From assembly GCA_965230845.1 (NCBI GenBank), contig OZ246021.1:57184-121183 (forward strand): a DNA stretch of 64,000 nt, in the 5' to 3' direction. The stretch is from Aquimarina sp. (GTDB taxonomy: Bacteria; Bacteroidota; Bacteroidia; Flavobacteriales; Flavobacteriaceae). Under the pieces are notes generated by a model that was not told the origin of the DNA, searched no databases, and saw nothing but the letters and a program-made list of their open reading frames with translations. Each line of letters begins with the position of its first letter. The stretch's first letter is position 1. The position numbers and the translations under genes were made by a program. Shown here piece by piece: positions 1 to 64,000 of this stretch.

Positions 1-1575
1 ACTATTCATACTCGGTACATTCATTGCAAACATAGAACCGATAATACGTTCTCCTTTCTTATCTTGTAATTTACCATATTCGATCCAGGCATCTTTCATT
101 TCAGATTCTGTAAACTCATCATGTGGTAAAGAGTTCGGATCTACAATACTGTCTACTTTCTTTTCCTGATGTTCTTTCTTTTTACGAATACTACTCAAGG
201 ATAATCCCGAAGTCTTTTTACGAGGAGAAGATATAGAAAGATTATTTTTAGTTTCAGTAGCTGGTGTTGGAGTAACCACGTCACTTTCTGTACTACTTAC
301 TTCTCGATCTATGGTTTGAACATTTTCTTTTTCCTGAATATTACTATCTGTTGTTTCTACTGAAACAGGAATGGGTTCAGGTACCGGGTCTGTATTAGGA
401 ACAGGCTTCGTTTCAACCTTCTCTTTAATCTCTTGATTAATTTTTATAGGTTGGATACCTTTTTCTTTGAAATAAGAAGGAGGAATTATGTAGGGTTTGT
501 CATTTTTTTTTTCTCCATCCGGAGTAAGGATAGAGGCAAGCTGCATCAAACATAGTTCAACCAGTAATCTTTGATTACGACTTGTTTTATATTTCAAATC
601 ACAATCATTGGCCAATTCAATTCCTTTTATAAGAAATGCGTGTGATGCTTTTTGCGATTGCTCTAGATATTTTGCTTTGGTTTGTTCTCCTACTTCAAGA
701 AGATTAATGGTAGCTTGATTTTTGCAGACCAAAAGATCTCTGAAATGAGATGCCAATCCTGCAATAAAATGGTGCCCATCAAATCCCTGAGCTAGAATAT
801 GATTAAACTCAATAAGTAATTGAGGAATATTATTTTGTAAAATCAAATCGGTAGCCTTAAAATAGGTCTCGTAATCGAGTACGTTCAAATTTTCGGTTAC
901 CGCTTGTCTAGTTAAGTTTTTACCACTGAAACTAACAACCCGATCAAAAATAGACAAGGCATCTCGCATTGCTCCATCTGCTTTTTGCGCAATAATTTGC
1001 AACGCATCTTCATCGGCATTAATTCCTTCTTGAGCTGCAACCTGCATCAGATGATTTTTGGCATCAGTTACCGTGATTCTTTTGAAATCAAAGATTTGAC
1101 ATCTGGATAAAATCGTTGGAATGATCTTATGCTTTTCTGTGGTAGCTAATATAAAAATAGCGTGCTTTGGAGGTTCTTCTAATGTTTTTAGGAACGCATT
1201 AAAAGCAGCTTGGGATAACATATGAACCTCATCGATGATATAGACTTTGTATTTTCCTACTTGTGGAGGAATACGTACCTGATCAATAAGATTCCGAATA
1301 TCGTCTACAGAGTTGTTGGAAGCGGCATCAAGCTCAAAAATATTGAATGCAAAATCTTCATCTGGATGTTCGTTTCCATCTTGATTGATTGTTTTTGCCA
1401 ATATTCTTGCACAAGAGGTTTTACCAACTCCTCTCGGGCCAGTAAATAGCAAAGCCTGCGCCAAATGGTTGTTTTCTATAGCATTCAGCAAAGTATTGGT
1501 AATAGCCTGTTGCCCTACAACATCCTTGAAGGTTTGAGGTCTATATTTCCGCGCAGATACTATAAAGTGTTCCAT
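1..1575 (-). CDS. dnaX: DNA polymerase III subunit gamma/tau (C-terminus runs off the window edge; absent from ORF track)
   Basis: Manual translation from ATG at 1575: MEHFIVSARKYRPQTFKDVVGQ...LLFTGPRGVGKTSCARILAK (Walker A). The frame reads as continuous dnaX in the stretches translated and is open from 600 to position 1. Confidence 0.96.
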   Translation of the reverse strand, partial: MEHFIVSARKYRPQTFKDVVGQQAITNTLLNAIENNHLAQALLFTGPRGVGKTSCARILAKTINQDGNEHPDEDFAFNIFELDAASNNSVDDIRNLIDQVRIPPQVGKYKVYIIDEVHMLSQAAFNAFLKTLEEPPKHAIFILATTEKHKIIPTILSRCQIFDFKRITVTDAKNHLMQVAAQEGINADEDALQIIAQKADGAMRDALSIFDRVVSFSGKNLTRQAVTENLNVLDYETYFKATDLILQNNIPQLLIEFNHILAQGFDGHHFIAGLASHFRDLLVCKNQATINLLEVGEQTKAKYLEQSQKASHAFLIKGIELANDCDLKYKTSRNQRLLVELCLMQLASILTPDGEKKNDKPYIIPPSYFKEKGIQPIKINQEIKEKVETKPVPNTDPVPEPIPVSVETTDSNIQEKENVQTIDREVSSTESDVVTPTPATETKNNLSISSPRKKTSGLSLSSIRKKKEHQEKKVDSIVDPNSLPHDEFTESEMKDAWIEYGKLQDKKGERIIGSMFAMNVPSMNS

Positions 1576-1580
1576 CGCTA

Positions 1581-1588
1581 CAAAGTTA
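1581..1588 (-). promoter_or_regulatory. Bacteroidota -7 promoter box (TAACTTTG) for dnaX
   Basis: Exact TAnnTTTG match, 6 nt from the ATG. Confidence 0.6.
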
Positions 1589-1670
1589 AAAATTGCAGCC
1601 ATAAATTACATTTCAGGATTTGGTTTTTATATTTAGTTATTAACAGCTGTTGTACTTATTGAATTTATAA

Positions 1671-1678
1671 TATTTTTG
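1671..1678 (+). promoter_or_regulatory. -7 promoter box (TATTTTTG) for rnpB
   Basis: TAnnTTTG match 5 nt before the P1 helix of RNase P RNA. Confidence 0.65.
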
Positions 1679-1682
1679 CAGC

Positions 1683-1978
1683 AAGCAGATCACCTTATCG
1701 CGGCGCTGTCGAGGAAAGTCCGGACACCATAGCGCAGCATAGCGGGTAACGCCCGTCCGTTGTAAGACGAGGACAAGTGCAACAGAAAGAATGTACAGGT
1801 AATGCTGTAGTGAAATCAGGTAAACTCTATGCGGTGCAACGCCATGTAAACCAACTTTTGAGGGTTGCGCGCCCAATGTTGGAGGGTAGGCGGTTGGAGC
1901 TGGTAAGTAATTACTGGCCTAGATAAATGATAAGGCCCGTCTTTTTGACGGTGACAGAATCCGGCTTATGATCTGCTT
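1683..1978 (+). ncRNA. rnpB: RNase P RNA (bacterial type A)
   Basis: GAGGAAAGTCCGG at 1711-1723 and ACAGAATCCGGCTTAT near 1954-1969. Terminal P1 pairing AAGCAGATC (1683-1691) with GATCTGCTT (1970-1978). Confidence 0.97.
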
Positions 1979-2132
1979 TTTTATTTTAGTTTTTGTAAGT
2001 AATGTTTCTCACACAAAAGCTTAGTTTCATTCGTACAAATGCTCCGCGTCAAGGTCAAATAAGTTTTACAACTACTTTAACAATGGGCTATACTAAATTT
2101 CTTGTACCTTGTGCGGCAAAGAAATTGACCCT

Positions 2133-3260
2133 ATGAAAATTGCGATTGTTTGTTACCCTACTTTTGGAGGTAGTGGAGTAGTGGCTACCGAGTTAGGTAT
2201 TGCCTTGGCAAAATTGAACCATGAAGTTCATTTTATTACCTATAAACAGCCTGTACGCTTGGATTTGTTAAATCCTAACATTCATTTTCATGAGGTTCAT
2301 GTTCCAACCTATCCGCTATTTTTATATCAACCCTATGAGTTGGCTTTATCTAGTAAGCTTGTGGGTATCATTAAGAAACATAATATAGATGTTCTACATG
2401 TACATTACGCAATACCACATGCGTATGCAGGATACATGGCCAAAAAGATGCTAGAAGAAGAGGGAATTTACATCCCGATGCTAACCACGCTTCATGGTAC
2501 CGATATAACATTAGTTGGTAATCATCCAAATTATAAACCAGCGGTTACTTTCAGTATTAACAATAGCGATATTGTTACTTCGGTTTCGCAAAGTTTAAAA
2601 GACGATACTTTACGTTTGTTCAATATCAAACAGGATATTAAGGTAGTTCCAAACTTTATTGATGTAAGCCAACAGAAAACAAGCTTTACCGATTGCCAAA
2701 GAGAGGTTATGGCAGCACCAGAAGAACGTATTGTGACCCATATTAGTAATTTTAGACCAGTAAAAAGAATTACAGATATCATAGATATCTTTAATAATAT
2801 TCAAAAAGAAATGCCAGCCAAATTGTTGATGGTTGGAGAAGGACCAGAGCGCAAACCGGCAGAACAGAAGTGTAAAGAGCTGGGGATTAAGGATAAGGTG
2901 ATCTTTCTCGGTAATAGCAATGAGATTGATAAGATTTTGTGTTTTTCAGACCTATTCTTGCTACCTTCAGAACGAGAGAGCTTTGGTTTAGCGGCCTTAG
3001 AAGCTATGGTGAATAAAGTGCCTGTTATATCAAGTAATGCCGGAGGAATTCCAGAAGTAAATCGTCATGGGGTGTCAGGGTACCTAAGTAATGTTGGCGA
3101 TGTTGAAGAAATGTCAGCAAACGCGATTAAAATTCTTAAAGATGACGATGTATTAGAACAGTTTAAGGAGAATGCATACAAAGAAGCAAAAACATTTGAT
3201 GTAAACGAAATCGTTCCTAAATACATTGCTTTATACGAAGGTGCATTAGCAATGACTTAG
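2133..3260 (+). CDS. bshA: N-acetyl-alpha-D-glucosaminyl L-malate synthase (bacillithiol pathway, GT4)
   Basis: MKIAIVCYPTFGGSGVVATELG, HVHYAIPHA, TTLHGTDIT and ESFGLAALEAM motifs. The ATG at 2133 is preferred over the GTG at 2109. Confidence 0.93.
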   Translation: MKIAIVCYPTFGGSGVVATELGIALAKLNHEVHFITYKQPVRLDLLNPNIHFHEVHVPTYPLFLYQPYELALSSKLVGIIKKHNIDVLHVHYAIPHAYAGYMAKKMLEEEGIYIPMLTTLHGTDITLVGNHPNYKPAVTFSINNSDIVTSVSQSLKDDTLRLFNIKQDIKVVPNFIDVSQQKTSFTDCQREVMAAPEERIVTHISNFRPVKRITDIIDIFNNIQKEMPAKLLMVGEGPERKPAEQKCKELGIKDKVIFLGNSNEIDKILCFSDLFLLPSERESFGLAALEAMVNKVPVISSNAGGIPEVNRHGVSGYLSNVGDVEEMSANAIKILKDDDVLEQFKENAYKEAKTFDVNEIVPKYIALYEGALAMT

Positions 3261-3295
3261 GAACGATTTATATTGTTTCGTTATATTCTTTTCTA

Positions 3296-3784
3296 TTAGA
3301 ACTGATAACGGATTCCTAACCCTAGGTCAAAATCTAGATCATCATCATTGTCTCCAAAACCTATTTCTGGTCTAAAATCAAGAGATATGAGTATAGGAAT
3401 ATTAAAGTTGTATTCTATACCGATGTCACCAGCGATAAATAGATAGGTATCACTATCATCTCCACCAGGGAAATTATCATCCAGATCTACATATACAAAT
3501 CCTCCACCAGGACCTACATACCAATTAAATCCTTTGTCCAGATTAAATACCCATTGGTATAGCCCTGTAAATTTGATAGCATCTCCAAAATCGAAATCTC
3601 TCCATCCCAAATCAAACTCAAGTCGATTGTTTCCGCTTAAGCCTAATTGATAAGATATTTCTGCACCAAAACCATCATCATCTCCCAACCTCAAACCTAA
3701 TGCGTGCTTAGAAATTTCTTGTGATTGAACTGTACTTATCGACGCTACAATAAAAGCTACAATAAATAAAATACGTTTTGTCAT
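3296..3784 (-). CDS. Small outer-membrane beta-barrel protein
   Basis: Signal peptide, alternating amphipathic strands and C-terminal GIRYQF. Confidence 0.75.
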   Translation of the reverse strand: MTKRILFIVAFIVASISTVQSQEISKHALGLRLGDDDGFGAEISYQLGLSGNNRLEFDLGWRDFDFGDAIKFTGLYQWVFNLDKGFNWYVGPGGGFVYVDLDDNFPGGDDSDTYLFIAGDIGIEYNFNIPILISLDFRPEIGFGDNDDDLDFDLGLGIRYQF

Positions 3785-3862
3785 AGTTAAATAGGTTTTT
3801 TAGATTTATGATATCAAATATAACGTTCCATATCTACTTTTAATGTATTTAGTCGATATTTA

Positions 3863-4675
3863 TTACGATTTTTGTAGCAGCATGTCAGTGCTTTCAAAGA
3901 TTTTGTCGGCGGAGTTTGCTATAAATCCGGTAAATAGCGTTCCGTCTTGTTTTGGGTAGCGATAAGCGAATTCATAATAACATGAAGTGATGTTTTGCTT
4001 TCCTTCTTCAAATTCGAATTCAATTTTATCTGCCAGTATGCTGGATTGTTCCAAAAGTTGATCTGCAGAGCCTTTGATTTCTCCACCCGAGGTATTCATC
4101 TGGAAACCATTGTTTTTCAAGAAACGATTTACCTGCTCTAGCATATCAAAAGAACTCAATTTGTTTACATCTACGGTGAAGTGATTTGAGCAAAAACCAT
4201 TAACATACATCCATGCGGCATATTCAGATTCCTCAAGCAATGAAGTATAGGTAGCATGCGAAGGAGTTTTCCAAACTCTACCCTTCAGAATCAGATCATC
4301 CTGCAAGAATACTTCTTGATCCACTTCATCTAGTAGTAATTTAACAGTGTTTTGTAATTGTACAGAACATTCTTCCAACAACAATTGACTGATAAAAATT
4401 TTTGGAGCATCTGGATCCTCTTGATGTTCAAAATGTTTTGCATATAACTTTTTAGCTTCAAAACGATATTCTCCTTTTGAGATATATCCCATTTGTATAA
4501 AAACACGGGAAAGTACATCGATGTTTACTCTGGGATCGTTGAAAGTTCGTATTGCAATATGATCGTTGAAAACAGTATTTCCTTCCTCCTCAAATAGTGA
4601 TTTTACCTTTTGCGCAGAGGGAGTCTTGGTAGTATATTGTTTCCATAATTCATTAAAAAAATCAGTAGTATTCAT
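3863..4675 (-). CDS. DUF1338 family protein (2-oxoadipate dioxygenase/decarboxylase, HglS-like)
   Basis: NDHIAIRTF, NHFTV and YYEFAYR supply the His/His/Glu metal triad typical of DUF1338. Confidence 0.8.
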   Translation of the reverse strand: MNTTDFFNELWKQYTTKTPSAQKVKSLFEEEGNTVFNDHIAIRTFNDPRVNIDVLSRVFIQMGYISKGEYRFEAKKLYAKHFEHQEDPDAPKIFISQLLLEECSVQLQNTVKLLLDEVDQEVFLQDDLILKGRVWKTPSHATYTSLLEESEYAAWMYVNGFCSNHFTVDVNKLSSFDMLEQVNRFLKNNGFQMNTSGGEIKGSADQLLEQSSILADKIEFEFEEGKQNITSCYYEFAYRYPKQDGTLFTGFIANSADKIFESTDMLLQKS

Positions 4676-4834
4676 AACGTCTTGTTTTTTAATGTAAAAT
4701 TATTAGTTTTGACTTTAATAAGGGTTATATGTAGTCTATTTAATCTTGTTAGGTTTGTTTTTGTGTTAAACTAACAGCAAAGTGTTTGAAAATAGCTCTG
4801 TTTTGAATAATTTCATCTATAAAACAATACTGTC

Positions 4835-5320
4835 ATGCATCATTTTGATTATATCGATCAGCAAATTTTGTTACAGATCAGGGAGGATGCAAGAAAACCT
4901 TTCTCTCAGATAGCAGAAGACTTGAAGATTTCTAATTCACTGGTACATCAACGTATACGAAAACTAAAGGAACAAGGAGTTATTGCCAAGGCAGAATTTG
5001 TCGTGGACGAGAAAAAGATTGGTTTCAGAACAAAATCATATGTGGGCATCCGTCTTAGAGAAGCGCGTTATGCCGAGCAGGTAGTTGCTGGATTAAAAAA
5101 AATACCAGAAATTTTAGAATGTAATTTTGTATCTGGTAATTATGCTATTTTCATTCTTATTTTTGCATATGATAACCACCACCTAAGAAAAATTCTATAT
5201 GAGCAAGTTCATCATATTGATGGAGTAGCAGGAACTGATAGTTTTATTTGTTTTGATACCAATTTCAAAAGACCCGTATCGTTAGAAGCTTTAACGAAGA
5301 AAGATGTTTATGATCAATAA
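4835..5320 (+). CDS. Lrp/AsnC family transcriptional regulator
   Basis: N-terminal DYIDQQILLQIREDARKPFSQIAEDL HTH plus C-terminal RAM-type domain. Confidence 0.92.
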   Translation: MHHFDYIDQQILLQIREDARKPFSQIAEDLKISNSLVHQRIRKLKEQGVIAKAEFVVDEKKIGFRTKSYVGIRLREARYAEQVVAGLKKIPEILECNFVSGNYAIFILIFAYDNHHLRKILYEQVHHIDGVAGTDSFICFDTNFKRPVSLEALTKKDVYDQ

Positions 5321-8237
5321 GGCATTACTTCACCAATTTCAGAATACGCTAGAGGGAGAGTTTAGATTTGATTCACTCTCCAAGCGGTTATATGCTACAG
5401 ACGCCTCTGTGTATCGAAGAATACCCATAGCCGTGGCATTTCCAAAGACGATATCAGACATTAAAAAGATAATCACTTTTGCTGAAAAACATAAAATAGG
5501 CATTATTCCCAGAACAGCAGGAACTTCTCTTGCCGGTCAAAGTGTTGGAGAAGGAATAGTGGTAGATGTATCTAAGCATTTTACCAAAATAGTTACGGTA
5601 GACGAAGCGAACAAAACAGTTACCGTTCAGCCAGGTGTAGTTCGAGATGATTTAAATAGATATCTAAAACCGTACGGACTTTTCTTTGGTCCCAATACAT
5701 CAACCTCTAATAGATGTATGATTGGAGGAATGGTAGGTAACAACAGTAGTGGTACCACCTCCATACAATATGGTGTTACTCGTGATAAAGTGCTGAGCAT
5801 GCAAACAATTTTATCTGATGGTAGCGAAGCTTCTTTCTCTAATGTATCTCCAGAAGAGTTTCATGCAAAACGGCAATTGTCTTCATTAGAAGGTTCTATT
5901 TATCAGACTATTTATGATGCACTTTCTTCAAAAGCAGTACAAGAGCAAATCAAAACCAATTTTCCAAAGGCCGAGATTCACCGTCGTAATACAGGATATG
6001 CGATCGATGAATTGATTGAATCTGAAGTTTTCTCTGATAATAGTCAACCTTTTAATATGTGTAAGCTGTTATCGGGTAGTGAGGGAACACTGGCTTTTAC
6101 TACAGAAATTACACTACAGTTGGATGAGCTCCCGCCAGAAGAATCCTCTATGATTGCTGCACACTTTAATAGTATCGAGGATTGTATGAACGCGGTTAGC
6201 CCTGTTATGCAACACAAGTTATTCACTTGTGAGATGATGGATAAAACGATCCTTGATTGTACACTGAATAACATCGAACAATTAAAAAACCGATTTTTTA
6301 TCAATGGTGATCCGCAAGCGATATTGATGTTAGAGTTGAGGAGCAATAGCAAAGATGATCTGGAAATCCAGGAAAAACAACTGCTTGCTGAAATTCAAGA
6401 TTCTGGGCTTAGCTATGCAAACCCTATATTGAGAGGTAAAGAAATTGACCAGGCCTTAGAACTTCGAAAAGCAGGTCTGGGGTTGTTGGGTAATATTGTT
6501 GGTGATAAAAAAGCCGTAGCCTGCATAGAGGATACTGCAGTAGCCATTCCTGATTTGGCTTCATATATTTCTGAGTTTACCGAAGTGATGAAATCTTATG
6601 ATCAGCAGGCGGTTTATTATGCCCATGCTGGAGCAGGAGAATTGCATTTACGCCCCATATTGGATTTGAAGAAAAGCGAAGATGTAACGCTTTTCAAGAA
6701 AATTACAGATGATGTCGCTACTTTGGTGAAAAAATACCAGGGATCCATGAGCGGAGAACATGGGGATGGTATCGTAAGAGCCAGTTATATTCCTTATATG
6801 ATTGGTAGTGATAATTTTGAAATCGTAAAGCGAATCAAAAAACTATTTGATCCTAACGCTATTTTTAATCCTGGAAAGATTGTTGATGCATATGCAATGG
6901 ATGAAAAGTTGCGTTACGAAGTGGATCGAAAGGAACCGGATATAGATACATTACTTAACTTTTCAGATTCCTTAGGAATTCTAAGAGCCACAGAAAAGTG
7001 TAATGGGAGTGGAGATTGTAGGAAATCGGTAGAAGCTGGAGGGACGATGTGCCCAAGTTATCGTGCTACAAAAAATGAAAAAGATACAACCAGAGGAAGA
7101 GCTAATGCATTAAGAGAGTTTCTTACTACTGGAGGGAAAGAAAACAACTTTGATCATAAGGAATTAAAGGAAGTATTTGATCTTTGTTTGAGTTGTAAAG
7201 GATGTGCAAGTGAATGTCCTTCTAATGTAGATGTAGCTGCGCTAAAGGCAGAGTTCGAATATCAATACCAAAAAGAAAACGGAACATCCCTAAGAACAAA
7301 GCTATTTGCGCACAATAATCGTTTGAATGGGTTAGGGCGAATAAGTACAGGTATTACCAATTTCTTTTTCACTAATAGTTTCACTTCGGGAATTTTGAAA
7401 TCTGCATTAGGAATTGCTAAAGAACGAGAACTCCCAACACTGAGCAAGTTTTCTTTACGGAAATGGTGTGATCAAAACCTTAAAAGTTTACAACCTGAAA
7501 GTCCAATCAAATCTATATATCTTTTTGTAGATGAGTTTACGAATCATTTAGATACGGAAATAGGAATTGATGCAATAAAATTACTGACAAAGCTGAATTA
7601 TGAAGTCAAAATAGCAGATCATAAGGAGAGTGGCCGATCATATATTTCAAAAGGGTTATTACAGCATGCCAAGAAGTTTGCAAATCAAAATGTAGAACTT
7701 TTTGCTCCTTTTGTATCCCAAGATGTTCCATTGATTGGGATAGAGCCTTCTGCTATTCTTACGTTCAGAGATGAATATCCCAGATTAGCGAAGGATAAGA
7801 ACAAGGCAAAACAGCTAGCTTCAAATACGTATTTGATCGATGAGTTTTTAGCTTCGGAAATTGAACTAGGAAATATAAAACAAAATCAATTTTCTACTGA
7901 AAACAAAGTGATTAAGTTACATGGACACTGTCATCAAAAGGCCTTGTCTGGAGTACATCATACGTTCACTACTTTGAATTTACCAGAAAACTTTAAGGTA
8001 ACCATCATCCCTTCGGGATGTTGTGGTATGGCAGGATCATTTGGTTATGAAAAGGAGCACTATGAAATCAGCATGAAAGTAGGGGAACAAACCTTACTCC
8101 CGGCAGTAAGAAAGGCTCCAAAAGATACACTTATTGCTGCTGTAGGTACAAGTTGTAGACATCAAATAAAAGACGGAACACAGCGCGAAGCACTGCATCC
8201 CGTCTCTATATTGTATGATGCTCTGATTAAAAATTAA
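5304..8237 (+). CDS. FAD-binding and Fe-S-binding oxidoreductase (YdiJ/D-2-hydroxyacid dehydrogenase-like)
   Basis: YATDAS...GTSLAGQ FAD domain, SGEHGDG, CNGSGDC and CLSCKGCASECP ferredoxin motifs, HGHCHQK and GCCGMAG CCG domains. Confidence 0.88.
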   Translation: MFMINKALLHQFQNTLEGEFRFDSLSKRLYATDASVYRRIPIAVAFPKTISDIKKIITFAEKHKIGIIPRTAGTSLAGQSVGEGIVVDVSKHFTKIVTVDEANKTVTVQPGVVRDDLNRYLKPYGLFFGPNTSTSNRCMIGGMVGNNSSGTTSIQYGVTRDKVLSMQTILSDGSEASFSNVSPEEFHAKRQLSSLEGSIYQTIYDALSSKAVQEQIKTNFPKAEIHRRNTGYAIDELIESEVFSDNSQPFNMCKLLSGSEGTLAFTTEITLQLDELPPEESSMIAAHFNSIEDCMNAVSPVMQHKLFTCEMMDKTILDCTLNNIEQLKNRFFINGDPQAILMLELRSNSKDDLEIQEKQLLAEIQDSGLSYANPILRGKEIDQALELRKAGLGLLGNIVGDKKAVACIEDTAVAIPDLASYISEFTEVMKSYDQQAVYYAHAGAGELHLRPILDLKKSEDVTLFKKITDDVATLVKKYQGSMSGEHGDGIVRASYIPYMIGSDNFEIVKRIKKLFDPNAIFNPGKIVDAYAMDEKLRYEVDRKEPDIDTLLNFSDSLGILRATEKCNGSGDCRKSVEAGGTMCPSYRATKNEKDTTRGRANALREFLTTGGKENNFDHKELKEVFDLCLSCKGCASECPSNVDVAALKAEFEYQYQKENGTSLRTKLFAHNNRLNGLGRISTGITNFFFTNSFTSGILKSALGIAKERELPTLSKFSLRKWCDQNLKSLQPESPIKSIYLFVDEFTNHLDTEIGIDAIKLLTKLNYEVKIADHKESGRSYISKGLLQHAKKFANQNVELFAPFVSQDVPLIGIEPSAILTFRDEYPRLAKDKNKAKQLASNTYLIDEFLASEIELGNIKQNQFSTENKVIKLHGHCHQKALSGVHHTFTTLNLPENFKVTIIPSGCCGMAGSFGYEKEHYEISMKVGEQTLLPAVRKAPKDTLIAAVGTSCRHQIKDGTQREALHPVSILYDALIKN

Positions 8238-9525
8238 CTTTAATCATATAGAGCGAACTGGCATCTATGGTAGGTTTAGTTCCTGGTAGTACTTTTTGTT
8301 CGATAACGCCATTATCGTCTTCATCGGTAACGGCAAAATCATCATCATTAATGCACCCTAATGTATGATTATCGATAAGCCAAATACCCTCAAGTTTATC
8401 ATGAGGATATCCAGTTTTATTCACCAAATCCGCAACTAGAACTTTAGAAACTGGTTGAATTCCTGCGGCTTCCAGTTCTTCCCAGCTTGATTCTTCCAGA
8501 GTTTTCTCGTTAATCAAGAGCCCAAACTCGTCATTGTCATTTGCTGCGCTAACATCTGTGGCATTAGAAACATCAATCTTGTAGATATGCTTTTGTGCTG
8601 GTCCACTTCCGGAAAACTTTCCATCTCTTTCTATGACCAAGAATTCGGTATTGGATAGGCCAACAATTTCAGAATTGGACAAATTAGCATCTTCTTGTCT
8701 GTACAGAAACTGTTTGGTTGTACCTGTTTGTAAGTCAAAAAACAAAATACGAGTAAGGTCAGTTCTGATTCGTATAGGATTGTACATAGTAGATTGCATG
8801 ATACCCACTAATGTAGATTCATCAGGAGTAATTCCTAAACCTTCCATTCCTCGATTTGGTCTTCGTTTACCAAATACTGCAGGTATTTTCCGTCCTCCAT
8901 TCCCTTCATTAATACCGATAGGGGATATACGTTCCAGTTCAACACCATCCTGAGAATAATGTACTATATGCGGGCCGTATTCATCAGAAATCCAAAAAGT
9001 ACCGTCGTGTAGGGCTACAATACCCTCGGCATCCAACCCAAAATCATCAAATGGCAATTGATTTCCATCAATATCGTAAGGGATTTCTCCGGTTGCACCT
9101 TTCCCTTCGGGATTAGGGATTCCTGAAATTGGGTTTCCGTTGGGGTCTTTCAATAAGATTTCTTTTTTGAGGATGATATTGCCTTCAGCTGTAACAGCAA
9201 ATAACCCAATTCTTGGAGTGTAACTGGCAACAGGGAATTTTTTACCATCCAGAAAATCTGTATTGGGACCACGATCGGTAATGGCATAAAATTCTCCCTT
9301 CTTTGTTGGGTGGGCGGTAGCACCAGATCCATATCCTCCATTTCTTATCTCGACACCTTCGGTAGTTGTGGTTAGCACCTCAAAAGGTAATTCGTATTGC
9401 GTATTTTCTTCTAAGACTAATTGGGGTGGAACAGATATTGGACCTCCGGTATAATCATCGAGGTAATGGCAAGAATACAAAAGTAGTATTGCTACAAAAG
9501 GTAGCAAGGTTTTTACAGTTTTCAT
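8227..9525 (-). CDS. Esterase-like activity of phytase family lipoprotein
   Basis: Lipobox LYSC; TDRGPN, DAEG, WISDEYGP, NRGMEGL, KLEG and NDDDF motifs. Confidence 0.8.
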   Translation of the reverse strand: MKTVKTLLPFVAILLLYSCHYLDDYTGGPISVPPQLVLEENTQYELPFEVLTTTTEGVEIRNGGYGSGATAHPTKKGEFYAITDRGPNTDFLDGKKFPVASYTPRIGLFAVTAEGNIILKKEILLKDPNGNPISGIPNPEGKGATGEIPYDIDGNQLPFDDFGLDAEGIVALHDGTFWISDEYGPHIVHYSQDGVELERISPIGINEGNGGRKIPAVFGKRRPNRGMEGLGITPDESTLVGIMQSTMYNPIRIRTDLTRILFFDLQTGTTKQFLYRQEDANLSNSEIVGLSNTEFLVIERDGKFSGSGPAQKHIYKIDVSNATDVSAANDNDEFGLLINEKTLEESSWEELEAAGIQPVSKVLVADLVNKTGYPHDKLEGIWLIDNHTLGCINDDDFAVTDEDDNGVIEQKVLPGTKPTIDASSLYMIKVNF

Positions 9526-9575
9526 AAGATTTAGATGTATTAGTAAGACGTTGTGTGATTAAAAATCTGTAAAGC

Positions 9576-10427
9576 TTATATCTTTTTGTTCAAAATTGAG
9601 TTCATCAAAAAGGAGGGCTGTAATTCTTCCAAATCCAATCCGATATTTTCAATCTCTTCTTGGGGTTCTTCGTAAGATTCCATTAATTCTTGTTGGTAAT
9701 GAACTAATTTCCATTCTTGATCATGATATTCTAAAGAAGTTAAATTCTCTATCCAATCTCCAGAATTTAAATATATACACGATCCGTTTTTATCTGTATA
9801 TGTTCTCATTTGTGGTTGATGAATATGTCCACAAACCACAAATTCGTAGTTGTTTTTTACCGCCAATTCTGCAGCAACATCTTCAAAATCACTGATGTAT
9901 TTTACAGCTTTTTTGACGCTGTTTTTGATTTTTTTTGATAAAGAGAATTTTTCCTTTCCGAATTTTACCAAAAACCAGTTGATCAATTGATTTAAAAGAA
10001 TCAACATGTCATATCCCCATCCTCCTAATTTTGCCAACCATTTTGCATTTTGGATAGAAGCATCAAAAATATCACCATGAAAAAACCAGGCTTGTTTTCC
10101 ATCAAGTTCCAGAACCAATTTGTCTACTAGCTTAAAGCTTCCCATCTCGGTATCACTAAATTTCCGGAGCATTTCATCATGATTTCCTGTGATGTAGATC
10201 ACTTCAGTTCCTTTTGAAGCAAACGAAATGATCTTCTTAATCACCTTGAGATGAGGTTTAGGGAAATAACGTTTCCTAAATTGCCAGATATCGATGATAT
10301 CCCCATTTAGAATCAATATTTTGGGTTTGATACTGTTCAAATAATGAAGAAGTTCTTTGGCGTGACAACCATAGGTGCCCAAGTGAACATCGGAAATAAC
10401 AACAAGATCAACAGCACGTTTTTTCAT
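9576..10427 (-). CDS. UDP-2,3-diacylglucosamine diphosphatase-like metallophosphoesterase (LpxH family)
   Basis: SDVHLG, NGDIID, GNHD, HGD and GHIH calcineurin-like motifs. Confidence 0.82.
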   Translation of the reverse strand: MKKRAVDLVVISDVHLGTYGCHAKELLHYLNSIKPKILILNGDIIDIWQFRKRYFPKPHLKVIKKIISFASKGTEVIYITGNHDEMLRKFSDTEMGSFKLVDKLVLELDGKQAWFFHGDIFDASIQNAKWLAKLGGWGYDMLILLNQLINWFLVKFGKEKFSLSKKIKNSVKKAVKYISDFEDVAAELAVKNNYEFVVCGHIHQPQMRTYTDKNGSCIYLNSGDWIENLTSLEYHDQEWKLVHYQQELMESYEEPQEEIENIGLDLEELQPSFLMNSILNKKI

Positions 10428-10676
10428 AAAACAGGACTTATTCCTGCAAATAAAACATTCTTGGGTTAAAGTATAATTAACTAATTATAAGGAGATTGTT
10501 ACCAGTAATTAAAGATTTAAACCTCGTATTACGTAAACATTACGTAAAAATTATTATCAAAAAGTTCTTAACATTCCATGGATACTATTTAATTTTAGAT
10601 AATTCGTCTATATAACTCAAATAATGAACTCTTATCTAGAAAGTAACTCAGCTTTTGATAAAGGGAAAATAGAGAT

Positions 10677-12587
10677 ATGATTACAAAACCGGTGTATATT
10701 GTTTATGGAGTTTCCGGAAGTGGAAAGACAACAATAGGGTCAGCGTTGGCAAAGAAAATGGAAGTTCCATTTTATGATGCTGATGATTTCCATCCTGAAA
10801 GGAATATTCAAAAAATGGCCAAAGGTTTTCCCCTTAATGATGATGATAGAGCTCCGTGGTTACAGGATTTGGCCAATAACATTTCAAAATGGAGTACTGA
10901 TCAAGGTGCGGTTTTGGCTTGCTCTGCTCTCAAGGTGAGTTATCGTAACATATTAGCTTCTGTTGTTCCAGAAGCCGTGAAATGGATTTTTTTGGAAGGG
11001 AGTTATGAGCTGATTTTTGAGCGAATGCAATCCAGAAAAAATCATTTTTTTACTTCAGAAATGCTGCAATCGCAGTTTGATACTTTAGAAGTTTGGAAAG
11101 AGGGAATTTCAGTAGATATTGATCAGGAAATACAAAGAATTGTAAAGGAAATTGAATCAAAACTTAAGATGCAAAAATCAGAAATAGGAGTAATCGGTTT
11201 GGGAGTGATGGGAAAGAGTTTGGCAACAAATATATTATCCAAAGGATTTCGTTTGTCAGTTTTTAATCGTCATCTGGCAGGAAAAGAAGAAGATATTGCC
11301 AAGAACTTTGTAAGTGAGCATTCCAATATTCCACTAGGGTTTGATGATTTGTCATTGTTTGTGGCATCATTGGCGCAACCCAGAACGATTTTAATGATGG
11401 TCAATGCCGGACCGGCGGTTGATGTGGTGATAGAACAGTTGTTGCCTTTATTGGATGAAAGTGACTGTGTAATTGATGGGGGTAACTCTCATTACAAAGA
11501 CACCTTGATTAGAGAAGCAAAACTCAGAAAAAAAGGAATTTTATACGTTGGGGCAGGAATATCTGGAGGAGAAGAGGGGGCGCTTTATGGGCCTTCGATT
11601 ATGCCTGGTGGTTCTAAAAAAGGATATGAGAATTGCGGTCCATTTCTGGAAGCCATTGCCGCCAAAGATGAAAAAGGAAATCCTTGTTGCTCTTATATCA
11701 GTCCTGATGGAGCCGGCCATTTTGTAAAGATGGTGCACAATGGGATCGAATATGCAGAGATGCAATTGTTGGCCGAAATTTATCATTTTCTTCGATTTCA
11801 TTTAGGCAATTCACCTGATGCTATCCATGAAATTTTTACGTCCTGGAGATCCAATAATAAAGACAGCTATCTTTTGGAAATTACAGCAGATATTCTTCAG
11901 AAAAAGGAAGGAGAAGATTTCTTGATAGATAAGATTTTGGACAAGGCAGGGCAAAAGGGTACAGGAGGATGGTCCACACAGGCAGCGTTAACCTATGGTA
12001 TTCCAGTGTCTACAATTTCTGAAGCGGTAATGACCAGGTATTTATCAGCAAAAAAAGAAGAACGTATTGAAGCATCAAAAGTATATTCCAGAACTGCAAG
12101 TATAGTAGAGGCTGACACTGCAATTGTGGAGATGTTGGAGGAGGCCTATTATGCGGCTAGCCTAGTTAATCATGCTATTGGTTTTGACTTGATGAAACAA
12201 GCTGCCAAAGAAAATAAGTGGGAGCTAAACTTCTCAGAAATTGCCAGAATTTGGACCAGAGGATGTATCATAAGAAGCGATCTTATGGAGAATCTCACTT
12301 TATTTTTTAAAGATAACAACAACACCCCACTATTGATGCTTGCAAAAGTTGTAGAAACTCTGGATCAAAGTATAGATGCATTGACAACAGTGGTATCAAA
12401 AGGGATTGGTATGAAATGCCCTTTGCCAGTATTATCGGCTGCAGCTAATTATTTGTTGAATTATACATCGGAAACCATGTCTGCCAATATGTTGCAAGCA
12501 CAGAGAGACTATTTTGGAGCTCATACGTATCAGCGGGTGGATAAAGGAGCTGGAGCATATTTTCATACAGATTGGAAAAATATATAA
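10677..12587 (+). CDS. gnd: Fused gluconokinase (GntK) and NADP-dependent 6-phosphogluconate dehydrogenase
   Basis: Residues 1-164: GVSGSGKTT, DADDFH, PLNDDDRAPWL, MLQSQFDTLE. From residue 165: GVIGLGVMG, GISGGEEGA, VKMVHNGIEY, QRDYFGAHTY. Confidence 0.93.
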   Translation: MITKPVYIVYGVSGSGKTTIGSALAKKMEVPFYDADDFHPERNIQKMAKGFPLNDDDRAPWLQDLANNISKWSTDQGAVLACSALKVSYRNILASVVPEAVKWIFLEGSYELIFERMQSRKNHFFTSEMLQSQFDTLEVWKEGISVDIDQEIQRIVKEIESKLKMQKSEIGVIGLGVMGKSLATNILSKGFRLSVFNRHLAGKEEDIAKNFVSEHSNIPLGFDDLSLFVASLAQPRTILMMVNAGPAVDVVIEQLLPLLDESDCVIDGGNSHYKDTLIREAKLRKKGILYVGAGISGGEEGALYGPSIMPGGSKKGYENCGPFLEAIAAKDEKGNPCCSYISPDGAGHFVKMVHNGIEYAEMQLLAEIYHFLRFHLGNSPDAIHEIFTSWRSNNKDSYLLEITADILQKKEGEDFLIDKILDKAGQKGTGGWSTQAALTYGIPVSTISEAVMTRYLSAKKEERIEASKVYSRTASIVEADTAIVEMLEEAYYAASLVNHAIGFDLMKQAAKENKWELNFSEIARIWTRGCIIRSDLMENLTLFFKDNNNTPLLMLAKVVETLDQSIDALTTVVSKGIGMKCPLPVLSAAANYLLNYTSETMSANMLQAQRDYFGAHTYQRVDKGAGAYFHTDWKNI

Positions 12588-12590
12588 CAC

Positions 12591-13934
12591 ATGGATTACA
12601 ATTTATTGATTGCAGTAGGCATAGGCGTTTTTGCATTACTTTTTATGATATTGAAATTAAGAATGCAGGCCTTTATTGCATTGTTGATTGTATGCATAAT
12701 AGTAGGAATTGGTGCAGGGTTGTCCCCAGATGTGATTTTTGAGAGTATCAAAAATGGGATGGGAAATACGTTAGGGTTTGTGGCAACTGTAGTAGGTTTG
12801 GGAGCACTTTTTGGTGGCTTGCTAGAAAACTCAGGAGGTGCACGAGGATTGGCTACCTATATCCTGAAATTGTTTGGAGATAAAAATGCTTCCTGGGCTT
12901 TGATGATTACGGGTTTTATTGTGGCCATTCCCGTTTTTTTTGATGTTGCATTCATTATTCTGATCCCTCTAGTATACGCTATAGCAAAAAAGACCGGGAA
13001 ATCCTTGTTGCTGTACGCTATTCCTTTGTTAGCAGGATTAGCGATTACCCATAGTTTTATACCTCCAACACCTGGCCCAATTGCAGTGGCAGATATATTA
13101 GGGGCAAATTTGGGATGGGTAATTGTATTTGGTTTTATCGTTGGTATCCCAGCAGCGATAATTGGAGGGCCTCTCTTTGCAAGTTATATTTCGAAACGAA
13201 TAGAAGTAGTGCCCCCAGAGATGAATTTGGTAGCCGATGAGGAGGTTGCATCTCCTAACCCTTTTATAATAATTGGCATTATTGTATTACCTATTCTTTT
13301 GATAGTCATAAAAACTTTGTTGTTGGGAGACTGGTTTGATCACGAGTCTTTACCCAAACAAGTAATTTATATTGTGTCTTTGTTAGGGCATCCTTTTTCT
13401 GCCTTATTAATAGCTAACTTATTAGCATGGTATGTACTGGGAGTTCGGAGAGGTGTAGGTAAGGATGCACTCTTAAAACTTTCTATGGAATCTTTTAAAC
13501 CTGCTGGAGCGATTATACTATTAACTGGAGCAGGAGGAGCATTCAAACAAATTTTGGTGGATACCAAGGTGGGAGAGTTATTGGCGTCTACCTTACAAAA
13601 TGCAGCGATACATCCTTTGTTGTTTGCATTTATCATTGCTTCATTAATCAGAGTATTACAAGGATCAGCAACCACGGCTATGATTGCCAGTGCTGGAATT
13701 ATGTCACCTGTAATTGCTTCGGGTGATTTCAGTCCGGCTCAGATTGCACTTACAGTAATTGCTGTAGCTTCTGGGTCTACAATTTTGTCGCATGTGAATG
13801 ATAGTGGGTTTTGGTTAGTAGGACAGTATTTGGGACTCACAGAAAAACAAACTTTCCGTTCCTGGACAGTAATGACCACTTTGATTGCTTTAACAGGACT
13901 GTTTACTGCTATGATTTGTTGGTATTTGTTCTAA
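12591..13934 (+). CDS. GntP family gluconate:H+ symporter
   Basis: Multi-TM protein with HSFIPPTPGP and SHVNDSGFW motifs; starts 3 nt after the gnd stop. Confidence 0.9.
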   Translation: MDYNLLIAVGIGVFALLFMILKLRMQAFIALLIVCIIVGIGAGLSPDVIFESIKNGMGNTLGFVATVVGLGALFGGLLENSGGARGLATYILKLFGDKNASWALMITGFIVAIPVFFDVAFIILIPLVYAIAKKTGKSLLLYAIPLLAGLAITHSFIPPTPGPIAVADILGANLGWVIVFGFIVGIPAAIIGGPLFASYISKRIEVVPPEMNLVADEEVASPNPFIIIGIIVLPILLIVIKTLLLGDWFDHESLPKQVIYIVSLLGHPFSALLIANLLAWYVLGVRRGVGKDALLKLSMESFKPAGAIILLTGAGGAFKQILVDTKVGELLASTLQNAAIHPLLFAFIIASLIRVLQGSATTAMIASAGIMSPVIASGDFSPAQIALTVIAVASGSTILSHVNDSGFWLVGQYLGLTEKQTFRSWTVMTTLIALTGLFTAMICWYLF

Positions 13935-14090
13935 AAACTAGTGTAGGTATCGGCATACTAATTCCTTTTGAGAATCATCTAATGTCAGATTTTCAAAAAA
14001 AATAAAGCTAAATTGAAATTGATTTAATTTAGAATAGACATTACCCATTTTTTCTGTCATATTACTAGCGTGTTTTTAGAGATTAACAAT

Positions 14091-14098
14091 TACATTTG
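14091..14098 (+). promoter_or_regulatory. -7 promoter box (TACATTTG) for aroC
   Basis: Exact TAnnTTTG match 18 nt before the ATG. Confidence 0.6.
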
Positions 14099-14115
14099 TT
14101 GAAAATAAGAAATGC

Positions 14116-15180
14116 ATGGCAGGAAATACATTTGGAAACCTTTTTAAGCTCACCACTTTCGGTGAATCTCATGGGGTTGCAATTGGAGGTATTATTGATG
14201 GTTGTCCATCAGGTGTTACATTAGATTTAGAAGCAATTCAGCAAGAATTAGACAGAAGAAAACCGGGACAATCTGCAATCGTAACACAGCGGAAAGAACC
14301 GGATACGGTGGAGTTCTATTCTGGTATTTTTGAAGGGGTTACTACAGGGACTCCTATCGGCTTCGTGATTAAAAATGCAAATCAAAAGTCTAAAGATTAC
14401 TCTCATATCAAAGATTCTTATCGCCCTTCGCATGCAGATTATACCTATGACCAAAAGTATGGGATTCGTGATTACAGAGGAGGAGGAAGGTCTTCAGCAA
14501 GAGAAACCGCTAGCAGAGTAGTGGCTGGAGCTATTGCAAAGCAAATCTTATCGGATGTATCTATTAATGCATATGTAAGTGGTGTAGGTACTTTAAAATT
14601 GCAAAAAAGTCATACTGAATTAGATTTATCACAAACAGAAAGCAATATTGTTCGCTGTCCCGATCCAGAAATGGCTAGTGAAATGGAACAATATATCAAG
14701 CAGATACGAAAAGAAGGAGATACCGTTGGTGGGATTGTAAGTTGTGCGATCTCTGGAGTTCCTGTTGGATTGGGAGAACCTGTTTTTGATAAGTTACATG
14801 CAGAATTGGGTAAAGCTATGCTTTCCATCAATGCTGTAAAAGGTTTTGAGTATGGTAGTGGATTTGATGGAGCTGCCTTAAAAGGAAGTGAGCATAATGA
14901 TTTGTTCAATACAGATGGTAGCACAAAAACTAATCTCTCTGGTGGTATTCAAGGTGGAATTTCTAATGGGATGGATATCTATTTCAATGTGGCATTTAAA
15001 CCTGTAGCTACCATTATGCAAGATCAAGAAACTATTGATAAAGATGGAAATACAGTAACCATGCAAGGTAAAGGAAGACATGATCCGTGTGTAGTGCCTA
15101 GAGCCGTGCCCATTGTAGAAGCTATGGCCGCTTTGGTATTGGTAGATTATTGGTTAATGAATCGCACAATAAAAAAGTAA
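14116..15180 (+). CDS. aroC: Chorismate synthase
   Basis: [22 protein letters not shown] and GRHDPCV motifs. Confidence 0.98.
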
Positions 15181-15205
15181 ATACAAAATAACAGTATTAT
15201 TAATT

Positions 15206-15236
15206 ACGGTAATCTCAATAGGGTTACCGTTTTTTT
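15206..15236 (+). terminator. Intrinsic terminator after aroC
   Basis: ACGGTAATCT/GGGTTACCGT stem followed by a T-run. Confidence 0.8.
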
Positions 15237-15280
15237 GTATTTAATTCATATATTCGACCCACTTTATACAAATTACTTTT

Positions 15281-16606
15281 ATGAAAAAGCTAGCACTGCA
15301 CTGGAAAATTATGATTGGAATGCTATTAGGGATAGTATTCGGATTTATAATGACAACTGTTTCTTGGGGTAAAGGATTTACAGGAGATTGGATAGCTCCC
15401 TTGGGAACTATCTTTGTGAACCTTTTAAAATTGATTGCAGTGCCTTTAATTTTAGCATCATTAATCAAAGGGATTTCTGATCTGAAAGATATTTCAAAAT
15501 TCAAGGCGATAGGTGGAAGAACCATCGTGATTTATATTCTAACAACCGTGGTGGCTATTACAATCGGATTGTTGATCGTAAATGTGGCAAAACCCGGGGA
15601 TGGAATTACTGAAGCTACTATCGAAAAGTTAACCAATGAGTATGCAGGAAATTCAAAGATTTCTGAACGTATTGCTGAAGCTGGTAGACAGAAGGAAAGT
15701 GGTCCGTTGCAATTTATAGTGGATATGGTACCACAAAATGCGGTGGCTGCGATGAGTAATAACAAGTTAATGCTTCAGGTGATATTTTTCGCTATTTTCT
15801 TAGGGATAAGTATGTTGTTGGTAAAACCGTCAGAATCCGAGCCACTAAAGAAGTTTTTTGATAGTTTGAATGAAGTTGTGCTAAAAATGGTCGACTTGAT
15901 CATGCTTACAGCACCATACGCAGTGTTTGCTTTGTTAGCCAATGTGGTAGTTACCTCTGATGATCCGGATATCTTATTAGCGTTATTGAAGTATGCAGGA
16001 GTAGTATTATTTGGATTATCCTTAATGATTATTTTTTACTGTATTTTGGTTGCTGTTATTACCAAAAAATCTCCTTTTTGGTTTTTAAAACAAATAAGTC
16101 CAGCACAATTACTAGCGTTCTCTACTAGTTCTAGTGCTGCTACGCTTCCTGTTACCATGGAGCGAGTAGAAGAACATATCGGAGTGGATAAGGAAGTTTC
16201 CAGTTTTGTATTGCCAGTAGGAGCAACTATTAATATGGATGGTACTAGTTTATATCAAGCCGTAGCCTCTGTTTTTATTATGCAGGTGTTGTGGCCAGAA
16301 GGGTTAACATTCAGTAATCAAATTACTATTGTACTTACTGCTTTACTAGCTTCTATAGGATCAGCTGCAGTACCTGGTGCAGGTATGGTGATGTTGGTGA
16401 TTGTTTTGGAGGCTATTGGATTTCCTTCAGATAAACTGCCGATTGGATTGGCATTAATCTTTGCGGTAGATCGACCGTTAGATATGCTTCGTACAACTAT
16501 CAATGTAACTGGAGATGCTACCGTATCTATGATTGTAGCCAAGTCTGTTGGTAAACTTGGAGATCCGCATGTTAAAGATTGGGATGATAATTATCCTGGA
16601 GAATAA
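15281..16606 (+). CDS. Dicarboxylate/amino acid:cation symporter (GltP/DAACS family)
   Basis: FSTSSSAATLP and GATINMDGT signature motifs. Confidence 0.93.
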   Translation: MKKLALHWKIMIGMLLGIVFGFIMTTVSWGKGFTGDWIAPLGTIFVNLLKLIAVPLILASLIKGISDLKDISKFKAIGGRTIVIYILTTVVAITIGLLIVNVAKPGDGITEATIEKLTNEYAGNSKISERIAEAGRQKESGPLQFIVDMVPQNAVAAMSNNKLMLQVIFFAIFLGISMLLVKPSESEPLKKFFDSLNEVVLKMVDLIMLTAPYAVFALLANVVVTSDDPDILLALLKYAGVVLFGLSLMIIFYCILVAVITKKSPFWFLKQISPAQLLAFSTSSSAATLPVTMERVEEHIGVDKEVSSFVLPVGATINMDGTSLYQAVASVFIMQVLWPEGLTFSNQITIVLTALLASIGSAAVPGAGMVMLVIVLEAIGFPSDKLPIGLALIFAVDRPLDMLRTTINVTGDATVSMIVAKSVGKLGDPHVKDWDDNYPGE

Positions 16607-16616
16607 AGGAAAGCTA

Positions 16617-17498
16617 TTAATCTACGGACCAATTTTTTAAAAGCTCAAACAAGGTAGGATATTCTGATTCTCTTTCAGGATTCCATATCATGGTCAATTT
16701 GGCTTTTTGTGTAATGTTATCCAATTCAATACTTTTTATTGGGAAATTGTGGTCATGCAGTGAGGATATAGGTTCTAAAGATATTCCTAACCCAGCTTCA
16801 ACTAATCTAAAACTGGAACTAGCAGAATCTGTTTCATGAACTACCTTAGGATTGAAACCTGCATCTATACATATGGATTCTAGAATATGTACATAGTTGG
16901 GGCCATCGGCAACTGATGGGAAAATAAACTGATCAGTAGAGAACACAGAGAAATTAGTATAGTTGGATATCGTTACTGGATGATCTTCTGGCAAGAGCAC
17001 GGCAAAATTATCAATGTGTAATACTTTACTGGTTAGATTAAAAGGGATCAAGGGATTGGTGGCAAATCCTATATCCAATTCATTTTGTTGTAATGCTAGG
17101 TACTGATCCCGGTTATTCATTTCTCGTAAAACGGTTTTTATTCCAGGGATTTGAGCATTCATGGTTTTCAATATGTTAGGTAAGATGGTTTGCATAATAG
17201 AGTGTGTAAAACCAATTCTAATCTCTCCCACATCTCCATGATGAATGTATGCAGCCTGTTTAGCCATCCTATCTGCATTGGCAACGAGCTTTTTTGATTC
17301 TTTTACAAAGTATTCTCCTGCCGGAGTAAGCGCTACATTACGTTTATCTCTTTTAAATAATATAGCTCCAACTTCATCTTCTAATTGCTTGATCTGTCTA
17401 CTTAGAGCAGGTTGAACAATATTGAGCTCTTCTGCAGCTCGGGTAAAGTTTAGTTTTTCTGCCAATACGATAATATTTCGCAAAGTTTGAATGTTCAT
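16617..17498 (-). CDS. LysR family transcriptional regulator
   Basis: LNFTRAAEELNIVQPALSRQIKQLE HTH. Confidence 0.95.
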   Translation of the reverse strand: MNIQTLRNIIVLAEKLNFTRAAEELNIVQPALSRQIKQLEDEVGAILFKRDKRNVALTPAGEYFVKESKKLVANADRMAKQAAYIHHGDVGEIRIGFTHSIMQTILPNILKTMNAQIPGIKTVLREMNNRDQYLALQQNELDIGFATNPLIPFNLTSKVLHIDNFAVLLPEDHPVTISNYTNFSVFSTDQFIFPSVADGPNYVHILESICIDAGFNPKVVHETDSASSSFRLVEAGLGISLEPISSLHDHNFPIKSIELDNITQKAKLTMIWNPERESEYPTLFELLKNWSVD

Positions 17499-17585
17499 TA
17501 ATGCTTTTTTGTTATTATTCTATCAAAATTAAGTATTTTTTATTATAAATAATGATGATTAATTTTGAAAACGAATAGATGTCTA

Positions 17586-19058
17586 ATGGGAAAGATTTTT
17601 GCTATGAAAAAAAATGTTTTGGAGAATGTGTATGACCCATCAGTTTTTAGAACAATAGGGCATGAGCTTATTGATTTGCTTGCAGATCATTTGGAAAAAG
17701 TACAAAGTGACAGAGAACATCCGGTACTACCGTATAAAGATCCAGAAGTGGTTCTAGATTATTGGAAAAAAGATTTCTCTTCGGATACTGGAGTTATGGA
17801 TATGTTTGGGAATATTTTGTCTCAATCGATCAATGTACATCACCCAAGATATATCGGTCATCAGGTGGCAGTACCTGCATTTATTTCGAGTTTATCAGGA
17901 TTAATATCTGATGTGATGAGCAATGGCACAGGGGTTTACGAGATGGGAATGGCTGCTAATGCCATAGAACGAATTGTAACCGATTTGGTAGCTCAGCGAA
18001 TAGGATACGATCAAAATGCCTCGGGATTGCTTACTTCGGGAGGAAGTTTAGCTAATCTTACCGCTTTGCTAGCAGCTAGAAAAGCAAAAGCACCTTCTTC
18101 AGTATGGGAAAAAGGACATCAGGAAAAGTTAGCGATACTAGTATCAGAAGAGGCACACTACTGTATAGATCGAGCAGCAAGGATTTTAGGGTTAGGAGAA
18201 GAAGGCATCGTCAAGGTACCAGTAAACCGTGATTATAGTATCGATACTTCAAAAGTGTTCGATTGTTTGGAAGAAACTCAATCAAAAGGATTACACGTTA
18301 TTGCTATTATCGGTTGTGCATGTTCTACAGCAACAGGATCTTATGATGATCTGGAATTTTTAGGAGATTTTGCGAGTACACATAACCTATGGTTTCATGT
18401 AGATGGAGCCCATGGTGCCGGAGTTATTTTTTCAGAAAAATATAAACATTTGGTAAAAGGAATTGCAAAAGCGGATTCTGTAGTTTTGGATTTTCATAAG
18501 ATGTTGATGACACCTGCATTAAATACTGCTCTGGTATTTAAAAATTCAAGAGACTCGTATCGTACCTTTGAACAAAAAGCACAATATTTATGGGATTCTC
18601 AGCATTCTCAAGAATGGTATAATTCTGGGAAGCGAACTTTTGAGTGTACCAAATTAATGATGTCTATAAAAGTTTATGCGATTTTGAAAGCATACGGAGA
18701 AGAAGCTTTTAGTCAGAATGTAAATACCCTGTATGATCTGGCAGAGACATTTTCTGAAATGATAGATAAACAAGAAAGTTTTGAACTTGCTCATCATCCA
18801 CAAGCAAATATTGTGAATTTTAGATATGCTCCCGAACAGGTCGATATTGATTTAAATACATTGAATAATAACATACGACAAGCTCTTATTCAATCGGGTA
18901 AATTTTATGTTGTACAGACTACCATAAATGGAGAAAAATATTTACGTACAACGATGATGAATCCATTAACAACCAAGGATGATTTGATAGCATTGATAGA
19001 AGAGGTACATCATCTCGGAACCGCATTTGTAAAAGAAAAAGTATCTAATTCACTCTAA
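17586..19058 (+). CDS. Group II PLP-dependent decarboxylase (DAB/aromatic amino acid decarboxylase-like)
   Basis: SGGSLANL, HYCIDRAA, HVDGAHG and DFHK (PLP lysine). A TAATTTTG promoter box at 17560-17567 argues against the TTG start at 17565; the true start is 17586 or 17604. Confidence 0.87.
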   Translation: MGKIFAMKKNVLENVYDPSVFRTIGHELIDLLADHLEKVQSDREHPVLPYKDPEVVLDYWKKDFSSDTGVMDMFGNILSQSINVHHPRYIGHQVAVPAFISSLSGLISDVMSNGTGVYEMGMAANAIERIVTDLVAQRIGYDQNASGLLTSGGSLANLTALLAARKAKAPSSVWEKGHQEKLAILVSEEAHYCIDRAARILGLGEEGIVKVPVNRDYSIDTSKVFDCLEETQSKGLHVIAIIGCACSTATGSYDDLEFLGDFASTHNLWFHVDGAHGAGVIFSEKYKHLVKGIAKADSVVLDFHKMLMTPALNTALVFKNSRDSYRTFEQKAQYLWDSQHSQEWYNSGKRTFECTKLMMSIKVYAILKAYGEEAFSQNVNTLYDLAETFSEMIDKQESFELAHHPQANIVNFRYAPEQVDIDLNTLNNNIRQALIQSGKFYVVQTTINGEKYLRTTMMNPLTTKDDLIALIEEVHHLGTAFVKEKVSNSL

Positions 19059-19141
19059 TTTTTAACATTTAATAACGCAACGAACACTAAAAGGTCTTCA
19101 TCTACAGTTATATAGAAAGAATTAACCAAAACTTATTACAA

Positions 19142-19546
19142 ATGAAAAGGGCACTCTATATAACGATATTAGCCATTGTATTAGGATGCAGTGGGGATGA
19201 TGATACTAATGTTATAATCCCACTAACAGGCATAGATGGAGTCTGGAATTTGATAAATGTTACAGGTGGTTTTGTGGGTACAGATCATGATTTCGAAAGT
19301 GGGTTAATTACTTGGGATTTTGAAGAAAGTAGCCAAACCGTCACTATTACCAATAACAATACTGATGATACCCTTGAGGATTCTTTCCCTTCAGGGACCT
19401 ATACGTATACGATTATTACTGCTCAAGGAGGTAATCAAGAAATACTGGTTGATGGACGTAACATAGGTAATTTTGAACTCACCAGCAATCAATTTACCAT
19501 CGATGAGACTTTTAGAGACGGTTTTCGTTTTACATTTCGACGTTAA
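19142..19546 (+). CDS. Surface lipoprotein, possibly lipocalin-like
   Basis: Lipobox VLGC followed by SGDDD; G-x-W-x-L (DGVWNL) motif. Confidence 0.7.
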   Translation: MKRALYITILAIVLGCSGDDDTNVIIPLTGIDGVWNLINVTGGFVGTDHDFESGLITWDFEESSQTVTITNNNTDDTLEDSFPSGTYTYTIITAQGGNQEILVDGRNIGNFELTSNQFTIDETFRDGFRFTFRR

Positions 19547-21426
19547 AGACTAATTCTTCTGCTGCGCGGATGTTTTACCTGGTATGAAAACTGTTTTTCC
19601 AGTTTTTGGTTAGCTTGTACATCTAGCTTCCAGGTCATTATTCCCTTTTTTGAATCGTAAACCGCTTGATCTGTTTGAACTTCATCCAGTTTGATATCTT
19701 TATTTTGGGAAACCGGTATACGATCTTCAACCGTGATATTTATGTTGCTTTTTTTGTTGTTTTTGATGGTGATTTTATACGCTCGATTTACAATTTTACT
19801 ATTACCAGTAAAGTTTTTGCTTTTGAAGTTTTTGAGTTGTTCTCTTTTTACCACAATATTAGGATCAACACCTAAAGAGACAGTCAAAGTGTCTGTAGTA
19901 TGCAATGGATCTATATTTGTTTTGCCTGCATAACTGCCTTCAAAGTAGATGTTGGCTTCTCCAGCGAGTAAATTGAACTGTTCCCAATTGGCAAGTTTTG
20001 CAGTTAGAAATACATTCTCATTTAATTCTGGAGCTACATAGTGATTATAATCTGTTCGGATTTCAAAATTATCGATTTCTATAATCGTAATATCAGCATT
20101 AGAAGGGATGCTGTATTTTTTCTTAATTTTAAATCGAGTATTCGTAATTCCTTCTTCTTTCACTTCGACTACTTCATTATAATACTCTTTTTTTTCTTTT
20201 TTTCTGGTATAACTAGATCTTGGAGAATAACGACCAGATGACCCAGAAGTGGAATACCCTGCAATTACTACTTCATCTAAAACGGAAGTGTCTTCCTCTA
20301 AAGAAATATTCATAACCGAAGAATAAATCGGAAGTGATTGAGATGAAAATCCTATGTACGAAAATGAAAGCTCTCTACCATCAGCAACTTCTAGTGTGTA
20401 ACGGCCATCAAAATCAGTTTGTGTTCCATTTGAGGTCCCTTTTTCGATAACATTAACTCCAGGTAAAGGTAATCCACCATCGTCCAGAACAATTCCGTTA
20501 ATGGTTTTTACAGTTGGATTGTATTGATAACCATATCGTTTTATTGCATTTTGCTGTCGGTTACTACCATAGCTAAAGTTTAAGTATTTTGGAGACACGT
20601 TAGGTTTGATATTATTAGTATTTGGATCACCCGTGGATAGTGTAATGTTTACGTTGTTCCAAGGAGTACCTGTTTGCTGGTATACATTGGCTTTGTAGGC
20701 CATTTTGATAGGATCCTTTATGCTTTGGGATTTGATATCGTATAACGGAAACCATCCCGCTTGAGTAACATTGTATTGTATCACAAGACTCAGTGTGGTA
20801 GCTACCGGAGCATCTAGTTTCACCTTGATCTCTCCCCGTTGTTCTTTGGTATCGTCATCCAACTTGTCAATTTGTTGGGTTATTGCAGATATTTCATCAG
20901 ATAGACGATCTATTTTTTGTGTATGCGTATAGGTTTCATTCTGAATTTCAATTGCTCTATCTCTATAATAGGCAGATATTTCTTTTACTTTTTCCAAAGA
21001 AAGAGATTCTGTTGTACTGGCGATACGCTGATTGTTTTCCAACAATTTTTTTTCCTGACCAAGTCCAGTTATGATATTTTCTAGCTTGTTTTTTTCAAGT
21101 AATAATTGTTCTAATTGCTTTTGAAGGGCAGTTAACTCTTCTGAAGTTTTTCTTTTTTCCAAATAGTCGATTCCAAAATTTATTGACAATATAGAAACGT
21201 TTTTAAGTCCTGAAATCTGAATACTATTCTCATTAATTGTAGGGGATAGGTCATGGAGTAAAATTTCGTTAGTCCCTGGTTTTAAAGAAACGTCAGCGGT
21301 TCTTTTTATTCGAGCACCAGTGAGATATACGGTGACGTCTTCAATAGTTGATACCGTCTTTTTTCCAGTATTTGCCAATGTAAGGTTAGCAATCAAAAGT
21401 AATATGGATAGTAATACAGCTCTCAT
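19543..21426 (-). CDS. DUF4139/DUF4140 family protein with an inserted carboxypeptidase-regulatory-like domain
   Basis: IEDVTVYLTGA start, coiled coil, AGWFPLYDI and QQTGTPW, C-terminal VEDRIPVS; internal PLPGVNV...TDFDG domain. Confidence 0.85.
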   Translation of the reverse strand: MRAVLLSILLLIANLTLANTGKKTVSTIEDVTVYLTGARIKRTADVSLKPGTNEILLHDLSPTINENSIQISGLKNVSILSINFGIDYLEKRKTSEELTALQKQLEQLLLEKNKLENIITGLGQEKKLLENNQRIASTTESLSLEKVKEISAYYRDRAIEIQNETYTHTQKIDRLSDEISAITQQIDKLDDDTKEQRGEIKVKLDAPVATTLSLVIQYNVTQAGWFPLYDIKSQSIKDPIKMAYKANVYQQTGTPWNNVNITLSTGDPNTNNIKPNVSPKYLNFSYGSNRQQNAIKRYGYQYNPTVKTINGIVLDDGGLPLPGVNVIEKGTSNGTQTDFDGRYTLEVADGRELSFSYIGFSSQSLPIYSSVMNISLEEDTSVLDEVVIAGYSTSGSSGRYSPRSSYTRKKEKKEYYNEVVEVKEEGITNTRFKIKKKYSIPSNADITIIEIDNFEIRTDYNHYVAPELNENVFLTAKLANWEQFNLLAGEANIYFEGSYAGKTNIDPLHTTDTLTVSLGVDPNIVVKREQLKNFKSKNFTGNSKIVNRAYKITIKNNKKSNINITVEDRIPVSQNKDIKLDEVQTDQAVYDSKKGIMTWKLDVQANQKLEKQFSYQVKHPRSRRISL

Positions 21427-21622
21427 AGTGGTATAATTTTTGGTTACTATACGAATGTATCCTGATCTATACCCGTATGAAATGTAAAATGAGTGAAGTA
21501 GTATTTTTATTGAGTAAACATGATCATCGCTTAAACGATCAAGAAAATATGAAATAGAGTAGGGGGATTTTCCCCTCCCTAATTTTAGTTAAACTCCCCT
21601 TACATCGTGTTTACCTAATCTA

Positions 21623-21630
21623 TACTTTTG
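21623..21630 (+). promoter_or_regulatory. -7 promoter box (TACTTTTG) for small ORF 1
   Basis: TAnnTTTG match 38 nt upstream of the ATG at 21668. Confidence 0.55.
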
Positions 21631-21667
21631 AAACATCACTTTATCACACTAATAAACAAAAATAATT

Positions 21668-21841
21668 ATGAAACGGCTGTTACTTCCTTTAGCGCTTATT
21701 GCATTTGCTGTTATATGTTTGAGCATTGTACATATAGACAATGTAAATAAGCTTGATGCGCAATCTGAAGAGTTGCGAAAGAAAATAAATTCTGAAAACG
21801 GAACAGAACAATTAAATACCACTACTCCAGAAACGAAATGA
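21668..21841 (+). CDS. 57-aa small membrane-anchored protein (paralogue 1; not in ORF track)
   Basis: MKRLLLPLALIAFAVICLSIVHIDNVNKLDAQSEELRKKINSENGTEQLNTTTPETK. A-rich start context; 20/28 N-terminal identity to the ORF at 22157. Confidence 0.8.
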   Translation: MKRLLLPLALIAFAVICLSIVHIDNVNKLDAQSEELRKKINSENGTEQLNTTTPETK

Positions 21842-22086
21842 ATAGATAAGGATACCATTCTTATTAATGAGTAGGGCTTATTTATGTTTTATATTCGTCC
21901 AGTATCACGTTATTTAATATATACTGGATGAATAAAAATTTAGCTAATATTAGCTAAGGTATAATCTGTTTGTATTTAGTAGTTTACATGATTTTACTAT
22001 AAATCCAACTACAAAGACTTAGCTAGATTGACGAATTCTAGTTCATTCTCTACGAATACTAAAAGTTGAAAAGGGAATTAAATATT

Positions 22087-22127
22087 GGCTTTACTTTTAT
22101 ACCGTAAAAAAAGTAAGGTCTTTTTTT
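22087..22127 (+). terminator. Intrinsic-terminator-like hairpin 30 nt upstream of small ORF 2
   Basis: 12-bp stem (22087-22098 with 22109-22120, two G-U pairs) followed by T7. Confidence 0.6.
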
Positions 22128-22156
22128 GTTCCAAATTGTTTTAATCCCAAAATAAA

Positions 22157-22303
22157 ATGAAAAGGTTACTACTACCAGTGTTATTAATTTGCTTTGCTAT
22201 CTTTTGTTTATCCTATATACATATTGATAATATGAACAAGATAAACGAGGAGAAAGCTGCTATAGAGAAGCAAAAAGAAGAAGCCCTCCTTCTTACAGAG
22301 TAG
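22157..22303 (+). CDS. 48-aa small membrane-anchored protein (paralogue 2; not in ORF track)
   Basis: MKRLLLPVLLICFAIFCLSYIHIDNMNKINEEKAAIEKQKEEALLLTE. Conserved residues use different synonymous codons from paralogue 1. Confidence 0.8.
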   Translation: MKRLLLPVLLICFAIFCLSYIHIDNMNKINEEKAAIEKQKEEALLLTE

Positions 22304-22327
22304 TCAACGAATAGGTTACTCTTGTTC

Positions 22328-22741
22328 TTATTGGTCGATGAACAGTGCCTTAAGCTCAGGGGTAGGAATCATACAGCTATCCTTTTTACCAAACCATTTG
22401 TACCTATTTCGGGCGATAATATCATATACCCAATCCCTTAAGAATTTGGGAAGTATTAAAAAAGCAGACAAAAGGGGATACCCACCTCTCAGGTGTTTTG
22501 CGATTTGCAATGCTGCGGTAGATTTATGGTAATACGCTATTCCTGGATCAATCAAGAGAATAGAATCTATTTCCTGGGTATTAATATTTCTTTCGGCAAT
22601 TAGTTTTTGACCGATTTCACTTTGCAAAGAAGCATACACAAACATTTTGTGTTTGTCACGTTTGATGATAAAATTAATAGCTCCGTTGCACAAATTGCAG
22701 ACACCGTCGAACAGAATAATCTTTTTCCCTTCTTCAATCAT
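22328..22741 (-). CDS. DCC family thiol-disulfide oxidoreductase (DUF393)
   Basis: LFDGVCNLCNG (DxxCxxC) and RNRYKWFG motifs. Confidence 0.92.
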   Translation of the reverse strand: MIEEGKKIILFDGVCNLCNGAINFIIKRDKHKMFVYASLQSEIGQKLIAERNINTQEIDSILLIDPGIAYYHKSTAALQIAKHLRGGYPLLSAFLILPKFLRDWVYDIIARNRYKWFGKKDSCMIPTPELKALFIDQ

Positions 22742-22799
22742 AATGCAAAGATACGACGAATAATTTAGTAGCTTTTGCGCTTTAGTATTTTGTTATGTA

Positions 22800-23615
22800 T
22801 TATTTTACAATAACCGATTCAATAACTTCTTGTGTAGTTATTTGAAGGTTTTTGGGGAGTTTGTTGTCTTTAGGGAGTACTGCAAGATATCTATCGTTAT
22901 TAGAATCGTATACCTGTTTAAAAACAGGGTTTTCTAGAACCATAGACTCGCATAATTCTTTGATCAAATCAAAATGATATGATAAATCATTACTCCCAAG
23001 ATGAAAGATCCCTTTTTTATTTCTATTGATGATATAATGGATTTGCTGAGTCAGTTTAGAAATAGTGGTCGCATTAATAATCACATTAGGAAAGACTTCT
23101 ATAGGCGCTTTAAGGTCGTACAAAGTTTTTAGCTCTTGAATTCTTGGAGTAGCAGGTCCAAAGATCATAGGCACTCTGGCAATTACATATTTGGAAGTAG
23201 GAAGACGCATCAAAGCATTTTCGATCTTAATCTTAAATCTACCAAATACACTATTACTTAGCGTCTTATCAAATTCGTAAGAAGGATAATTACTAAAAGA
23301 ATCAAATACATTAGCACTCGACATAAAAATTAATCTTGATCGGTGCGTTTTGATCCAGTCGATGATCCGTTGATGAGCATCCAATTGCGAATTGAAATTT
23401 CCTCTAATCGCAGAAATGATAATCGCAGGTTTTAAATTATCCAGGAGAATAGAAATATCCTCTAATTCCATATCATACTGGAAAAATTTCTGATTTTTTT
23501 CAAAGAACGTATTGTCCTTACAATAGGTCCCATAGGTGTCATAATAGGAATTAAGCTCTTTGTATAGAGCATTTCCTATAAAACCACTGGCTCCTATGAT
23601 CAGAATTTTTTTCAA
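22800..23615 (-). CDS. RmlD-like NAD(P)-binding extended SDR protein
   Basis: IIGASGFIG Rossmann motif, FMSSANVFD, FGRFK. Confidence 0.75.
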   Translation of the reverse strand: MKKILIIGASGFIGNALYKELNSYYDTYGTYCKDNTFFEKNQKFFQYDMELEDISILLDNLKPAIIISAIRGNFNSQLDAHQRIIDWIKTHRSRLIFMSSANVFDSFSNYPSYEFDKTLSNSVFGRFKIKIENALMRLPTSKYVIARVPMIFGPATPRIQELKTLYDLKAPIEVFPNVIINATTISKLTQQIHYIINRNKKGIFHLGSNDLSYHFDLIKELCESMVLENPVFKQVYDSNNDRYLAVLPKDNKLPKNLQITTQEVIESVIVK

Positions 23616-23699
23616 AATGAAATGATGCTAAAAAAATTAAGTTTCAAACATTACAGATCTGTAACCTTGAAACTTAATCCTATTACTTTTATTATATAA

Positions 23700-24782
23700 T
23701 TATCCTTTGTAAAAAGGTAATTTAACTACCGTAGCAGGAATGGCCTTTTTACGAACCTGAATATTAATTTTACTATCAGGTTTGGCAAAAATAGTAGGTA
23801 CATATCCTAGTCCTATCCCTTTACCCAAAGAAGGAGACATCGTACCTGAAGTTACATTACCGATAACATTTCCATTGCCATCTACAATATCATATCCTTG
23901 TCTTGGGATTCCTCTTTCGTCCAATTCAAAACCTACTAGTTTTTTTTCAGCTCCTCGTTCTTTCTGCTTTCCTAATTCTTCAGCATTGATAAAATCTTTG
24001 GAGAATTTGGTGATCCATCCTAAACCAGCTTCAATAGGAGAGGTGGTGTCGTCAATATCATTACCATAAAGACAGTATCCCATTTCCAGACGAAGTGTAT
24101 CTCTAGCAGCCAATCCAATAGGTTTGATTCCAAAATCAGCTCCAGCTTCTAGTACTTTATCCCAGATTTGTTTTACTTCGGTATTCTTGCAATAGATTTC
24201 AAAACCTCCACTTCCTGTATATCCCGTTGCCGAAATGATTACATGTTCGATACCAGCAAAATCGGCTACTTCAAAAGTGTAGAATTTCAAAGCTTCGAGA
24301 TCCACAGAGGTTAGAGATTGCATGGCAGCAGCTGCTTTTGGTCCTTGGATGGCCAATAAGGAGTAATCCTCAGACAAGTCACGCATTTCCGCTCCCATAC
24401 TATTATGACTACTGATCCAATCCCAATCCTTTTGGATATTGGAAGCGTTAACCACCAATAAATATTTTTCGTCTGCTATCTTATATACGATTAAGTCATC
24501 AACAATACCACCTTGATCGTTGGGTAAACAACTATATTGTGCTTTACCATCAATTAGCTTTGATGCATCATTAGAGGTTACTTTTTGTATAAGATCCAAT
24601 GCATTGGGTCCAGTGATCAAAAACTCTCCCATGTGCGAAACATCAAAAACGCCAACCCCATTTCTTACAGTTTCGTGTTCTATATTCACACCTTCATAGG
24701 ATACAGGCATATTATATCCTGCAAAAGGAACCATTTTGGCGCCAAGAGCAATATGAGTTTCTGTTAATGCAGTATTTTTCAT
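23700..24782 (-). CDS. gcvT: Glycine cleavage system aminomethyltransferase T
   Basis: [31 protein letters not shown]. The start MKNTAL at 24782 is preferred. Confidence 0.97.
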
Positions 24783-25011
24783 TGTTAGCAGCTTATTTAA
24801 TTGAAGGCCGAATGTAAAAAACTTTGGGTAGCTACACAATGCTTTTTTGTTATAATCTTGATAAATTGTTAACTAAAGTGCTCTGCTTTTACTGCTACTT
24901 ATGATATTCGCAATTTTCTTACAACTATCTCAATGATTATATATTTTGAACGACCCTAACCAAACTTTTAATATCTTTAGAAAACATACCTAACTTTTAA
25001 ACTGTTTGATC

Positions 25012-25428
25012 ATGCCAACAGCAGGATATTCTGGAACACCCCTCGCAAAGAAACTTGGTATTAAAAAGGGGAATGCAATATTGTTATATAATGCGCCTAA
25101 GCACTACTATGAGCTTTTCGCAGATTTTCCCGAAGGTGTGACAGAACTTGATGCTGTTGCAGAAGAGGTGGCTGATTTTATACATATTTTTTGTACTTCT
25201 TTTGAAACACTTAAAGAAATAGTACCTCAATACAAATCTGCTTTGAAAAAAAATGGAATGCTTTGGGTGAGTTGGCCAAAAGGTAGTTCTAAAATTTCAA
25301 CAGATCTGAAAAGAGATCCTATTAGAGAGTACCTCTTGAATATTGGATTGGTAGATGTTAAAGTAGCTGCTGTAGATGAAGATTGGAGTGGATTAAAGTT
25401 CATGTACCGAATAAAAGACAGAAAGTAA
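25012..25428 (+). CDS. DUF3052 family protein
   Basis: AGYSGTPLAKKLGIK, LWVSWPK and GLVDVKVAAVDEDWSGLK motifs. Confidence 0.85.
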   Translation: MPTAGYSGTPLAKKLGIKKGNAILLYNAPKHYYELFADFPEGVTELDAVAEEVADFIHIFCTSFETLKEIVPQYKSALKKNGMLWVSWPKGSSKISTDLKRDPIREYLLNIGLVDVKVAAVDEDWSGLKFMYRIKDRK

Positions 25429-25490
25429 AGATAAAGAACAATAAGCAACCTTTTTCTTTGTAGATCATCTCCTTATAAAAGATCAATACC

Positions 25491-25895
25491 ATGAAAAAGT
25501 ATATCATCATTCTATTATTAAGTGTAGCCTTTGTGTCCTGCTCAAGCGACGATGACAATCAGAATCCTGAAGCAACAGTTATTGGTAAATGGAAATTGGT
25601 CGAAGCATTGGTTGATCCTGGGGATGGTAGTGGAACATTCCAACCTGTAGAAAGTAATCAAACCATCACTTTTTTTGAAACTGGTAGTGTGGTGTCAGAA
25701 AACGGATCACTTTGTAATATTTTTTCTGAATCTGCGGAGACAAGTTCCGGTACCTTTTCGTTTGAAACCAATACCTTGGAAATTGGTTGTGTGGATGATG
25801 TGATCACACTTACCTTTGAGCGTACTACATTAAATCTAATTATCTATTACCCTTGTATTGAAGGCTGTGCATTTAAGTATATAAGGGTCGATTAG
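25491..25895 (+). CDS. Surface lipoprotein, possibly lipocalin-like
   Basis: Lipobox FVSC followed by SSDDD; IGKWKL motif. Confidence 0.7.
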   Translation: MKKYIIILLLSVAFVSCSSDDDNQNPEATVIGKWKLVEALVDPGDGSGTFQPVESNQTITFFETGSVVSENGSLCNIFSESAETSSGTFSFETNTLEIGCVDDVITLTFERTTLNLIIYYPCIEGCAFKYIRVD

Positions 25896-26112
25896 GATAC
25901 AAGATAGCTTCAAAAAACATAATATTTGCAAATTATTTCTACATTGATTTTACAACCAAAACGTTTTTTGGCTTAAAATTTTGCTGATTTCCCATAAATC
26001 AAATTAAATAATAATAGGATTCATGAAAATTGAACATCTTTTATTAAATGATTGTTGGTAAAATGTTAAGAAAACAAAAAAATATTTACCTTTATGATGT
26101 ATTATTGTATCG

Positions 26113-26688
26113 TTGGAAAGGGAAATACACATAAGGAACAGTTACTTTATTAAAAGTATTAATGAAGGAAACAAAGAGGCTTTTAAAGTGCTTTTTGAGC
26201 TTTATTATGCCAAATTGTTATTCGTGGCCAGTAGCTATATTTCCAACAAAGAAGATGCCGAGGAGATCGTACAAGATGTTTTTGTAAAAGCGTGGAAAAA
26301 AAGAAAAAATATTTCTTCAAATATTAATGGATACCTCTTCAAAATCACCAAAAATAAATGTTTAGATTATTTAAGATCCAAAAAAGGAAAGCTAATTGCT
26401 CTAGCTAATAATACCTCACAAATTGAGGCTTATATCAATCATCTGGCATTATCAGATCTCGATTCGAATACGATCATCGAAAAAGAATTAGAACTTCAAA
26501 TACAAGCAGGAATCGATTTGCTACCAGAAAAGTGCAAAAAAGTTTTTGTGAAAAGCCGAATTGAAGGGTTGAAAAACAAACAAATCTCTGAAGAATTGGA
26601 GATATCTATCAAAACTGTAGAGAACCATATGTCGAAGGCTTTGAAACATATGAGACTGCATCTTCGCGAATTTTTATCTTTTTTTTAA
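26113..26688 (+). CDS. ECF RNA polymerase sigma-70 factor
   Basis: AEEIVQDVFVKAW, YLFKITKNKCLD (region 2) and LPEKCKKVF...SIKTVENHM (region 4). TTG start uncertain. Confidence 0.93.
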   Translation: MEREIHIRNSYFIKSINEGNKEAFKVLFELYYAKLLFVASSYISNKEDAEEIVQDVFVKAWKKRKNISSNINGYLFKITKNKCLDYLRSKKGKLIALANNTSQIEAYINHLALSDLDSNTIIEKELELQIQAGIDLLPEKCKKVFVKSRIEGLKNKQISEELEISIKTVENHMSKALKHMRLHLREFLSFF

Positions 26689-26746
26689 ACTTTGAATAGG
26701 GGGTACTACTTTTTTTCTCGTCTTTATATATATAACACATATATAC

Positions 26747-27721
26747 ATGCAGGAAAAGGAACTCATAAAATATATAAAAGGTGAAGCTAGTCCAGAAGAA
26801 GTAAAGGAAATCTTGAAATGGATTAGAGAAAACAAAGAACACCAAAAACGTTATGCTATTCTTAAAGCCAAATACGTTGCTTCCAATCTTGATCGTTTGG
26901 ATGACGAAGATGTAGAGTTGGGGTATGAGAAATTTTCTTCCAAAAGAAATAAGAGGAAAAATGCATTTTATCAAACAGCCGTTGCAGCGGTATTACTTCC
27001 TTTGTTGATTTGGCAATCTTATACTTATTTTCAGAATGATGGTCTGATCGTTAATCAAGATAAAATTTCTACTGTTGTGGTAAAAAATATTGCCACAAAT
27101 TATGGTGGACAGAAAACCATCAACTTACCAGATGGATCTACAGTAATATTAAATTCGGGAAGTTCGATTTCTTATCCCGAAAACTTTACAGATACCTTGC
27201 GGCAAGTAACCTTAAAAGGGGAAGCATATTTTGATATTGAAAGAGATGTCACAAAACCTTTTATAGTGCAAACAGATCACTTAAAAGTAAGAGTACTAGG
27301 AACTTCTTTTAATGTAAAATCATATCCCAAGGATGATAAAATAGAAACAACTTTAGTTTCCGGTAAAGTAGAGGTGATTCAGGAAGAGACTGAAGCACTT
27401 GTTGTATTAACTCCTTCTCAAAGAGCTACATTTCATAAAGAAGAAAGTGATATCAAAGTAGATCAAGTAGATTCTAATAAAATTGTTGCCTGGAAACAAG
27501 GAAAATTGGTGTTTGATAAAACTCCACTAAAACAGGTGGTACTGGATCTAAAGCGAAAGTATGATGTTGAATTTGTAATAGAATCAGATTCGTTATTGCA
27601 TTATCGATATACCGGAGAGTTTGACAACTTAAGTTTAGAAGATGTTCTGGAGCTGATCAAACTTTCTTCATCAATAGATTATAAACGTAAAAACAATAAA
27701 ATTATGCTAAACTCAGAATAA
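26747..27721 (+). CDS. FecR family anti-sigma factor
   Basis: TM segment, LPDGSTVILNSGS, GEAYFD, VLGTSFNV and AWKQGKLVF motifs. Confidence 0.95.
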   Translation: MQEKELIKYIKGEASPEEVKEILKWIRENKEHQKRYAILKAKYVASNLDRLDDEDVELGYEKFSSKRNKRKNAFYQTAVAAVLLPLLIWQSYTYFQNDGLIVNQDKISTVVVKNIATNYGGQKTINLPDGSTVILNSGSSISYPENFTDTLRQVTLKGEAYFDIERDVTKPFIVQTDHLKVRVLGTSFNVKSYPKDDKIETTLVSGKVEVIQEETEALVVLTPSQRATFHKEESDIKVDQVDSNKIVAWKQGKLVFDKTPLKQVVLDLKRKYDVEFVIESDSLLHYRYTGEFDNLSLEDVLELIKLSSSIDYKRKNNKIMLNSE

Positions 27722-27728
27722 GAAAAAA

Positions 27729-27752
27729 AAGAGGGTGTTGCAGCACCCTCTT
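27729..27752 (+). promoter_or_regulatory. GC-rich hairpin between fecR and susC
   Basis: AAGAGGGTGT-TGCA-GCACCCTCTT stem-loop with no U-tract, flanked by 12-bp direct repeats. Confidence 0.55.
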
Positions 27753-27807
27753 CATATCGGTCATTTAATTAAACTCAGAATTGAAATAATTAAAATCAAA
27801 CAAAATT

Positions 27808-30800
27808 ATGAAAAAAAACCATTCGGGAGTTTTCTTGTCGAGAAAACATCTCATAAGAATTATGAAAATCTACTCGCTACTTATTTGTATTACCCTATCG
27901 AAGTTATTTTCATTCAATACTTATTCCCAGAATATTTCGATTTCGTTAAAAGAAGCAACGTTAAAAGTAGCTATCGAAGAAATTGAAGAAAAGAGTGAAT
28001 TTCGTTTCTTTTATAACAACAGTTTGATAGATATCTCCAAAAAGGTATCACTTACGGTGAATAACGAAAAAGTAAAAAGAATCCTAAACGATTTATTTAT
28101 AGGGACAAATATTGATTTCAGCATCTATAAAAATCAAATAGTGCTTTTTCCGCATGATGGAAAAACTTCAGAAGAAACCTTCAAAAAGGTATTGGATTAC
28201 ATCAAGAAGAATGCAGAAAATTCGATACAAAGATCTGCAATCCCTACTAATTTCAGCTTTGCTCAAAATCGAATTAGAGGGACAGTAAGAGGATCCGATG
28301 GTGTTCCTCTACCTGGTGTTAATGTGGCGATAAAGGGAACGAACAGAGGAGCGTTAACCGATTTTGATGGGAACTACGAATTGGATGCTAATTTTGGTGA
28401 AACTATGGTGTTCTCTTACGTAGGGTTCGTTACTCAAGAAATTAGTATAGATAAAAATAAGATAGATGTAACGCTGCAAGAAGATGTTAGCACACTGGAT
28501 GAAGTAGTGGTGGTTGCATACGGTACCGCAAGTAAATCTTCGGTAGTAGGATCAATTACTCAGATCGAATCAGAGGATATAGAAAGAAGACCAGTAACTA
28601 ATGTACTTACCGTATTGGATGGGGCGGCTGCTGGTGTAAAAATTACTCCGGCAAACGGACAACCCGGATCTAGTCCTGCTATACGAGTAAGAGGTTTTGG
28701 TTCTATTAATGCATCTAATAGTCCATTAATTGTAGTTGATGGAGTGGAATTCGTTGGTAATTTTTCCAGCCTTAACCCAAATGATATAGCCAACGTTACT
28801 ATACTTAAGGATGCTGCGTCAACATCATTGTATGGTAGTAGAGCCGCTAACGGGGTGGTAATTATTACTACCAAAAAAGGCAAAAAAGGTAAAGACACTT
28901 TCTCAATAGATATAAGTCAAGGTGTAAGTACAAGAAGTATCGGAGAATATGATAGGCTTGATCCTGCCCAATATTATGAAGCTATGTGGGAAGCATTACG
29001 AAATAGCCTGTCTATTTCTGGTACTACTCCTGTAGCAGAAGCGAATCAACAAGCTACCGATGAGATTTTTGATGAATTGGGGATCAATCCATTTAATGTG
29101 CCCAATAATCAAATCGTATTACCAGATGGTAATATCAATCCAAATGCAAGTTTACGGTATGATGATCTGGATTGGCAAGAACTTTTGGTACGTACAGGAT
29201 ATCGCTCAAACTTGAATTTTTCATATAGCGGTTCTAGTGAAACTACAGATTACTTTGCGTCCTTAAGCTATTTGGAAGAGGACGGGTATATCATCAATTC
29301 GAATTTTGAACGAATTACGGGAAGAATTAATATCAACAGTCAGTTACATAAAAATTTTAAAACTGGGATTAATTTATCGGTAGCTTCTTCAGAATCTAAT
29401 AATGCTAATGATGCCGGAAATACGAGTTTAGTAAATCCGTTCCGTACTACCAGACTGATTGCACCTATTTACCCTGTGTTTTTGCATGATCCCGATACAG
29501 GAGCATTTATTTTGGACGAAAATGGAGACAGACAATTTGATAGTAGTAACAGTAGAGTAGGAAGTTCTGCAGGAAGAAATGTAATTCAAGAAACGATATT
29601 GAATAGGGATTCTGATAAAATATTCTCTGTAAATGCCAGAGCATACACAGAGTTTAAGTTCCTGAATGATTTTACATTTACTTTTAATGCCGCTATGGAT
29701 AAGCGCTTTTTTAGTAATATCCAGTTTAACAATCCAATAGTAGGTGATGGAGCTCCGGATGGGGTGGCAGAAAAAGATGAAATTACAAACACCACCATCA
29801 ATTATAATCAACTTTTACGCTACAATAAAACCATTGGCGAACATGGGATAAGCGTTCTTTTAGGACATGAAAGTTTTGATACCGAAAGAAACTTTTTTAC
29901 CGCAAATAGGCGAGGACAGGTAGTAGATGGTAATATAGAATTGATCAATTTTACAACCACTCAAGATGTAGACTCCAACACTCGAAGATTAACACGAGAG
30001 GGATATTTCGGGAGTTTTAACTACGACTATAGGAATACGTATTATTTATCCGGTTCGTACAGAAGAGATGCCTCTTCAAGATTTGATGAGGGTAACCGAT
30101 GGGGGGATTTCTTTTCAGTTGGTGCCTCGTGGAGATTAGATCAAGAAGCATTCGTTAGTAGTGTAGATTGGATTAATTTATTAAAACTTAGAGCTTCATA
30201 TGGAGAGGTAGGTAACGATAACCTACTGGATGCAGCTGGAGTAAGTGATTTTTATATTAGTCAAGGATTATTTGATCTTGGATTTAATAATCAATTAGAA
30301 GGAGGTATATTATCGGCTACCACTGGTAATCCTGATATTACCTGGGAAACCAATATCCAGTCTGATGCCGCAGTAGAATTTGGGTTTTTGAACAACAGAG
30401 TTTCGGGTACGATCGAATACTATAGAAGAGAATCAAAAGATTTATTGTTTTTAGTGCCTATTCCAACTGCTTCAGGTTTGGATACTAAACCAGATAATAT
30501 CGGAAGCATGGTCAATAATGGTTGGGAGTTTGATTTGAATTTCGGGATCATCAATAGTGCAAATTTTGATTGGAAATTAAACATCAATGCGGCTACAATA
30601 GCTAACGAGATTACAGAATTGCCACAAGAAGAAATCATTAATGGTACTAAGAAATTAGTCGTAGGTGGCGATATTTTCGCCTTTTTCCTTAGAGATTGGT
30701 ATGGGGTAGATCCAGATGATGGTTCTGGTTTGTTTGTGTTAGACCCAGAACTTGGCGCTGTTGGTGATGGTGATGTTCGAACGGCTGCGGATGGAACCAT

Positions 30801-31335
30801 TGTGACCACTAATCAAAATAAGGCGTTACGGGATTTTGTAGGAACAGCTATCCCAGATCTGTTTGGAGCATTTACCAATACGTTTAGATATAAGAATTTT
30901 GATCTTGGATTTACATTTACGTACCAAATAGGAGGACAAACTTATGATACCAACTATGCCAATCTTATGGAATCTGGTGAGTTTGGAGTAGCATTAAGCA
31001 CTGATATCTTGAGACGTTGGCAACGACCAGGAGATATTACCGATGTACCTAGGTTGGATGCAAATCAAACCGCTGCTTTTGGAGCAGCGTCTGATAGATG
31101 GTTGGTCAAGTCCGATTTTCTTGCGCTACGACAAGTGAATATGGCATATAATTTTGACAAGGATTTGGTTAACAAATTAGGACTTGCCAATGCCAGAATA
31201 TACGTAAGTGGAGAAAATATTTTTGTACTCAATGAACGCAAAGGACTTGAACCTGGTCAAAGATTTAATGGTACTACATCAAATAGATTTACTCCATCAA
31301 GAGTAATTTCATTAGGATTCAACGCAACATTTTAA
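27808..31335 (+). CDS. SusC/RagA family TonB-dependent transducer with N-terminal signalling (STN) domain
   Basis: STN-like N-terminus, CarboxypepD_reg-like domain, LDEVVVVAYG, IRVRGFGS, KDAASTSLYGSRAANGVVIITTK; C-terminal Phe. Confidence 0.96.
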   Translation: MKKNHSGVFLSRKHLIRIMKIYSLLICITLSKLFSFNTYSQNISISLKEATLKVAIEEIEEKSEFRFFYNNSLIDISKKVSLTVNNEKVKRILNDLFIGTNIDFSIYKNQIVLFPHDGKTSEETFKKVLDYIKKNAENSIQRSAIPTNFSFAQNRIRGTVRGSDGVPLPGVNVAIKGTNRGALTDFDGNYELDANFGETMVFSYVGFVTQEISIDKNKIDVTLQEDVSTLDEVVVVAYGTASKSSVVGSITQIESEDIERRPVTNVLTVLDGAAAGVKITPANGQPGSSPAIRVRGFGSINASNSPLIVVDGVEFVGNFSSLNPNDIANVTILKDAASTSLYGSRAANGVVIITTKKGKKGKDTFSIDISQGVSTRSIGEYDRLDPAQYYEAMWEALRNSLSISGTTPVAEANQQATDEIFDELGINPFNVPNNQIVLPDGNINPNASLRYDDLDWQELLVRTGYRSNLNFSYSGSSETTDYFASLSYLEEDGYIINSNFERITGRININSQLHKNFKTGINLSVASSESNNANDAGNTSLVNPFRTTRLIAPIYPVFLHDPDTGAFILDENGDRQFDSSNSRVGSSAGRNVIQETILNRDSDKIFSVNARAYTEFKFLNDFTFTFNAAMDKRFFSNIQFNNPIVGDGAPDGVAEKDEITNTTINYNQLLRYNKTIGEHGISVLLGHESFDTERNFFTANRRGQVVDGNIELINFTTTQDVDSNTRRLTREGYFGSFNYDYRNTYYLSGSYRRDASSRFDEGNRWGDFFSVGASWRLDQEAFVSSVDWINLLKLRASYGEVGNDNLLDAAGVSDFYISQGLFDLGFNNQLEGGILSATTGNPDITWETNIQSDAAVEFGFLNNRVSGTIEYYRRESKDLLFLVPIPTASGLDTKPDNIGSMVNNGWEFDLNFGIINSANFDWKLNINAATIANEITELPQEEIINGTKKLVVGGDIFAFFLRDWYGVDPDDGSGLFVLDPELGAVGDGDVRTAADGTIVTTNQNKALRDFVGTAIPDLFGAFTNTFRYKNFDLGFTFTYQIGGQTYDTNYANLMESGEFGVALSTDILRRWQRPGDITDVPRLDANQTAAFGAASDRWLVKSDFLALRQVNMAYNFDKDLVNKLGLANARIYVSGENIFVLNERKGLEPGQRFNGTTSNRFTPSRVISLGFNATF

Positions 31336-31346
31336 AAAAAGAAATC

Positions 31347-32834
31347 ATGAAAACATATAGAAGATTATTGATATTCAGTATGGTTTTATCCGGTCTTGTA
31401 TTTAATTCTTGCTCAGAGGATTTCTTGGATGAAACACCCACAGAATCGGTTTCTATAGAAGAAGCCACAGCGACAACTACCAATTTATTTACGATTGTTA
31501 ATGGTATACATCGATCACTATACATTAGGTATGGTTCGCAAGGAAGAACAGGAGTAGGTGCGCTTATGTTACAAAATGAAGTACTTGGAGATGATTTTGT
31601 AATGACTTCAAGAGCCAACGGTTGGTTTATTAATGCATATCGTTGGAATGATCATACTAATGCTACAGACGCAGATGATTTATTTCCATATAGAACCTAT
31701 TATAGAATTATTAGGAACGCAAATACCATAATTAATGGAGCAGATGATGCTGTAGGACCTGATGAAGAAAGAAATGCGGCCAAAGGACAGGCCTTGGTCT
31801 ATAGGGCTTGGGCACATTTTCAACTTGTTCAGTTATACGGAATTCGATATCAAGCAGGGCAGGTAAATGATCAAATGGGAGTTCCTATTGTATTAACTAC
31901 TGCTTTTGAACCACTACCACGTTCTACCGTCGAAGAAGTGTATACTCAAGTCAATGAGGATCTGGATGAAGCTATTGTGCTTCTGGAAGGATATGGCAGA
32001 CCTAACAAATCTCATTTGGATCAGAGTGTAGCTCAGGGATTAAAGGCAAGAGTGGCATTGGTGCAAGGAAATTATTCGATTGCTGCAGATTTTGCCGAAA
32101 TAGCTAGAGCTGGGTATCAGTTGATGTCAAGAGACGACTATTTTAATAATTTCAGTGATTATGAAAGCGATGAGTGGATGTGGGGAAGTCATATCGTAGA
32201 AGATCAAAGTGACACCTTTGGTAATTTTGGGGCTTTTATTTCTAGAAACTTCAGTTCTTCTAACATACGAGGTAATCCAAAGGCTATTAATAGTCTTTTG
32301 TACGATACCATGTCGGATACCGATGTGCGAAAATCTTTATTTGATCCCACAGGAGATCATGATGTATTACCTCCAGGGGTTGTAATTTCATCAAGACATC
32401 GTAAGCGACCATTTACCAGTCAAAAATTTATTGCTGAAGGTGTAGGGGATAGTAGGATGGATGTTCCTTACATGAGAGTTTCTGAAATGTATTTGATCGA
32501 AGCTGAAGCAAAAGCTAGATTAAATGATCCTACAGCTGCTGATGTTCTCTTGGTGATTGGTGCCGAGCGAGACCCAGCATATACGAGGTCAGTAAATACA
32601 GGAACAGCTTTGGTTGACGAAATTTTACTGCATAGGCGTTGGGAATTATGGGGAGAAGGTTTTAGGTTTTATGACCTAAAACGAACAAATGCCGCGCTCA
32701 ATAGAAATGGTGCAAACCATTCTACAACTCTGGCAGTCGTTTTCGACGTTCCTGCTGGAGATAACAGATGGCAGTGGCTTATTCCTCAACGCGCATTGGA
32801 TGCTAACCCTCTATTAAGGCAAAATCCATTGTAA
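31347..32834 (+). CDS. SusD/RagB family nutrient-uptake lipoprotein
   Basis: Lipobox FNSC, MRVSEMYLIEAEA and RRWELWGEGFRFYDLKR motifs. Confidence 0.95.
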   Translation: MKTYRRLLIFSMVLSGLVFNSCSEDFLDETPTESVSIEEATATTTNLFTIVNGIHRSLYIRYGSQGRTGVGALMLQNEVLGDDFVMTSRANGWFINAYRWNDHTNATDADDLFPYRTYYRIIRNANTIINGADDAVGPDEERNAAKGQALVYRAWAHFQLVQLYGIRYQAGQVNDQMGVPIVLTTAFEPLPRSTVEEVYTQVNEDLDEAIVLLEGYGRPNKSHLDQSVAQGLKARVALVQGNYSIAADFAEIARAGYQLMSRDDYFNNFSDYESDEWMWGSHIVEDQSDTFGNFGAFISRNFSSSNIRGNPKAINSLLYDTMSDTDVRKSLFDPTGDHDVLPPGVVISSRHRKRPFTSQKFIAEGVGDSRMDVPYMRVSEMYLIEAEAKARLNDPTAADVLLVIGAERDPAYTRSVNTGTALVDEILLHRRWELWGEGFRFYDLKRTNAALNRNGANHSTTLAVVFDVPAGDNRWQWLIPQRALDANPLLRQNPL

Positions 32835-32891
32835 TTAAGCCTTAATTAATAAACTGAATTATATAATTGTTTAGTTTGTGTTAGCCTTTTG

Positions 32892-32932
32892 TAATGAGTT
32901 CAATTGTTTTGTAAAAAACATTGGACTCATTA
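32892..32932 (+). terminator. Long imperfect hairpin after susD (terminator or stabiliser)
   Basis: TAATGAGTTCAAT ... ATTGGACTCATTA inverted repeat. Confidence 0.45.
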
Positions 32933-33032
32933 TCAAAGTATTTTGATGATTAAAGCATTGCTTTATCCATATGCTTTTAAAAAACAAAGATTTTTTTAGA
33001 TCTCTGGATGAATTAATCTGTACTTTTAAAAT

Positions 33033-33602
33033 ATGAAATTTCATATTCTAAAAGAGATGACTGTTTACCAGGATTTTTTGAGAATAAAAAAAGCCTGGAT
33101 CAAACACGACCGTTTTGACGGAGCAAGCAGTGTTACTTATGATCGGGAATGTTTGGATAAAGGAGATTTTGCAACGGTATTACTATTTGAAAAAGATACG
33201 AAGCAAATCATTCTCGTTAAACAATTTCGATACCCCAGCATTCATCATGATGATGGTTGGGTCCTAGAAATTCCAGCTGGAGGAATAGAAGAAGGAGAGG
33301 ATCATGAAGAATGTGCTATTCGAGAAGTATATGAAGAAACGGGATACGTAACCAAAAACCTTGAGCATATGGTTACCTGTTATACCTCACCCGGAATTAC
33401 TAATGAGCGTATGATTCTGTATTACGCAGAGGTGGATCAAAATGATAAAACTGGTGAAGGAGGAGGAAACACAAATGAAGATGAAGATATTGAGCTTCAT
33501 AAATACAGTATCCCCGAAATCAAACAACTTTTATTATCAGGAACCATCAATGACGCAAAAACAGTCATTGCTTTACAATGGTATTTGCTTCATAAAATTT
33601 AG
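33033..33602 (+). CDS. NUDIX hydrolase (ADP-sugar/GDP-mannose pyrophosphatase-like)
   Basis: Nudix box GGIEEGEDHEECAIREVYEETG; DAKTVIAL C-terminus. Confidence 0.92.
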   Translation: MKFHILKEMTVYQDFLRIKKAWIKHDRFDGASSVTYDRECLDKGDFATVLLFEKDTKQIILVKQFRYPSIHHDDGWVLEIPAGGIEEGEDHEECAIREVYEETGYVTKNLEHMVTCYTSPGITNERMILYYAEVDQNDKTGEGGGNTNEDEDIELHKYSIPEIKQLLLSGTINDAKTVIALQWYLLHKI

Positions 33603-33617
33603 GAGATAGATGATATA

Positions 33618-34775
33618 CTATTTGAGATTGGTTAGAATAAAATCCAGCTTTTTATTAGTATTCAAATTTTGAGCAAAAGAGTCGGTAACATGCTTACTTC
33701 GATTGGCAAGCCCTAGTTCCTGTAAACGTAAGATACTATCTTTATTTTCTAGGGTCACTTTACCGGTAAGTAATAGATTCATATCCTGCTCAGAGTGGTA
33801 GTAATCATATACTTTCTTTAACCCGGTAAGATATAAGTAATCTTTGGTAAATCCGCCTCCTCGATGCACTCTGAGTGTGATCTGCCAGGCAGCTTCGCGA
33901 TCTAATTTGTATTGACTATATAACAAATCAAAAGTACCTTTAAAATCGTATCCTTTGATCAGACTATCAGCAGCAATAACTCTATAGGCAAGTTCTTTCA
34001 TTCTCTTCAAAGTCAAACTACCTGACATATATTCGCTCAACACCGCTAGTCCTTCTTGAGTTTCCGTATTGTTTACAAAACCATTAGAGAAAACTTTTAG
34101 CGGCTGACTTTTTCCATTAAAAGTAGTGACCATATGTACTCCAATTTCATGATTGGCCAAAACCTTTAACTCGTTTTCGCTGAATTTATAATTCCTTTTT
34201 AATACTAATGTTTCTGATGCGTTTAGTACCATAGCAGAAGCCGAGATATGAGTAGATTTTTTAATATTAAAATCAAAATCATATCGTTTAGAAAATTCAT
34301 TAAAATAACTTTCAGCTTCGTCAACAGAGTACTTCTTGATCATACTCTCGGGCATGGGTTCGTCTTCAAAATGAAGAATAAAGCGGGCATTTTCTACATC
34401 ACGTTCCTTGGGTGTTCCAAACACTTTTAAGGAATTGTAGTAAAAATTCTTTCCACTCCCAATGGTTTCTATGCATTGTATAAGGCCAGAATATTCATAA
34501 ATAATATCCTGATATAACTTTCTGATCTGTTTATCCTCAATGCGCTCTAATTTTTGATCAAAAAACAAGCGCTGTAATTTGTAAGGATTAAACTTGATCT
34601 TGCGATACTTAAAAGTGGGATTTTTTCGGTATTTGCTGGTGAAAAACAGTTTTTTTTCCTGCTCAATATTCAGAGGATTAAGAAAATTGAGTAATTCAAT
34701 ATTCTTGACCAGACGATCCAAATTTTGATCGATCTTAAAAAGATCACTATAGGTGGCTACAACATCTTCAATCAT
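33618..34775 (-). CDS. QEGLA-motif (DUF1704, MATCAP-like) putative metallocarboxypeptidase
   Basis: HEIGVH (HExxxH) followed by TQEGLAVLSE; GGGFTKDYLY. Confidence 0.88.
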   Translation of the reverse strand: MIEDVVATYSDLFKIDQNLDRLVKNIELLNFLNPLNIEQEKKLFFTSKYRKNPTFKYRKIKFNPYKLQRLFFDQKLERIEDKQIRKLYQDIIYEYSGLIQCIETIGSGKNFYYNSLKVFGTPKERDVENARFILHFEDEPMPESMIKKYSVDEAESYFNEFSKRYDFDFNIKKSTHISASAMVLNASETLVLKRNYKFSENELKVLANHEIGVHMVTTFNGKSQPLKVFSNGFVNNTETQEGLAVLSEYMSGSLTLKRMKELAYRVIAADSLIKGYDFKGTFDLLYSQYKLDREAAWQITLRVHRGGGFTKDYLYLTGLKKVYDYYHSEQDMNLLLTGKVTLENKDSILRLQELGLANRSKHVTDSFAQNLNTNKKLDFILTNLK

Positions 34776-34854
34776 TATCTTGTCGTTGATTCTTTAAGGA
34801 TTCGAGAATCACAAACTAACTGCAAAAAATGCAGATTAACAAATAGGTTAGCAT

Positions 34855-35688
34855 TTAATCAATGAATCGGTCAAAAAATGATTTTGCGTGATCGGGGAGT
34901 ATGGTTTTTAACTGTGTTTCTATAGCGTGAACTACTTCAGGATATAGGACATAATTCAGTTCATCGCAATATATTTTTGAAAATTCTGTAGCCAACACCA
35001 GGGTGTTCTTAAAGTTTGAGGTGATGTATTTTAGAAAATAACCATTTCCTTGAAAAGTGTCATTTATAGCTGCGGATGTTTTCTCAATATGTGGTAGTTT
35101 AATGTTAGACAATGCAGTACACCAGGATTGTGCAAAGGCATCGTATTTGGTGTGATCAATATTTTTGGTTCCCAAGTTGATAATAGGTACTTCTCGATCC
35201 CATCGCCTCCAGTTGTAGGAGTGCATATCATAAACGATTGCAGCTCCGTGTTTTGACTCGATTTTTGAAATCAAAGCCTGAACAACTTTGTAAAAATTAT
35301 GATGCTTTTCAAGAGATCTGCGTTTTACTTCTGCTGGTAATGGGGTTTTCCAAAGCTTTTTACCCCAGGCGTCTTCATAAACCGCAATTTCAGGAGATCT
35401 GTTTAAATCATATTCAAATCTTGAGTCGCATCCAGCAATAACAATAGGGTGACTTTGCACCATTTGTCGGGTAGCAGGATCCTCTTCATACCAACGATCG
35501 TATTCAGAATGTAAGCAGTATTCCCAAAGTTCTTTTCGAAATTGATGACCATCGTGTACGGCTGCACACACATAATAGTCATAAGCCTCGATTTTCAAAG
35601 TAAAAGAATAGTCGTTGGAAACGGCATGGAAAGGTTCTTCCCGATGTATTTTTTCAATGATATCCTCGATGGATAGTTTAAGCATCAT
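34855..35688 (-). CDS. N-formylglutamate amidohydrolase family protein
   Basis: AVHDGH, SRFEYDLNR and YDMHS motifs. Confidence 0.85.
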   Translation of the reverse strand: MMLKLSIEDIIEKIHREEPFHAVSNDYSFTLKIEAYDYYVCAAVHDGHQFRKELWEYCLHSEYDRWYEEDPATRQMVQSHPIVIAGCDSRFEYDLNRSPEIAVYEDAWGKKLWKTPLPAEVKRRSLEKHHNFYKVVQALISKIESKHGAAIVYDMHSYNWRRWDREVPIINLGTKNIDHTKYDAFAQSWCTALSNIKLPHIEKTSAAINDTFQGNGYFLKYITSNFKNTLVLATEFSKIYCDELNYVLYPEVVHAIETQLKTILPDHAKSFFDRFID

Positions 35689-36709
35689 CTACAGTTTTTC
35701 TGAGTTTCGCTTTGCGATCGAATCTGTTTACGCGTTGTACTACCTTATCTTCGATAAAATCAACTACCTTTTCTTGTAGTCGTACTTTATATTTTTTATT
35801 GATATAAGTGATTCCTCCTGGACTCATCACATTTACTTCAACCAACATTCCATTAATAACATCGATACCTACAAAATACAACCCATCTTTGACCAATTTG
35901 GGTCCAATCTTTCTACAAAGTTCTTTCTCGGTCTTCGTTAATGAGTGCTTTACTACAGAACCTCCAGCGGTTACATTAGATCGGTGATCATCTTCCCCTG
36001 GAATTCTTCGCATTGCTCCAATAGGTTTCCCGTTGAGGAGCAATATACGTACATCGCCTTGGTCAGCACCTTCTATATAATCCTGAAGAATCACATAATT
36101 ACTGGATCCATCTTTGTTATCGATATAGAAATCCAACAAAGATCTGATACTTCTCATCGCACCTTTTTCGATCAGAATAACTCCTGAACCACCAAAACCA
36201 TTCAATGGTTTCAATATCATCTTATCATTTGGAGCCTCTTTGATTATCTTGATAAGGTACTCCTTATTTTTGGTAACGTGAGTTTTAGGAATAAAATGAG
36301 TTTCCAAATCATCAAAAGCTGCAGTATATAGCTTGTTGTTGGATCTACGAATACCATCAATGTCATTCATGATAAAAACATCATCTTTTACCGAATCCAA
36401 AAAGTTAAGCATGATCATATCCAGAGGAGGATTGCTACGTAAAATGATAACATCAAATCCAGCCAGTGGCAACATTTCATCCCTAAAAGTAGTTTTGGCA
36501 TGAAAGGATTTCATCGAAGAAGAAATCTTTTCGGCTCTATTGATTACTTTACAAAAAGAGAAGGTGACACTATCCCTAATCGTCAAATTATAGGGAGTTG
36601 CAAGAGCAACACCATGTCCTCGTTTAGCACATTCATGAATAAGTGTTAGGGAAGTATCATTTTCAGGATCTATTTCTTCCCATGGATACATTAAAAAGCA
36701 AACATTCAT
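35678..36709 (-). CDS. gshB: Glutathione synthetase-like ATP-grasp ligase
   Basis: GshB-type N-terminus (MYPWEEIDPENDTS), KPLNGFGGSGV, GDVRILL, RSNVTAGG, GIDVI and EVNVMSPGG. Physiological product uncertain. Confidence 0.8.
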   Translation of the reverse strand: MNVCFLMYPWEEIDPENDTSLTLIHECAKRGHGVALATPYNLTIRDSVTFSFCKVINRAEKISSSMKSFHAKTTFRDEMLPLAGFDVIILRSNPPLDMIMLNFLDSVKDDVFIMNDIDGIRRSNNKLYTAAFDDLETHFIPKTHVTKNKEYLIKIIKEAPNDKMILKPLNGFGGSGVILIEKGAMRSIRSLLDFYIDNKDGSSNYVILQDYIEGADQGDVRILLLNGKPIGAMRRIPGEDDHRSNVTAGGSVVKHSLTKTEKELCRKIGPKLVKDGLYFVGIDVINGMLVEVNVMSPGGITYINKKYKVRLQEKVVDFIEDKVVQRVNRFDRKAKLRKTVDDA

Positions 36710-36798
36710 TGTAGACGATTTTTGAATGTGAAAATTTACGTTTTTTATTAGAAAATCAAGAAAAATCCTAAAATAAAGTTTCTTCTATGTTGAAACTA

Positions 36799-37383
36799 TT
36801 ATTCGCATTTGATGTTTACACCTACTTTATTTAATTTTTTCCATACCGGATGGCTTGTAGGTTGTGGTGAAATATCAAAACGAACCAAATGTTTGTTTTC
36901 CTTTTGACAAGGTGTGTGATTCACCATGATAAAAAGTTCAACGGGTTGTTTTGTGATAAAAGCATCATAGGTCAAAACTTTGCCTACAAACGTAGTTGCG
37001 CTAATTTTTTCAAAAAAGGCCTTTGATTTCGGGATTTGATTCTCATTGACATCCGATTTTGCAACGATATTCATGAGGCCATCGTAATAGATTTCAAGTT
37101 CTTTTTCTATTTTTTTGGCAGATAACGTTGGATCTTGATCAATTTCCCACAAAAAAACATAAGAAAAATAGTCTTTTGCTCCTTTGGTTCCCCATCCGGG
37201 AGCAAATTGTACATATTCTACACCTGTATATGCTAATGAAGGTGCAAAATCTAAGGGAAGCTGAAGAATTTCACTTCTCCAACCATCGGGCGCAGAAAGC
37301 TTGTTTTTGACAGATTTTTCTGGGCTACATTGTAAGAATAATAAAAAAAATATAAAAAAAGGTATGGTTTTTGTCAATTTCAT
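36799..37383 (-). CDS. Hypothetical exported protein/lipoprotein
   Basis: Hydrophobic signal ending FLQC; no recognised domain. Confidence 0.65.
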   Translation of the reverse strand: MKLTKTIPFFIFFLLFLQCSPEKSVKNKLSAPDGWRSEILQLPLDFAPSLAYTGVEYVQFAPGWGTKGAKDYFSYVFLWEIDQDPTLSAKKIEKELEIYYDGLMNIVAKSDVNENQIPKSKAFFEKISATTFVGKVLTYDAFITKQPVELFIMVNHTPCQKENKHLVRFDISPQPTSHPVWKKLNKVGVNIKCE

Positions 37384-37480
37384 TTTTGAAGTATTATTTT
37401 AGTGCTAAAAGTACTAAATTGTATTATTATAGAATTTTCATAAATTTGTGTTAAAGCAAATGGAATACAAAACCTACAAA

Positions 37481-38365
37481 ATGAATTATTATAAAACATT
37501 TTTACTATTGCTCTTTTTCGTAGTTCAGGTAGCCCCAGCTCAAACTGAACAAGATAGAAGAGAAGCCGAGATCATTAATATCCAGAGGGATATCGTAGCC
37601 AAACTTACTGGTCACGAACCTATCAAGGGTAAAAAGAAGCTAAGCAGTAGATTTACGAATGCCGAGAGAAAAGCGACGGCCGACTATTTACTAAATTCTT
37701 TAAAAGAAGCTGGTTTAAAGCCAGTGAAAGAAAATTATAACGTTCAGGATAAAAAGGGAAATCAATATAACGGAAACAATGTTTATGCTGAAATTCCTGC
37801 AACGAATGGTAGTGACGAATGGGTGTTAATTTGTGCGCACTACGATACGGTAGAAAATAGCCCTGGTGCGGTTCATAATGCTACTGGCGTAGCTATAGCT
37901 TACTATGTTGCCAAAAAAATAGCTGAACTAGAGACTAGAAACAAAAATTTTATGGTAGTATTCTTCGATCATTGGAAAAGCAATATGATCGGTACCAGAA
38001 TGTTTACCAAAAAATTACAAACCGATGGATATAATATACACTCTATGCACAGAGCGGATTATATGGGATGGGATAATGATGAAGATCGTGCCATTGAATT
38101 GTTGGCGTCTAACATTAGCTTAGAATCCTTATATCGTATCGAATCTCCGGTTCCGGTGTATAAGCGTGAAGTAGCTACTCCGGAAAGTAGATTCTTTTCT
38201 AACTTCGGTTACGAAACCGTTACCCTTACCGCAGAACTGAAAAACGCAGATAATTCTCCTTTTGTTAGACAAAGCGAGGACAAGTATACGACAGTGAATT
38301 TTAAATATTTGGCGTCAACTACAGAGATTACCTATAATGTAATGAAGGCATTAGCCACGGAATAA
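37481..38365 (+). CDS. M28 peptidase-fold protein with degenerate active site
   Basis: Signal peptide and CAHYDT motif present, but GAVHN, FFDHWKS and PFVRQSED replace the canonical GADDN, xEEx and YH. A TAAATTTG promoter box lies at 37441-37448. Confidence 0.8.
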   Translation: MNYYKTFLLLLFFVVQVAPAQTEQDRREAEIINIQRDIVAKLTGHEPIKGKKKLSSRFTNAERKATADYLLNSLKEAGLKPVKENYNVQDKKGNQYNGNNVYAEIPATNGSDEWVLICAHYDTVENSPGAVHNATGVAIAYYVAKKIAELETRNKNFMVVFFDHWKSNMIGTRMFTKKLQTDGYNIHSMHRADYMGWDNDEDRAIELLASNISLESLYRIESPVPVYKREVATPESRFFSNFGYETVTLTAELKNADNSPFVRQSEDKYTTVNFKYLASTTEITYNVMKALATE

Positions 38366-38398
38366 GAAAGATCGGAAAATTTTATAACGAAAGAGTTC

Positions 38399-39688
38399 TT
38401 ACCGCAGTAAGAACTCTTTTAGTTTTTGATAACTATCTATAGGAATGTTTTGTTTCTCTTTGTCTAGAACACTCTGAATCTGCTCAGGAATTTCTACAGT
38501 AACATCCAAGGTATCTTCTACGATATCAAGGAATTTTACAGGATGAGCGGTTTCCAGAAAAATACCGTAATCTGTTCCATTTAATTGATGTTCCTTTAAA
38601 CCTAAATACCCAACAGCACCGTGTGGATCGGTGATATATCCACTAGTATCAAATACACTTTTCATTGCCTCTTTGGTTTGCAGATCATCAAAACTATAGG
38701 CGGAGAAAGAATCCTTTAGTACTTCAAAGTTGTTGCCAAATAACTCTTGAATTCTAATAAAATTACTAGGGTTACCTACATCCATCGCATTTGATATGGT
38801 AGCTTTTGAAGGTTTAGGTTCGTACTTTTCTGTTTGTAAATAAGAAACAACGGTATCATTGATATTGGTAGAAGCTATAAAATGCTTTACCGGAAGACCT
38901 AATTTTTTGGCGACAATACCCGCACAGATGTTTCCAAAATTACCACTAGGTACCGAAAATGTAATTTCTTTTCCTTTGTGTTTTACCTGCTTATAGGCAA
39001 ACAAAAAGTATAACAATTGTGGAAGCCATCTGGCTACATTGATAGAATTTGCTGAAGTTAGTTGAACACTATCAGTAATACTAGTGTCTAGAAATGCAGT
39101 TTTGACCATATCCTGGCAATCGTCAAAAACGCCATCAACTTCTAATGCAGTAATGTTTTGGCCAAGAGTCGTTAACTGCCTTTCCTGAATGTCACTTACT
39201 TTTCCTTTAGGATAGAGAATTACAACTTCGACTCCCTCAACTCCTAAGAATCCTTTTGCTACGGCTCCTCCTGTATCGCCGGAAGTCGCCACCAAAACAG
39301 TAACCTTGTTTTTATTATGTTGATTAAAATAACCCAGGCACCTAGCCATAAAACGAGCACCCACATCTTTGAATGCCATGGTTGGCCCATGAAACAATTC
39401 TAATGTTCCTATGTTGTCCTGAATATCTACTACAGGGAAATCAAAACTCAAAACATCCTTTAAAATATCTTTGAGTTCTTCTTCAGGAATTTCATCACCT
39501 ACAAATTGTTGGATCGTCCGAAAAGCAATTTCAATGTTATCCAACGTATCGATAGTTTCAAAAAAACTATCGGGCAGGGGAGTTATGTTTTCTGGAAAAT
39601 ACAAGCCCCTATCTGGCGCCAAACCTTTGATAACAGCTTCAGAAAAAGAAACTTTTGGTGCGTTATGATTTAAACTATAATATAACAT
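38399..39688 (-). CDS. thrC: Threonine synthase
   Basis: ELFHGPTMAFKD, ATSGDTG, SANSINVARW and VPSGNFGN motifs. Confidence 0.97.
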   Translation of the reverse strand: MLYYSLNHNAPKVSFSEAVIKGLAPDRGLYFPENITPLPDSFFETIDTLDNIEIAFRTIQQFVGDEIPEEELKDILKDVLSFDFPVVDIQDNIGTLELFHGPTMAFKDVGARFMARCLGYFNQHNKNKVTVLVATSGDTGGAVAKGFLGVEGVEVVILYPKGKVSDIQERQLTTLGQNITALEVDGVFDDCQDMVKTAFLDTSITDSVQLTSANSINVARWLPQLLYFLFAYKQVKHKGKEITFSVPSGNFGNICAGIVAKKLGLPVKHFIASTNINDTVVSYLQTEKYEPKPSKATISNAMDVGNPSNFIRIQELFGNNFEVLKDSFSAYSFDDLQTKEAMKSVFDTSGYITDPHGAVGYLGLKEHQLNGTDYGIFLETAHPVKFLDIVEDTLDVTVEIPEQIQSVLDKEKQNIPIDSYQKLKEFLLR

Positions 39689-39699
39689 TTGTTTGTCGA

Positions 39700-40068
39700 T
39701 TAATGGTTGAGTACGGCCGAAAACTCTATCTCGACCAAAATTTCGGGATCAATGAGTTTAGCTACTTCTACAAGAGTAGCAACAGGTCGTATTTCTTTAA
39801 AAAATTCTCCGTGTGCTTTTCCTATCAATTCCCATTTTGAAATATCGGTACAGTACATCCTAGTGCGTACCACATTATTAAGGTCTGCTCCAAGATCCTT
39901 TAATGCTTGTTCGGCAATTTTGATAATACCTACAGTTTGCTCATATTCATTTGCTCCACTGGCTGTAGTTCCAGAAATTTCAATAATATCTCCTATTTTA
40001 ATAGCTCTTGAATATCCTACAATATCTTCCCAGGGAGCTCCAGTACTTATTTTCTTTATTTCTTTCAT
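39700..40068 (-). CDS. Rid (YjgF/YER057c/UK114) family protein lacking the catalytic Arg
   Basis: GYSRAIKIG, ISGT and LVEIE motifs; PVAT where RidA has PARS. Confidence 0.88.
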   Translation of the reverse strand: MKEIKKISTGAPWEDIVGYSRAIKIGDIIEISGTTASGANEYEQTVGIIKIAEQALKDLGADLNNVVRTRMYCTDISKWELIGKAHGEFFKEIRPVATLVEVAKLIDPEILVEIEFSAVLNH

Positions 40069-41003
40069 TATGAATCGATTATTTTAACGCCTTTATCATT
40101 GATTTTTGAAACATGAATATCAAACGCAAGTCCCGTGGTATCATACACTTCTCGAATTGCAGCAGCAACATGATTAGCTGTTTCAGTTCCTTTGCTAAGC
40201 GCAAAGATCGAAGGTCCAGATCCTGAAATCCCACACCCAAGAGCTCCTTTACTCATTGCAGCTTCTTTCACTGCATTAAATTCAGGTATCAGAATGGATC
40301 GCAATGGCTCAATGATAACATCCTCCAGGCTACGACCAATAAGACCATAATCCTCAGTATACAATCCGGCTACAAGCCCACCAACATTTCCCCACTGCCG
40401 AATCCCATCTTTGAGGGTGATATTAGATTTAATTACAGAACGAGAATCTGAAGTTTTTACCTCGATTTGTGGATGAATTACTGTCATCATTAAATCTTCT
40501 GGGGTATGTAATTTAATAACATCGAGAGGAGAGTAACTACGAACTAGTGTAAAGCCGCCCAACAGGGCAGGGGCTACATTATCTGCATGTGCATTACCAC
40601 TTGCCAGTTTTTCTCCTTCCATAGCAAAGGCAACAAGATCCTGAGGCGAAAAAGGATTGCCTAGCAAATGATTAACCGCCCAAACAGCTCCGGCACTACT
40701 GGCAGCACTGCTCCCAATACCACTTCCTGCTTTTATTTTTTTATAAATCTCTATATCTACTCCCAGGGGTTGATCGTACTTTTTAAGCAAAGCTTCGACA
40801 GCAACACCCGCTACATTTTTGTGTGTTTCGATAGGGAGATCAGCACCTTCAATTTTGGTGATTTTTACACCTGGATCTTCATGAACGGAAATCACCATTT
40901 CGTCACCTACAGTATCCAAACAACATCCTAACACATCAAATCCACAGGATAGGTTGGCTACAGTAGCAGGAGCGAATATTTTAATACGTTTGTTCATCTC
41001 CAC
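40068..41003 (-). CDS. thrB: Homoserine kinase
   Basis: PATVANLSCGFD, GSGIGSSAAS, HADNVAP and ISGSGPS motifs. Confidence 0.97.
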   Translation of the reverse strand: MEMNKRIKIFAPATVANLSCGFDVLGCCLDTVGDEMVISVHEDPGVKITKIEGADLPIETHKNVAGVAVEALLKKYDQPLGVDIEIYKKIKAGSGIGSSAASSAGAVWAVNHLLGNPFSPQDLVAFAMEGEKLASGNAHADNVAPALLGGFTLVRSYSPLDVIKLHTPEDLMMTVIHPQIEVKTSDSRSVIKSNITLKDGIRQWGNVGGLVAGLYTEDYGLIGRSLEDVIIEPLRSILIPEFNAVKEAAMSKGALGCGISGSGPSIFALSKGTETANHVAAAIREVYDTTGLAFDIHVSKINDKGVKIIDS

Positions 41004-43447
41004 TATTTTTTACCTATTCTAATGATATCTGCAAAAATTCCTGAAGCAGTTACATCTGCTCCGGCACCTGCTCCTTTAACGATAAGAGGCTGTTTAGGAT
41101 ACCTGTCTGTATAAAAAAGAACAATATTATCACTACCCTCAAGGTTGTAAAAAGGATGATCGGCAGGAATGAATTGTAATCCTACTTTTGCCGTACCATC
41201 TTCGTATTGTGCTACATATTTTAATCGACTATCTTTTGCATTGGCTTCCTCAAGTATAGATTTAAAATGAGATTCATTTCCAGTTAATGAGGTGAAAAAA
41301 TCTTCCACATTATTAGTTTCCAAACTATCTGTAGGTAAAAAAGAATCATTTTCAATATCTTCTAGTTCCATGATTTTACCACTTTCTCTGGCTAGAATCA
41401 GAATTTTACGAGCTACATCAACACCACTTAGATCAATTTTTGGATCAGGCTCGGTATATCCTTCTTGCTGTGCTTGTTTTACTATATCATGAAAGGTAAC
41501 ACCTTCTTTGTAATTGTTGAAAACAAAATTGAGACTTCCAGATAAGACTGCCTGTATTTTGTGAATATTATCCCCAGAAGCAATAAGATTATTGAGTGTG
41601 TCTATAATCGGCAAACCAGCACCTACATTGGTTTCGTACAAGAACGAAGCATTAAATTTTCTCGATAGGTTTTTCAACTCTTCATAGTTGTTATACTCGT
41701 CGGCACAAGCAATTTTGTTACAGGTCACCACCGCCATACTTTCGGCCAGATAATATTTGTAAATTTTTGCAATGTCTGGGTTAGCTGTATTATCAACGAA
41801 TATAGAGTTTCGTAGGTTCATTTCCTTTGCTTTTTCAAAAAATGCCTTAGCATCTGCCTTTTCTCCGTTGGCAAGCGCTTCTTCCCATTGATCTAAAGCA
41901 ATACCTCCTTCATCAAAAATCATTTTTCGAGAATTCGACATACCGACCACTCTAATTTTTAGTCTTAGTTTATCTTTAAGATATTTTTTCTGCTGATCTA
42001 GCTGTTCTAATAATTTACTTCCTACATTTCCGACACCAGTAACAAACAAGTTTAATTGTTTTGTTTTTACCTCAAAGAATCTTTCGTGTAACGTATTCAG
42101 TGCTTTTTTGATATCTTTTTCTTCGATGACTACAGAAATATTTTTTTCTGAAGCTCCTTGAGCAATGGCTCTAATGTTGACATTGTTTTTTCCTAAAGTG
42201 CTAAACATTTTACCACTCAATCCCTGATGAGAATACATATTATCTCCAACAAGTGCGACAATGGCTGCCTTGTTTTCAATTTTTACAGGATCTAATCTCT
42301 TTTTTGCGATCTCAAACTCAAAAGTAGTATCCAAAACTGTTTTGGCTTTTGAAGCTTCAGATGCTTCTATCGCCAAACAGATAGAATGTTCTGAGGATGC
42401 TTGAGTGATGAGAATCACATTGATGTTATTAAGAAATAGCGTTTCGAACAAACGTTTTGAAAAACCTGGAATACCCACCATACCACTACCTTCCAAAGAG
42501 ATGATGGAGATGTTATCAATATGACTAATCCCTGTAACTGGTTTTTCCCGGTCCGAGACTTCTCTTGTGATTAATGTCCCTTTAACTTCGGGTTCGAAAG
42601 TGTTTTTGATAACTATAGGGATATTTTTATCCAATACCGGGTGAATAGTTGGTGGATAAATCACCTTCGCTCCAAAATGAGAGAGCTCCATAGCTTCATG
42701 ATATGAAATATGAGCTACTGGTTTGGCTTGTTTTACCAATTTTGGATTAGCGGTGTACATCCCACTTACATCTGTCCAGATTTGTAACTCATTGGCATCC
42801 ATTGCAGCAGCCAGAATTGCAGCAGTAAAATCGGATCCTCCTCTTCCTAGAGTAGTGGGTTCTCCATCTTGTGTTCTAGCCACAAATCCTGGAAACAGAC
42901 ATACCTTGTGTTTTGTAACAGAAGCGAACTTTTGAATCCTTTGATTGGTTTCTTTGTAATCTATAGAAACTTTTGAGTTTACAGTTTTAACAATCAGGTC
43001 TCTTGAATCCTTTAGAAGAATATCAAGCCCTTTTACTTTAGCCGCTTCAGATATAATATAAGAAGACAACATTTCACCAAAACTTGAAATTACCGAAGCA
43101 GTTTTTTCAGACAATTCACTTAATAGAAATACTCCTTCACAAAGAGATTCTAGCGCATTAAGTTCAGATTTTACTTTACTGATAATAGCACTTTGAGAAG
43201 TGATAGGAATTAATTCTTTTATGGCATCAAAATGCCTTTGCTCGATAGTAGCAAGCGTTTGTTTATATGCTTCATTATTGTTTGAGGCTTCTTCTCCTGC
43301 CTGTAATAATAGGTCTGTAATTCCTCCCATCGCAGATACTACCACATACAAAGGTGTGGTAGAAGATTGGTTTTCAATGATATGAATTACCTTTTCTATG
43401 GTAGCCGCATTGGCTACAGACGAACCTCCAAATTTTAGAACGTTCAT
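41003..43447 (-). CDS. thrA: Bifunctional aspartokinase/homoserine dehydrogenase I
   Basis: LKFGGSSV, LGRGGSD, two ACT domains, GVGNVG, YETNVGAGLP and GAGADVTA motifs. Confidence 0.98.
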   Translation of the reverse strand: MNVLKFGGSSVANAATIEKVIHIIENQSSTTPLYVVVSAMGGITDLLLQAGEEASNNNEAYKQTLATIEQRHFDAIKELIPITSQSAIISKVKSELNALESLCEGVFLLSELSEKTASVISSFGEMLSSYIISEAAKVKGLDILLKDSRDLIVKTVNSKVSIDYKETNQRIQKFASVTKHKVCLFPGFVARTQDGEPTTLGRGGSDFTAAILAAAMDANELQIWTDVSGMYTANPKLVKQAKPVAHISYHEAMELSHFGAKVIYPPTIHPVLDKNIPIVIKNTFEPEVKGTLITREVSDREKPVTGISHIDNISIISLEGSGMVGIPGFSKRLFETLFLNNINVILITQASSEHSICLAIEASEASKAKTVLDTTFEFEIAKKRLDPVKIENKAAIVALVGDNMYSHQGLSGKMFSTLGKNNVNIRAIAQGASEKNISVVIEEKDIKKALNTLHERFFEVKTKQLNLFVTGVGNVGSKLLEQLDQQKKYLKDKLRLKIRVVGMSNSRKMIFDEGGIALDQWEEALANGEKADAKAFFEKAKEMNLRNSIFVDNTANPDIAKIYKYYLAESMAVVTCNKIACADEYNNYEELKNLSRKFNASFLYETNVGAGLPIIDTLNNLIASGDNIHKIQAVLSGSLNFVFNNYKEGVTFHDIVKQAQQEGYTEPDPKIDLSGVDVARKILILARESGKIMELEDIENDSFLPTDSLETNNVEDFFTSLTGNESHFKSILEEANAKDSRLKYVAQYEDGTAKVGLQFIPADHPFYNLEGSDNIVLFYTDRYPKQPLIVKGAGAGADVTASGIFADIIRIGKK

Positions 43448-43545
43448 AATATGTTTTTTAGATTGAAATAAAAGTAATAAAGCTTAATTTTCGGTAGCTT
43501 AATCTTAATAAACTACGTACTCTTTCTGTGGTGATATATAATGTA

Positions 43546-43650
43546 TTAACCCCTAGGGGTAATAATAGTACCCGTGATAGAAGTTCTCCCAGAAAGGGTA
43601 ATCATTTCTAACCTAATCCATGAAGCCGAGATGTAAACGGTACTTAACAT
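43546..43650 (-). CDS. Putative Thr/Ile-rich thr operon leader peptide (34 aa; 19 aa from the second ATG at 43605)
   Basis: MLSTVYISASWIRLEMITLSGRTSITGTIITPRG-stop, lying between a TACATTTG promoter box (43674-43681) and thrA. Confidence 0.7.
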   Translation of the reverse strand: MLSTVYISASWIRLEMITLSGRTSITGTIITPRG

Positions 43651-43673
43651 TAGTTTGCTTTATATTATAAGTT

Positions 43674-43681
43674 CAAATGTA
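43674..43681 (-). promoter_or_regulatory. -7 promoter box (TACATTTG) for the thr leader/operon
   Basis: Exact TAnnTTTG match on the minus strand. Confidence 0.65.
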
Positions 43682-43797
43682 TAATTTTTTACTTTTAGAG
43701 AAAATTAAATTAGAACTATCCTTAAACTTTTGTTAATTCAATAATATAGGTATAGTTTCGTTGTAGAATTCTCAAAAAAAATAAGCAAAGCAAGCTC

Positions 43798-45333
43798 ATG
43801 AAAATATTTTCAGCATCACAAATGCGTATGGCAGACGAAGTTACCATAAAATCAGAGAAAATAACTTCTTTAGAATTAATGGAACGGGCTGCAGGTCAAA
43901 TTTTTAATCTTTTGCATCATCGATTACAAGGAGCACAAATACCTATCCATGTGTTTTGTGGTATAGGAAATAATGGAGGAGATGGATTGGTGATTTCAAG
44001 ATTATTAGTAGAACATGGTTATAATGTAAAAACCTACATTGTTAATTTTAGTGAGAATCGATCCAAAGATTTTCTGGTGAATTATGATCGATTAAAGGAA
44101 ATATCAAAAGAATGGCCTTTCCAAATTAAATCTGAGGAAGATTTTCCTACGGTTCAATACCAGGATATGGTGATAGACGCCATCTTTGGGATTGGGTTAA
44201 ATAGACCGTTGGTACCTTGGGTGACCCAGCTTATTAAACATATCAATAATGCACGTTGTTTTACGCTTTCTGTTGATATCCCTTCAGGTTTGTACGACTA
44301 CAAAAAACCTGATGATCCTGAAGGAGTTATTTTTGCAGATGTAACGGTCACTTTTCAATTACCTAAGTTGGTCTTTTTCTTACCGCAAACTGGAGGTTAT
44401 ACTAAAGAGATAGAGGTAATTGATATAGGATTAGATCGAAATTTTTTGCATCAGACACCCGGTATTGCAGAGTTGATTAACAAAAATGAGGTAGTTCCTT
44501 TATACCGTTCTCGACATAAATATAGTCATAAAGGTACTTTTGGACATTGTGTATTGATTGGAGGAAGTTATGGTAAGATAGGAAGTATGGTATTGGCCAC
44601 CAAAGCAGCTTTAAAAATGGGAGCAGGTTTGGCTACTGCTTATGTTCCCGAATGTGGATATGAAGTATTACAAACCACTGTGCCAGAAGCCATGGTGATT
44701 ACCGATAGTGATGATGAGCTGGAAGAGATCAATTTGGATTTTGAACCATCTGCAGTTGGTATAGGAATGGGGTTGGGAACCGATGAGAAAACGATTAAAG
44801 CGTTTGAAGAGTTTTTGAAGGAAAATAAAGCTCCTATGGTTATTGATGCTGATGCTATCAATTGTATGGCCAAAAGACCTGAGCTTTTAGAACATCTTCC
44901 TTTGCAAACTATTATTACACCACATCCTAAAGAGCTGGAACGTTTAATAGGAAAATGGGAGGATGATTTTGACAAAATAAGAAAAGCACAGGAGTTTTCT
45001 GCTAAGCATCGTTGTGTTCTTATAATAAAAGGAGCTAACTCTGTCATTATATATGAAGATCAAATGTATGTTAATAATTCTGGGAATCCCGGTATGGCTA
45101 CGGCTGGTAGTGGAGATGTGCTAACAGGAATGCTTACTGGACTTTTGTCACAAGGATATGATCCAATTCGCGCAGCGGTGTTAGGCACCTATTTACATGG
45201 TAGTGCTGGAGACCTGATTGCTCAAAAAAATGGCTTTGAAGCGTTAATTGCTGGAGATATCGTGAATAATATTGGTCAGGCTTATTTGGAGTTGTTTAGG
45301 CAGCCACAGCAAAAGGCACAAGAACAAAAATGA
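43798..45333 (+). CDS. nnr: NAD(P)H-hydrate epimerase/dehydratase
   Basis: LMERAA, GNNGGDG, DIPSG, HKGTFG, DADA, TPHPKE and ATAGSGDVL motifs. Confidence 0.96.
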   Translation: MKIFSASQMRMADEVTIKSEKITSLELMERAAGQIFNLLHHRLQGAQIPIHVFCGIGNNGGDGLVISRLLVEHGYNVKTYIVNFSENRSKDFLVNYDRLKEISKEWPFQIKSEEDFPTVQYQDMVIDAIFGIGLNRPLVPWVTQLIKHINNARCFTLSVDIPSGLYDYKKPDDPEGVIFADVTVTFQLPKLVFFLPQTGGYTKEIEVIDIGLDRNFLHQTPGIAELINKNEVVPLYRSRHKYSHKGTFGHCVLIGGSYGKIGSMVLATKAALKMGAGLATAYVPECGYEVLQTTVPEAMVITDSDDELEEINLDFEPSAVGIGMGLGTDEKTIKAFEEFLKENKAPMVIDADAINCMAKRPELLEHLPLQTIITPHPKELERLIGKWEDDFDKIRKAQEFSAKHRCVLIIKGANSVIIYEDQMYVNNSGNPGMATAGSGDVLTGMLTGLLSQGYDPIRAAVLGTYLHGSAGDLIAQKNGFEALIAGDIVNNIGQAYLELFRQPQQKAQEQK

Positions 45334-45349
45334 TCAAAATATAGAGTAT

Positions 45350-46297
45350 TTACTTTTGCTCAAATGATAACAGGAAAAAGCCTTTGAATAACTCTTGAGC
45401 TTTTTCTTTTTCTACCCCAGAGATTGGATTGTTATCTAATAATAATCCCGCTAAGGGATATTTTTCAGTGCTATAAACCTCAGGAATCATGCTTATTTGA
45501 TTGTTATTCATATGTACCATAAACAATCCTGGGATTTCGGTAAAAACCGGAGGCAATTCTTCGAACTTATTGTATCCTCCATGAATCACCCATACCTTTC
45601 TCATGTCTTTCATGGTCGCAGGTAGCCGAGATAATTCATTATGATCAATATATAAGAAACGTACTTGATCAAGTTCCCCTATAGTTTCTGGGAGTTCTTT
45701 TATTTTATTATGATCCAACCATAGCGAATATAATTTTGGAAGTTTTGCTAAGAATTCAAAATTTTGAGTTCCTTCTAAATGGTTGTATGATAAATTCAGA
45801 TCTTTAATCGATTTTAGCTCCACTATATTTTCTGGTAGCGTTTTGATATTATTTTGTTTCAGATTGAGAAAATCTAAGGAAAGTCCAGACAATACATTAA
45901 AGGACTGCTTCCAATCAAGATCTGGATTGTTTACCAACGATAGTTGAGATAGATTAGTAAGCTTTCCTAAGGATTTGGGCAATCGATTGATATCCATACT
46001 ATCCATAATTAGAATGCTTAGTTCTTTATTTTCAGTGATTGTTTTGAATACTTCTTCAAGATCCAGGTTTGGATTATTACTGATGTTCAGCATTCTTAGG
46101 TTTGATAATCCTTGAACCTCTTTGGGTAATACACTTAAGTTTTGACCACTTAAATTAAGTCTATAGATCTTTTCTTGTTTACTATTTTCAGTAATGGAAT
46201 TGTGCGTTTTCTTATAGAAACTTTTGTAGGTATTACAACCACTTAGTACGGATAATAGCCCGAGAATTAATAGATATGTATGCCTAACCTTAATCAT
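45350..46297 (-). CDS. Leucine-rich repeat lipoprotein
   Basis: Lipobox LSGC; about 10 LxxLxLxxN-type repeats (e.g. LWLDHNKIKELPETIGEL). Confidence 0.9.
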   Translation of the reverse strand: MIKVRHTYLLILGLLSVLSGCNTYKSFYKKTHNSITENSKQEKIYRLNLSGQNLSVLPKEVQGLSNLRMLNISNNPNLDLEEVFKTITENKELSILIMDSMDINRLPKSLGKLTNLSQLSLVNNPDLDWKQSFNVLSGLSLDFLNLKQNNIKTLPENIVELKSIKDLNLSYNHLEGTQNFEFLAKLPKLYSLWLDHNKIKELPETIGELDQVRFLYIDHNELSRLPATMKDMRKVWVIHGGYNKFEELPPVFTEIPGLFMVHMNNNQISMIPEVYSTEKYPLAGLLLDNNPISGVEKEKAQELFKGFFLLSFEQK

Positions 46298-47243
46298 TCG
46301 TTACATTTTTGTATAAAGCGTTTCCTGAAATTTCTATATAAATTTTGTCCTTGGTATCCACTGCCCATGGGAAACGAGGATTCAAACCTATACCATCGTG
46401 TAAGGTATTTTGAATAAAAGCACCAGCTTTTTGACTGTTGATTCCTAGTTTGGAGTGTACACTATAATATTCATCCTGATACGTTCCATAGGCGTATAAA
46501 TTTCCATAAAATAAATCTTTGAAAGGAGGTAAGGTATACCAAACATTTTTACGTCCATCATCAGAGTTTATAGGATTTCTTGGCGATCTGCTATAATCGG
46601 GACGAGCGGTGAATATATCTACACCCAAACCGACCTGATAAATGGTATTTGGATTTTCAATTTTGGTAAATCCAACGTTTAAACTACCGGTCACTCCATA
46701 ATCTGTTCCAGCGCCATTAAACCATCCGATTTTAAAATCATTCATAAATGCAAAATGAATATTATGATTAGCATTACTAAAGCGCATTAATAGTGCACCT
46801 CTCTTTAACCCATAGGATTTTAATTCTTTGGGTAAATGATCTTTACTGAAACCAAAACCTAATCCGTTAAAACCTCCTTTTCCTGTGGGATTGAAGATGA
46901 TCGCAGTACTTGTATTAGAAACCGCTGATCCTAATAAATTGGTGTTTTTACCAATACCTCCCAAACCGAAAAACTCATAAGAATAGGCCAATCCAGAAGT
47001 TTTTTTGGTGTGTCTTTTTATGAATTGATAGATTGTAAGAGAGACACCGCTTTCTACAGAAAGATCACCATAATTCATAGTCCCAAATCCAAATACACCA
47101 AGTTTTAACCATTGATTCTGGTTTCCGAGTGTAATCTCTGCCTGTAGTAAGATTCCGCCATCAATATTTAGATTTTGAGCGTACAGCGATTGATTTAAGA
47201 GAATAAAAAAGAGTGCTATAAACCTTAAACAAATCACTTTCAT
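46290..47243 (-). CDS. Hypothetical exported beta-rich protein (possible Ntox23-like toxin domain)
   Basis: Signal peptide ending LYAQ; Gly/aromatic-rich; MNDF and IQNTLHD motifs; overlaps the LRR gene start. Confidence 0.6.
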   Translation of the reverse strand: MKVICLRFIALFFILLNQSLYAQNLNIDGGILLQAEITLGNQNQWLKLGVFGFGTMNYGDLSVESGVSLTIYQFIKRHTKKTSGLAYSYEFFGLGGIGKNTNLLGSAVSNTSTAIIFNPTGKGGFNGLGFGFSKDHLPKELKSYGLKRGALLMRFSNANHNIHFAFMNDFKIGWFNGAGTDYGVTGSLNVGFTKIENPNTIYQVGLGVDIFTARPDYSRSPRNPINSDDGRKNVWYTLPPFKDLFYGNLYAYGTYQDEYYSVHSKLGINSQKAGAFIQNTLHDGIGLNPRFPWAVDTKDKIYIEISGNALYKNVTND

Positions 47244-47246
47244 AAA

Positions 47247-48143
47247 TTATCTTCTGGGATGGAAATTATTCATTACTTCGCTTAAATGACTACGATCAAC
47301 ATGCATGTATATTTCTGTAGTCGTAATACTTTCGTGACCTAACATTAACTGTATGGCTCTTAAATCTGCTCCATTTTCTAATAAATGGGTGGCAAAAGAA
47401 TGCCTAAAGGTGTGAGGGCTCACTTTTTTATGAATACCAGCTTTTTCTACCAAACGCTTAATAATTGTAAAAATCATGGCTCTGGTTAGTTGTTTTCCTC
47501 TTCGATTTAGGAATAATGTATCTTCATGGCCTTTCTGAATATTGATATGATTGCGTATTTCCTTGTGATAAATATTGATGAATTTTTGAGTGGTCTCACC
47601 AATGGGGACAAACCGTTGTTTATCTCCTTTTCCTATTACACTTATATAGCCTTCGTCAAAAAAGAGGTGGGATAACTTCAATTCGATGAGTTCGGTAACC
47701 CGTAGTCCGCATCCATATAAAGTTTCTATAATGGCTCTATTGCGTTCTCCTTCGGGTGTACTTAAATCAATTTGTGAAATGATCAAATCGATCTCCTCTA
47801 CAGATAAGGTATCAGGTAGTTTTCTTCCTGTTTTAGGAGACTCGATCAACTCCATTGGGTTGGATTCTCGATAATCTTCAAACACTAAATAATTAAAAAA
47901 ACTTTTTAACCCAGAAATGATTCTTGCTTGGGATCTTGCATTCACCAATTTTGCAGTTTCAAAAACAAACTGTTGTAAGATGTTTTTATCTATGGATAGT
48001 GGAGAGGTTTCTATTTTAGAATTTTCAAGAAAGGATAATAAGCGTCTGATATCCAGTGTGTAATTGATTATTGAGTTTTCTGAAAGTCCTCTTTCTATTC
48101 TAAGATAGTGTTGATAATCCTTTAAGGCGTGTTCCCATTTCAT
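47247..48143 (-). CDS. xerD: Site-specific tyrosine recombinase XerD
   Basis: LYGCGLRVTE, GKGDKQRFVP, PHTFRHSFATHLL and LGHESITTTEIY (R-H-R-H-Y). Start MKWEHAL at 48143. Confidence 0.93.
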   Translation of the reverse strand: MKWEHALKDYQHYLRIERGLSENSIINYTLDIRRLLSFLENSKIETSPLSIDKNILQQFVFETAKLVNARSQARIISGLKSFFNYLVFEDYRESNPMELIESPKTGRKLPDTLSVEEIDLIISQIDLSTPEGERNRAIIETLYGCGLRVTELIELKLSHLFFDEGYISVIGKGDKQRFVPIGETTQKFINIYHKEIRNHINIQKGHEDTLFLNRRGKQLTRAMIFTIIKRLVEKAGIHKKVSPHTFRHSFATHLLENGADLRAIQLMLGHESITTTEIYMHVDRSHLSEVMNNFHPRR

Positions 48144-48308
48144 TAGGATAAAAATAACAAAGAAAAGCATCTTTATGCAAACTGGAAGCGATTAAAATGT
48201 GAGTTGTTTTAGACTACAAATTTGAAGTGAACCATCTGAAGAAAAATAAAAGTGGCAAGGTCTTTGTTTTATCAGGTTCTGTAAATTTTAAATAAACAAA
48301 CATTAATT

Positions 48309-48899
48309 ATGAAAAAAATTTTAGCATTTATCGCAATTGCATTTATCGGGTTTAGTATGAACGCACAAGAAGAGTCAATTCGTTTTGGAGCCAAAGCGGG
48401 TGTAAACTTCAATAATGTAAAAGGAGATAATGAAGGAACAGATAATCGTACCGGTTTCCATATCGGTGGACTTGTTGAAATCCCAATCTCTGAAAAATTC
48501 GCGTTTCAACCAGAATTATTGTATTCTTCTCAGGGAACTCAGGTAGATGAGGATGATTTTGAATCTAAAACAAAATTAGATTACTTAAACATTCCTTTAA
48601 TGGCTAAGTTTTATGCAGCAAAAGGATTTAGTATCCAGGCTGGTCCACAGATCGGGTTCTTGTTATCTGCAAATTCTGAAGGTACCGATCTTGGACAACC
48701 ATTTGATGACGATATCAAAGATCAATTGAGCTCTGTAGACTTCGGTCTTAATTTTGGTGCAGGATATCAGTTGGATATGGGACTGTTTTTTGAGGGTCGT
48801 TACAACTTAGGATTATCTAATATTTTTGATGAAGATGTAATTGGAGATGATAGTGTTCAAAATTCAGTATTCCAAGTTTCTGTAGGGTATAAATTCTAA
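48309..48899 (+). CDS. Porin-family outer-membrane beta-barrel protein (paralogue 1)
   Basis: FGAKAGVN, QPELLYSSQG, LDYLNIPL, GRYNLGL motifs; terminal GYKF. Confidence 0.9.
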   Translation: MKKILAFIAIAFIGFSMNAQEESIRFGAKAGVNFNNVKGDNEGTDNRTGFHIGGLVEIPISEKFAFQPELLYSSQGTQVDEDDFESKTKLDYLNIPLMAKFYAAKGFSIQAGPQIGFLLSANSEGTDLGQPFDDDIKDQLSSVDFGLNFGAGYQLDMGLFFEGRYNLGLSNIFDEDVIGDDSVQNSVFQVSVGYKF

Positions 48900-48920
48900 T
48901 CCTTAGAAAAAGATTAGTAT

Positions 48921-48952
48921 AAAGGGCGTTATGATTCACATAGCGCCTTTTT
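48921..48952 (+). terminator. Intrinsic terminator after porin 1
   Basis: GGGCGTTATG/CATAGCGCCT stem followed by a T-run. Confidence 0.7.
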
Positions 48953-49085
48953 CTTTAATACCTTTAACATATGTTCCTTGAAGATCATTTTGAGAAACAT
49001 ATCTCCTCGATAATGAAACAATGGTACTATTTGCAGTACGATTTTGCAAGTAGATTTGCTTTCTAAACTAAATCAATAAATAATA

Positions 49086-49679
49086 ATGAAAAGAGTTTTT
49101 TTAGCAATCTGTCTATTTTGTATTTCATGTCATCTTATGGCTCAAGAAGAAAAAATTCGTTTTGGAGGTAAAGCAGGGATTAATTTGTCAGAGATTCGAG
49201 GCTCTACTGATTATAGAACAAGTTTTCATGTAGGTGTATTGACCGAAATTCCAGTACTAAATAAAATATCAGTTCAACCAGAATTGGTATATTCTTCCCA
49301 AGGAGGAGAAACTGTAACCTCTGATTTCGAAGCAATCTTTAAGCTTGATTATCTTAATATTCCGGTCATGCTTAAACTTTATCTTGGCAAAAGATTTAAT
49401 TTCCAAGCAGGGCCGCAAGTAGGTTTTTTACTGTCTGCCAGAAGAGAATCTGTAGATAGTTTTGGGGGTATTACAGAAACATTGGATGAGGATATTAAAT
49501 CATTCTTATCAGATGTTGATTTTGGATTAAGTTTTGGATTAGCGTATCAATGGAAAATAGGTGTCTTTATAGATACAAGATACAATCTTGGTGTTACTGA
49601 TATTTCAAAAGTAGAATTTAATAATTCTGATATCGAAAACGGAACTTTTCAGTTTTCTCTGGGATATATGTTCTTATAA
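49086..49679 (+). CDS. Porin-family outer-membrane beta-barrel protein (paralogue 2)
   Basis: FGGKAGIN, QPELVYSSQG, LDYLNIPV and RYNLG motifs. Confidence 0.9.
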   Translation: MKRVFLAICLFCISCHLMAQEEKIRFGGKAGINLSEIRGSTDYRTSFHVGVLTEIPVLNKISVQPELVYSSQGGETVTSDFEAIFKLDYLNIPVMLKLYLGKRFNFQAGPQVGFLLSARRESVDSFGGITETLDEDIKSFLSDVDFGLSFGLAYQWKIGVFIDTRYNLGVTDISKVEFNNSDIENGTFQFSLGYMFL

Positions 49680-49698
49680 TAAGTAAAAAATAAAGATT

Positions 49699-49735
49699 AA
49701 AAAGCTTCTTAAACACAGCAACAAGAAGCTTTTTT
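49699..49735 (+). terminator. Intrinsic terminator after porin 2
   Basis: AAAAAGCTTCTT/AAGAAGCTTTTT stem. Confidence 0.75.
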
Positions 49736-49800
49736 CTTTTATAGATGTATATAGTTCTAAAAATAAAACTACATTTGAGTACGTTTTATAGAATAAAAAA

Positions 49801-50430
49801 ATGAAGAAAACATTCTTTTTGCCCCTAATTGTACTGTTTGCTACTTTTTCATCCTATGCACAGGATGAGGAACCTTTATATACCAGAGCAGGTTTTAAAG
49901 CCGGACTTAACTATGCCAATATTGGTGGAGATATTGAGGATACCGATGCTAGAATCCGAATGCACCTTGGAGCTGTAGTCGAGTTTCCGATTACACAGCA
50001 AATTTATATACAAGCAGAAATACTATACTCTGCACAAGGATACACCATTGAAGAAAATGGTGAAGAAAACAAGATCAGCTTGAATTACCTAACCCTTCCT
50101 TTAATTTCAAAGTTTTATTTCGGAAATCATTTTAGCTTAGAAACAGGTCCTCGTTTTGCTACTTTGGCTAATGCTACAGAATCTGATGATGATACTCCAG
50201 AAGAATTTTTTGATTCTTTTAATAATTTTGATTTTGGTTGGATCGTGGGAGCAGGATATAAGTTCGAAAGCGGATTGTTTCTTCAAGCTCATTATAATCT
50301 AGGACTTAGCGATGTGATTGATACCAATGTGCTGGATGTATCCACCAATACTTCTTTAGTCCAGCTATCCGTAGGCTATTTATTTAAGACCAAAAACAAC
50401 AGAAGACAAGAACCAGCAGTACAAGAATGA
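49801..50430 (+). CDS. Porin-family outer-membrane beta-barrel protein (paralogue 3)
   Basis: GFKAGLN, QAEILYSAQG, LNYLTLP and HYNLGL motifs; own TACATTTG box at 49770-49777. Confidence 0.88.
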   Translation: MKKTFFLPLIVLFATFSSYAQDEEPLYTRAGFKAGLNYANIGGDIEDTDARIRMHLGAVVEFPITQQIYIQAEILYSAQGYTIEENGEENKISLNYLTLPLISKFYFGNHFSLETGPRFATLANATESDDDTPEEFFDSFNNFDFGWIVGAGYKFESGLFLQAHYNLGLSDVIDTNVLDVSTNTSLVQLSVGYLFKTKNNRRQEPAVQE

Positions 50431-50843
50431 AATTGTTAATACTCAACGGACCAAATTTAAATTTACTAGGGAAAAGAGAGCCTGGTATTTACGGAGACCA
50501 AACTTTTGAAGGCTTCTTTAAAGAGTTGCAAGAACAGTTCCCTTTGATTGACTTGTCATATTACCAATCCAATATTGAAGGAGAATTGATCGATAAAATT
50601 CAGGAGGCAGACGATACTGTTGATGGTGTAATTCTTAATGCCGGCGCCTATACACATACTTCTATTGGGATTGGAGATGCGATTAAGGCCATTGCTACTC
50701 CTGTAATAGAAGTACATATATCCAATACTTTTGGGAGAGAAGCGTTTAGGCATCAATCTTATATTTCTCCAAATGCGAAAGGGGTTATTTTGGGCTTTGG
50801 GTTACAGAGTTATGAATTAGCCATACAAAGCTTTTTAAAATAA
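50427..50843 (+). CDS. aroQ: Type II 3-dehydroquinate dehydratase
   Basis: NGPNLNLLGKREP, NAGAYTHTS and EVHISN motifs. Confidence 0.98.
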   Translation: MKLLILNGPNLNLLGKREPGIYGDQTFEGFFKELQEQFPLIDLSYYQSNIEGELIDKIQEADDTVDGVILNAGAYTHTSIGIGDAIKAIATPVIEVHISNTFGREAFRHQSYISPNAKGVILGFGLQSYELAIQSFLK

Positions 50844-50846
50844 CAT

Positions 50847-51578
50847 ATGTATAAGACTTATTTTAATTGGAGCAGTGGGAAGGATTCTTCCCTCGCACTA
50901 TACCATGTGCTTCAAAACAAAGAATTTGACATCTCGCAATTGATCACTACAGTAAATAGAGATTATAACCGAGTTTCTATGCATGGTTTGCGTGTAGAAT
51001 TATTGGATCGACAAGCGGAAAGTATAGGGATTCCTTTACATAAAATTGAATTTCCTGCACGAGTGTCTATGCAAATCTACACCGACACCATGAGAACAGA
51101 GGTAGAACAGCTGAAAAAGCAAGGATATTCTCATTGTGTTTTTGGAGACATTTTCTTGGAAGACCTCAGGAAATATCGAGAAGAACAATTAAATGAAGTA
51201 GGAATACAGGCTTCTTTTCCATTATGGAAGCAAGATACCAAAGAACTACTTCGGGAATTTATTGGTCTAGGCTTTAAGGCCATCACCGTTTGTGTAAATG
51301 CAAAATATCTGAATGAACATTTTTGTGGTAGAGTATTGGATCACAGTTTTATTGAAGAATTACCTGCAGAAGTAGATCCTTGTGGAGAGAATGGAGAGTT
51401 TCATACTTTTGTGTATGATGGTCCCATATTTAAATCACCTATAGATTTTGAAATAGGAGAGAAGGTACTGCGTGGCTATGAGCCCGCATCTGATCAAGAT
51501 GACGATGACTGTTTTAAAGATGATGCAGATAAGAATTGGGATACCTCTTTTTGGTATTGTGATTTGATTCCTAAATAA
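50847..51578 (+). CDS. Diphthine-ammonia ligase (Dph6/DUF71)-like PP-loop ATP pyrophosphatase
   Basis: WSSGKDS PP-loop, FGDIFLEDL and DPCGENGEFHT motifs. Confidence 0.88.
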   Translation: MYKTYFNWSSGKDSSLALYHVLQNKEFDISQLITTVNRDYNRVSMHGLRVELLDRQAESIGIPLHKIEFPARVSMQIYTDTMRTEVEQLKKQGYSHCVFGDIFLEDLRKYREEQLNEVGIQASFPLWKQDTKELLREFIGLGFKAITVCVNAKYLNEHFCGRVLDHSFIEELPAEVDPCGENGEFHTFVYDGPIFKSPIDFEIGEKVLRGYEPASDQDDDDCFKDDADKNWDTSFWYCDLIPK

Positions 51579-51592
51579 TAGTTTTAAAAAAT

Positions 51593-51628
51593 AAAAAACC
51601 TCAAAGTAAAGACTTTGAGGTTTTTTTT
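51593..51628. terminator. Bidirectional terminator between the dph6-like gene and lpdA
   Basis: AAAAAACCTCAAAGT-AAAG-ACTTTGAGGTTTTTT perfect inverted repeat between convergent genes. Confidence 0.88.
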
Positions 51629-51647
51629 ATGATAATTTGAAAATCTA

Positions 51648-53039
51648 TTACAAATGAATCACCTCGTCGTAAGCATCAGCAACTGCTTCCATTACTGCTT
51701 CACTCATGGTTGGGTGAGGGTGAATTGCTTTTAACACTTCGTGTCCTGTAGTTTCTAATTTTCTACCTAAAACCGCTTCAGCGATCATATCGGTTACTCC
51801 GGCACCAATCATGTGGCATCCTAACCATTCTCCATATTTGGCGTCGAAAATTACTTTCACAAATCCATCCTTAGTACCTGCAGCACTTGCCTTTCCAGAT
51901 GCAGAAAATGGGAATTTTCCGATCTTCAATTCATAACCAGCTTCTTTGGCTTGCTTTTCTGTCATTCCAACACTTGCGATTTCAGGAGTAGCATAGGTAC
52001 AACCAGGAACGTTTCCATAATCGATAGGCTCTACGTGCATTCCAGAAATTTTCTCAACACATGTAATTGCTTCTGCGGTAGCAACGTGTGCTAGGGCAGG
52101 ACCAGGAACCACATCTCCAATAGCATATACACCAGGAATATTAGTTTGGTACCAATCATTTACTACAATCTTATCTCTATCGGTAGCAATACCCAATTCT
52201 TCTAAGCCTATGTTTTCGATATTACTTTTAATTCCTACTGCTGATAATACGATATCTGCTTCCAGAACTTCTTCTCCTTTTTTAGTCTTTACAGTAGCCT
52301 TTACACCATCTCCACTGGTATCTACGCTTTCTACGGAAGAATTGGTCATTACCTTGATTCCAGATTTTTTAAAGCTTCTTTCGAATTGTTTTGATACTTC
52401 TTCGTCTTCAAGAGGAACAAGATTAGGTAGGAACTCTACAATAGTTACTTCGGTTCCCATGGCGTTGTAAAAATGTGCAAACTCAACACCAATAGCTCCA
52501 GATCCAACCACAATCATTTTCTTTGGTTGTTCTGGCAAAGACATGGCATCTCTATAACCAATAACTTTCTTCCCATCTTGTGGTAAGTTTGGAAGTTCTC
52601 TTGATCTTGCACCTGTAGCAATAATTAGGTGTTTTCCTTGGTAATCTGTTGCTTTACCATCTGCATCTGTAACCGTGATGGTGTTGCTTGATTTTAGTTT
52701 ACCAAAACCTTCAATTACATCAATTTTGTTCTTCTTCATTAAGAATTGAACTCCTTTGCTCATTCCTTCAGCAACTCCTCGGCTACGTTTTACAACCGCT
52801 CCAAAATCCTTGTCAAAATTCTCTACAGTAAGCCCATAATCTGATGCATGTTTTAAGTAATCAAAAACCTGTGCACTTTTTAATAAAGCTTTGGTAGGAA
52901 TACATCCCCAATTTAGGCATACACCACCTAAACTTTCTTTTTCTATAATTGCGGTTTTAAACCCAAGTTGTGAAGCTCTAATCGCGGCAGGATAACCTCC
53001 AGGACCACTACCTAAAACAATGATATCATATGTGCTCAT
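51648..53039 (-). CDS. lpdA: Dihydrolipoyl dehydrogenase
   Basis: GSGPGG, GGVCLNWGCIPTK and HPHPTMSE motifs. Start MSTYD at 53039. Confidence 0.98.
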   Translation of the reverse strand: MSTYDIIVLGSGPGGYPAAIRASQLGFKTAIIEKESLGGVCLNWGCIPTKALLKSAQVFDYLKHASDYGLTVENFDKDFGAVVKRSRGVAEGMSKGVQFLMKKNKIDVIEGFGKLKSSNTITVTDADGKATDYQGKHLIIATGARSRELPNLPQDGKKVIGYRDAMSLPEQPKKMIVVGSGAIGVEFAHFYNAMGTEVTIVEFLPNLVPLEDEEVSKQFERSFKKSGIKVMTNSSVESVDTSGDGVKATVKTKKGEEVLEADIVLSAVGIKSNIENIGLEELGIATDRDKIVVNDWYQTNIPGVYAIGDVVPGPALAHVATAEAITCVEKISGMHVEPIDYGNVPGCTYATPEIASVGMTEKQAKEAGYELKIGKFPFSASGKASAAGTKDGFVKVIFDAKYGEWLGCHMIGAGVTDMIAEAVLGRKLETTGHEVLKAIHPHPTMSEAVMEAVADAYDEVIHL

Positions 53040-53139
53040 AAATGTCGATTTTTTTGAAGTCACGAATTTAAGGATAATTCGGCGATTCTAAAAAGGAATT
53101 AGATTTTCCTTAAAACAAGGTTTTCATGTATTTAAGCAT

Positions 53140-53169
53140 AAAAAAAACACTATCCCAAGGATAGTGTTA
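53140..53169 (-). terminator. Intrinsic terminator after the lipoprotein gene
   Basis: AACACTATCC/GGATAGTGTT stem with an A-run on the plus strand (U-tract on minus). Confidence 0.75.
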
Positions 53170-53224
53170 ATTTTTTGTGCGATTTATCGTGTGTTCTGTG
53201 ATATATTAGTTTTATATCAAATCT

Positions 53225-53722
53225 TTAGAACTCTAGTTTTAAAGCTGTTTTTACCGCTTCCAGGTTGTTTAAATCTACTGGAGGATTCTCTGCAAATGCA
53301 GAAGGTACAACTACAATTCTAAATACCTGATTGTCGGTAATATCTGCTGCTAATGCTCCCAGGTCGTCGCTTTCTAAGAATATTTCTATACTAGCGATAC
53401 TTTGCTCTGCATCGAATATGAAATTAAATTGAAACTGAGCAAAACCACTCGGTGAGAAGAAGAATGTTCTTGGTAGTGGCTCCCACACATCTAATTGTGC
53501 AGTAGATCTTGTAGGATCTAATATATATACAAGTGCCACATCAGCGTCGAATACATCTACATTGTCGGGTACAACTGCCTCTACGGTGAAGTTATTAGCA
53601 GGATTAAAACTTCTGGTAATTTCAAAAGTACTTCCAATAGTATCAAAATCTGTATCATCATCACTGGTACAAGAAGTAATTAATAAGGTAGAGAAACAAA
53701 GTAATGCAATAATCTTTTTCAT
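53225..53722 (-). CDS. Hypothetical surface lipoprotein
   Basis: Lipobox ITSC followed by TSDDD; VWEPLP and FRIVVVP motifs. Confidence 0.75.
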   Translation of the reverse strand: MKKIIALLCFSTLLITSCTSDDDTDFDTIGSTFEITRSFNPANNFTVEAVVPDNVDVFDADVALVYILDPTRSTAQLDVWEPLPRTFFFSPSGFAQFQFNFIFDAEQSIASIEIFLESDDLGALAADITDNQVFRIVVVPSAFAENPPVDLNNLEAVKTALKLEF

Positions 53723-53749
53723 AAATTCTAAGTGTTTATTTGTTGTAAA

Positions 53750-54145
53750 TTATTTTTTGTCAAAATCGATACTAACCGAATTTACACAGTACCGTTGTCC
53801 GGTCGCTGTTGGCCCATCATCAAAGACATGACCCAGATGGCTTCCACAATTTGTGCATACTATTTCGGTTCTTATCATCCCATGCGAAGTATCTCTTATA
53901 TATTCGATACTTCCCTCTATCGACTCATCAAAACTTGGCCATCCGCACCCAGAGTCGAATTTGGTGTTGCTATGAAATAGGGGAGCACTACAAGCCATAC
54001 AAGTGTACGTTCCTTTTTCGAAATGCATGTTGTACTTACCGGTAAATGGTCTTTCTGTTCCTTTTTGACGCAATACAACATATTCATCATCAGAAAGTTG
54101 TTCTTTCCACTCTTGCTCGGTTTTCTCTACAGGGTATTTTTTCAT
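53750..54145 (-). CDS. msrB: Peptide-methionine (R)-S-oxide reductase, cytoplasmic
   Basis: GTERPFTG, CxxC, SGCGWPSF, CTNCGSHLGHVF and RYCVNS motifs. Start MKKYPVEK at 54145 via TAATG overlap. Confidence 0.95.
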   Translation of the reverse strand: MKKYPVEKTEQEWKEQLSDDEYVVLRQKGTERPFTGKYNMHFEKGTYTCMACSAPLFHSNTKFDSGCGWPSFDESIEGSIEYIRDTSHGMIRTEIVCTNCGSHLGHVFDDGPTATGQRYCVNSVSIDFDKK

Positions 54146-54633
54146 TATTTGGTTTTTTCTGGTACAAATACTAAGGCATCTCCATTGATGCAATGCCTCC
54201 ATCCAGTGGTTTCCCTTGGACCATCATTAAATGCATGTCCCAAATGACCACCACAAGTTCCACATTTTAATTCTACCCTTGCATATCCTATTTTATAGTC
54301 AACGTCTTTTTCAATATTTCCTTTTACTGCTCTGTCAAAACTTGGCCAACCTGTTCCGCTGTCAAATTTATACTTGCTTTCATACAAAGGTGTATCACAA
54401 GCGGCGCAGTGAAAGGTCCCATCGTCATATACTTTGTTCAATATACTAGAATAGGGTCGCTCTGTTCCTGCTTGTCTCAAAATATAGTACTGTTCTGGTG
54501 TTAAAATCTCTTTCCACTCCTCATTGGTTTTAGAAACAGCATATACTTTCTTTTCCTTTTTGACATTTTTTTGAGCGTTACCTGCACAACCTACTACTAA
54601 AGCTACAAAACATAATACAAATAATCGTTTCAT
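54145..54633 (-). CDS. msrB: Peptide-methionine (R)-S-oxide reductase, exported lipoprotein
   Basis: Lipobox VVGC; GTERPY, CAAC, SGTGWPSF, CGTCGGHLGH and RHCING motifs. Confidence 0.93.
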   Translation of the reverse strand: MKRLFVLCFVALVVGCAGNAQKNVKKEKKVYAVSKTNEEWKEILTPEQYYILRQAGTERPYSSILNKVYDDGTFHCAACDTPLYESKYKFDSGTGWPSFDRAVKGNIEKDVDYKIGYARVELKCGTCGGHLGHAFNDGPRETTGWRHCINGDALVFVPEKTK

Positions 54634-54704
54634 ATTTTTTAATTAAAATTAAATAAAGTTTTAGTAATAGTCGTACAAATTCGTTTTCAATAACGTATCA
54701 ACAA

Positions 54705-55565
54705 CTATTCCAAAATAAATTTTACGATTTGGGAAATGACTTTCTGGTCTCCAAGAATTTTGCGATGCCCCAATTGTTCGGTTAACAATAGCTCTCCATT
54801 TTCTAAGGCGTCAGTAATCTCATGAGCCGAGCTATAATGTACATCCACGTCGTTTTTGTCATGAACTACAAGCGTTGGAATTTTGATACCTTTTGCAGAA
54901 ACAGCTCCAGAATAATTATTTAGATCCTCTCCATATCGATGATCAAAATAAGATTTAAGCAGTGTAGCTACTTTTTCGGTTAACTGCAGATTTTTAGCAA
55001 AGTTTTTGGTGATTGCAGTTATACTATTGGCGGTACCTATAATAACTAGTTTTTGAATGTTGAGTCCATGTTTTGTACTTCGCAATAAAGACATACCTCC
55101 CAGAGAGTGACCAATTGCGGCTTCAAAAGGACCATATTGTTCTTCGAGGTAATGGATCGCTTCAATGAAATGTGGTAAAAGGGTTCTTTTTCCTGGAGAT
55201 TTTCCATGAGCGGGAGCATCAAAACTCACCGTGCTATATCCCTTGGCTAATAATTGATCTGCAATTTTTGATAATTGTGTTCCGCTACCAGACCACCCGT
55301 GTACCAAAAGTATCTTTTTGGGAGCATCTCCATAATGATACACCATAATGTCTCGATTGATGGAGTTTACTCGAACTAACTCTTTTTTGCTTTGCTCATA
55401 CATGCTTTTTTCTCGTTCTGGCATTTCGTAACCGAACGGAGTGAGAAAAATGCGAGCTGCAAATCGAGAGGCTAGAAAAGGAGAAATCCAATTCAGTATT
55501 TTGCCAGTATATAGAATGGGTTTTGGTATGAGTAACGCCTGAACAGGAATTAGATCTTTTTCCAC
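54705..55565 (-). CDS. Alpha/beta fold hydrolase
   Basis: LVHGWSG, FDAPAHG, GHSLGG nucleophile elbow, HDKND and LGHRKIL motifs. Confidence 0.9.
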   Translation of the reverse strand: MEKDLIPVQALLIPKPILYTGKILNWISPFLASRFAARIFLTPFGYEMPEREKSMYEQSKKELVRVNSINRDIMVYHYGDAPKKILLVHGWSGSGTQLSKIADQLLAKGYSTVSFDAPAHGKSPGKRTLLPHFIEAIHYLEEQYGPFEAAIGHSLGGMSLLRSTKHGLNIQKLVIIGTANSITAITKNFAKNLQLTEKVATLLKSYFDHRYGEDLNNYSGAVSAKGIKIPTLVVHDKNDVDVHYSSAHEITDALENGELLLTEQLGHRKILGDQKVISQIVKFILE

Positions 55566-55740
55566 GTGCTATTTAGATATTGTTTGGGCAATAAAATTAA
55601 AACATGAGATACTTCTAAATGAAAGAATTATCAATAATTAACATTTCATAACAGTAATCGTGAAGAAATATATTTTAAGATTTGTTTCGTATAACCTGAT
55701 AAAGTGCTTAATTTTGTAGCTTATTTTTAACCAAAGCTGC

Positions 55741-57261
55741 ATGGGATTTTCCCCCACCGAAACAAAAAATACAGGAAAAAAGGTCTTATACGATTATCAA
55801 AAAAGAGATATCGATAAAATCTTTAGTCGTTTAGAAGAATTTCCTGAGAAATATAATCTTTTGTACCAACTACCAACAGGAGGAGGGAAGACGGTTATTT
55901 TTTCTGAAATTGTAAGACGATACATTGAAAGTACCAAGAAAAAGGTGGTGGTGCTCACGCATCGTATAGAGCTATGTGGTCAGACCTCTAAAATGCTCAG
56001 CGAGTTTAGGGTAAAAAATAAGATCATTAATAGTTCTGTAAAGCAGTTATATGATCAGGATGAGTACATGTGTTTTGTGGCCATGGTCGAAACACTGAAT
56101 AATCGCTTAAACGATGATCAATTAGAACTGAATGATATCGGAATGGTGATCATTGATGAGGCGCATTATAATTCCTTCAGAAAACTGTTTAGATTCTTCA
56201 AAAATTGCTTTATTCTTGGGGTAACGGCGACGCCTTTAAGCTCCAATATGAAGCTCCCGATGAAAGATAATTATAACGAACTTATCGTTGGGGATACCAT
56301 TAATTCTTTGATTGGAAATGGATTTTTGGCCAAGCCAGTAACCTATACCTATGACGTAGGTTTGGGATCCTTAAAAATAGGAATGAACGGAGATTACACC
56401 GTAAAATCTTCTGAGGAACTGTATACCAATATGCTGATGCAGGATAAACTGCTTAGAGCATACGAGGAGCGCTGTAAAGGTAAAAAAACCTTGGTTTTTA
56501 ACAACGGGATCAATACTTCGATTTATGTGTATGATACTTTTAAAAGAGCAGGTTACCCCGTACGTCATCTGGATAATACGCATAGCAAGCAAGAACGGGA
56601 AGATATCTTGAAATGGTTTAAAGAAACTAATGACGCTATTCTAACATCTGTAAGTATTCTGACTACCGGCTTTGATGAACCTACCGTAGAAACTGTTATA
56701 CTAAATAGAGCAACAAAATCACTCACGCTATATTTTCAAATGATTGGTAGGGGATCTCGAATACTCCCTACAAAACCTGAGTTCTCGATCATTGATTTAG
56801 GAAATAATACAGCGAGGTTTGGATTATGGAATTCTGATGTGGACTGGCAATCGATCTTTAGATCTCCTGATTTTTACTACGATAATCTAATTGGCGATGA
56901 AGAAATTGAAAGAAATTTCAAATATGTCATGCCCGATGATATCCGAAAGGAATTTGCAAATACCACAGATTTTGACTTTGACATAGAAGAAGAATATTCC
57001 AAAACAAAAAAATACAATCTACGTAGCTTAACAGTTTTAGAAAAATCGATCGAACAACATGCGCGTATGTGTGTAGAGAATAGTGAGGATGTTTTTGATG
57101 CAAGAATCCTCAGTAAACTGCTGGCTTCGGATATCGAGTATAGAGTTCGTAGATATTCTTATTGTATAAGTAAAAGTACCAAGAACTACAGGGATTGGTT
57201 AGAAGAAGATTATAAGCGGAAACTAAGATCCAAGATCAATCAATTATTTATGGATAACTAG
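55741..57261 (+). CDS. SF2 DEAD/DEAH-box helicase (ResIII/RadD-like)
   Basis: QLPTGGGKT, IIDEAH, TATP, LTTGFDEP and QMIGRGSR motifs; TAATTTTG box at 55709-55716. Confidence 0.9.
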   Translation: MGFSPTETKNTGKKVLYDYQKRDIDKIFSRLEEFPEKYNLLYQLPTGGGKTVIFSEIVRRYIESTKKKVVVLTHRIELCGQTSKMLSEFRVKNKIINSSVKQLYDQDEYMCFVAMVETLNNRLNDDQLELNDIGMVIIDEAHYNSFRKLFRFFKNCFILGVTATPLSSNMKLPMKDNYNELIVGDTINSLIGNGFLAKPVTYTYDVGLGSLKIGMNGDYTVKSSEELYTNMLMQDKLLRAYEERCKGKKTLVFNNGINTSIYVYDTFKRAGYPVRHLDNTHSKQEREDILKWFKETNDAILTSVSILTTGFDEPTVETVILNRATKSLTLYFQMIGRGSRILPTKPEFSIIDLGNNTARFGLWNSDVDWQSIFRSPDFYYDNLIGDEEIERNFKYVMPDDIRKEFANTTDFDFDIEEEYSKTKKYNLRSLTVLEKSIEQHARMCVENSEDVFDARILSKLLASDIEYRVRRYSYCISKSTKNYRDWLEEDYKRKLRSKINQLFMDN

Positions 57262-58298
57262 ATTGTGCATTTGACCATTAGTTTTCCTTTGCTTTTTCCA
57301 TGAAATAACATATTCAAAGCATTGGGTAGGTTTTCAAAACCCTCTAGTATGGTTTCTTGATATTTCAAGCGTCCATCTTTAACCCAAGGTGTCATCTCTT
57401 TTAGCATTTCATCCATTCTGTTAGTATAATCTCGAGCTAATACACCTTGAATAGTCGCGCGTTTGTATAATATGTGGTGTAAAAATCGTGGTCCCATTTC
57501 AGGAGTATCTAATCCTCCCGAATATTGAGATATTTGTCCGCAAATAATGATTCTTGCTTTGTGGTTAATTAACTCAAAAACGGCATCTGTAATAAAACCA
57601 CCTACATTATCATAATAGATATCAATACCTTCTGGACATACCTCTTTAATTGCTTCTTTGATTTTCTGATGAGATGGATGTTTTTTGTAATTGATCACTT
57701 GATCCACATCGAGTACGTTTTTTAAATACGCTAATTTTTCATCTGATCCAGCAATACCAATCACTTTGCATCCTTTGATTTTTGCAATTTGAATAACAAT
57801 TTGCCCCACAGCTCCCGAGGCACCAGATACTACTACCGTTTCTCCTTCCTTTGGTATTCCGGTTTCGATCAATCCAAAGTATGCTATGCGTGCTGGCATT
57901 CCTAATATTCCTAGAGCAGTGGTTACTGGAACTTCGTTGGGGTCCAGTTTTCTTAATTCACTTGTTTTAGCAATAGCATATTCCTGCCAACCGGTATAGG
58001 ATAATACCCAATCTCCAGCTTTTATATTGGATTTGGGATCGTTACATAGAAGGACTTGGCATACCACTGCACCACCTTGTACAATGTCTAAAGGGTGTGG
58101 TGCCTCCCAGGTATTATGCTGAGATTGCTGAATTCTCATATAGGGATCTACACTCCAATATTTTGATTGCAACAGAGCTTCACCTTCTTTAATCGTTGAA
58201 GTATCTATAGTTGATTCTTTTAATGTATAGTGCTCGTTAGTAACTATAGATTGCGGACGTTTGGTATAGATCCACTGATGGTTTTTTAATAGAGACAT
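57258..58298 (-). CDS. NADP-dependent oxidoreductase (MDR, PTGR/CurA-like)
   Basis: SVDPYMR, SGASGAVG, YYDNVGG and CGQISQY motifs. Confidence 0.92.
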   Translation of the reverse strand: MSLLKNHQWIYTKRPQSIVTNEHYTLKESTIDTSTIKEGEALLQSKYWSVDPYMRIQQSQHNTWEAPHPLDIVQGGAVVCQVLLCNDPKSNIKAGDWVLSYTGWQEYAIAKTSELRKLDPNEVPVTTALGILGMPARIAYFGLIETGIPKEGETVVVSGASGAVGQIVIQIAKIKGCKVIGIAGSDEKLAYLKNVLDVDQVINYKKHPSHQKIKEAIKEVCPEGIDIYYDNVGGFITDAVFELINHKARIIICGQISQYSGGLDTPEMGPRFLHHILYKRATIQGVLARDYTNRMDEMLKEMTPWVKDGRLKYQETILEGFENLPNALNMLFHGKSKGKLMVKCTI

Positions 58299-58310
58299 AA
58301 GTGCTTGTAT

Positions 58311-59006
58311 CTAGTTGTTTAGTGCCAATTCTACAGCACGCTCCGCATGGATTTTTGTGGTATCAAATACAGATATGTCGACATCATCTGGTTTGATCAA
58401 TAAAGGAAGCTCTGTACATCCTAGAATTACACCTTGCGTACCTTGGTTTTCTAAGGTTTTGATGATCTTTATTAAGGTTTCTCTGGATTCATCAACAAGG
58501 TTACCTACTACTAATTCTTTGTATATGATGTTATGAACAATTTCTCTATCAGTTTCGTTAGGAATGATTACGTCCAGATCAAAATCCTGTTGCAAAGTAT
58601 TTTTATAAAAATCTTTTTCCATAGTGAACTTAGTCCCAAGCAGCGCTATTTTTTGTAATCCTGAAGCTTTTATTTTCTCACCAGTTGCCGTAGCAATATG
58701 CAAAAAAGGAATGGAAACGTTGCTGATAATCTCGGGACTGGTTAAATGCATGGTGTTGGTACAGAGTACGATAAATTCAGCTCCAGCGTTTTCTAATTGT
58801 TTTGCAGCGTCAACCATTAGTTGATTAAGAGTTTCCCAATCTCCTTGACGTTGCAATTGTTCGATCTCTGCAAAATCAACGGTTAGTAATATACTCTTGG
58901 AAGAGTGTAAACCGCCAAGCATATTTTTTGTGTATGTATTCATGAGTTGGTAGTACATAGCTGATGACTCCCAGCTCATTCCTCCAATTAAGCCTATTGT
59001 TTTCAT
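58311..59006 (-). CDS. Aspartate/glutamate racemase family (YgeA/RacX-like)
   Basis: GLIGGMSWESS; both catalytic cysteines present (LCTNT, GCTE). Confidence 0.93.
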   Translation of the reverse strand: MKTIGLIGGMSWESSAMYYQLMNTYTKNMLGGLHSSKSILLTVDFAEIEQLQRQGDWETLNQLMVDAAKQLENAGAEFIVLCTNTMHLTSPEIISNVSIPFLHIATATGEKIKASGLQKIALLGTKFTMEKDFYKNTLQQDFDLDVIIPNETDREIVHNIIYKELVVGNLVDESRETLIKIIKTLENQGTQGVILGCTELPLLIKPDDVDISVFDTTKIHAERAVELALNN

Positions 59007-59020
59007 GTGTATGATATGCG

Positions 59021-59815
59021 TTATTTTGAATTAACTTCAATTTCTCCTGTTAAATATGGCACAGCGTATCCGGTAAGGAATACACGGTCATTTTCTAATC
59101 TACATTGCAATTCTCCTTTTCTGTCTGATAATTGAGTTGCTTTTAGCTCAGTTTTGTTTAATACGTTTGCCCAATAGGGAACAAGCATAGTGTGTGCCGA
59201 ACCAGTTACTGGATCTTCCAAAGGGATCTCTGGATTAGCATCAAATACTCTGGAAACAAAATCTGCTTGTTCTCCCTTTGCAGTAATAATGGTACATAAA
59301 TAGGGGAGTCCCTTCAGTTTGAAAAGGTCAGGAGTTACATTTTGTATTTCGGCTTCAGAAGAAACGGTGATCATTAAATCTCTGCCTGCAAAAGCTTTCA
59401 AAGGTGTTACATCAAATGCGTCATATACTTCTTTCGGGATGTCAATTTCTTGTGGTGGGTTAGCTGGGAAATCTAAAGTTATACTTCCGTTTTCTTCTTT
59501 TTTTGCTTTCAGAATACCACTTTTTGAAGAAAATGTAACTTCATCGAGATGCGTGTCGATATGATTAAAAATAACATAGGCCGCTGCCAGAGTTGCATGA
59601 CCACAAAGGTCAATTTCTTCGTATGGCATAAACCAGCGTATTTCAAAATGATCTTCTTTTTTTACAAAATACCCGGTCTCCGCCAAATTGTTTTCTTTGG
59701 CAATGTTTAATAATGTTTCATCATCTAACCATTCTGGTAAATGACATATTGCAGCTGGATTACCACCAAATAATGTTTTGGTAAAAGCGTCGATTTGATA
59801 GATAGGAATTTTCAT
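59021..59815 (-). CDS. PhzF family isomerase
   Basis: DAFT, GGNPAA, ETGY, EIDLCGHATLA and EDPVTGSAH motifs. Confidence 0.93.
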   Translation of the reverse strand: MKIPIYQIDAFTKTLFGGNPAAICHLPEWLDDETLLNIAKENNLAETGYFVKKEDHFEIRWFMPYEEIDLCGHATLAAAYVIFNHIDTHLDEVTFSSKSGILKAKKEENGSITLDFPANPPQEIDIPKEVYDAFDVTPLKAFAGRDLMITVSSEAEIQNVTPDLFKLKGLPYLCTIITAKGEQADFVSRVFDANPEIPLEDPVTGSAHTMLVPYWANVLNKTELKATQLSDRKGELQCRLENDRVFLTGYAVPYLTGEIEVNSK

Positions 59816-60417
59816 TACTCGTAAATTTTTAAGATTTGACCTGTGCTGTTTGTTTCTATGGTTTGTTTGTATACTTCGATGACTTTCTGTATGTCTACAG
59901 GGTAGTAGCCTGCAAATTTTTGGTTTTCTGGAAAATCTCCAGCAATTGCACCGGGAGCTACAACGTTAAGTCTAATATTATTTTTTAACTCGTTGGATGC
60001 AGCTTGTACAAAGCTATGAATAGCCCCATTTACTAATGACAATGCGGTAGCTTTGGGTTCATAGTGCTCTGCAAGGATTCCTGTGGTTAGTGTAATAGCT
60101 CCATTGTTGTTTAAATAATCCTGAGCTATACGAACCAAATTAACTTGCCCCATTAATTTACTTTTTATTCCGATATAATAATCCTCTTCTGTAAGGTCCG
60201 AAAAAGATTTCCAGGTTGCAGTTCCTGCTGCGTTGATTACAATATCTAATTTGGGAAGTTTTTCAAATAAATTTTTAATGGATTGGCTATCGGTTATATC
60301 AACTGGGAGGGAAGTGCTCTTGCGATGAGCTGCATATACTTCTTTGTATTGTTTTTTTAGCGAATGATAAATCTCTTTTCCTATAGTGCCCGTGGCACCG
60401 ATCACTAATATTTTCAT
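59815..60417 (-). CDS. Short atypical SDR-family oxidoreductase
   Basis: IGATGTIG, NAAG, SKLMGQVNLV motifs; no canonical YxxxK. Start MKILV at 60417. Confidence 0.85.
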   Translation of the reverse strand: MKILVIGATGTIGKEIYHSLKKQYKEVYAAHRKSTSLPVDITDSQSIKNLFEKLPKLDIVINAAGTATWKSFSDLTEEDYYIGIKSKLMGQVNLVRIAQDYLNNNGAITLTTGILAEHYEPKATALSLVNGAIHSFVQAASNELKNNIRLNVVAPGAIAGDFPENQKFAGYYPVDIQKVIEVYKQTIETNSTGQILKIYE

Positions 60418-60458
60418 AATTATATATTTAATTTTATAAATATGTTGTTTCAAATTTT

Positions 60459-60767
60459 TTATAACTCTCGTAGAGAATTCAAATACTCAGCTATCATCTT
60501 CTCGTTTCTTTTGAAGTAGGTCCATTTTCCATGCCTGGTGGTTATCAACAAACCAGCTTTATGCATTCCTGATAAATAATGAGAGATAGTTGGCTGAGAT
60601 AAACCAGACTTATCCTGAATGTACTGCCCACAAACACCATCATCAAAATGTCCTAATTCCTGATGAGGAGGAAAATTAGCTTCAGGATTTTTTAACCACC
60701 TCAAAATATCCAATCGAGTAGGGTTAGATAATGCCTTGTTGATCTCTAGTATTTTACCGTTATCCAT
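60459..60767 (-). CDS. ArsR/SmtB family transcriptional regulator
   Basis: KALSNPTRLDIL, GVCGQYI, LSQPTISHYL and GKWTYF motifs. Confidence 0.93.
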   Translation of the reverse strand: MDNGKILEINKALSNPTRLDILRWLKNPEANFPPHQELGHFDDGVCGQYIQDKSGLSQPTISHYLSGMHKAGLLITTRHGKWTYFKRNEKMIAEYLNSLREL

Positions 60768-60921
60768 GGGTCAAATATACATATTTAATTTTGTAAATAT
60801 GTTAAAATTATTTTTTTTAGTTTTTGATGTAACGAAATAAGGATTGTTTCGTCTAGTAAGTAAAGGCTATTAAAGTTAGTATATACCTAAACCCTAGATA
60901 GTTTTAACGATACATCTGCAG

Positions 60922-60964
60922 AGCGCCTATCCTGATATTTCTTGGGATAGGTGCTTTCTCTTTT
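60922..60964 (+). terminator. Orphan intrinsic-terminator-like hairpin in a divergent intergenic region
   Basis: 14-bp stem (60922-60935 with 60942-60955, three G-U pairs) followed by TTCTCTTTT. Confidence 0.55.
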
Positions 60965-61028
60965 ATAGGATAAGAAACTTAATTTTATTGTATGATAGCT
61001 ACCAAAATATTCTTATTCTTGTCAACGT

Positions 61029-62243
61029 ATGAATATTACACCACAATTAGACACCAAAAGGATAGCGATCAAACTTAAACCTGCTGTAGAGAAAAAGGTG
61101 AGGCAAGAACATCCATGGGTTTTTGAAGATAGTATTGTAAAGCAGAATTTAGCTGGAGATCCTGGTGATCTGGCGATTATTTATGATCACAAAAAAAACA
61201 GCTTTTTGGCATGTGGTTTATACGATCCTTATTCTCCTATTCGTATAAAATTGATTCAGTTTAAAAAAGCTGCTCAGATCGATCATACTTGGTTTTCGAA
61301 CAAGATAAGAGCTGCCTTTGATATCCGTAAACCATTATTGGCTACCGATACCAATAGTTATCGATTACTTTTTGGTGAAAATGATGGATTACCGGGGTTT
61401 ATTGCAGATGTTTATGATCAGGTTTTGGTCATCAAATTGTATTCCCATATTTGGTTTCCTTATCTCAATTGGATCATTCCAGAGTTGATTAAAGTTTCCG
61501 GAGCTCAAACAGCAGTAATGCGATTCAATCGATTGATTCAATCCAAAGGAGAAACTTACGGCTTACATGATGGTCAGGTCATCTATGGGGATCTAGAAGA
61601 CGAGGTGGTCGTATTTAGAGAACATGGGGTGCTTTTTTCTGCTAACGTGATCAAAGGGCACAAAACAGGATATTTTTTGGACCATCGACATAATAGAAAA
61701 CGAGTAGGGGAGCTTTCAAAGGGAAAAACCGTGCTAGATGTTTTTTCGTACGCTGGTGGTTTTTCGGTTCATGCTTTGAGTCAAGGCGCCAAAAATGTTA
61801 CTAGTTTGGATATCAGTAAACACGCTTTGGACATGGCTAAAGAAAATGCATCTTTAAATACTCATACCGGGACGCACAATATAGTGGTAGCGGATGCATT
61901 TGAAGGGTTGCAAGATTTTATTAATCAGGGACAGCAATTTGATATTGTAGTAATCGATCCTCCTTCTTTTGCCAAGAGAGAAAGCGAAATCAAAAGAGCA
62001 GAGAAAAGTTATGCAAAACTGGCTGTTTTAGGAGCCAAATTGGTGGCCCGTAATGGAATTTTGGTATTAGCCTCTTGTTCTTCCAGAGTAAAGGCTGTAG
62101 ATTTTTTCAGGATTTCAGAAGAACAAATTACTGCTTCAGGGAAACCATTTAAAGAACTGGAGAAAACATTTCATGACGTAGATCATCCAATTACTTTTCC
62201 AGAAGGAGCTTATCTAAAATGTGGTTACTATCAAATACAATAA
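61029..62243 (+). CDS. Class I SAM-dependent rRNA m5C methyltransferase (RlmI family)
   Basis: PUA-like HPWVF, ENDGLPG, GHKTGYFLDHR, FSYAGGFS and IDPPSFA motifs. Confidence 0.9.
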   Translation: MNITPQLDTKRIAIKLKPAVEKKVRQEHPWVFEDSIVKQNLAGDPGDLAIIYDHKKNSFLACGLYDPYSPIRIKLIQFKKAAQIDHTWFSNKIRAAFDIRKPLLATDTNSYRLLFGENDGLPGFIADVYDQVLVIKLYSHIWFPYLNWIIPELIKVSGAQTAVMRFNRLIQSKGETYGLHDGQVIYGDLEDEVVVFREHGVLFSANVIKGHKTGYFLDHRHNRKRVGELSKGKTVLDVFSYAGGFSVHALSQGAKNVTSLDISKHALDMAKENASLNTHTGTHNIVVADAFEGLQDFINQGQQFDIVVIDPPSFAKRESEIKRAEKSYAKLAVLGAKLVARNGILVLASCSSRVKAVDFFRISEEQITASGKPFKELEKTFHDVDHPITFPEGAYLKCGYYQIQ

Positions 62244-62280
62244 CAAACACCTGATACGCTACGCATAAACAGGTGTTTGT
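62243..62280. terminator. Inverted repeat between convergent genes
   Basis: ACAAACACCTG/CAGGTGTTTGT 11-bp stem. Confidence 0.6.
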
Positions 62281-62299
62281 CATAAAGTTTAGTGATATT

Positions 62300-62707
62300 T
62301 TAATGCCTGCCAAAGACGTGTACTTTTGCTCTCTTTTTTGATAAGTTTTTGGTGTCGTAAAAAAATGTAATATCTCTTATCACTCTTTTTCCTCCTTCTA
62401 AATCGATAAGTCGCGTAGCGCTTTTTCTTGAAAAATTATATCGTAGCGGAATGATGTCTTTTTTACCGTTACCGTATTGAACGACCATTTTATGCATGTT
62501 TAAAGAACCTCCTGTTACTTTTACTTTTAGTTTGGTAAATCCTCCTTCTCGTGCGGTTACTTTGATCACATCTTTATCCAATCTATAATTTACCGTTCTT
62601 GATCCTAGGTGTTCCCAACGTACTATTTTTGTTGTAAAACTACTACCAACAAATAGGATTACTAGTAATGTGGCTATAACCGAACTTTTTGTAATTGCAT
62701 TTTTCAT
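62300..62707 (-). CDS. Small basic secreted protein (DUF2541-like)
   Basis: Signal peptide; WEHLGSRTV...DKDVI...LEGGKRVIRDITFFY pattern. Confidence 0.6.
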   Translation of the reverse strand: MKNAITKSSVIATLLVILFVGSSFTTKIVRWEHLGSRTVNYRLDKDVIKVTAREGGFTKLKVKVTGGSLNMHKMVVQYGNGKKDIIPLRYNFSRKSATRLIDLEGGKRVIRDITFFYDTKNLSKKRAKVHVFGRH

Positions 62708-62792
62708 AGTCTAATAATTTGATTCAACATCTATTGGACTACGATGTGGTAAAAAGGTTTAAATCCGATTTGTTTTTTACGAATTGGGGTAT

Positions 62793-62826
62793 AAAAAAAG
62801 GATAGCTATTAGTTAGCTATCCTTTT
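62793..62826 (-). terminator. Intrinsic terminator after the ompA-like gene
   Basis: AAAAGGATAGCTA/TAGCTATCCTTTT stem. Confidence 0.8.
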
Positions 62827-62849
62827 ATATGTCAATAGTTAGTGTGTGT

Positions 62850-63683
62850 CTAGTTAGCAGATAATAATGCAAAGAATTTATCCATATTCGGTAAAAGAAC
62901 GATTCTGGTACGTCGGTTGATGGCCATATTTTCCTCAGTATCATTTTCTACGATAGGCTTGTAACTACTTCTTCCTGAAGCAATTAATTTTGCTGGATCT
63001 ACATCATATTTAGTCTGTAATTTTCTTACAATAGAAGTTGCTCTTTTAACACTTAAATCCCAGTTATCCTGAAGTACTGCAGTGCTAATGGTTCTAGGAT
63101 CGGTATGTCCTTCAACCATAACTTCTAAGCTAGGTTCAGAATTGATAACGTCTGCCAACTTTTGTAAAATACCGTCTGCCTTGTTACTCACTCTGAAACT
63201 TCCGCTATTGAATAACATTTTGTCAGAGATAGAAATCATTACTACCGTATTGTCGATATCGATAGAAATATCTTCATCTTCTTTTAAATTGTCATCAAGT
63301 GAATTTTTAAGATTGTATGAAACTGCCAAGTTCATAGAATCTTTTAAGGAAGTAGCTCCCTGAAGTTTTTGAGCATCCACTTTGCTTAATGTTTGCTTCA
63401 TTTTTTCTTTGGTAACATTAGATATCATTGCAATATCATCTACCATCACCATTTTTTCATCGTTAGACTCTCTTAACGAGTTGATTTTGGAATTATAATC
63501 TGCTACTCTGGCTTCGATTTTTGCAAACTTTTCCTCCAATTCCTCTTTTTCCACGACAGTCTTTTGCAAAGAGCTACGGGTGTCTTGTAACTCTTGTTCT
63601 AAAGCCACATACTTTTTCTTTGATACGCAGGAGGTTAACAATAAAGCTCCTGAGAAAACGATTAATGTGAATGATTTTTTCAT
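62850..63683 (-). CDS. OmpA/MotB family lipoprotein with coiled coil and peptidoglycan-binding domain
   Basis: Lipobox LTSC-VSKKK, heptad region, VEGHTD, NWDLSVKRA and NRRTRIV motifs. Confidence 0.92.
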   Translation of the reverse strand: MKKSFTLIVFSGALLLTSCVSKKKYVALEQELQDTRSSLQKTVVEKEELEEKFAKIEARVADYNSKINSLRESNDEKMVMVDDIAMISNVTKEKMKQTLSKVDAQKLQGATSLKDSMNLAVSYNLKNSLDDNLKEDEDISIDIDNTVVMISISDKMLFNSGSFRVSNKADGILQKLADVINSEPSLEVMVEGHTDPRTISTAVLQDNWDLSVKRATSIVRKLQTKYDVDPAKLIASGRSSYKPIVENDTEENMAINRRTRIVLLPNMDKFFALLSAN

Positions 63684-64000
63684 GGTTATTTAATTAATAT
63701 TTTATGCTTTTTTAACTGGTTCAACTCATATTTATTGCTCCTATGATTACTAATTTTTTCACATCAATTTCTTAAAAAGTGTTAATGAATACTCTTAAAA
63801 ATGGAGTCCCGTAATTCTTTTATGGTTGCAGAGTATTTTTGGATTTATTTAAAATTTTGATTTTCAAAAGAGTAATAAGAATGACGAAAAAATGAAAGAA
63901 TTTAATTCTATTTTAAATTATCCTTATATTGCAACGTTGTATTATTTTTACGGTCATTTGTTGTAAAAGATACCTCATAGCCCAGATTTACCTATAAACT

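Follow-up and report, generated by a model that had tools for sequence, protein, structure and literature searches.

A conserved threonine- and isoleucine-rich leader ORF without an intrinsic terminator upstream of thrA in Aquimarina and other Flavobacteriaceae

Introduction

In textbooks, attenuation by leader peptides is characterised by a switch between terminator and antiterminator, and in enterobacterial thrL both threonine and isoleucine are sensed through ribosome stalling. The thrA leader of Aquimarina sp. raises the question of how an operon is switched when sensor codons are in place and a terminator is not. We address this question in a 64,000-nucleotide stretch of DNA (the window, meaning the whole of the stretch analysed), which is ~99% identical to Aquimarina spongiae, and in related thrA leaders. 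The original prediction for this locus described a Thr/Ile leader peptide of the thr operon with mutually exclusive stems and no classical terminator. Vitreschak et al. 2004 (FEMS Microbiol Lett) reportedly mentioned candidate attenuators in Bacteroidetes/Chlorobi.

Results

The thr operon and its promoter

The operon lies on the minus strand downstream of the leader uORF, in the order thrA-thrB-ridA-thrC, with thrA as the first gene of the regulated unit; a strong bidirectional terminator is located at 38389-38420.

43674-43681, minus strand: Bacteroidota-type -7 promoter box TACATTTG, fitting TAnnTTTG; a putative promoter read from the sequence
43546-43650, minus strand: leader uORF of 34 codons plus TAA, MLSTVYISASWIRLEMITLSGRTSITGTIITPRG, with its ATG at 43650 and TAA at 43548-43546
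43558-43584, minus strand: sensor codon cluster, codons 23-31 (T S I T G T I I T), read from the sequence
41003-43447, minus strand: thrA, fused aspartokinase-homoserine dehydrogenase, 814 aa (Pfam AA_kinase, ACT, NAD_binding_3, Homoserine_dh)
38399-41003, minus strand: remainder of the operon after thrA (thrB, RidA-family gene, thrC)
41003-40068, minus strand: thrB (Pfam GHMP_kinases)
40068-39700, minus strand: RidA-family gene (Pfam Ribonuc_L-PSP)
39688-38399, minus strand: thrC (Pfam Thr_synth_N and PALP)

The -7 box predicted before the uORF is present at 43681-43674, with a gap of 23 nt between its end and the uORF ATG. Of 62 related leaders, 57 have TAnnTTT[G/A] no farther than 60 nt ahead of the uORF start; the spacing rule for such boxes was taken from PMC6847099. 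A further 98 nt separate the uORF stop codon from the thrA ATG (43447).

A Thr/Ile-rich uORF conserved upstream of thrA

Every sequence statement made about the uORF by the original prediction was correct, including its 34 codons and the 5 Thr and 4 Ile among its final 19 residues. The sensor codon cluster is 27% C and 11% G, and its last Thr codon, ACC, doubles as the 5' arm of a small hairpin (hairpin 1, below). Among 63 non-redundant related leaders, an ATG-started ORF of at least 24 codons enters this hairpin in the uORF frame in 61, compared with 11 and 4 in the other two frames. Median uORF length in related leaders is 34 codons, and across the family Thr and Ile account for 53% of the final 12 codons, compared with a share of 13.8% for the proteome. 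This is well beyond chance expectation. The +1 frame continuing into thrA was considered as well; it is open in the window and, judged by eye, is not conserved among relatives.

The Thr/Ile-rich uORF was found at the same place in 37 of the 40 Flavobacteriaceae genera that have thrA. Alignment of these leaders showed conservation of the uORF together with the ACCCCTAGGGGT hairpin that spans its final codons, and the pair is kept in several other Bacteroidia families. Between genera the peptide sequence itself is not kept; what persists is the Thr/Ile content, the frame and the ending in a hairpin. Bacteroidia families outside the Flavobacteriaceae have either this same design, here called "type B", or a thr attenuator of the classical kind (the latter in L118, L122 and L124). 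In a search of 61 genomes with a covariance model, all 15 matches lay immediately upstream of thrA, one per genome, and the motif is specific to that gene. No second copy was found in the Aquimarina genome, where the sole look-alike sits within a coding gene.

A scan of 43350-43850 against Rfam (cmscan, E <= 10) returned three chance-level matches only, all to unrelated families, and the thr leader matches neither Thr_leader (RF00506) nor Bacteroid-trp (RF01692). The motif is absent from Rfam, and a description of a Bacteroidota thr leader was not found in the literature searched.

Like classical attenuators, this locus places a short ORF (here a predicted one) rich in end-product codons upstream of a biosynthetic operon. 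As the uORF is real and conserved across flavobacteria, ribosome speed on it very probably reports Thr/Ile supply. Both the frame test and the Thr/Ile enrichment support the proposed leader peptide of the thr operon, and we consider it highly probable, on sequence evidence, that the thrA leader encodes a Thr/Ile sensor.

The terminator is missing from the thr leader only

A terminator scan of 43300-43900 detected no terminator-like site, and no intrinsic terminator was found between the leader ORF and the first gene. The leaders of hisG and trpE in the same genome have promoter-proximal ORFs with cognate codons (HHHH and WWW, respectively) followed by strong terminators, with long GC stems and U7-U8 runs. 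The trpE leader matches RF01692 with 57.6 bits (gathering threshold 49). Against Thr_leader the his and trp leaders score a weak 27 and 23 bits, which we attribute to a generic attenuator shape. Because these leaders of the same genome do carry strong terminators, the missing terminator is a property of the thr leader and not of the lineage. The predicted lack of a classical terminator therefore holds family-wide, and is particular to this leader. Without a terminator hairpin, the thr leader must switch its operon in another way, perhaps through Rho.

A hairpin over the stop codon and a tract free of structure

Two elements lie at the end of the uORF.

43544-43564, minus strand: hairpin 1, core ACCC[CUAG]GGGU at 43560-43549, from folding and alignments
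43517-43548, minus strand: unstructured G-poor tract, a candidate Rut-like site or single-strand platform, from composition and folding statistics

In Aquimarina sp., hairpin 1 has 8 bp with one bulge (-6.1 kcal/mol) and takes in the final sense codons as well as the stop codon (43548-43546). The family form is a short GC hairpin, ACCCC-loop-GGGGU, that holds the last Thr codon and the stop codon; in 58 of 63 leaders the stop codon lies -7 to +3 nt from the hairpin end. Alignments A1 and A3 show A-CCC...GGG-U to be invariant and the loop variable, and the outer pairs covary between U-A and A-U. One family (L112) has the hairpin with reversed polarity, ACGGGG-UAA-CCCGU. The 8 nt behind hairpin 1 contain 3.3 U on average, with 0-2 U in one large subgroup, which rules this hairpin out as a canonical terminator. 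The variable loop length speaks against a DNA palindrome serving as a transcription-factor operator.

The tract consists of the AU spacer UAAUACAUUAUAUAU (43548-43534), the C box CACCAC (43533-43528) and the bases that follow. Position by position after hairpin 1, G stays at 0-8% over 15 nt, and C then reaches 27-42%. The 30 nt after the hairpin have an ensemble dG of -0.46, compared with -1.31 for their own shuffles and -2.44 for background, and are thus less structured than either the shuffles (p 2e-11) or background 30-mers (p 5e-21), values that are inflated by ignoring kinship. They are also depleted in G (9.1% against 16.0%, p 2e-13) and enriched in C (20.5% against 15.2%, p 8e-9), p values again inflated by counting related sequences as independent. 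Over the whole spacer from hairpin 1 to the ATG, C/G is 2.4, compared with 1.0 in background. An unstructured C>G region beside the uORF end is also found in uORF-mediated Rho-dependent attenuators, a resemblance of composition only. This G-poor, C-rich, structure-free tract fits a Rut-like site.

Two pairings of the freed 3' arm of hairpin 1 were also considered. For GGGG with the C box, which would hide a Rut site in the manner of mgtL, the real downstream sequence paired more poorly than shuffles or background, and the pairing is impossible given the reversed polarity of the L112 hairpin. For GGGG with UUUC(AA) near the thrA start, the UUUC(AA) partner is not universal.

Alternative pairings do not amount to a conserved switch

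A classical attenuator with alternative hairpins and a weak AU-rich intrinsic terminator would require further elements, and the window offers candidates.

43494-43516, minus strand: hairpin 2, GUAGUUUA[UUAAGAU]UAAGCUAC, -6.1 kcal/mol, from folding; U-run after it absent
43465-43500, minus strand: weak alternative hairpin 3, AAGCU (43500-43496) with AGCUU (43484-43480), -2.4 kcal/mol, followed by the U-rich tail UAUUACUUUUAUUUC
43585-43600, minus strand: uORF segment UACCCUUUCUGGGAGA, able to pair with the C box region, from MFE folds
43518-43534, minus strand: UCACCACAGAAAGAGUA, partner of this species-specific helix, overlapping the C box, from folding and duplex energies

In such a layout, region 1, the regulatory codons, would pair with region 2, either the 5' arm of hairpin 2 or the C box, while hairpin 2 would act as antiterminator (2:3) and hairpin 3 with its U-rich tail as terminator (3:4). 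The scheme of the original prediction is a variant of the same idea. Its segments are all present (TACCC 43600-43596, GGGTA 43573-43569, TACCC 43561-43557 and GGGGT 43553-43549), and its 1:2, 2:3 and 3:4 stems are feasible in the window (-7.4, -4.3 and -6.1 kcal/mol). Additionally, the uORF and the C box can form a 14-bp helix; the UACCCUUUCUGGGAGA/UCACCACAGAAAGAGUA cognate duplex reaches -20.1 kcal/mol, compared with -12.6 +/- 2.4 for non-cognate partners, and would enclose the sensor codons and hairpin 1. Hairpin 2 is itself supported by RNAalifold on 12 Aquimarina sequences (6 pairs, 2 with compensatory double changes), and a hairpin occurs at +24 to +34 in ~50 of 58 leaders. The 5' arm of hairpin 3 shares bases with the 3' arm of hairpin 2, so that the AAGCU:AGCUU stem with UAUUACUUUUAUUUC overlaps hairpin 2. 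Moreover, some Bacteroidia families do use classical thr attenuators, and 28% of leaders show complementarity between the Thr/Ile codons and the 5' arm of hairpin 2 (z < -1.64). The leaders with this complementarity are mostly from Aquimarina and one other subgroup.

Several of these stems are, however, private to this species. The 3:4 stem is hairpin 1, and the 1:2 and 2:3 stems, proposed as mutually exclusive, are not conserved: even within Aquimarina GGGTA turns into GGTAC, CGTAC or AGTAC. The UACCCUUUCUGGGAGA-C box helix belongs to Aquimarina sp. only and is not kept in relatives. Family-wide, no co-evolving complementarity between the uORF and downstream sequence was detected, as cognate and non-cognate duplexes have equal energies (p 0.48 and 0.91) and shuffles give a mean z near 0. 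Two further long-range pairings gave the same picture, ACGGAC of the 5' uORF with GUCCGU of the box being real in one subgroup with a family-wide mean z of ~0 and cognate equal to non-cognate, and the conserved Aquimarina uORF CUUCUA with UAGGGG being non-significant against codon shuffles.

The terminator end of the layout fares no better. The 8-nt tail of hairpin 2 averages 2.5 U, which rules this hairpin out as a terminator, and the hairpin is present in free and ribosome-masked folds alike. Hairpin 3 is the sole terminator-like candidate and a poor one: at just -2.4 kcal/mol it was not called by the terminator scan, a similar arrangement was seen by eye in L009 and L012 only, and the genuine terminators of the genome, those of the his and trp leaders included, look very different. 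Duplex, shuffle and masked-versus-free folding comparisons thus gave no mutually exclusive pairings dependent on ribosome position at the level of the family, although the window alone has species-specific alternative stems. We therefore regard a classical attenuator as unlikely here. Comparison of free and ribosome-masked folds predicted no ribosome-driven RNA switch in thermodynamic terms, which leaves hairpin 1 as the only element that a ribosome can toggle.

Discussion

A ribosome that may shield a Rut-like site

We tentatively propose, from the arrangement of uORF, hairpin and tract, that this leader acts through factor-dependent termination, with Rho as the factor, within the unstructured C>G tract, and that a ribosome stalled on the Thr/Ile codons beside the hairpin prevents it. 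With Thr and Ile plentiful, the ribosome would traverse hairpin 1, terminate at the stop codon and depart. This would expose a Rut-like loading site made up of the G-poor Thr/Ile codon run, hairpin 1 and the C-rich tract, in which hairpin 1 would serve to hide the only G-run. Rho, or another factor that binds single-stranded RNA, would then stop transcription ahead of thrA translation. Under a shortage of charged tRNA-Thr or tRNA-Ile, a ribosome parked on the codons just upstream of, and over, the hairpin would occupy or sterically shield the site, and RNA polymerase would continue into thrA.

The tie between the stop codon and hairpin 1 in 58 of 63 leaders favours this proposal, and the genome has a rho gene (a 550-aa ORF). 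Stalled ribosomes are known to shield adjacent or intragenic Rut sites in tnaC, speFL and cruR (PMC12360218). Several points weigh against ribosome shielding. The unstructured tract before hairpin 2 is only ~30 nt, short for a Rut site, and thus the upstream codon run is needed within the site. With a ribosome halted as early as the Thr/Ile codons T4 or I7, nothing would be shielded. Stalling also uncouples the ribosome from RNA polymerase, and this usually promotes Rho action instead of preventing it. The same composition would also suit an RNase, an RNA-binding protein or a ribosome standby site.

That last point defines a second alternative, in which hairpin 1 and the tract form an RNase entry, protein-binding or ribosome standby site, and the parked ribosome alters mRNA stability or thrA translation without premature termination. 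A conserved single-stranded tract adjoining a stable hairpin agrees with such post-transcriptional control. In Bacteroidia, translation starts without pairing to a Shine-Dalgarno sequence, and the ribosomes respond to structure in the leader (PMC6847099). Post-transcriptional control would also need no transcription-translation coupling, given that the ribosome would sit on hairpin 1 only under starvation. Yet the tract lies ~70-80 nt from the thrA ATG, there is no known candidate factor, and the predicted accessibility of the thrA start is equal with or without a leader ribosome (0.57 vs 0.56). The independence of start accessibility from ribosome position argues against a simple translational switch, and we judge post-transcriptional control of this leader improbable.

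Hairpin 1 might instead be a non-canonical terminator or a hairpin-stabilised pause whose folding is controlled by the ribosome, acting jointly with an AU-rich hybrid that is weak and with the downstream C box, whose DNA is richer in GC. Its spacing from the C box is constant at 13-15 nt, the spacer is AU-rich and G-free, and some lineages have a true U-run behind the hairpin (GGGGUUUUUU in L021; also L025 and L102). In the large subgroup, however, the tail starts with AAGCAAC, with 0-2 U in 8 nt. The geometry is also awkward, as a non-starved ribosome close by would likewise block folding and an early-stalled one would permit it, so that starvation would be expected to lower rather than raise thrA expression. 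A pause or terminator at hairpin 1 is accordingly quite improbable. Least credible is that the uORF has no role in sensing, either because it codes for a small hydrophobic peptide with a function of its own or because it arose by chance: the N-terminus MFSTVFISALL is kept within Aquimarina and looks hydrophobic, but the peptide diverges between genera as described above, and the element is found always and only upstream of thrA.

Relation to known leaders

This leader can be compared with two groups of known leaders. With thrL (RF00506) it shares a short ORF rich in Thr and Ile codons directly upstream of thrA, and the logic to be expected is the same, with scarce charged tRNA-Thr or tRNA-Ile leading to a ribosome stall and the operon being turned on. 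Unlike thrL, the Aquimarina leader has no terminator or conserved antiterminator, and no match to thrL in sequence or structure (E <= 10). The flavobacterial uORF is also longer (median 34 codons), with a stop codon inside a GC hairpin and an unstructured C>G tract next to it. Bacteroid-trp (RF01692) and the hisG and trpE leaders come from the same phylum or genome and likewise have a promoter-proximal ORF of cognate codons before a biosynthetic operon; their long GC stems and U7-U8 runs are what the thr leader is missing.

The second group consists of tnaC (E. coli), speFL, cruR (Bordetella) and mgtL/corL (Salmonella), in which the end of a uORF lies beside a C>G unstructured region with no terminator. 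By analogy with tnaC, speFL and cruR, a Rut site next to or inside the uORF could be shielded when a ribosome stalls at the uORF end (PMC12360218). In this group ribosomes stall at the stop codon when a small molecule acts on the nascent peptide, or stall because of Pro codons combined with RNA restructuring. In the thr leader, by contrast, stalling would come from hungry Thr/Ile codons, no restructuring is predicted, and Rho dependence is hypothetical.

The Rut site of lambda tR1 has the layout rutA - boxB hairpin - rutB. The thr leader resembles it in having two C-rich single-stranded segments around a small GC hairpin, an analogy of layout only; its upstream segment is coding, being made of the Thr/Ile codons, and its hairpin has no known protein partner.

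Implications for amino-acid regulation in Bacteroidota

The thr leader has kept the sensor, hungry codons in a uORF, and lost the switch, while the his and trp leaders of the same genome retain theirs. Its conservation across dozens of genera suggests that this unusual output has been selected. It is possible, though we hold this with more reserve than the Rho proposal itself, that Flavobacteriaceae and several other Bacteroidia families carry a class of terminator-less, amino-acid-sensing leaders in which the run of hungry codons, the hairpin around the stop codon and the C-rich single-stranded tract jointly make up a Rho loading site. The stalled ribosome itself would shield this site with no RNA switch, and the class would have evolved from, and would coexist with, classical attenuators of the same operon.

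If Rho-dependent, the thr leader would be the first amino-acid biosynthetic attenuator of such a kind in Bacteroidota, with a simple and portable logic in which a ribosome is parked on its own Rut site. In this phylum ribosomes disregard Shine-Dalgarno sequences and the Rho protein has a large insertion, and the leader offers a testable handle on transcription-translation coupling and on the choice of Rho sites. As the uORF is unannotated and the motif absent from Rfam, thr regulation is currently invisible in flavobacterial genome annotations.

Organization of the thr operon and its leader

The thr operon lies on the minus strand of the window and opens with a fused aspartokinase-homoserine dehydrogenase gene, thrA, whose product shares 99% identity with that of Aquimarina spongiae DSM 22623 (L001 among the thrA-upstream loci of related genomes). 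The intergenic region upstream of thrA spans 350 nt, of which the 98 nt from the uORF stop to the thrA ATG form the distal leader, and we infer the transcription start from the position of the -7 box. On re-reading the sequence, all coordinates and counts of the original prediction for this leader proved correct.

Features of the thr operon and its leader
Start at 43798, divergent from the thr operon: NAD(P)H-hydrate repair gene
43681-43674, minus: Bacteroidota -7 box, TACATTTG
43650 (ATG, 23 nt past the -7 box) to 43548-43546 (TAA), minus: 34-codon uORF, MLSTVYISASWIRLEMITLSGRTSITGTIITPRG and stop
43564-43544, minus: hairpin 1, over the last uORF codons and stop
43533-43528, minus: C box, CACCAC
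43516-43494, minus: hairpin 2
43447-41003, minus: thrA
41003-40068, minus: thrB, its GTG start overlapping the thrA stop at 41003
40068-39700, minus: RidA/YjgF-family (Ribonuc_L-PSP) gene between thrB and thrC, its start overlapping the thrB stop
39688-38399, minus: thrC

The same genome also encodes, outside the window on contig 1 (G000 C1:4078782-4081202; upstream region L130), another fused aspartokinase-homoserine dehydrogenase, a paralogue of 806 aa (~33% identity over the N-terminal 200 aa). Because it starts 11 nt past the preceding gene and without a leader ORF, it probably belongs to a different operon, perhaps one for methionine. The Pfam domain LeuA_dimer (PF08502) has no match anywhere in this 99.99%-complete genome and is present in 14 of 14 control genomes; a canonical 2-isopropylmalate synthase may be missing from Aquimarina sp., which could be auxotrophic for leucine.

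A conserved uORF and hairpin specific to thrA

Leaders were compared in two sets: the thrA loci of 35 Flavobacteriaceae genomes, and an unbiased sampling of genera at one genome each, with thrA in 46 of 61 genera and 40 upstream regions fetched. A Thr/Ile-rich uORF ending in or just past a GC hairpin, (A)CCC(C)-loop-(G)GGG(U), occurs in 37 of the 40 genera and in all Aquimarina, and alignment thereby bears out the proposed conservation of uORF and hairpin across Flavobacteriaceae thrA leaders. A TAnnTTT[G/A] box lies upstream of the uORF in 57 of 62 leaders, and hairpin 1 is 76 to about 120 nt from the thrA ATG in most leaders and farther in a few. In Kordia MAGs (L014, L034) an extra ORF of ~60 codons, encoding a hydrophobic peptide, lies between the uORF/hairpin and thrA, and the leader is ~305 nt from thrA instead of ~100 nt.

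Chance does not account for the uORF, which is conserved. An ATG-initiated ORF of at least 24 codons occupies the hairpin frame in 61 of 63 non-redundant leaders, compared with 11 and 4 for the other two frames, and Thr and Ile together make up 53% of the last 12 uORF codons versus 13.8% in the long ORFs of the Aquimarina sp. genome. The peptide sequence varies among genera, while codon content, frame and manner of ending are retained. Trained on 30 leaders and run under strict filters on 61 family genomes, a covariance model matched 15, exactly once each, and every match (15/15) lies directly upstream of thrA coordinates obtained independently. A pattern scan of the window's own genome found no second copy of the motif, its sole look-alike lying within a radical-SAM-like coding gene.

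Hairpin 1 and the tract that follows

The core of hairpin 1 (A-CCC...GGG-U) is invariant, with a loop variable in sequence and length (CUAG, UUAG, UUUG, UUG, UAU, GUAA, GAUU and others). The next outer pair alternates between U-A and A-U, and polarity is reversed in L112, a locus of Bacteroidia family f13 (ACGGGG-UAA-CCCGU, ~100 nt upstream of thrA); therefore, it is the structure of hairpin 1 that is selected. The L112 leader, of the terminator-less type B, reads ...ACU ACG GGG UAA CCCGU, placing the stop codon within a GNRA-like loop, and a 26-nt G-free, C-rich run, CUUCACCACCAUAUUCCCUAUCCGUC, lies directly 3' of the hairpin. The uORF stop (UAA in 50 leaders, UAG in 13, UGA in 0) is in the loop or at most 3 nt from the 3' arm in 58 of 63 leaders, and the last Thr codon, ACC, forms the 5' arm.

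G accounts for only 0-8% of the first 15 nt past hairpin 1, and a C-rich box occupies +14 to +23 (CACCAC in the window; YCCGUCC, CUUCAGG or CUUCGG in other leaders). The first 30 nt are almost without structure, with a mean ensemble dG of -0.46 kcal/mol versus -1.31 for same-base shuffles (p 2e-11) and -2.44 for background 30-mers upstream of the genome's genes (p 5e-21); as in all our leader statistics, related sequences are counted as independent, so these p-values are too small, and the direction is clear. Relative to background, this tract is poor in G (9.1% versus 16.0%) and rich in C (20.5% versus 15.2%), and the C/G ratio of the whole spacer from hairpin 1 to the ATG is 2.4 versus 1.0. 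Folding is thermodynamic throughout, not co-transcriptional. About 50 of 58 leaders have hairpin 2 next, at +24 to +34; in Aquimarina it carries compensatory changes, with two of six pairs doubly changed (for example, GUAGUUU:AAACUAC versus GUAAUUC:GAAUUAC).

The thr leader is without a terminator

The claim that no classical terminator precedes thrA was upheld: a terminator scan of 43300-43900 found nothing terminator-like, and the tails of both hairpins are low in U (means of 3.3 in the first 8 nt after hairpin 1 and 2.5 after hairpin 2). A large subgroup with uORFs ending in TTPLG has only 0-2 U in the hairpin 1 tail, AAGCAACUAU. The strong 14-bp bidirectional terminator GAAAGAGTTCTTACCGCAGTAAGAACTCTTTT at 38389-38420, where thrC and its plus-strand neighbour converge, shows how real terminators appear in this genome. 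Two further leaders lie outside the window.

Amino acid leaders elsewhere in the genome
G000 C1 ~20367-20530 (L128): hisG leader, uORF MRNIFIHHHHSNIFAQAW and stop, then AAAAACCCGUUUGAGCAAUUCAAACGGGUUUUUUGUUUUC
G000 C1 ~1479807-1479960 (L129): trpE leader, uORF MKLFLSNNWWWSSRNVNVVK and stop, then AAAAAAGGCUUGUCAUUCACGACAAGCCUUUUUUUAUUG

Both are textbook attenuators. The hisG leader has a strong terminator, AAAAACCCGTTTGAGCAATTCAAACGGGTTTTTTGTTTTC, and scores 29 bits against Rfam His_leader, below threshold; the trpE leader ends in the terminator AAAAAAGGCTTGTCATTCACGACAAGCCTTTTTTTATTG and scores 57.6 bits against Bacteroid-trp (RF01692), above the gathering threshold of 49. Thus, the absent thr terminator is not a habit of the lineage. 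In the class Bacteroidia outside Flavobacteriaceae the thr leader itself comes in two designs, classical with a strong terminator (L118, L122, L124) and type B (L109, L110, L111, L112, L127).

No conserved RNA switch

The original prediction had proposed mutually exclusive 1:2, 2:3 and 3:4 stems. These reach -7.4, -4.3 and -6.1 kcal/mol in the window, options not common to its relatives, and 1:2 and 2:3 do not hold as a conserved switch, the GGGTA segment becoming GGTAC, CGTAC, AGTAC or TCTAT within Aquimarina. When uORFs were paired with the 46 nt past the hairpin, cognate and non-cognate duplexes were equally stable (-10.3 kcal/mol each; p 0.48 and 0.91), and shuffle tests of three region pairs gave mean z between -0.5 and 0. 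There is one local exception: in 28% of leaders, largely those of Aquimarina and one other subgroup, the hairpin 2 5' arm complements the Thr/Ile codons. Whether or not a ribosome footprint covers the sensor codons (the Thr/Ile run, codons 23-31), the thrA start region is predicted to be equally accessible (0.57 versus 0.56) and the C box mostly unpaired. There is no conserved RNA switch in the thr leader.

Pairing of a freed G-rich 3' arm of hairpin 1 with the C box was rejected, as the real downstream sequence pairs worse than shuffled or background sequence; in L112 this helix is impossible. Confined to the window are a 14-bp helix (43600-43585 with 43534-43518, -20 kcal/mol), which is absent from relatives and beats 25/25 and 24/25 non-cognate partners in two duplex tests, and a weak hairpin 3 (43500-43496 with 43484-43480, -2.4 kcal/mol), which overlaps hairpin 2, precedes a U-rich tail and is not common to relatives. 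The TTPLG subgroup (L068-L107; for example, L073, L076, L086 and L090) conserves ACGGAC(AUA) early in the uORF, encoding TDIK; ACGGAC is the exact complement of GUCCGU in the C box, and the two might form a long-range helix particular to this lineage, one not seen in Aquimarina. Aquimarina loci L002-L013 and L026 conserve (A/U)CUUCUAU (Thr/Ser-Ser-Ile) at the RNA level ~30 nt upstream of hairpin 1; it could form 7 bp, including G-U, with UAGGGG of the 3' arm, not significant against codon shuffles.

Proposed mechanism and relation to known leaders

Hairpin 1 is the sole element whose state can follow ribosome position in all leaders. Stalling on the last few Thr/Ile codons would leave hairpin 1 within the ribosome's mRNA channel, and a ribosome terminating at the uORF stop would depart and let the hairpin refold. 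By this logic, the OFF state would have to be ribosome gone, hairpin folded and tract exposed, and the ON state a ribosome parked at the uORF end.

Rho, known to read unstructured RNA with C in excess of G and to halt transcription, is a candidate for the factor reading the tract, and the genome encodes it as a 550-aa ORF. With just ~30 nt of tract before hairpin 2, the upstream half of a Rho loading site (Rut) could, we propose, be supplied by the Thr/Ile codon run, itself poor in G (27% C, 11% G), and hairpin 1 would sequester the sole G-run between the halves. This layout resembles that of lambda tR1, rutA-boxB-rutB. Stalling on the sensor codons would then place the ribosome directly over the Rut site. 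In tnaC, speFL and cruR, shielding of an adjacent or intragenic Rut site by a stalled ribosome is established (PMC12360218). We advance such shielding in the thr leader tentatively, as somewhat less than an even prospect: stalls early in the uORF would leave the site uncovered, and Rho usually gains when ribosome and polymerase uncouple. The same tract composition would also suit an RNase, an RNA-binding protein or a standby-site mechanism.

The type B leader lacks two features that define classical attenuators, a terminator and conserved alternative pairing; the window's leader has no match to RF00506, and an Rfam search gave no meaningful match even at E <= 10. We found no description of type B thr leaders in Rfam or the searchable literature; an older comparative paper, by Vitreschak et al. 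in 2004, reportedly may list Bacteroidetes candidates. The layout is like that of uORF-controlled attenuators whose defining feature is dependence on Rho, a candidate factor in the thr leader. In function, it is like E. coli thrL, with multivalent sensing of Thr and Ile before thrA, and the uORF is very probably the Thr/Ile sensor.
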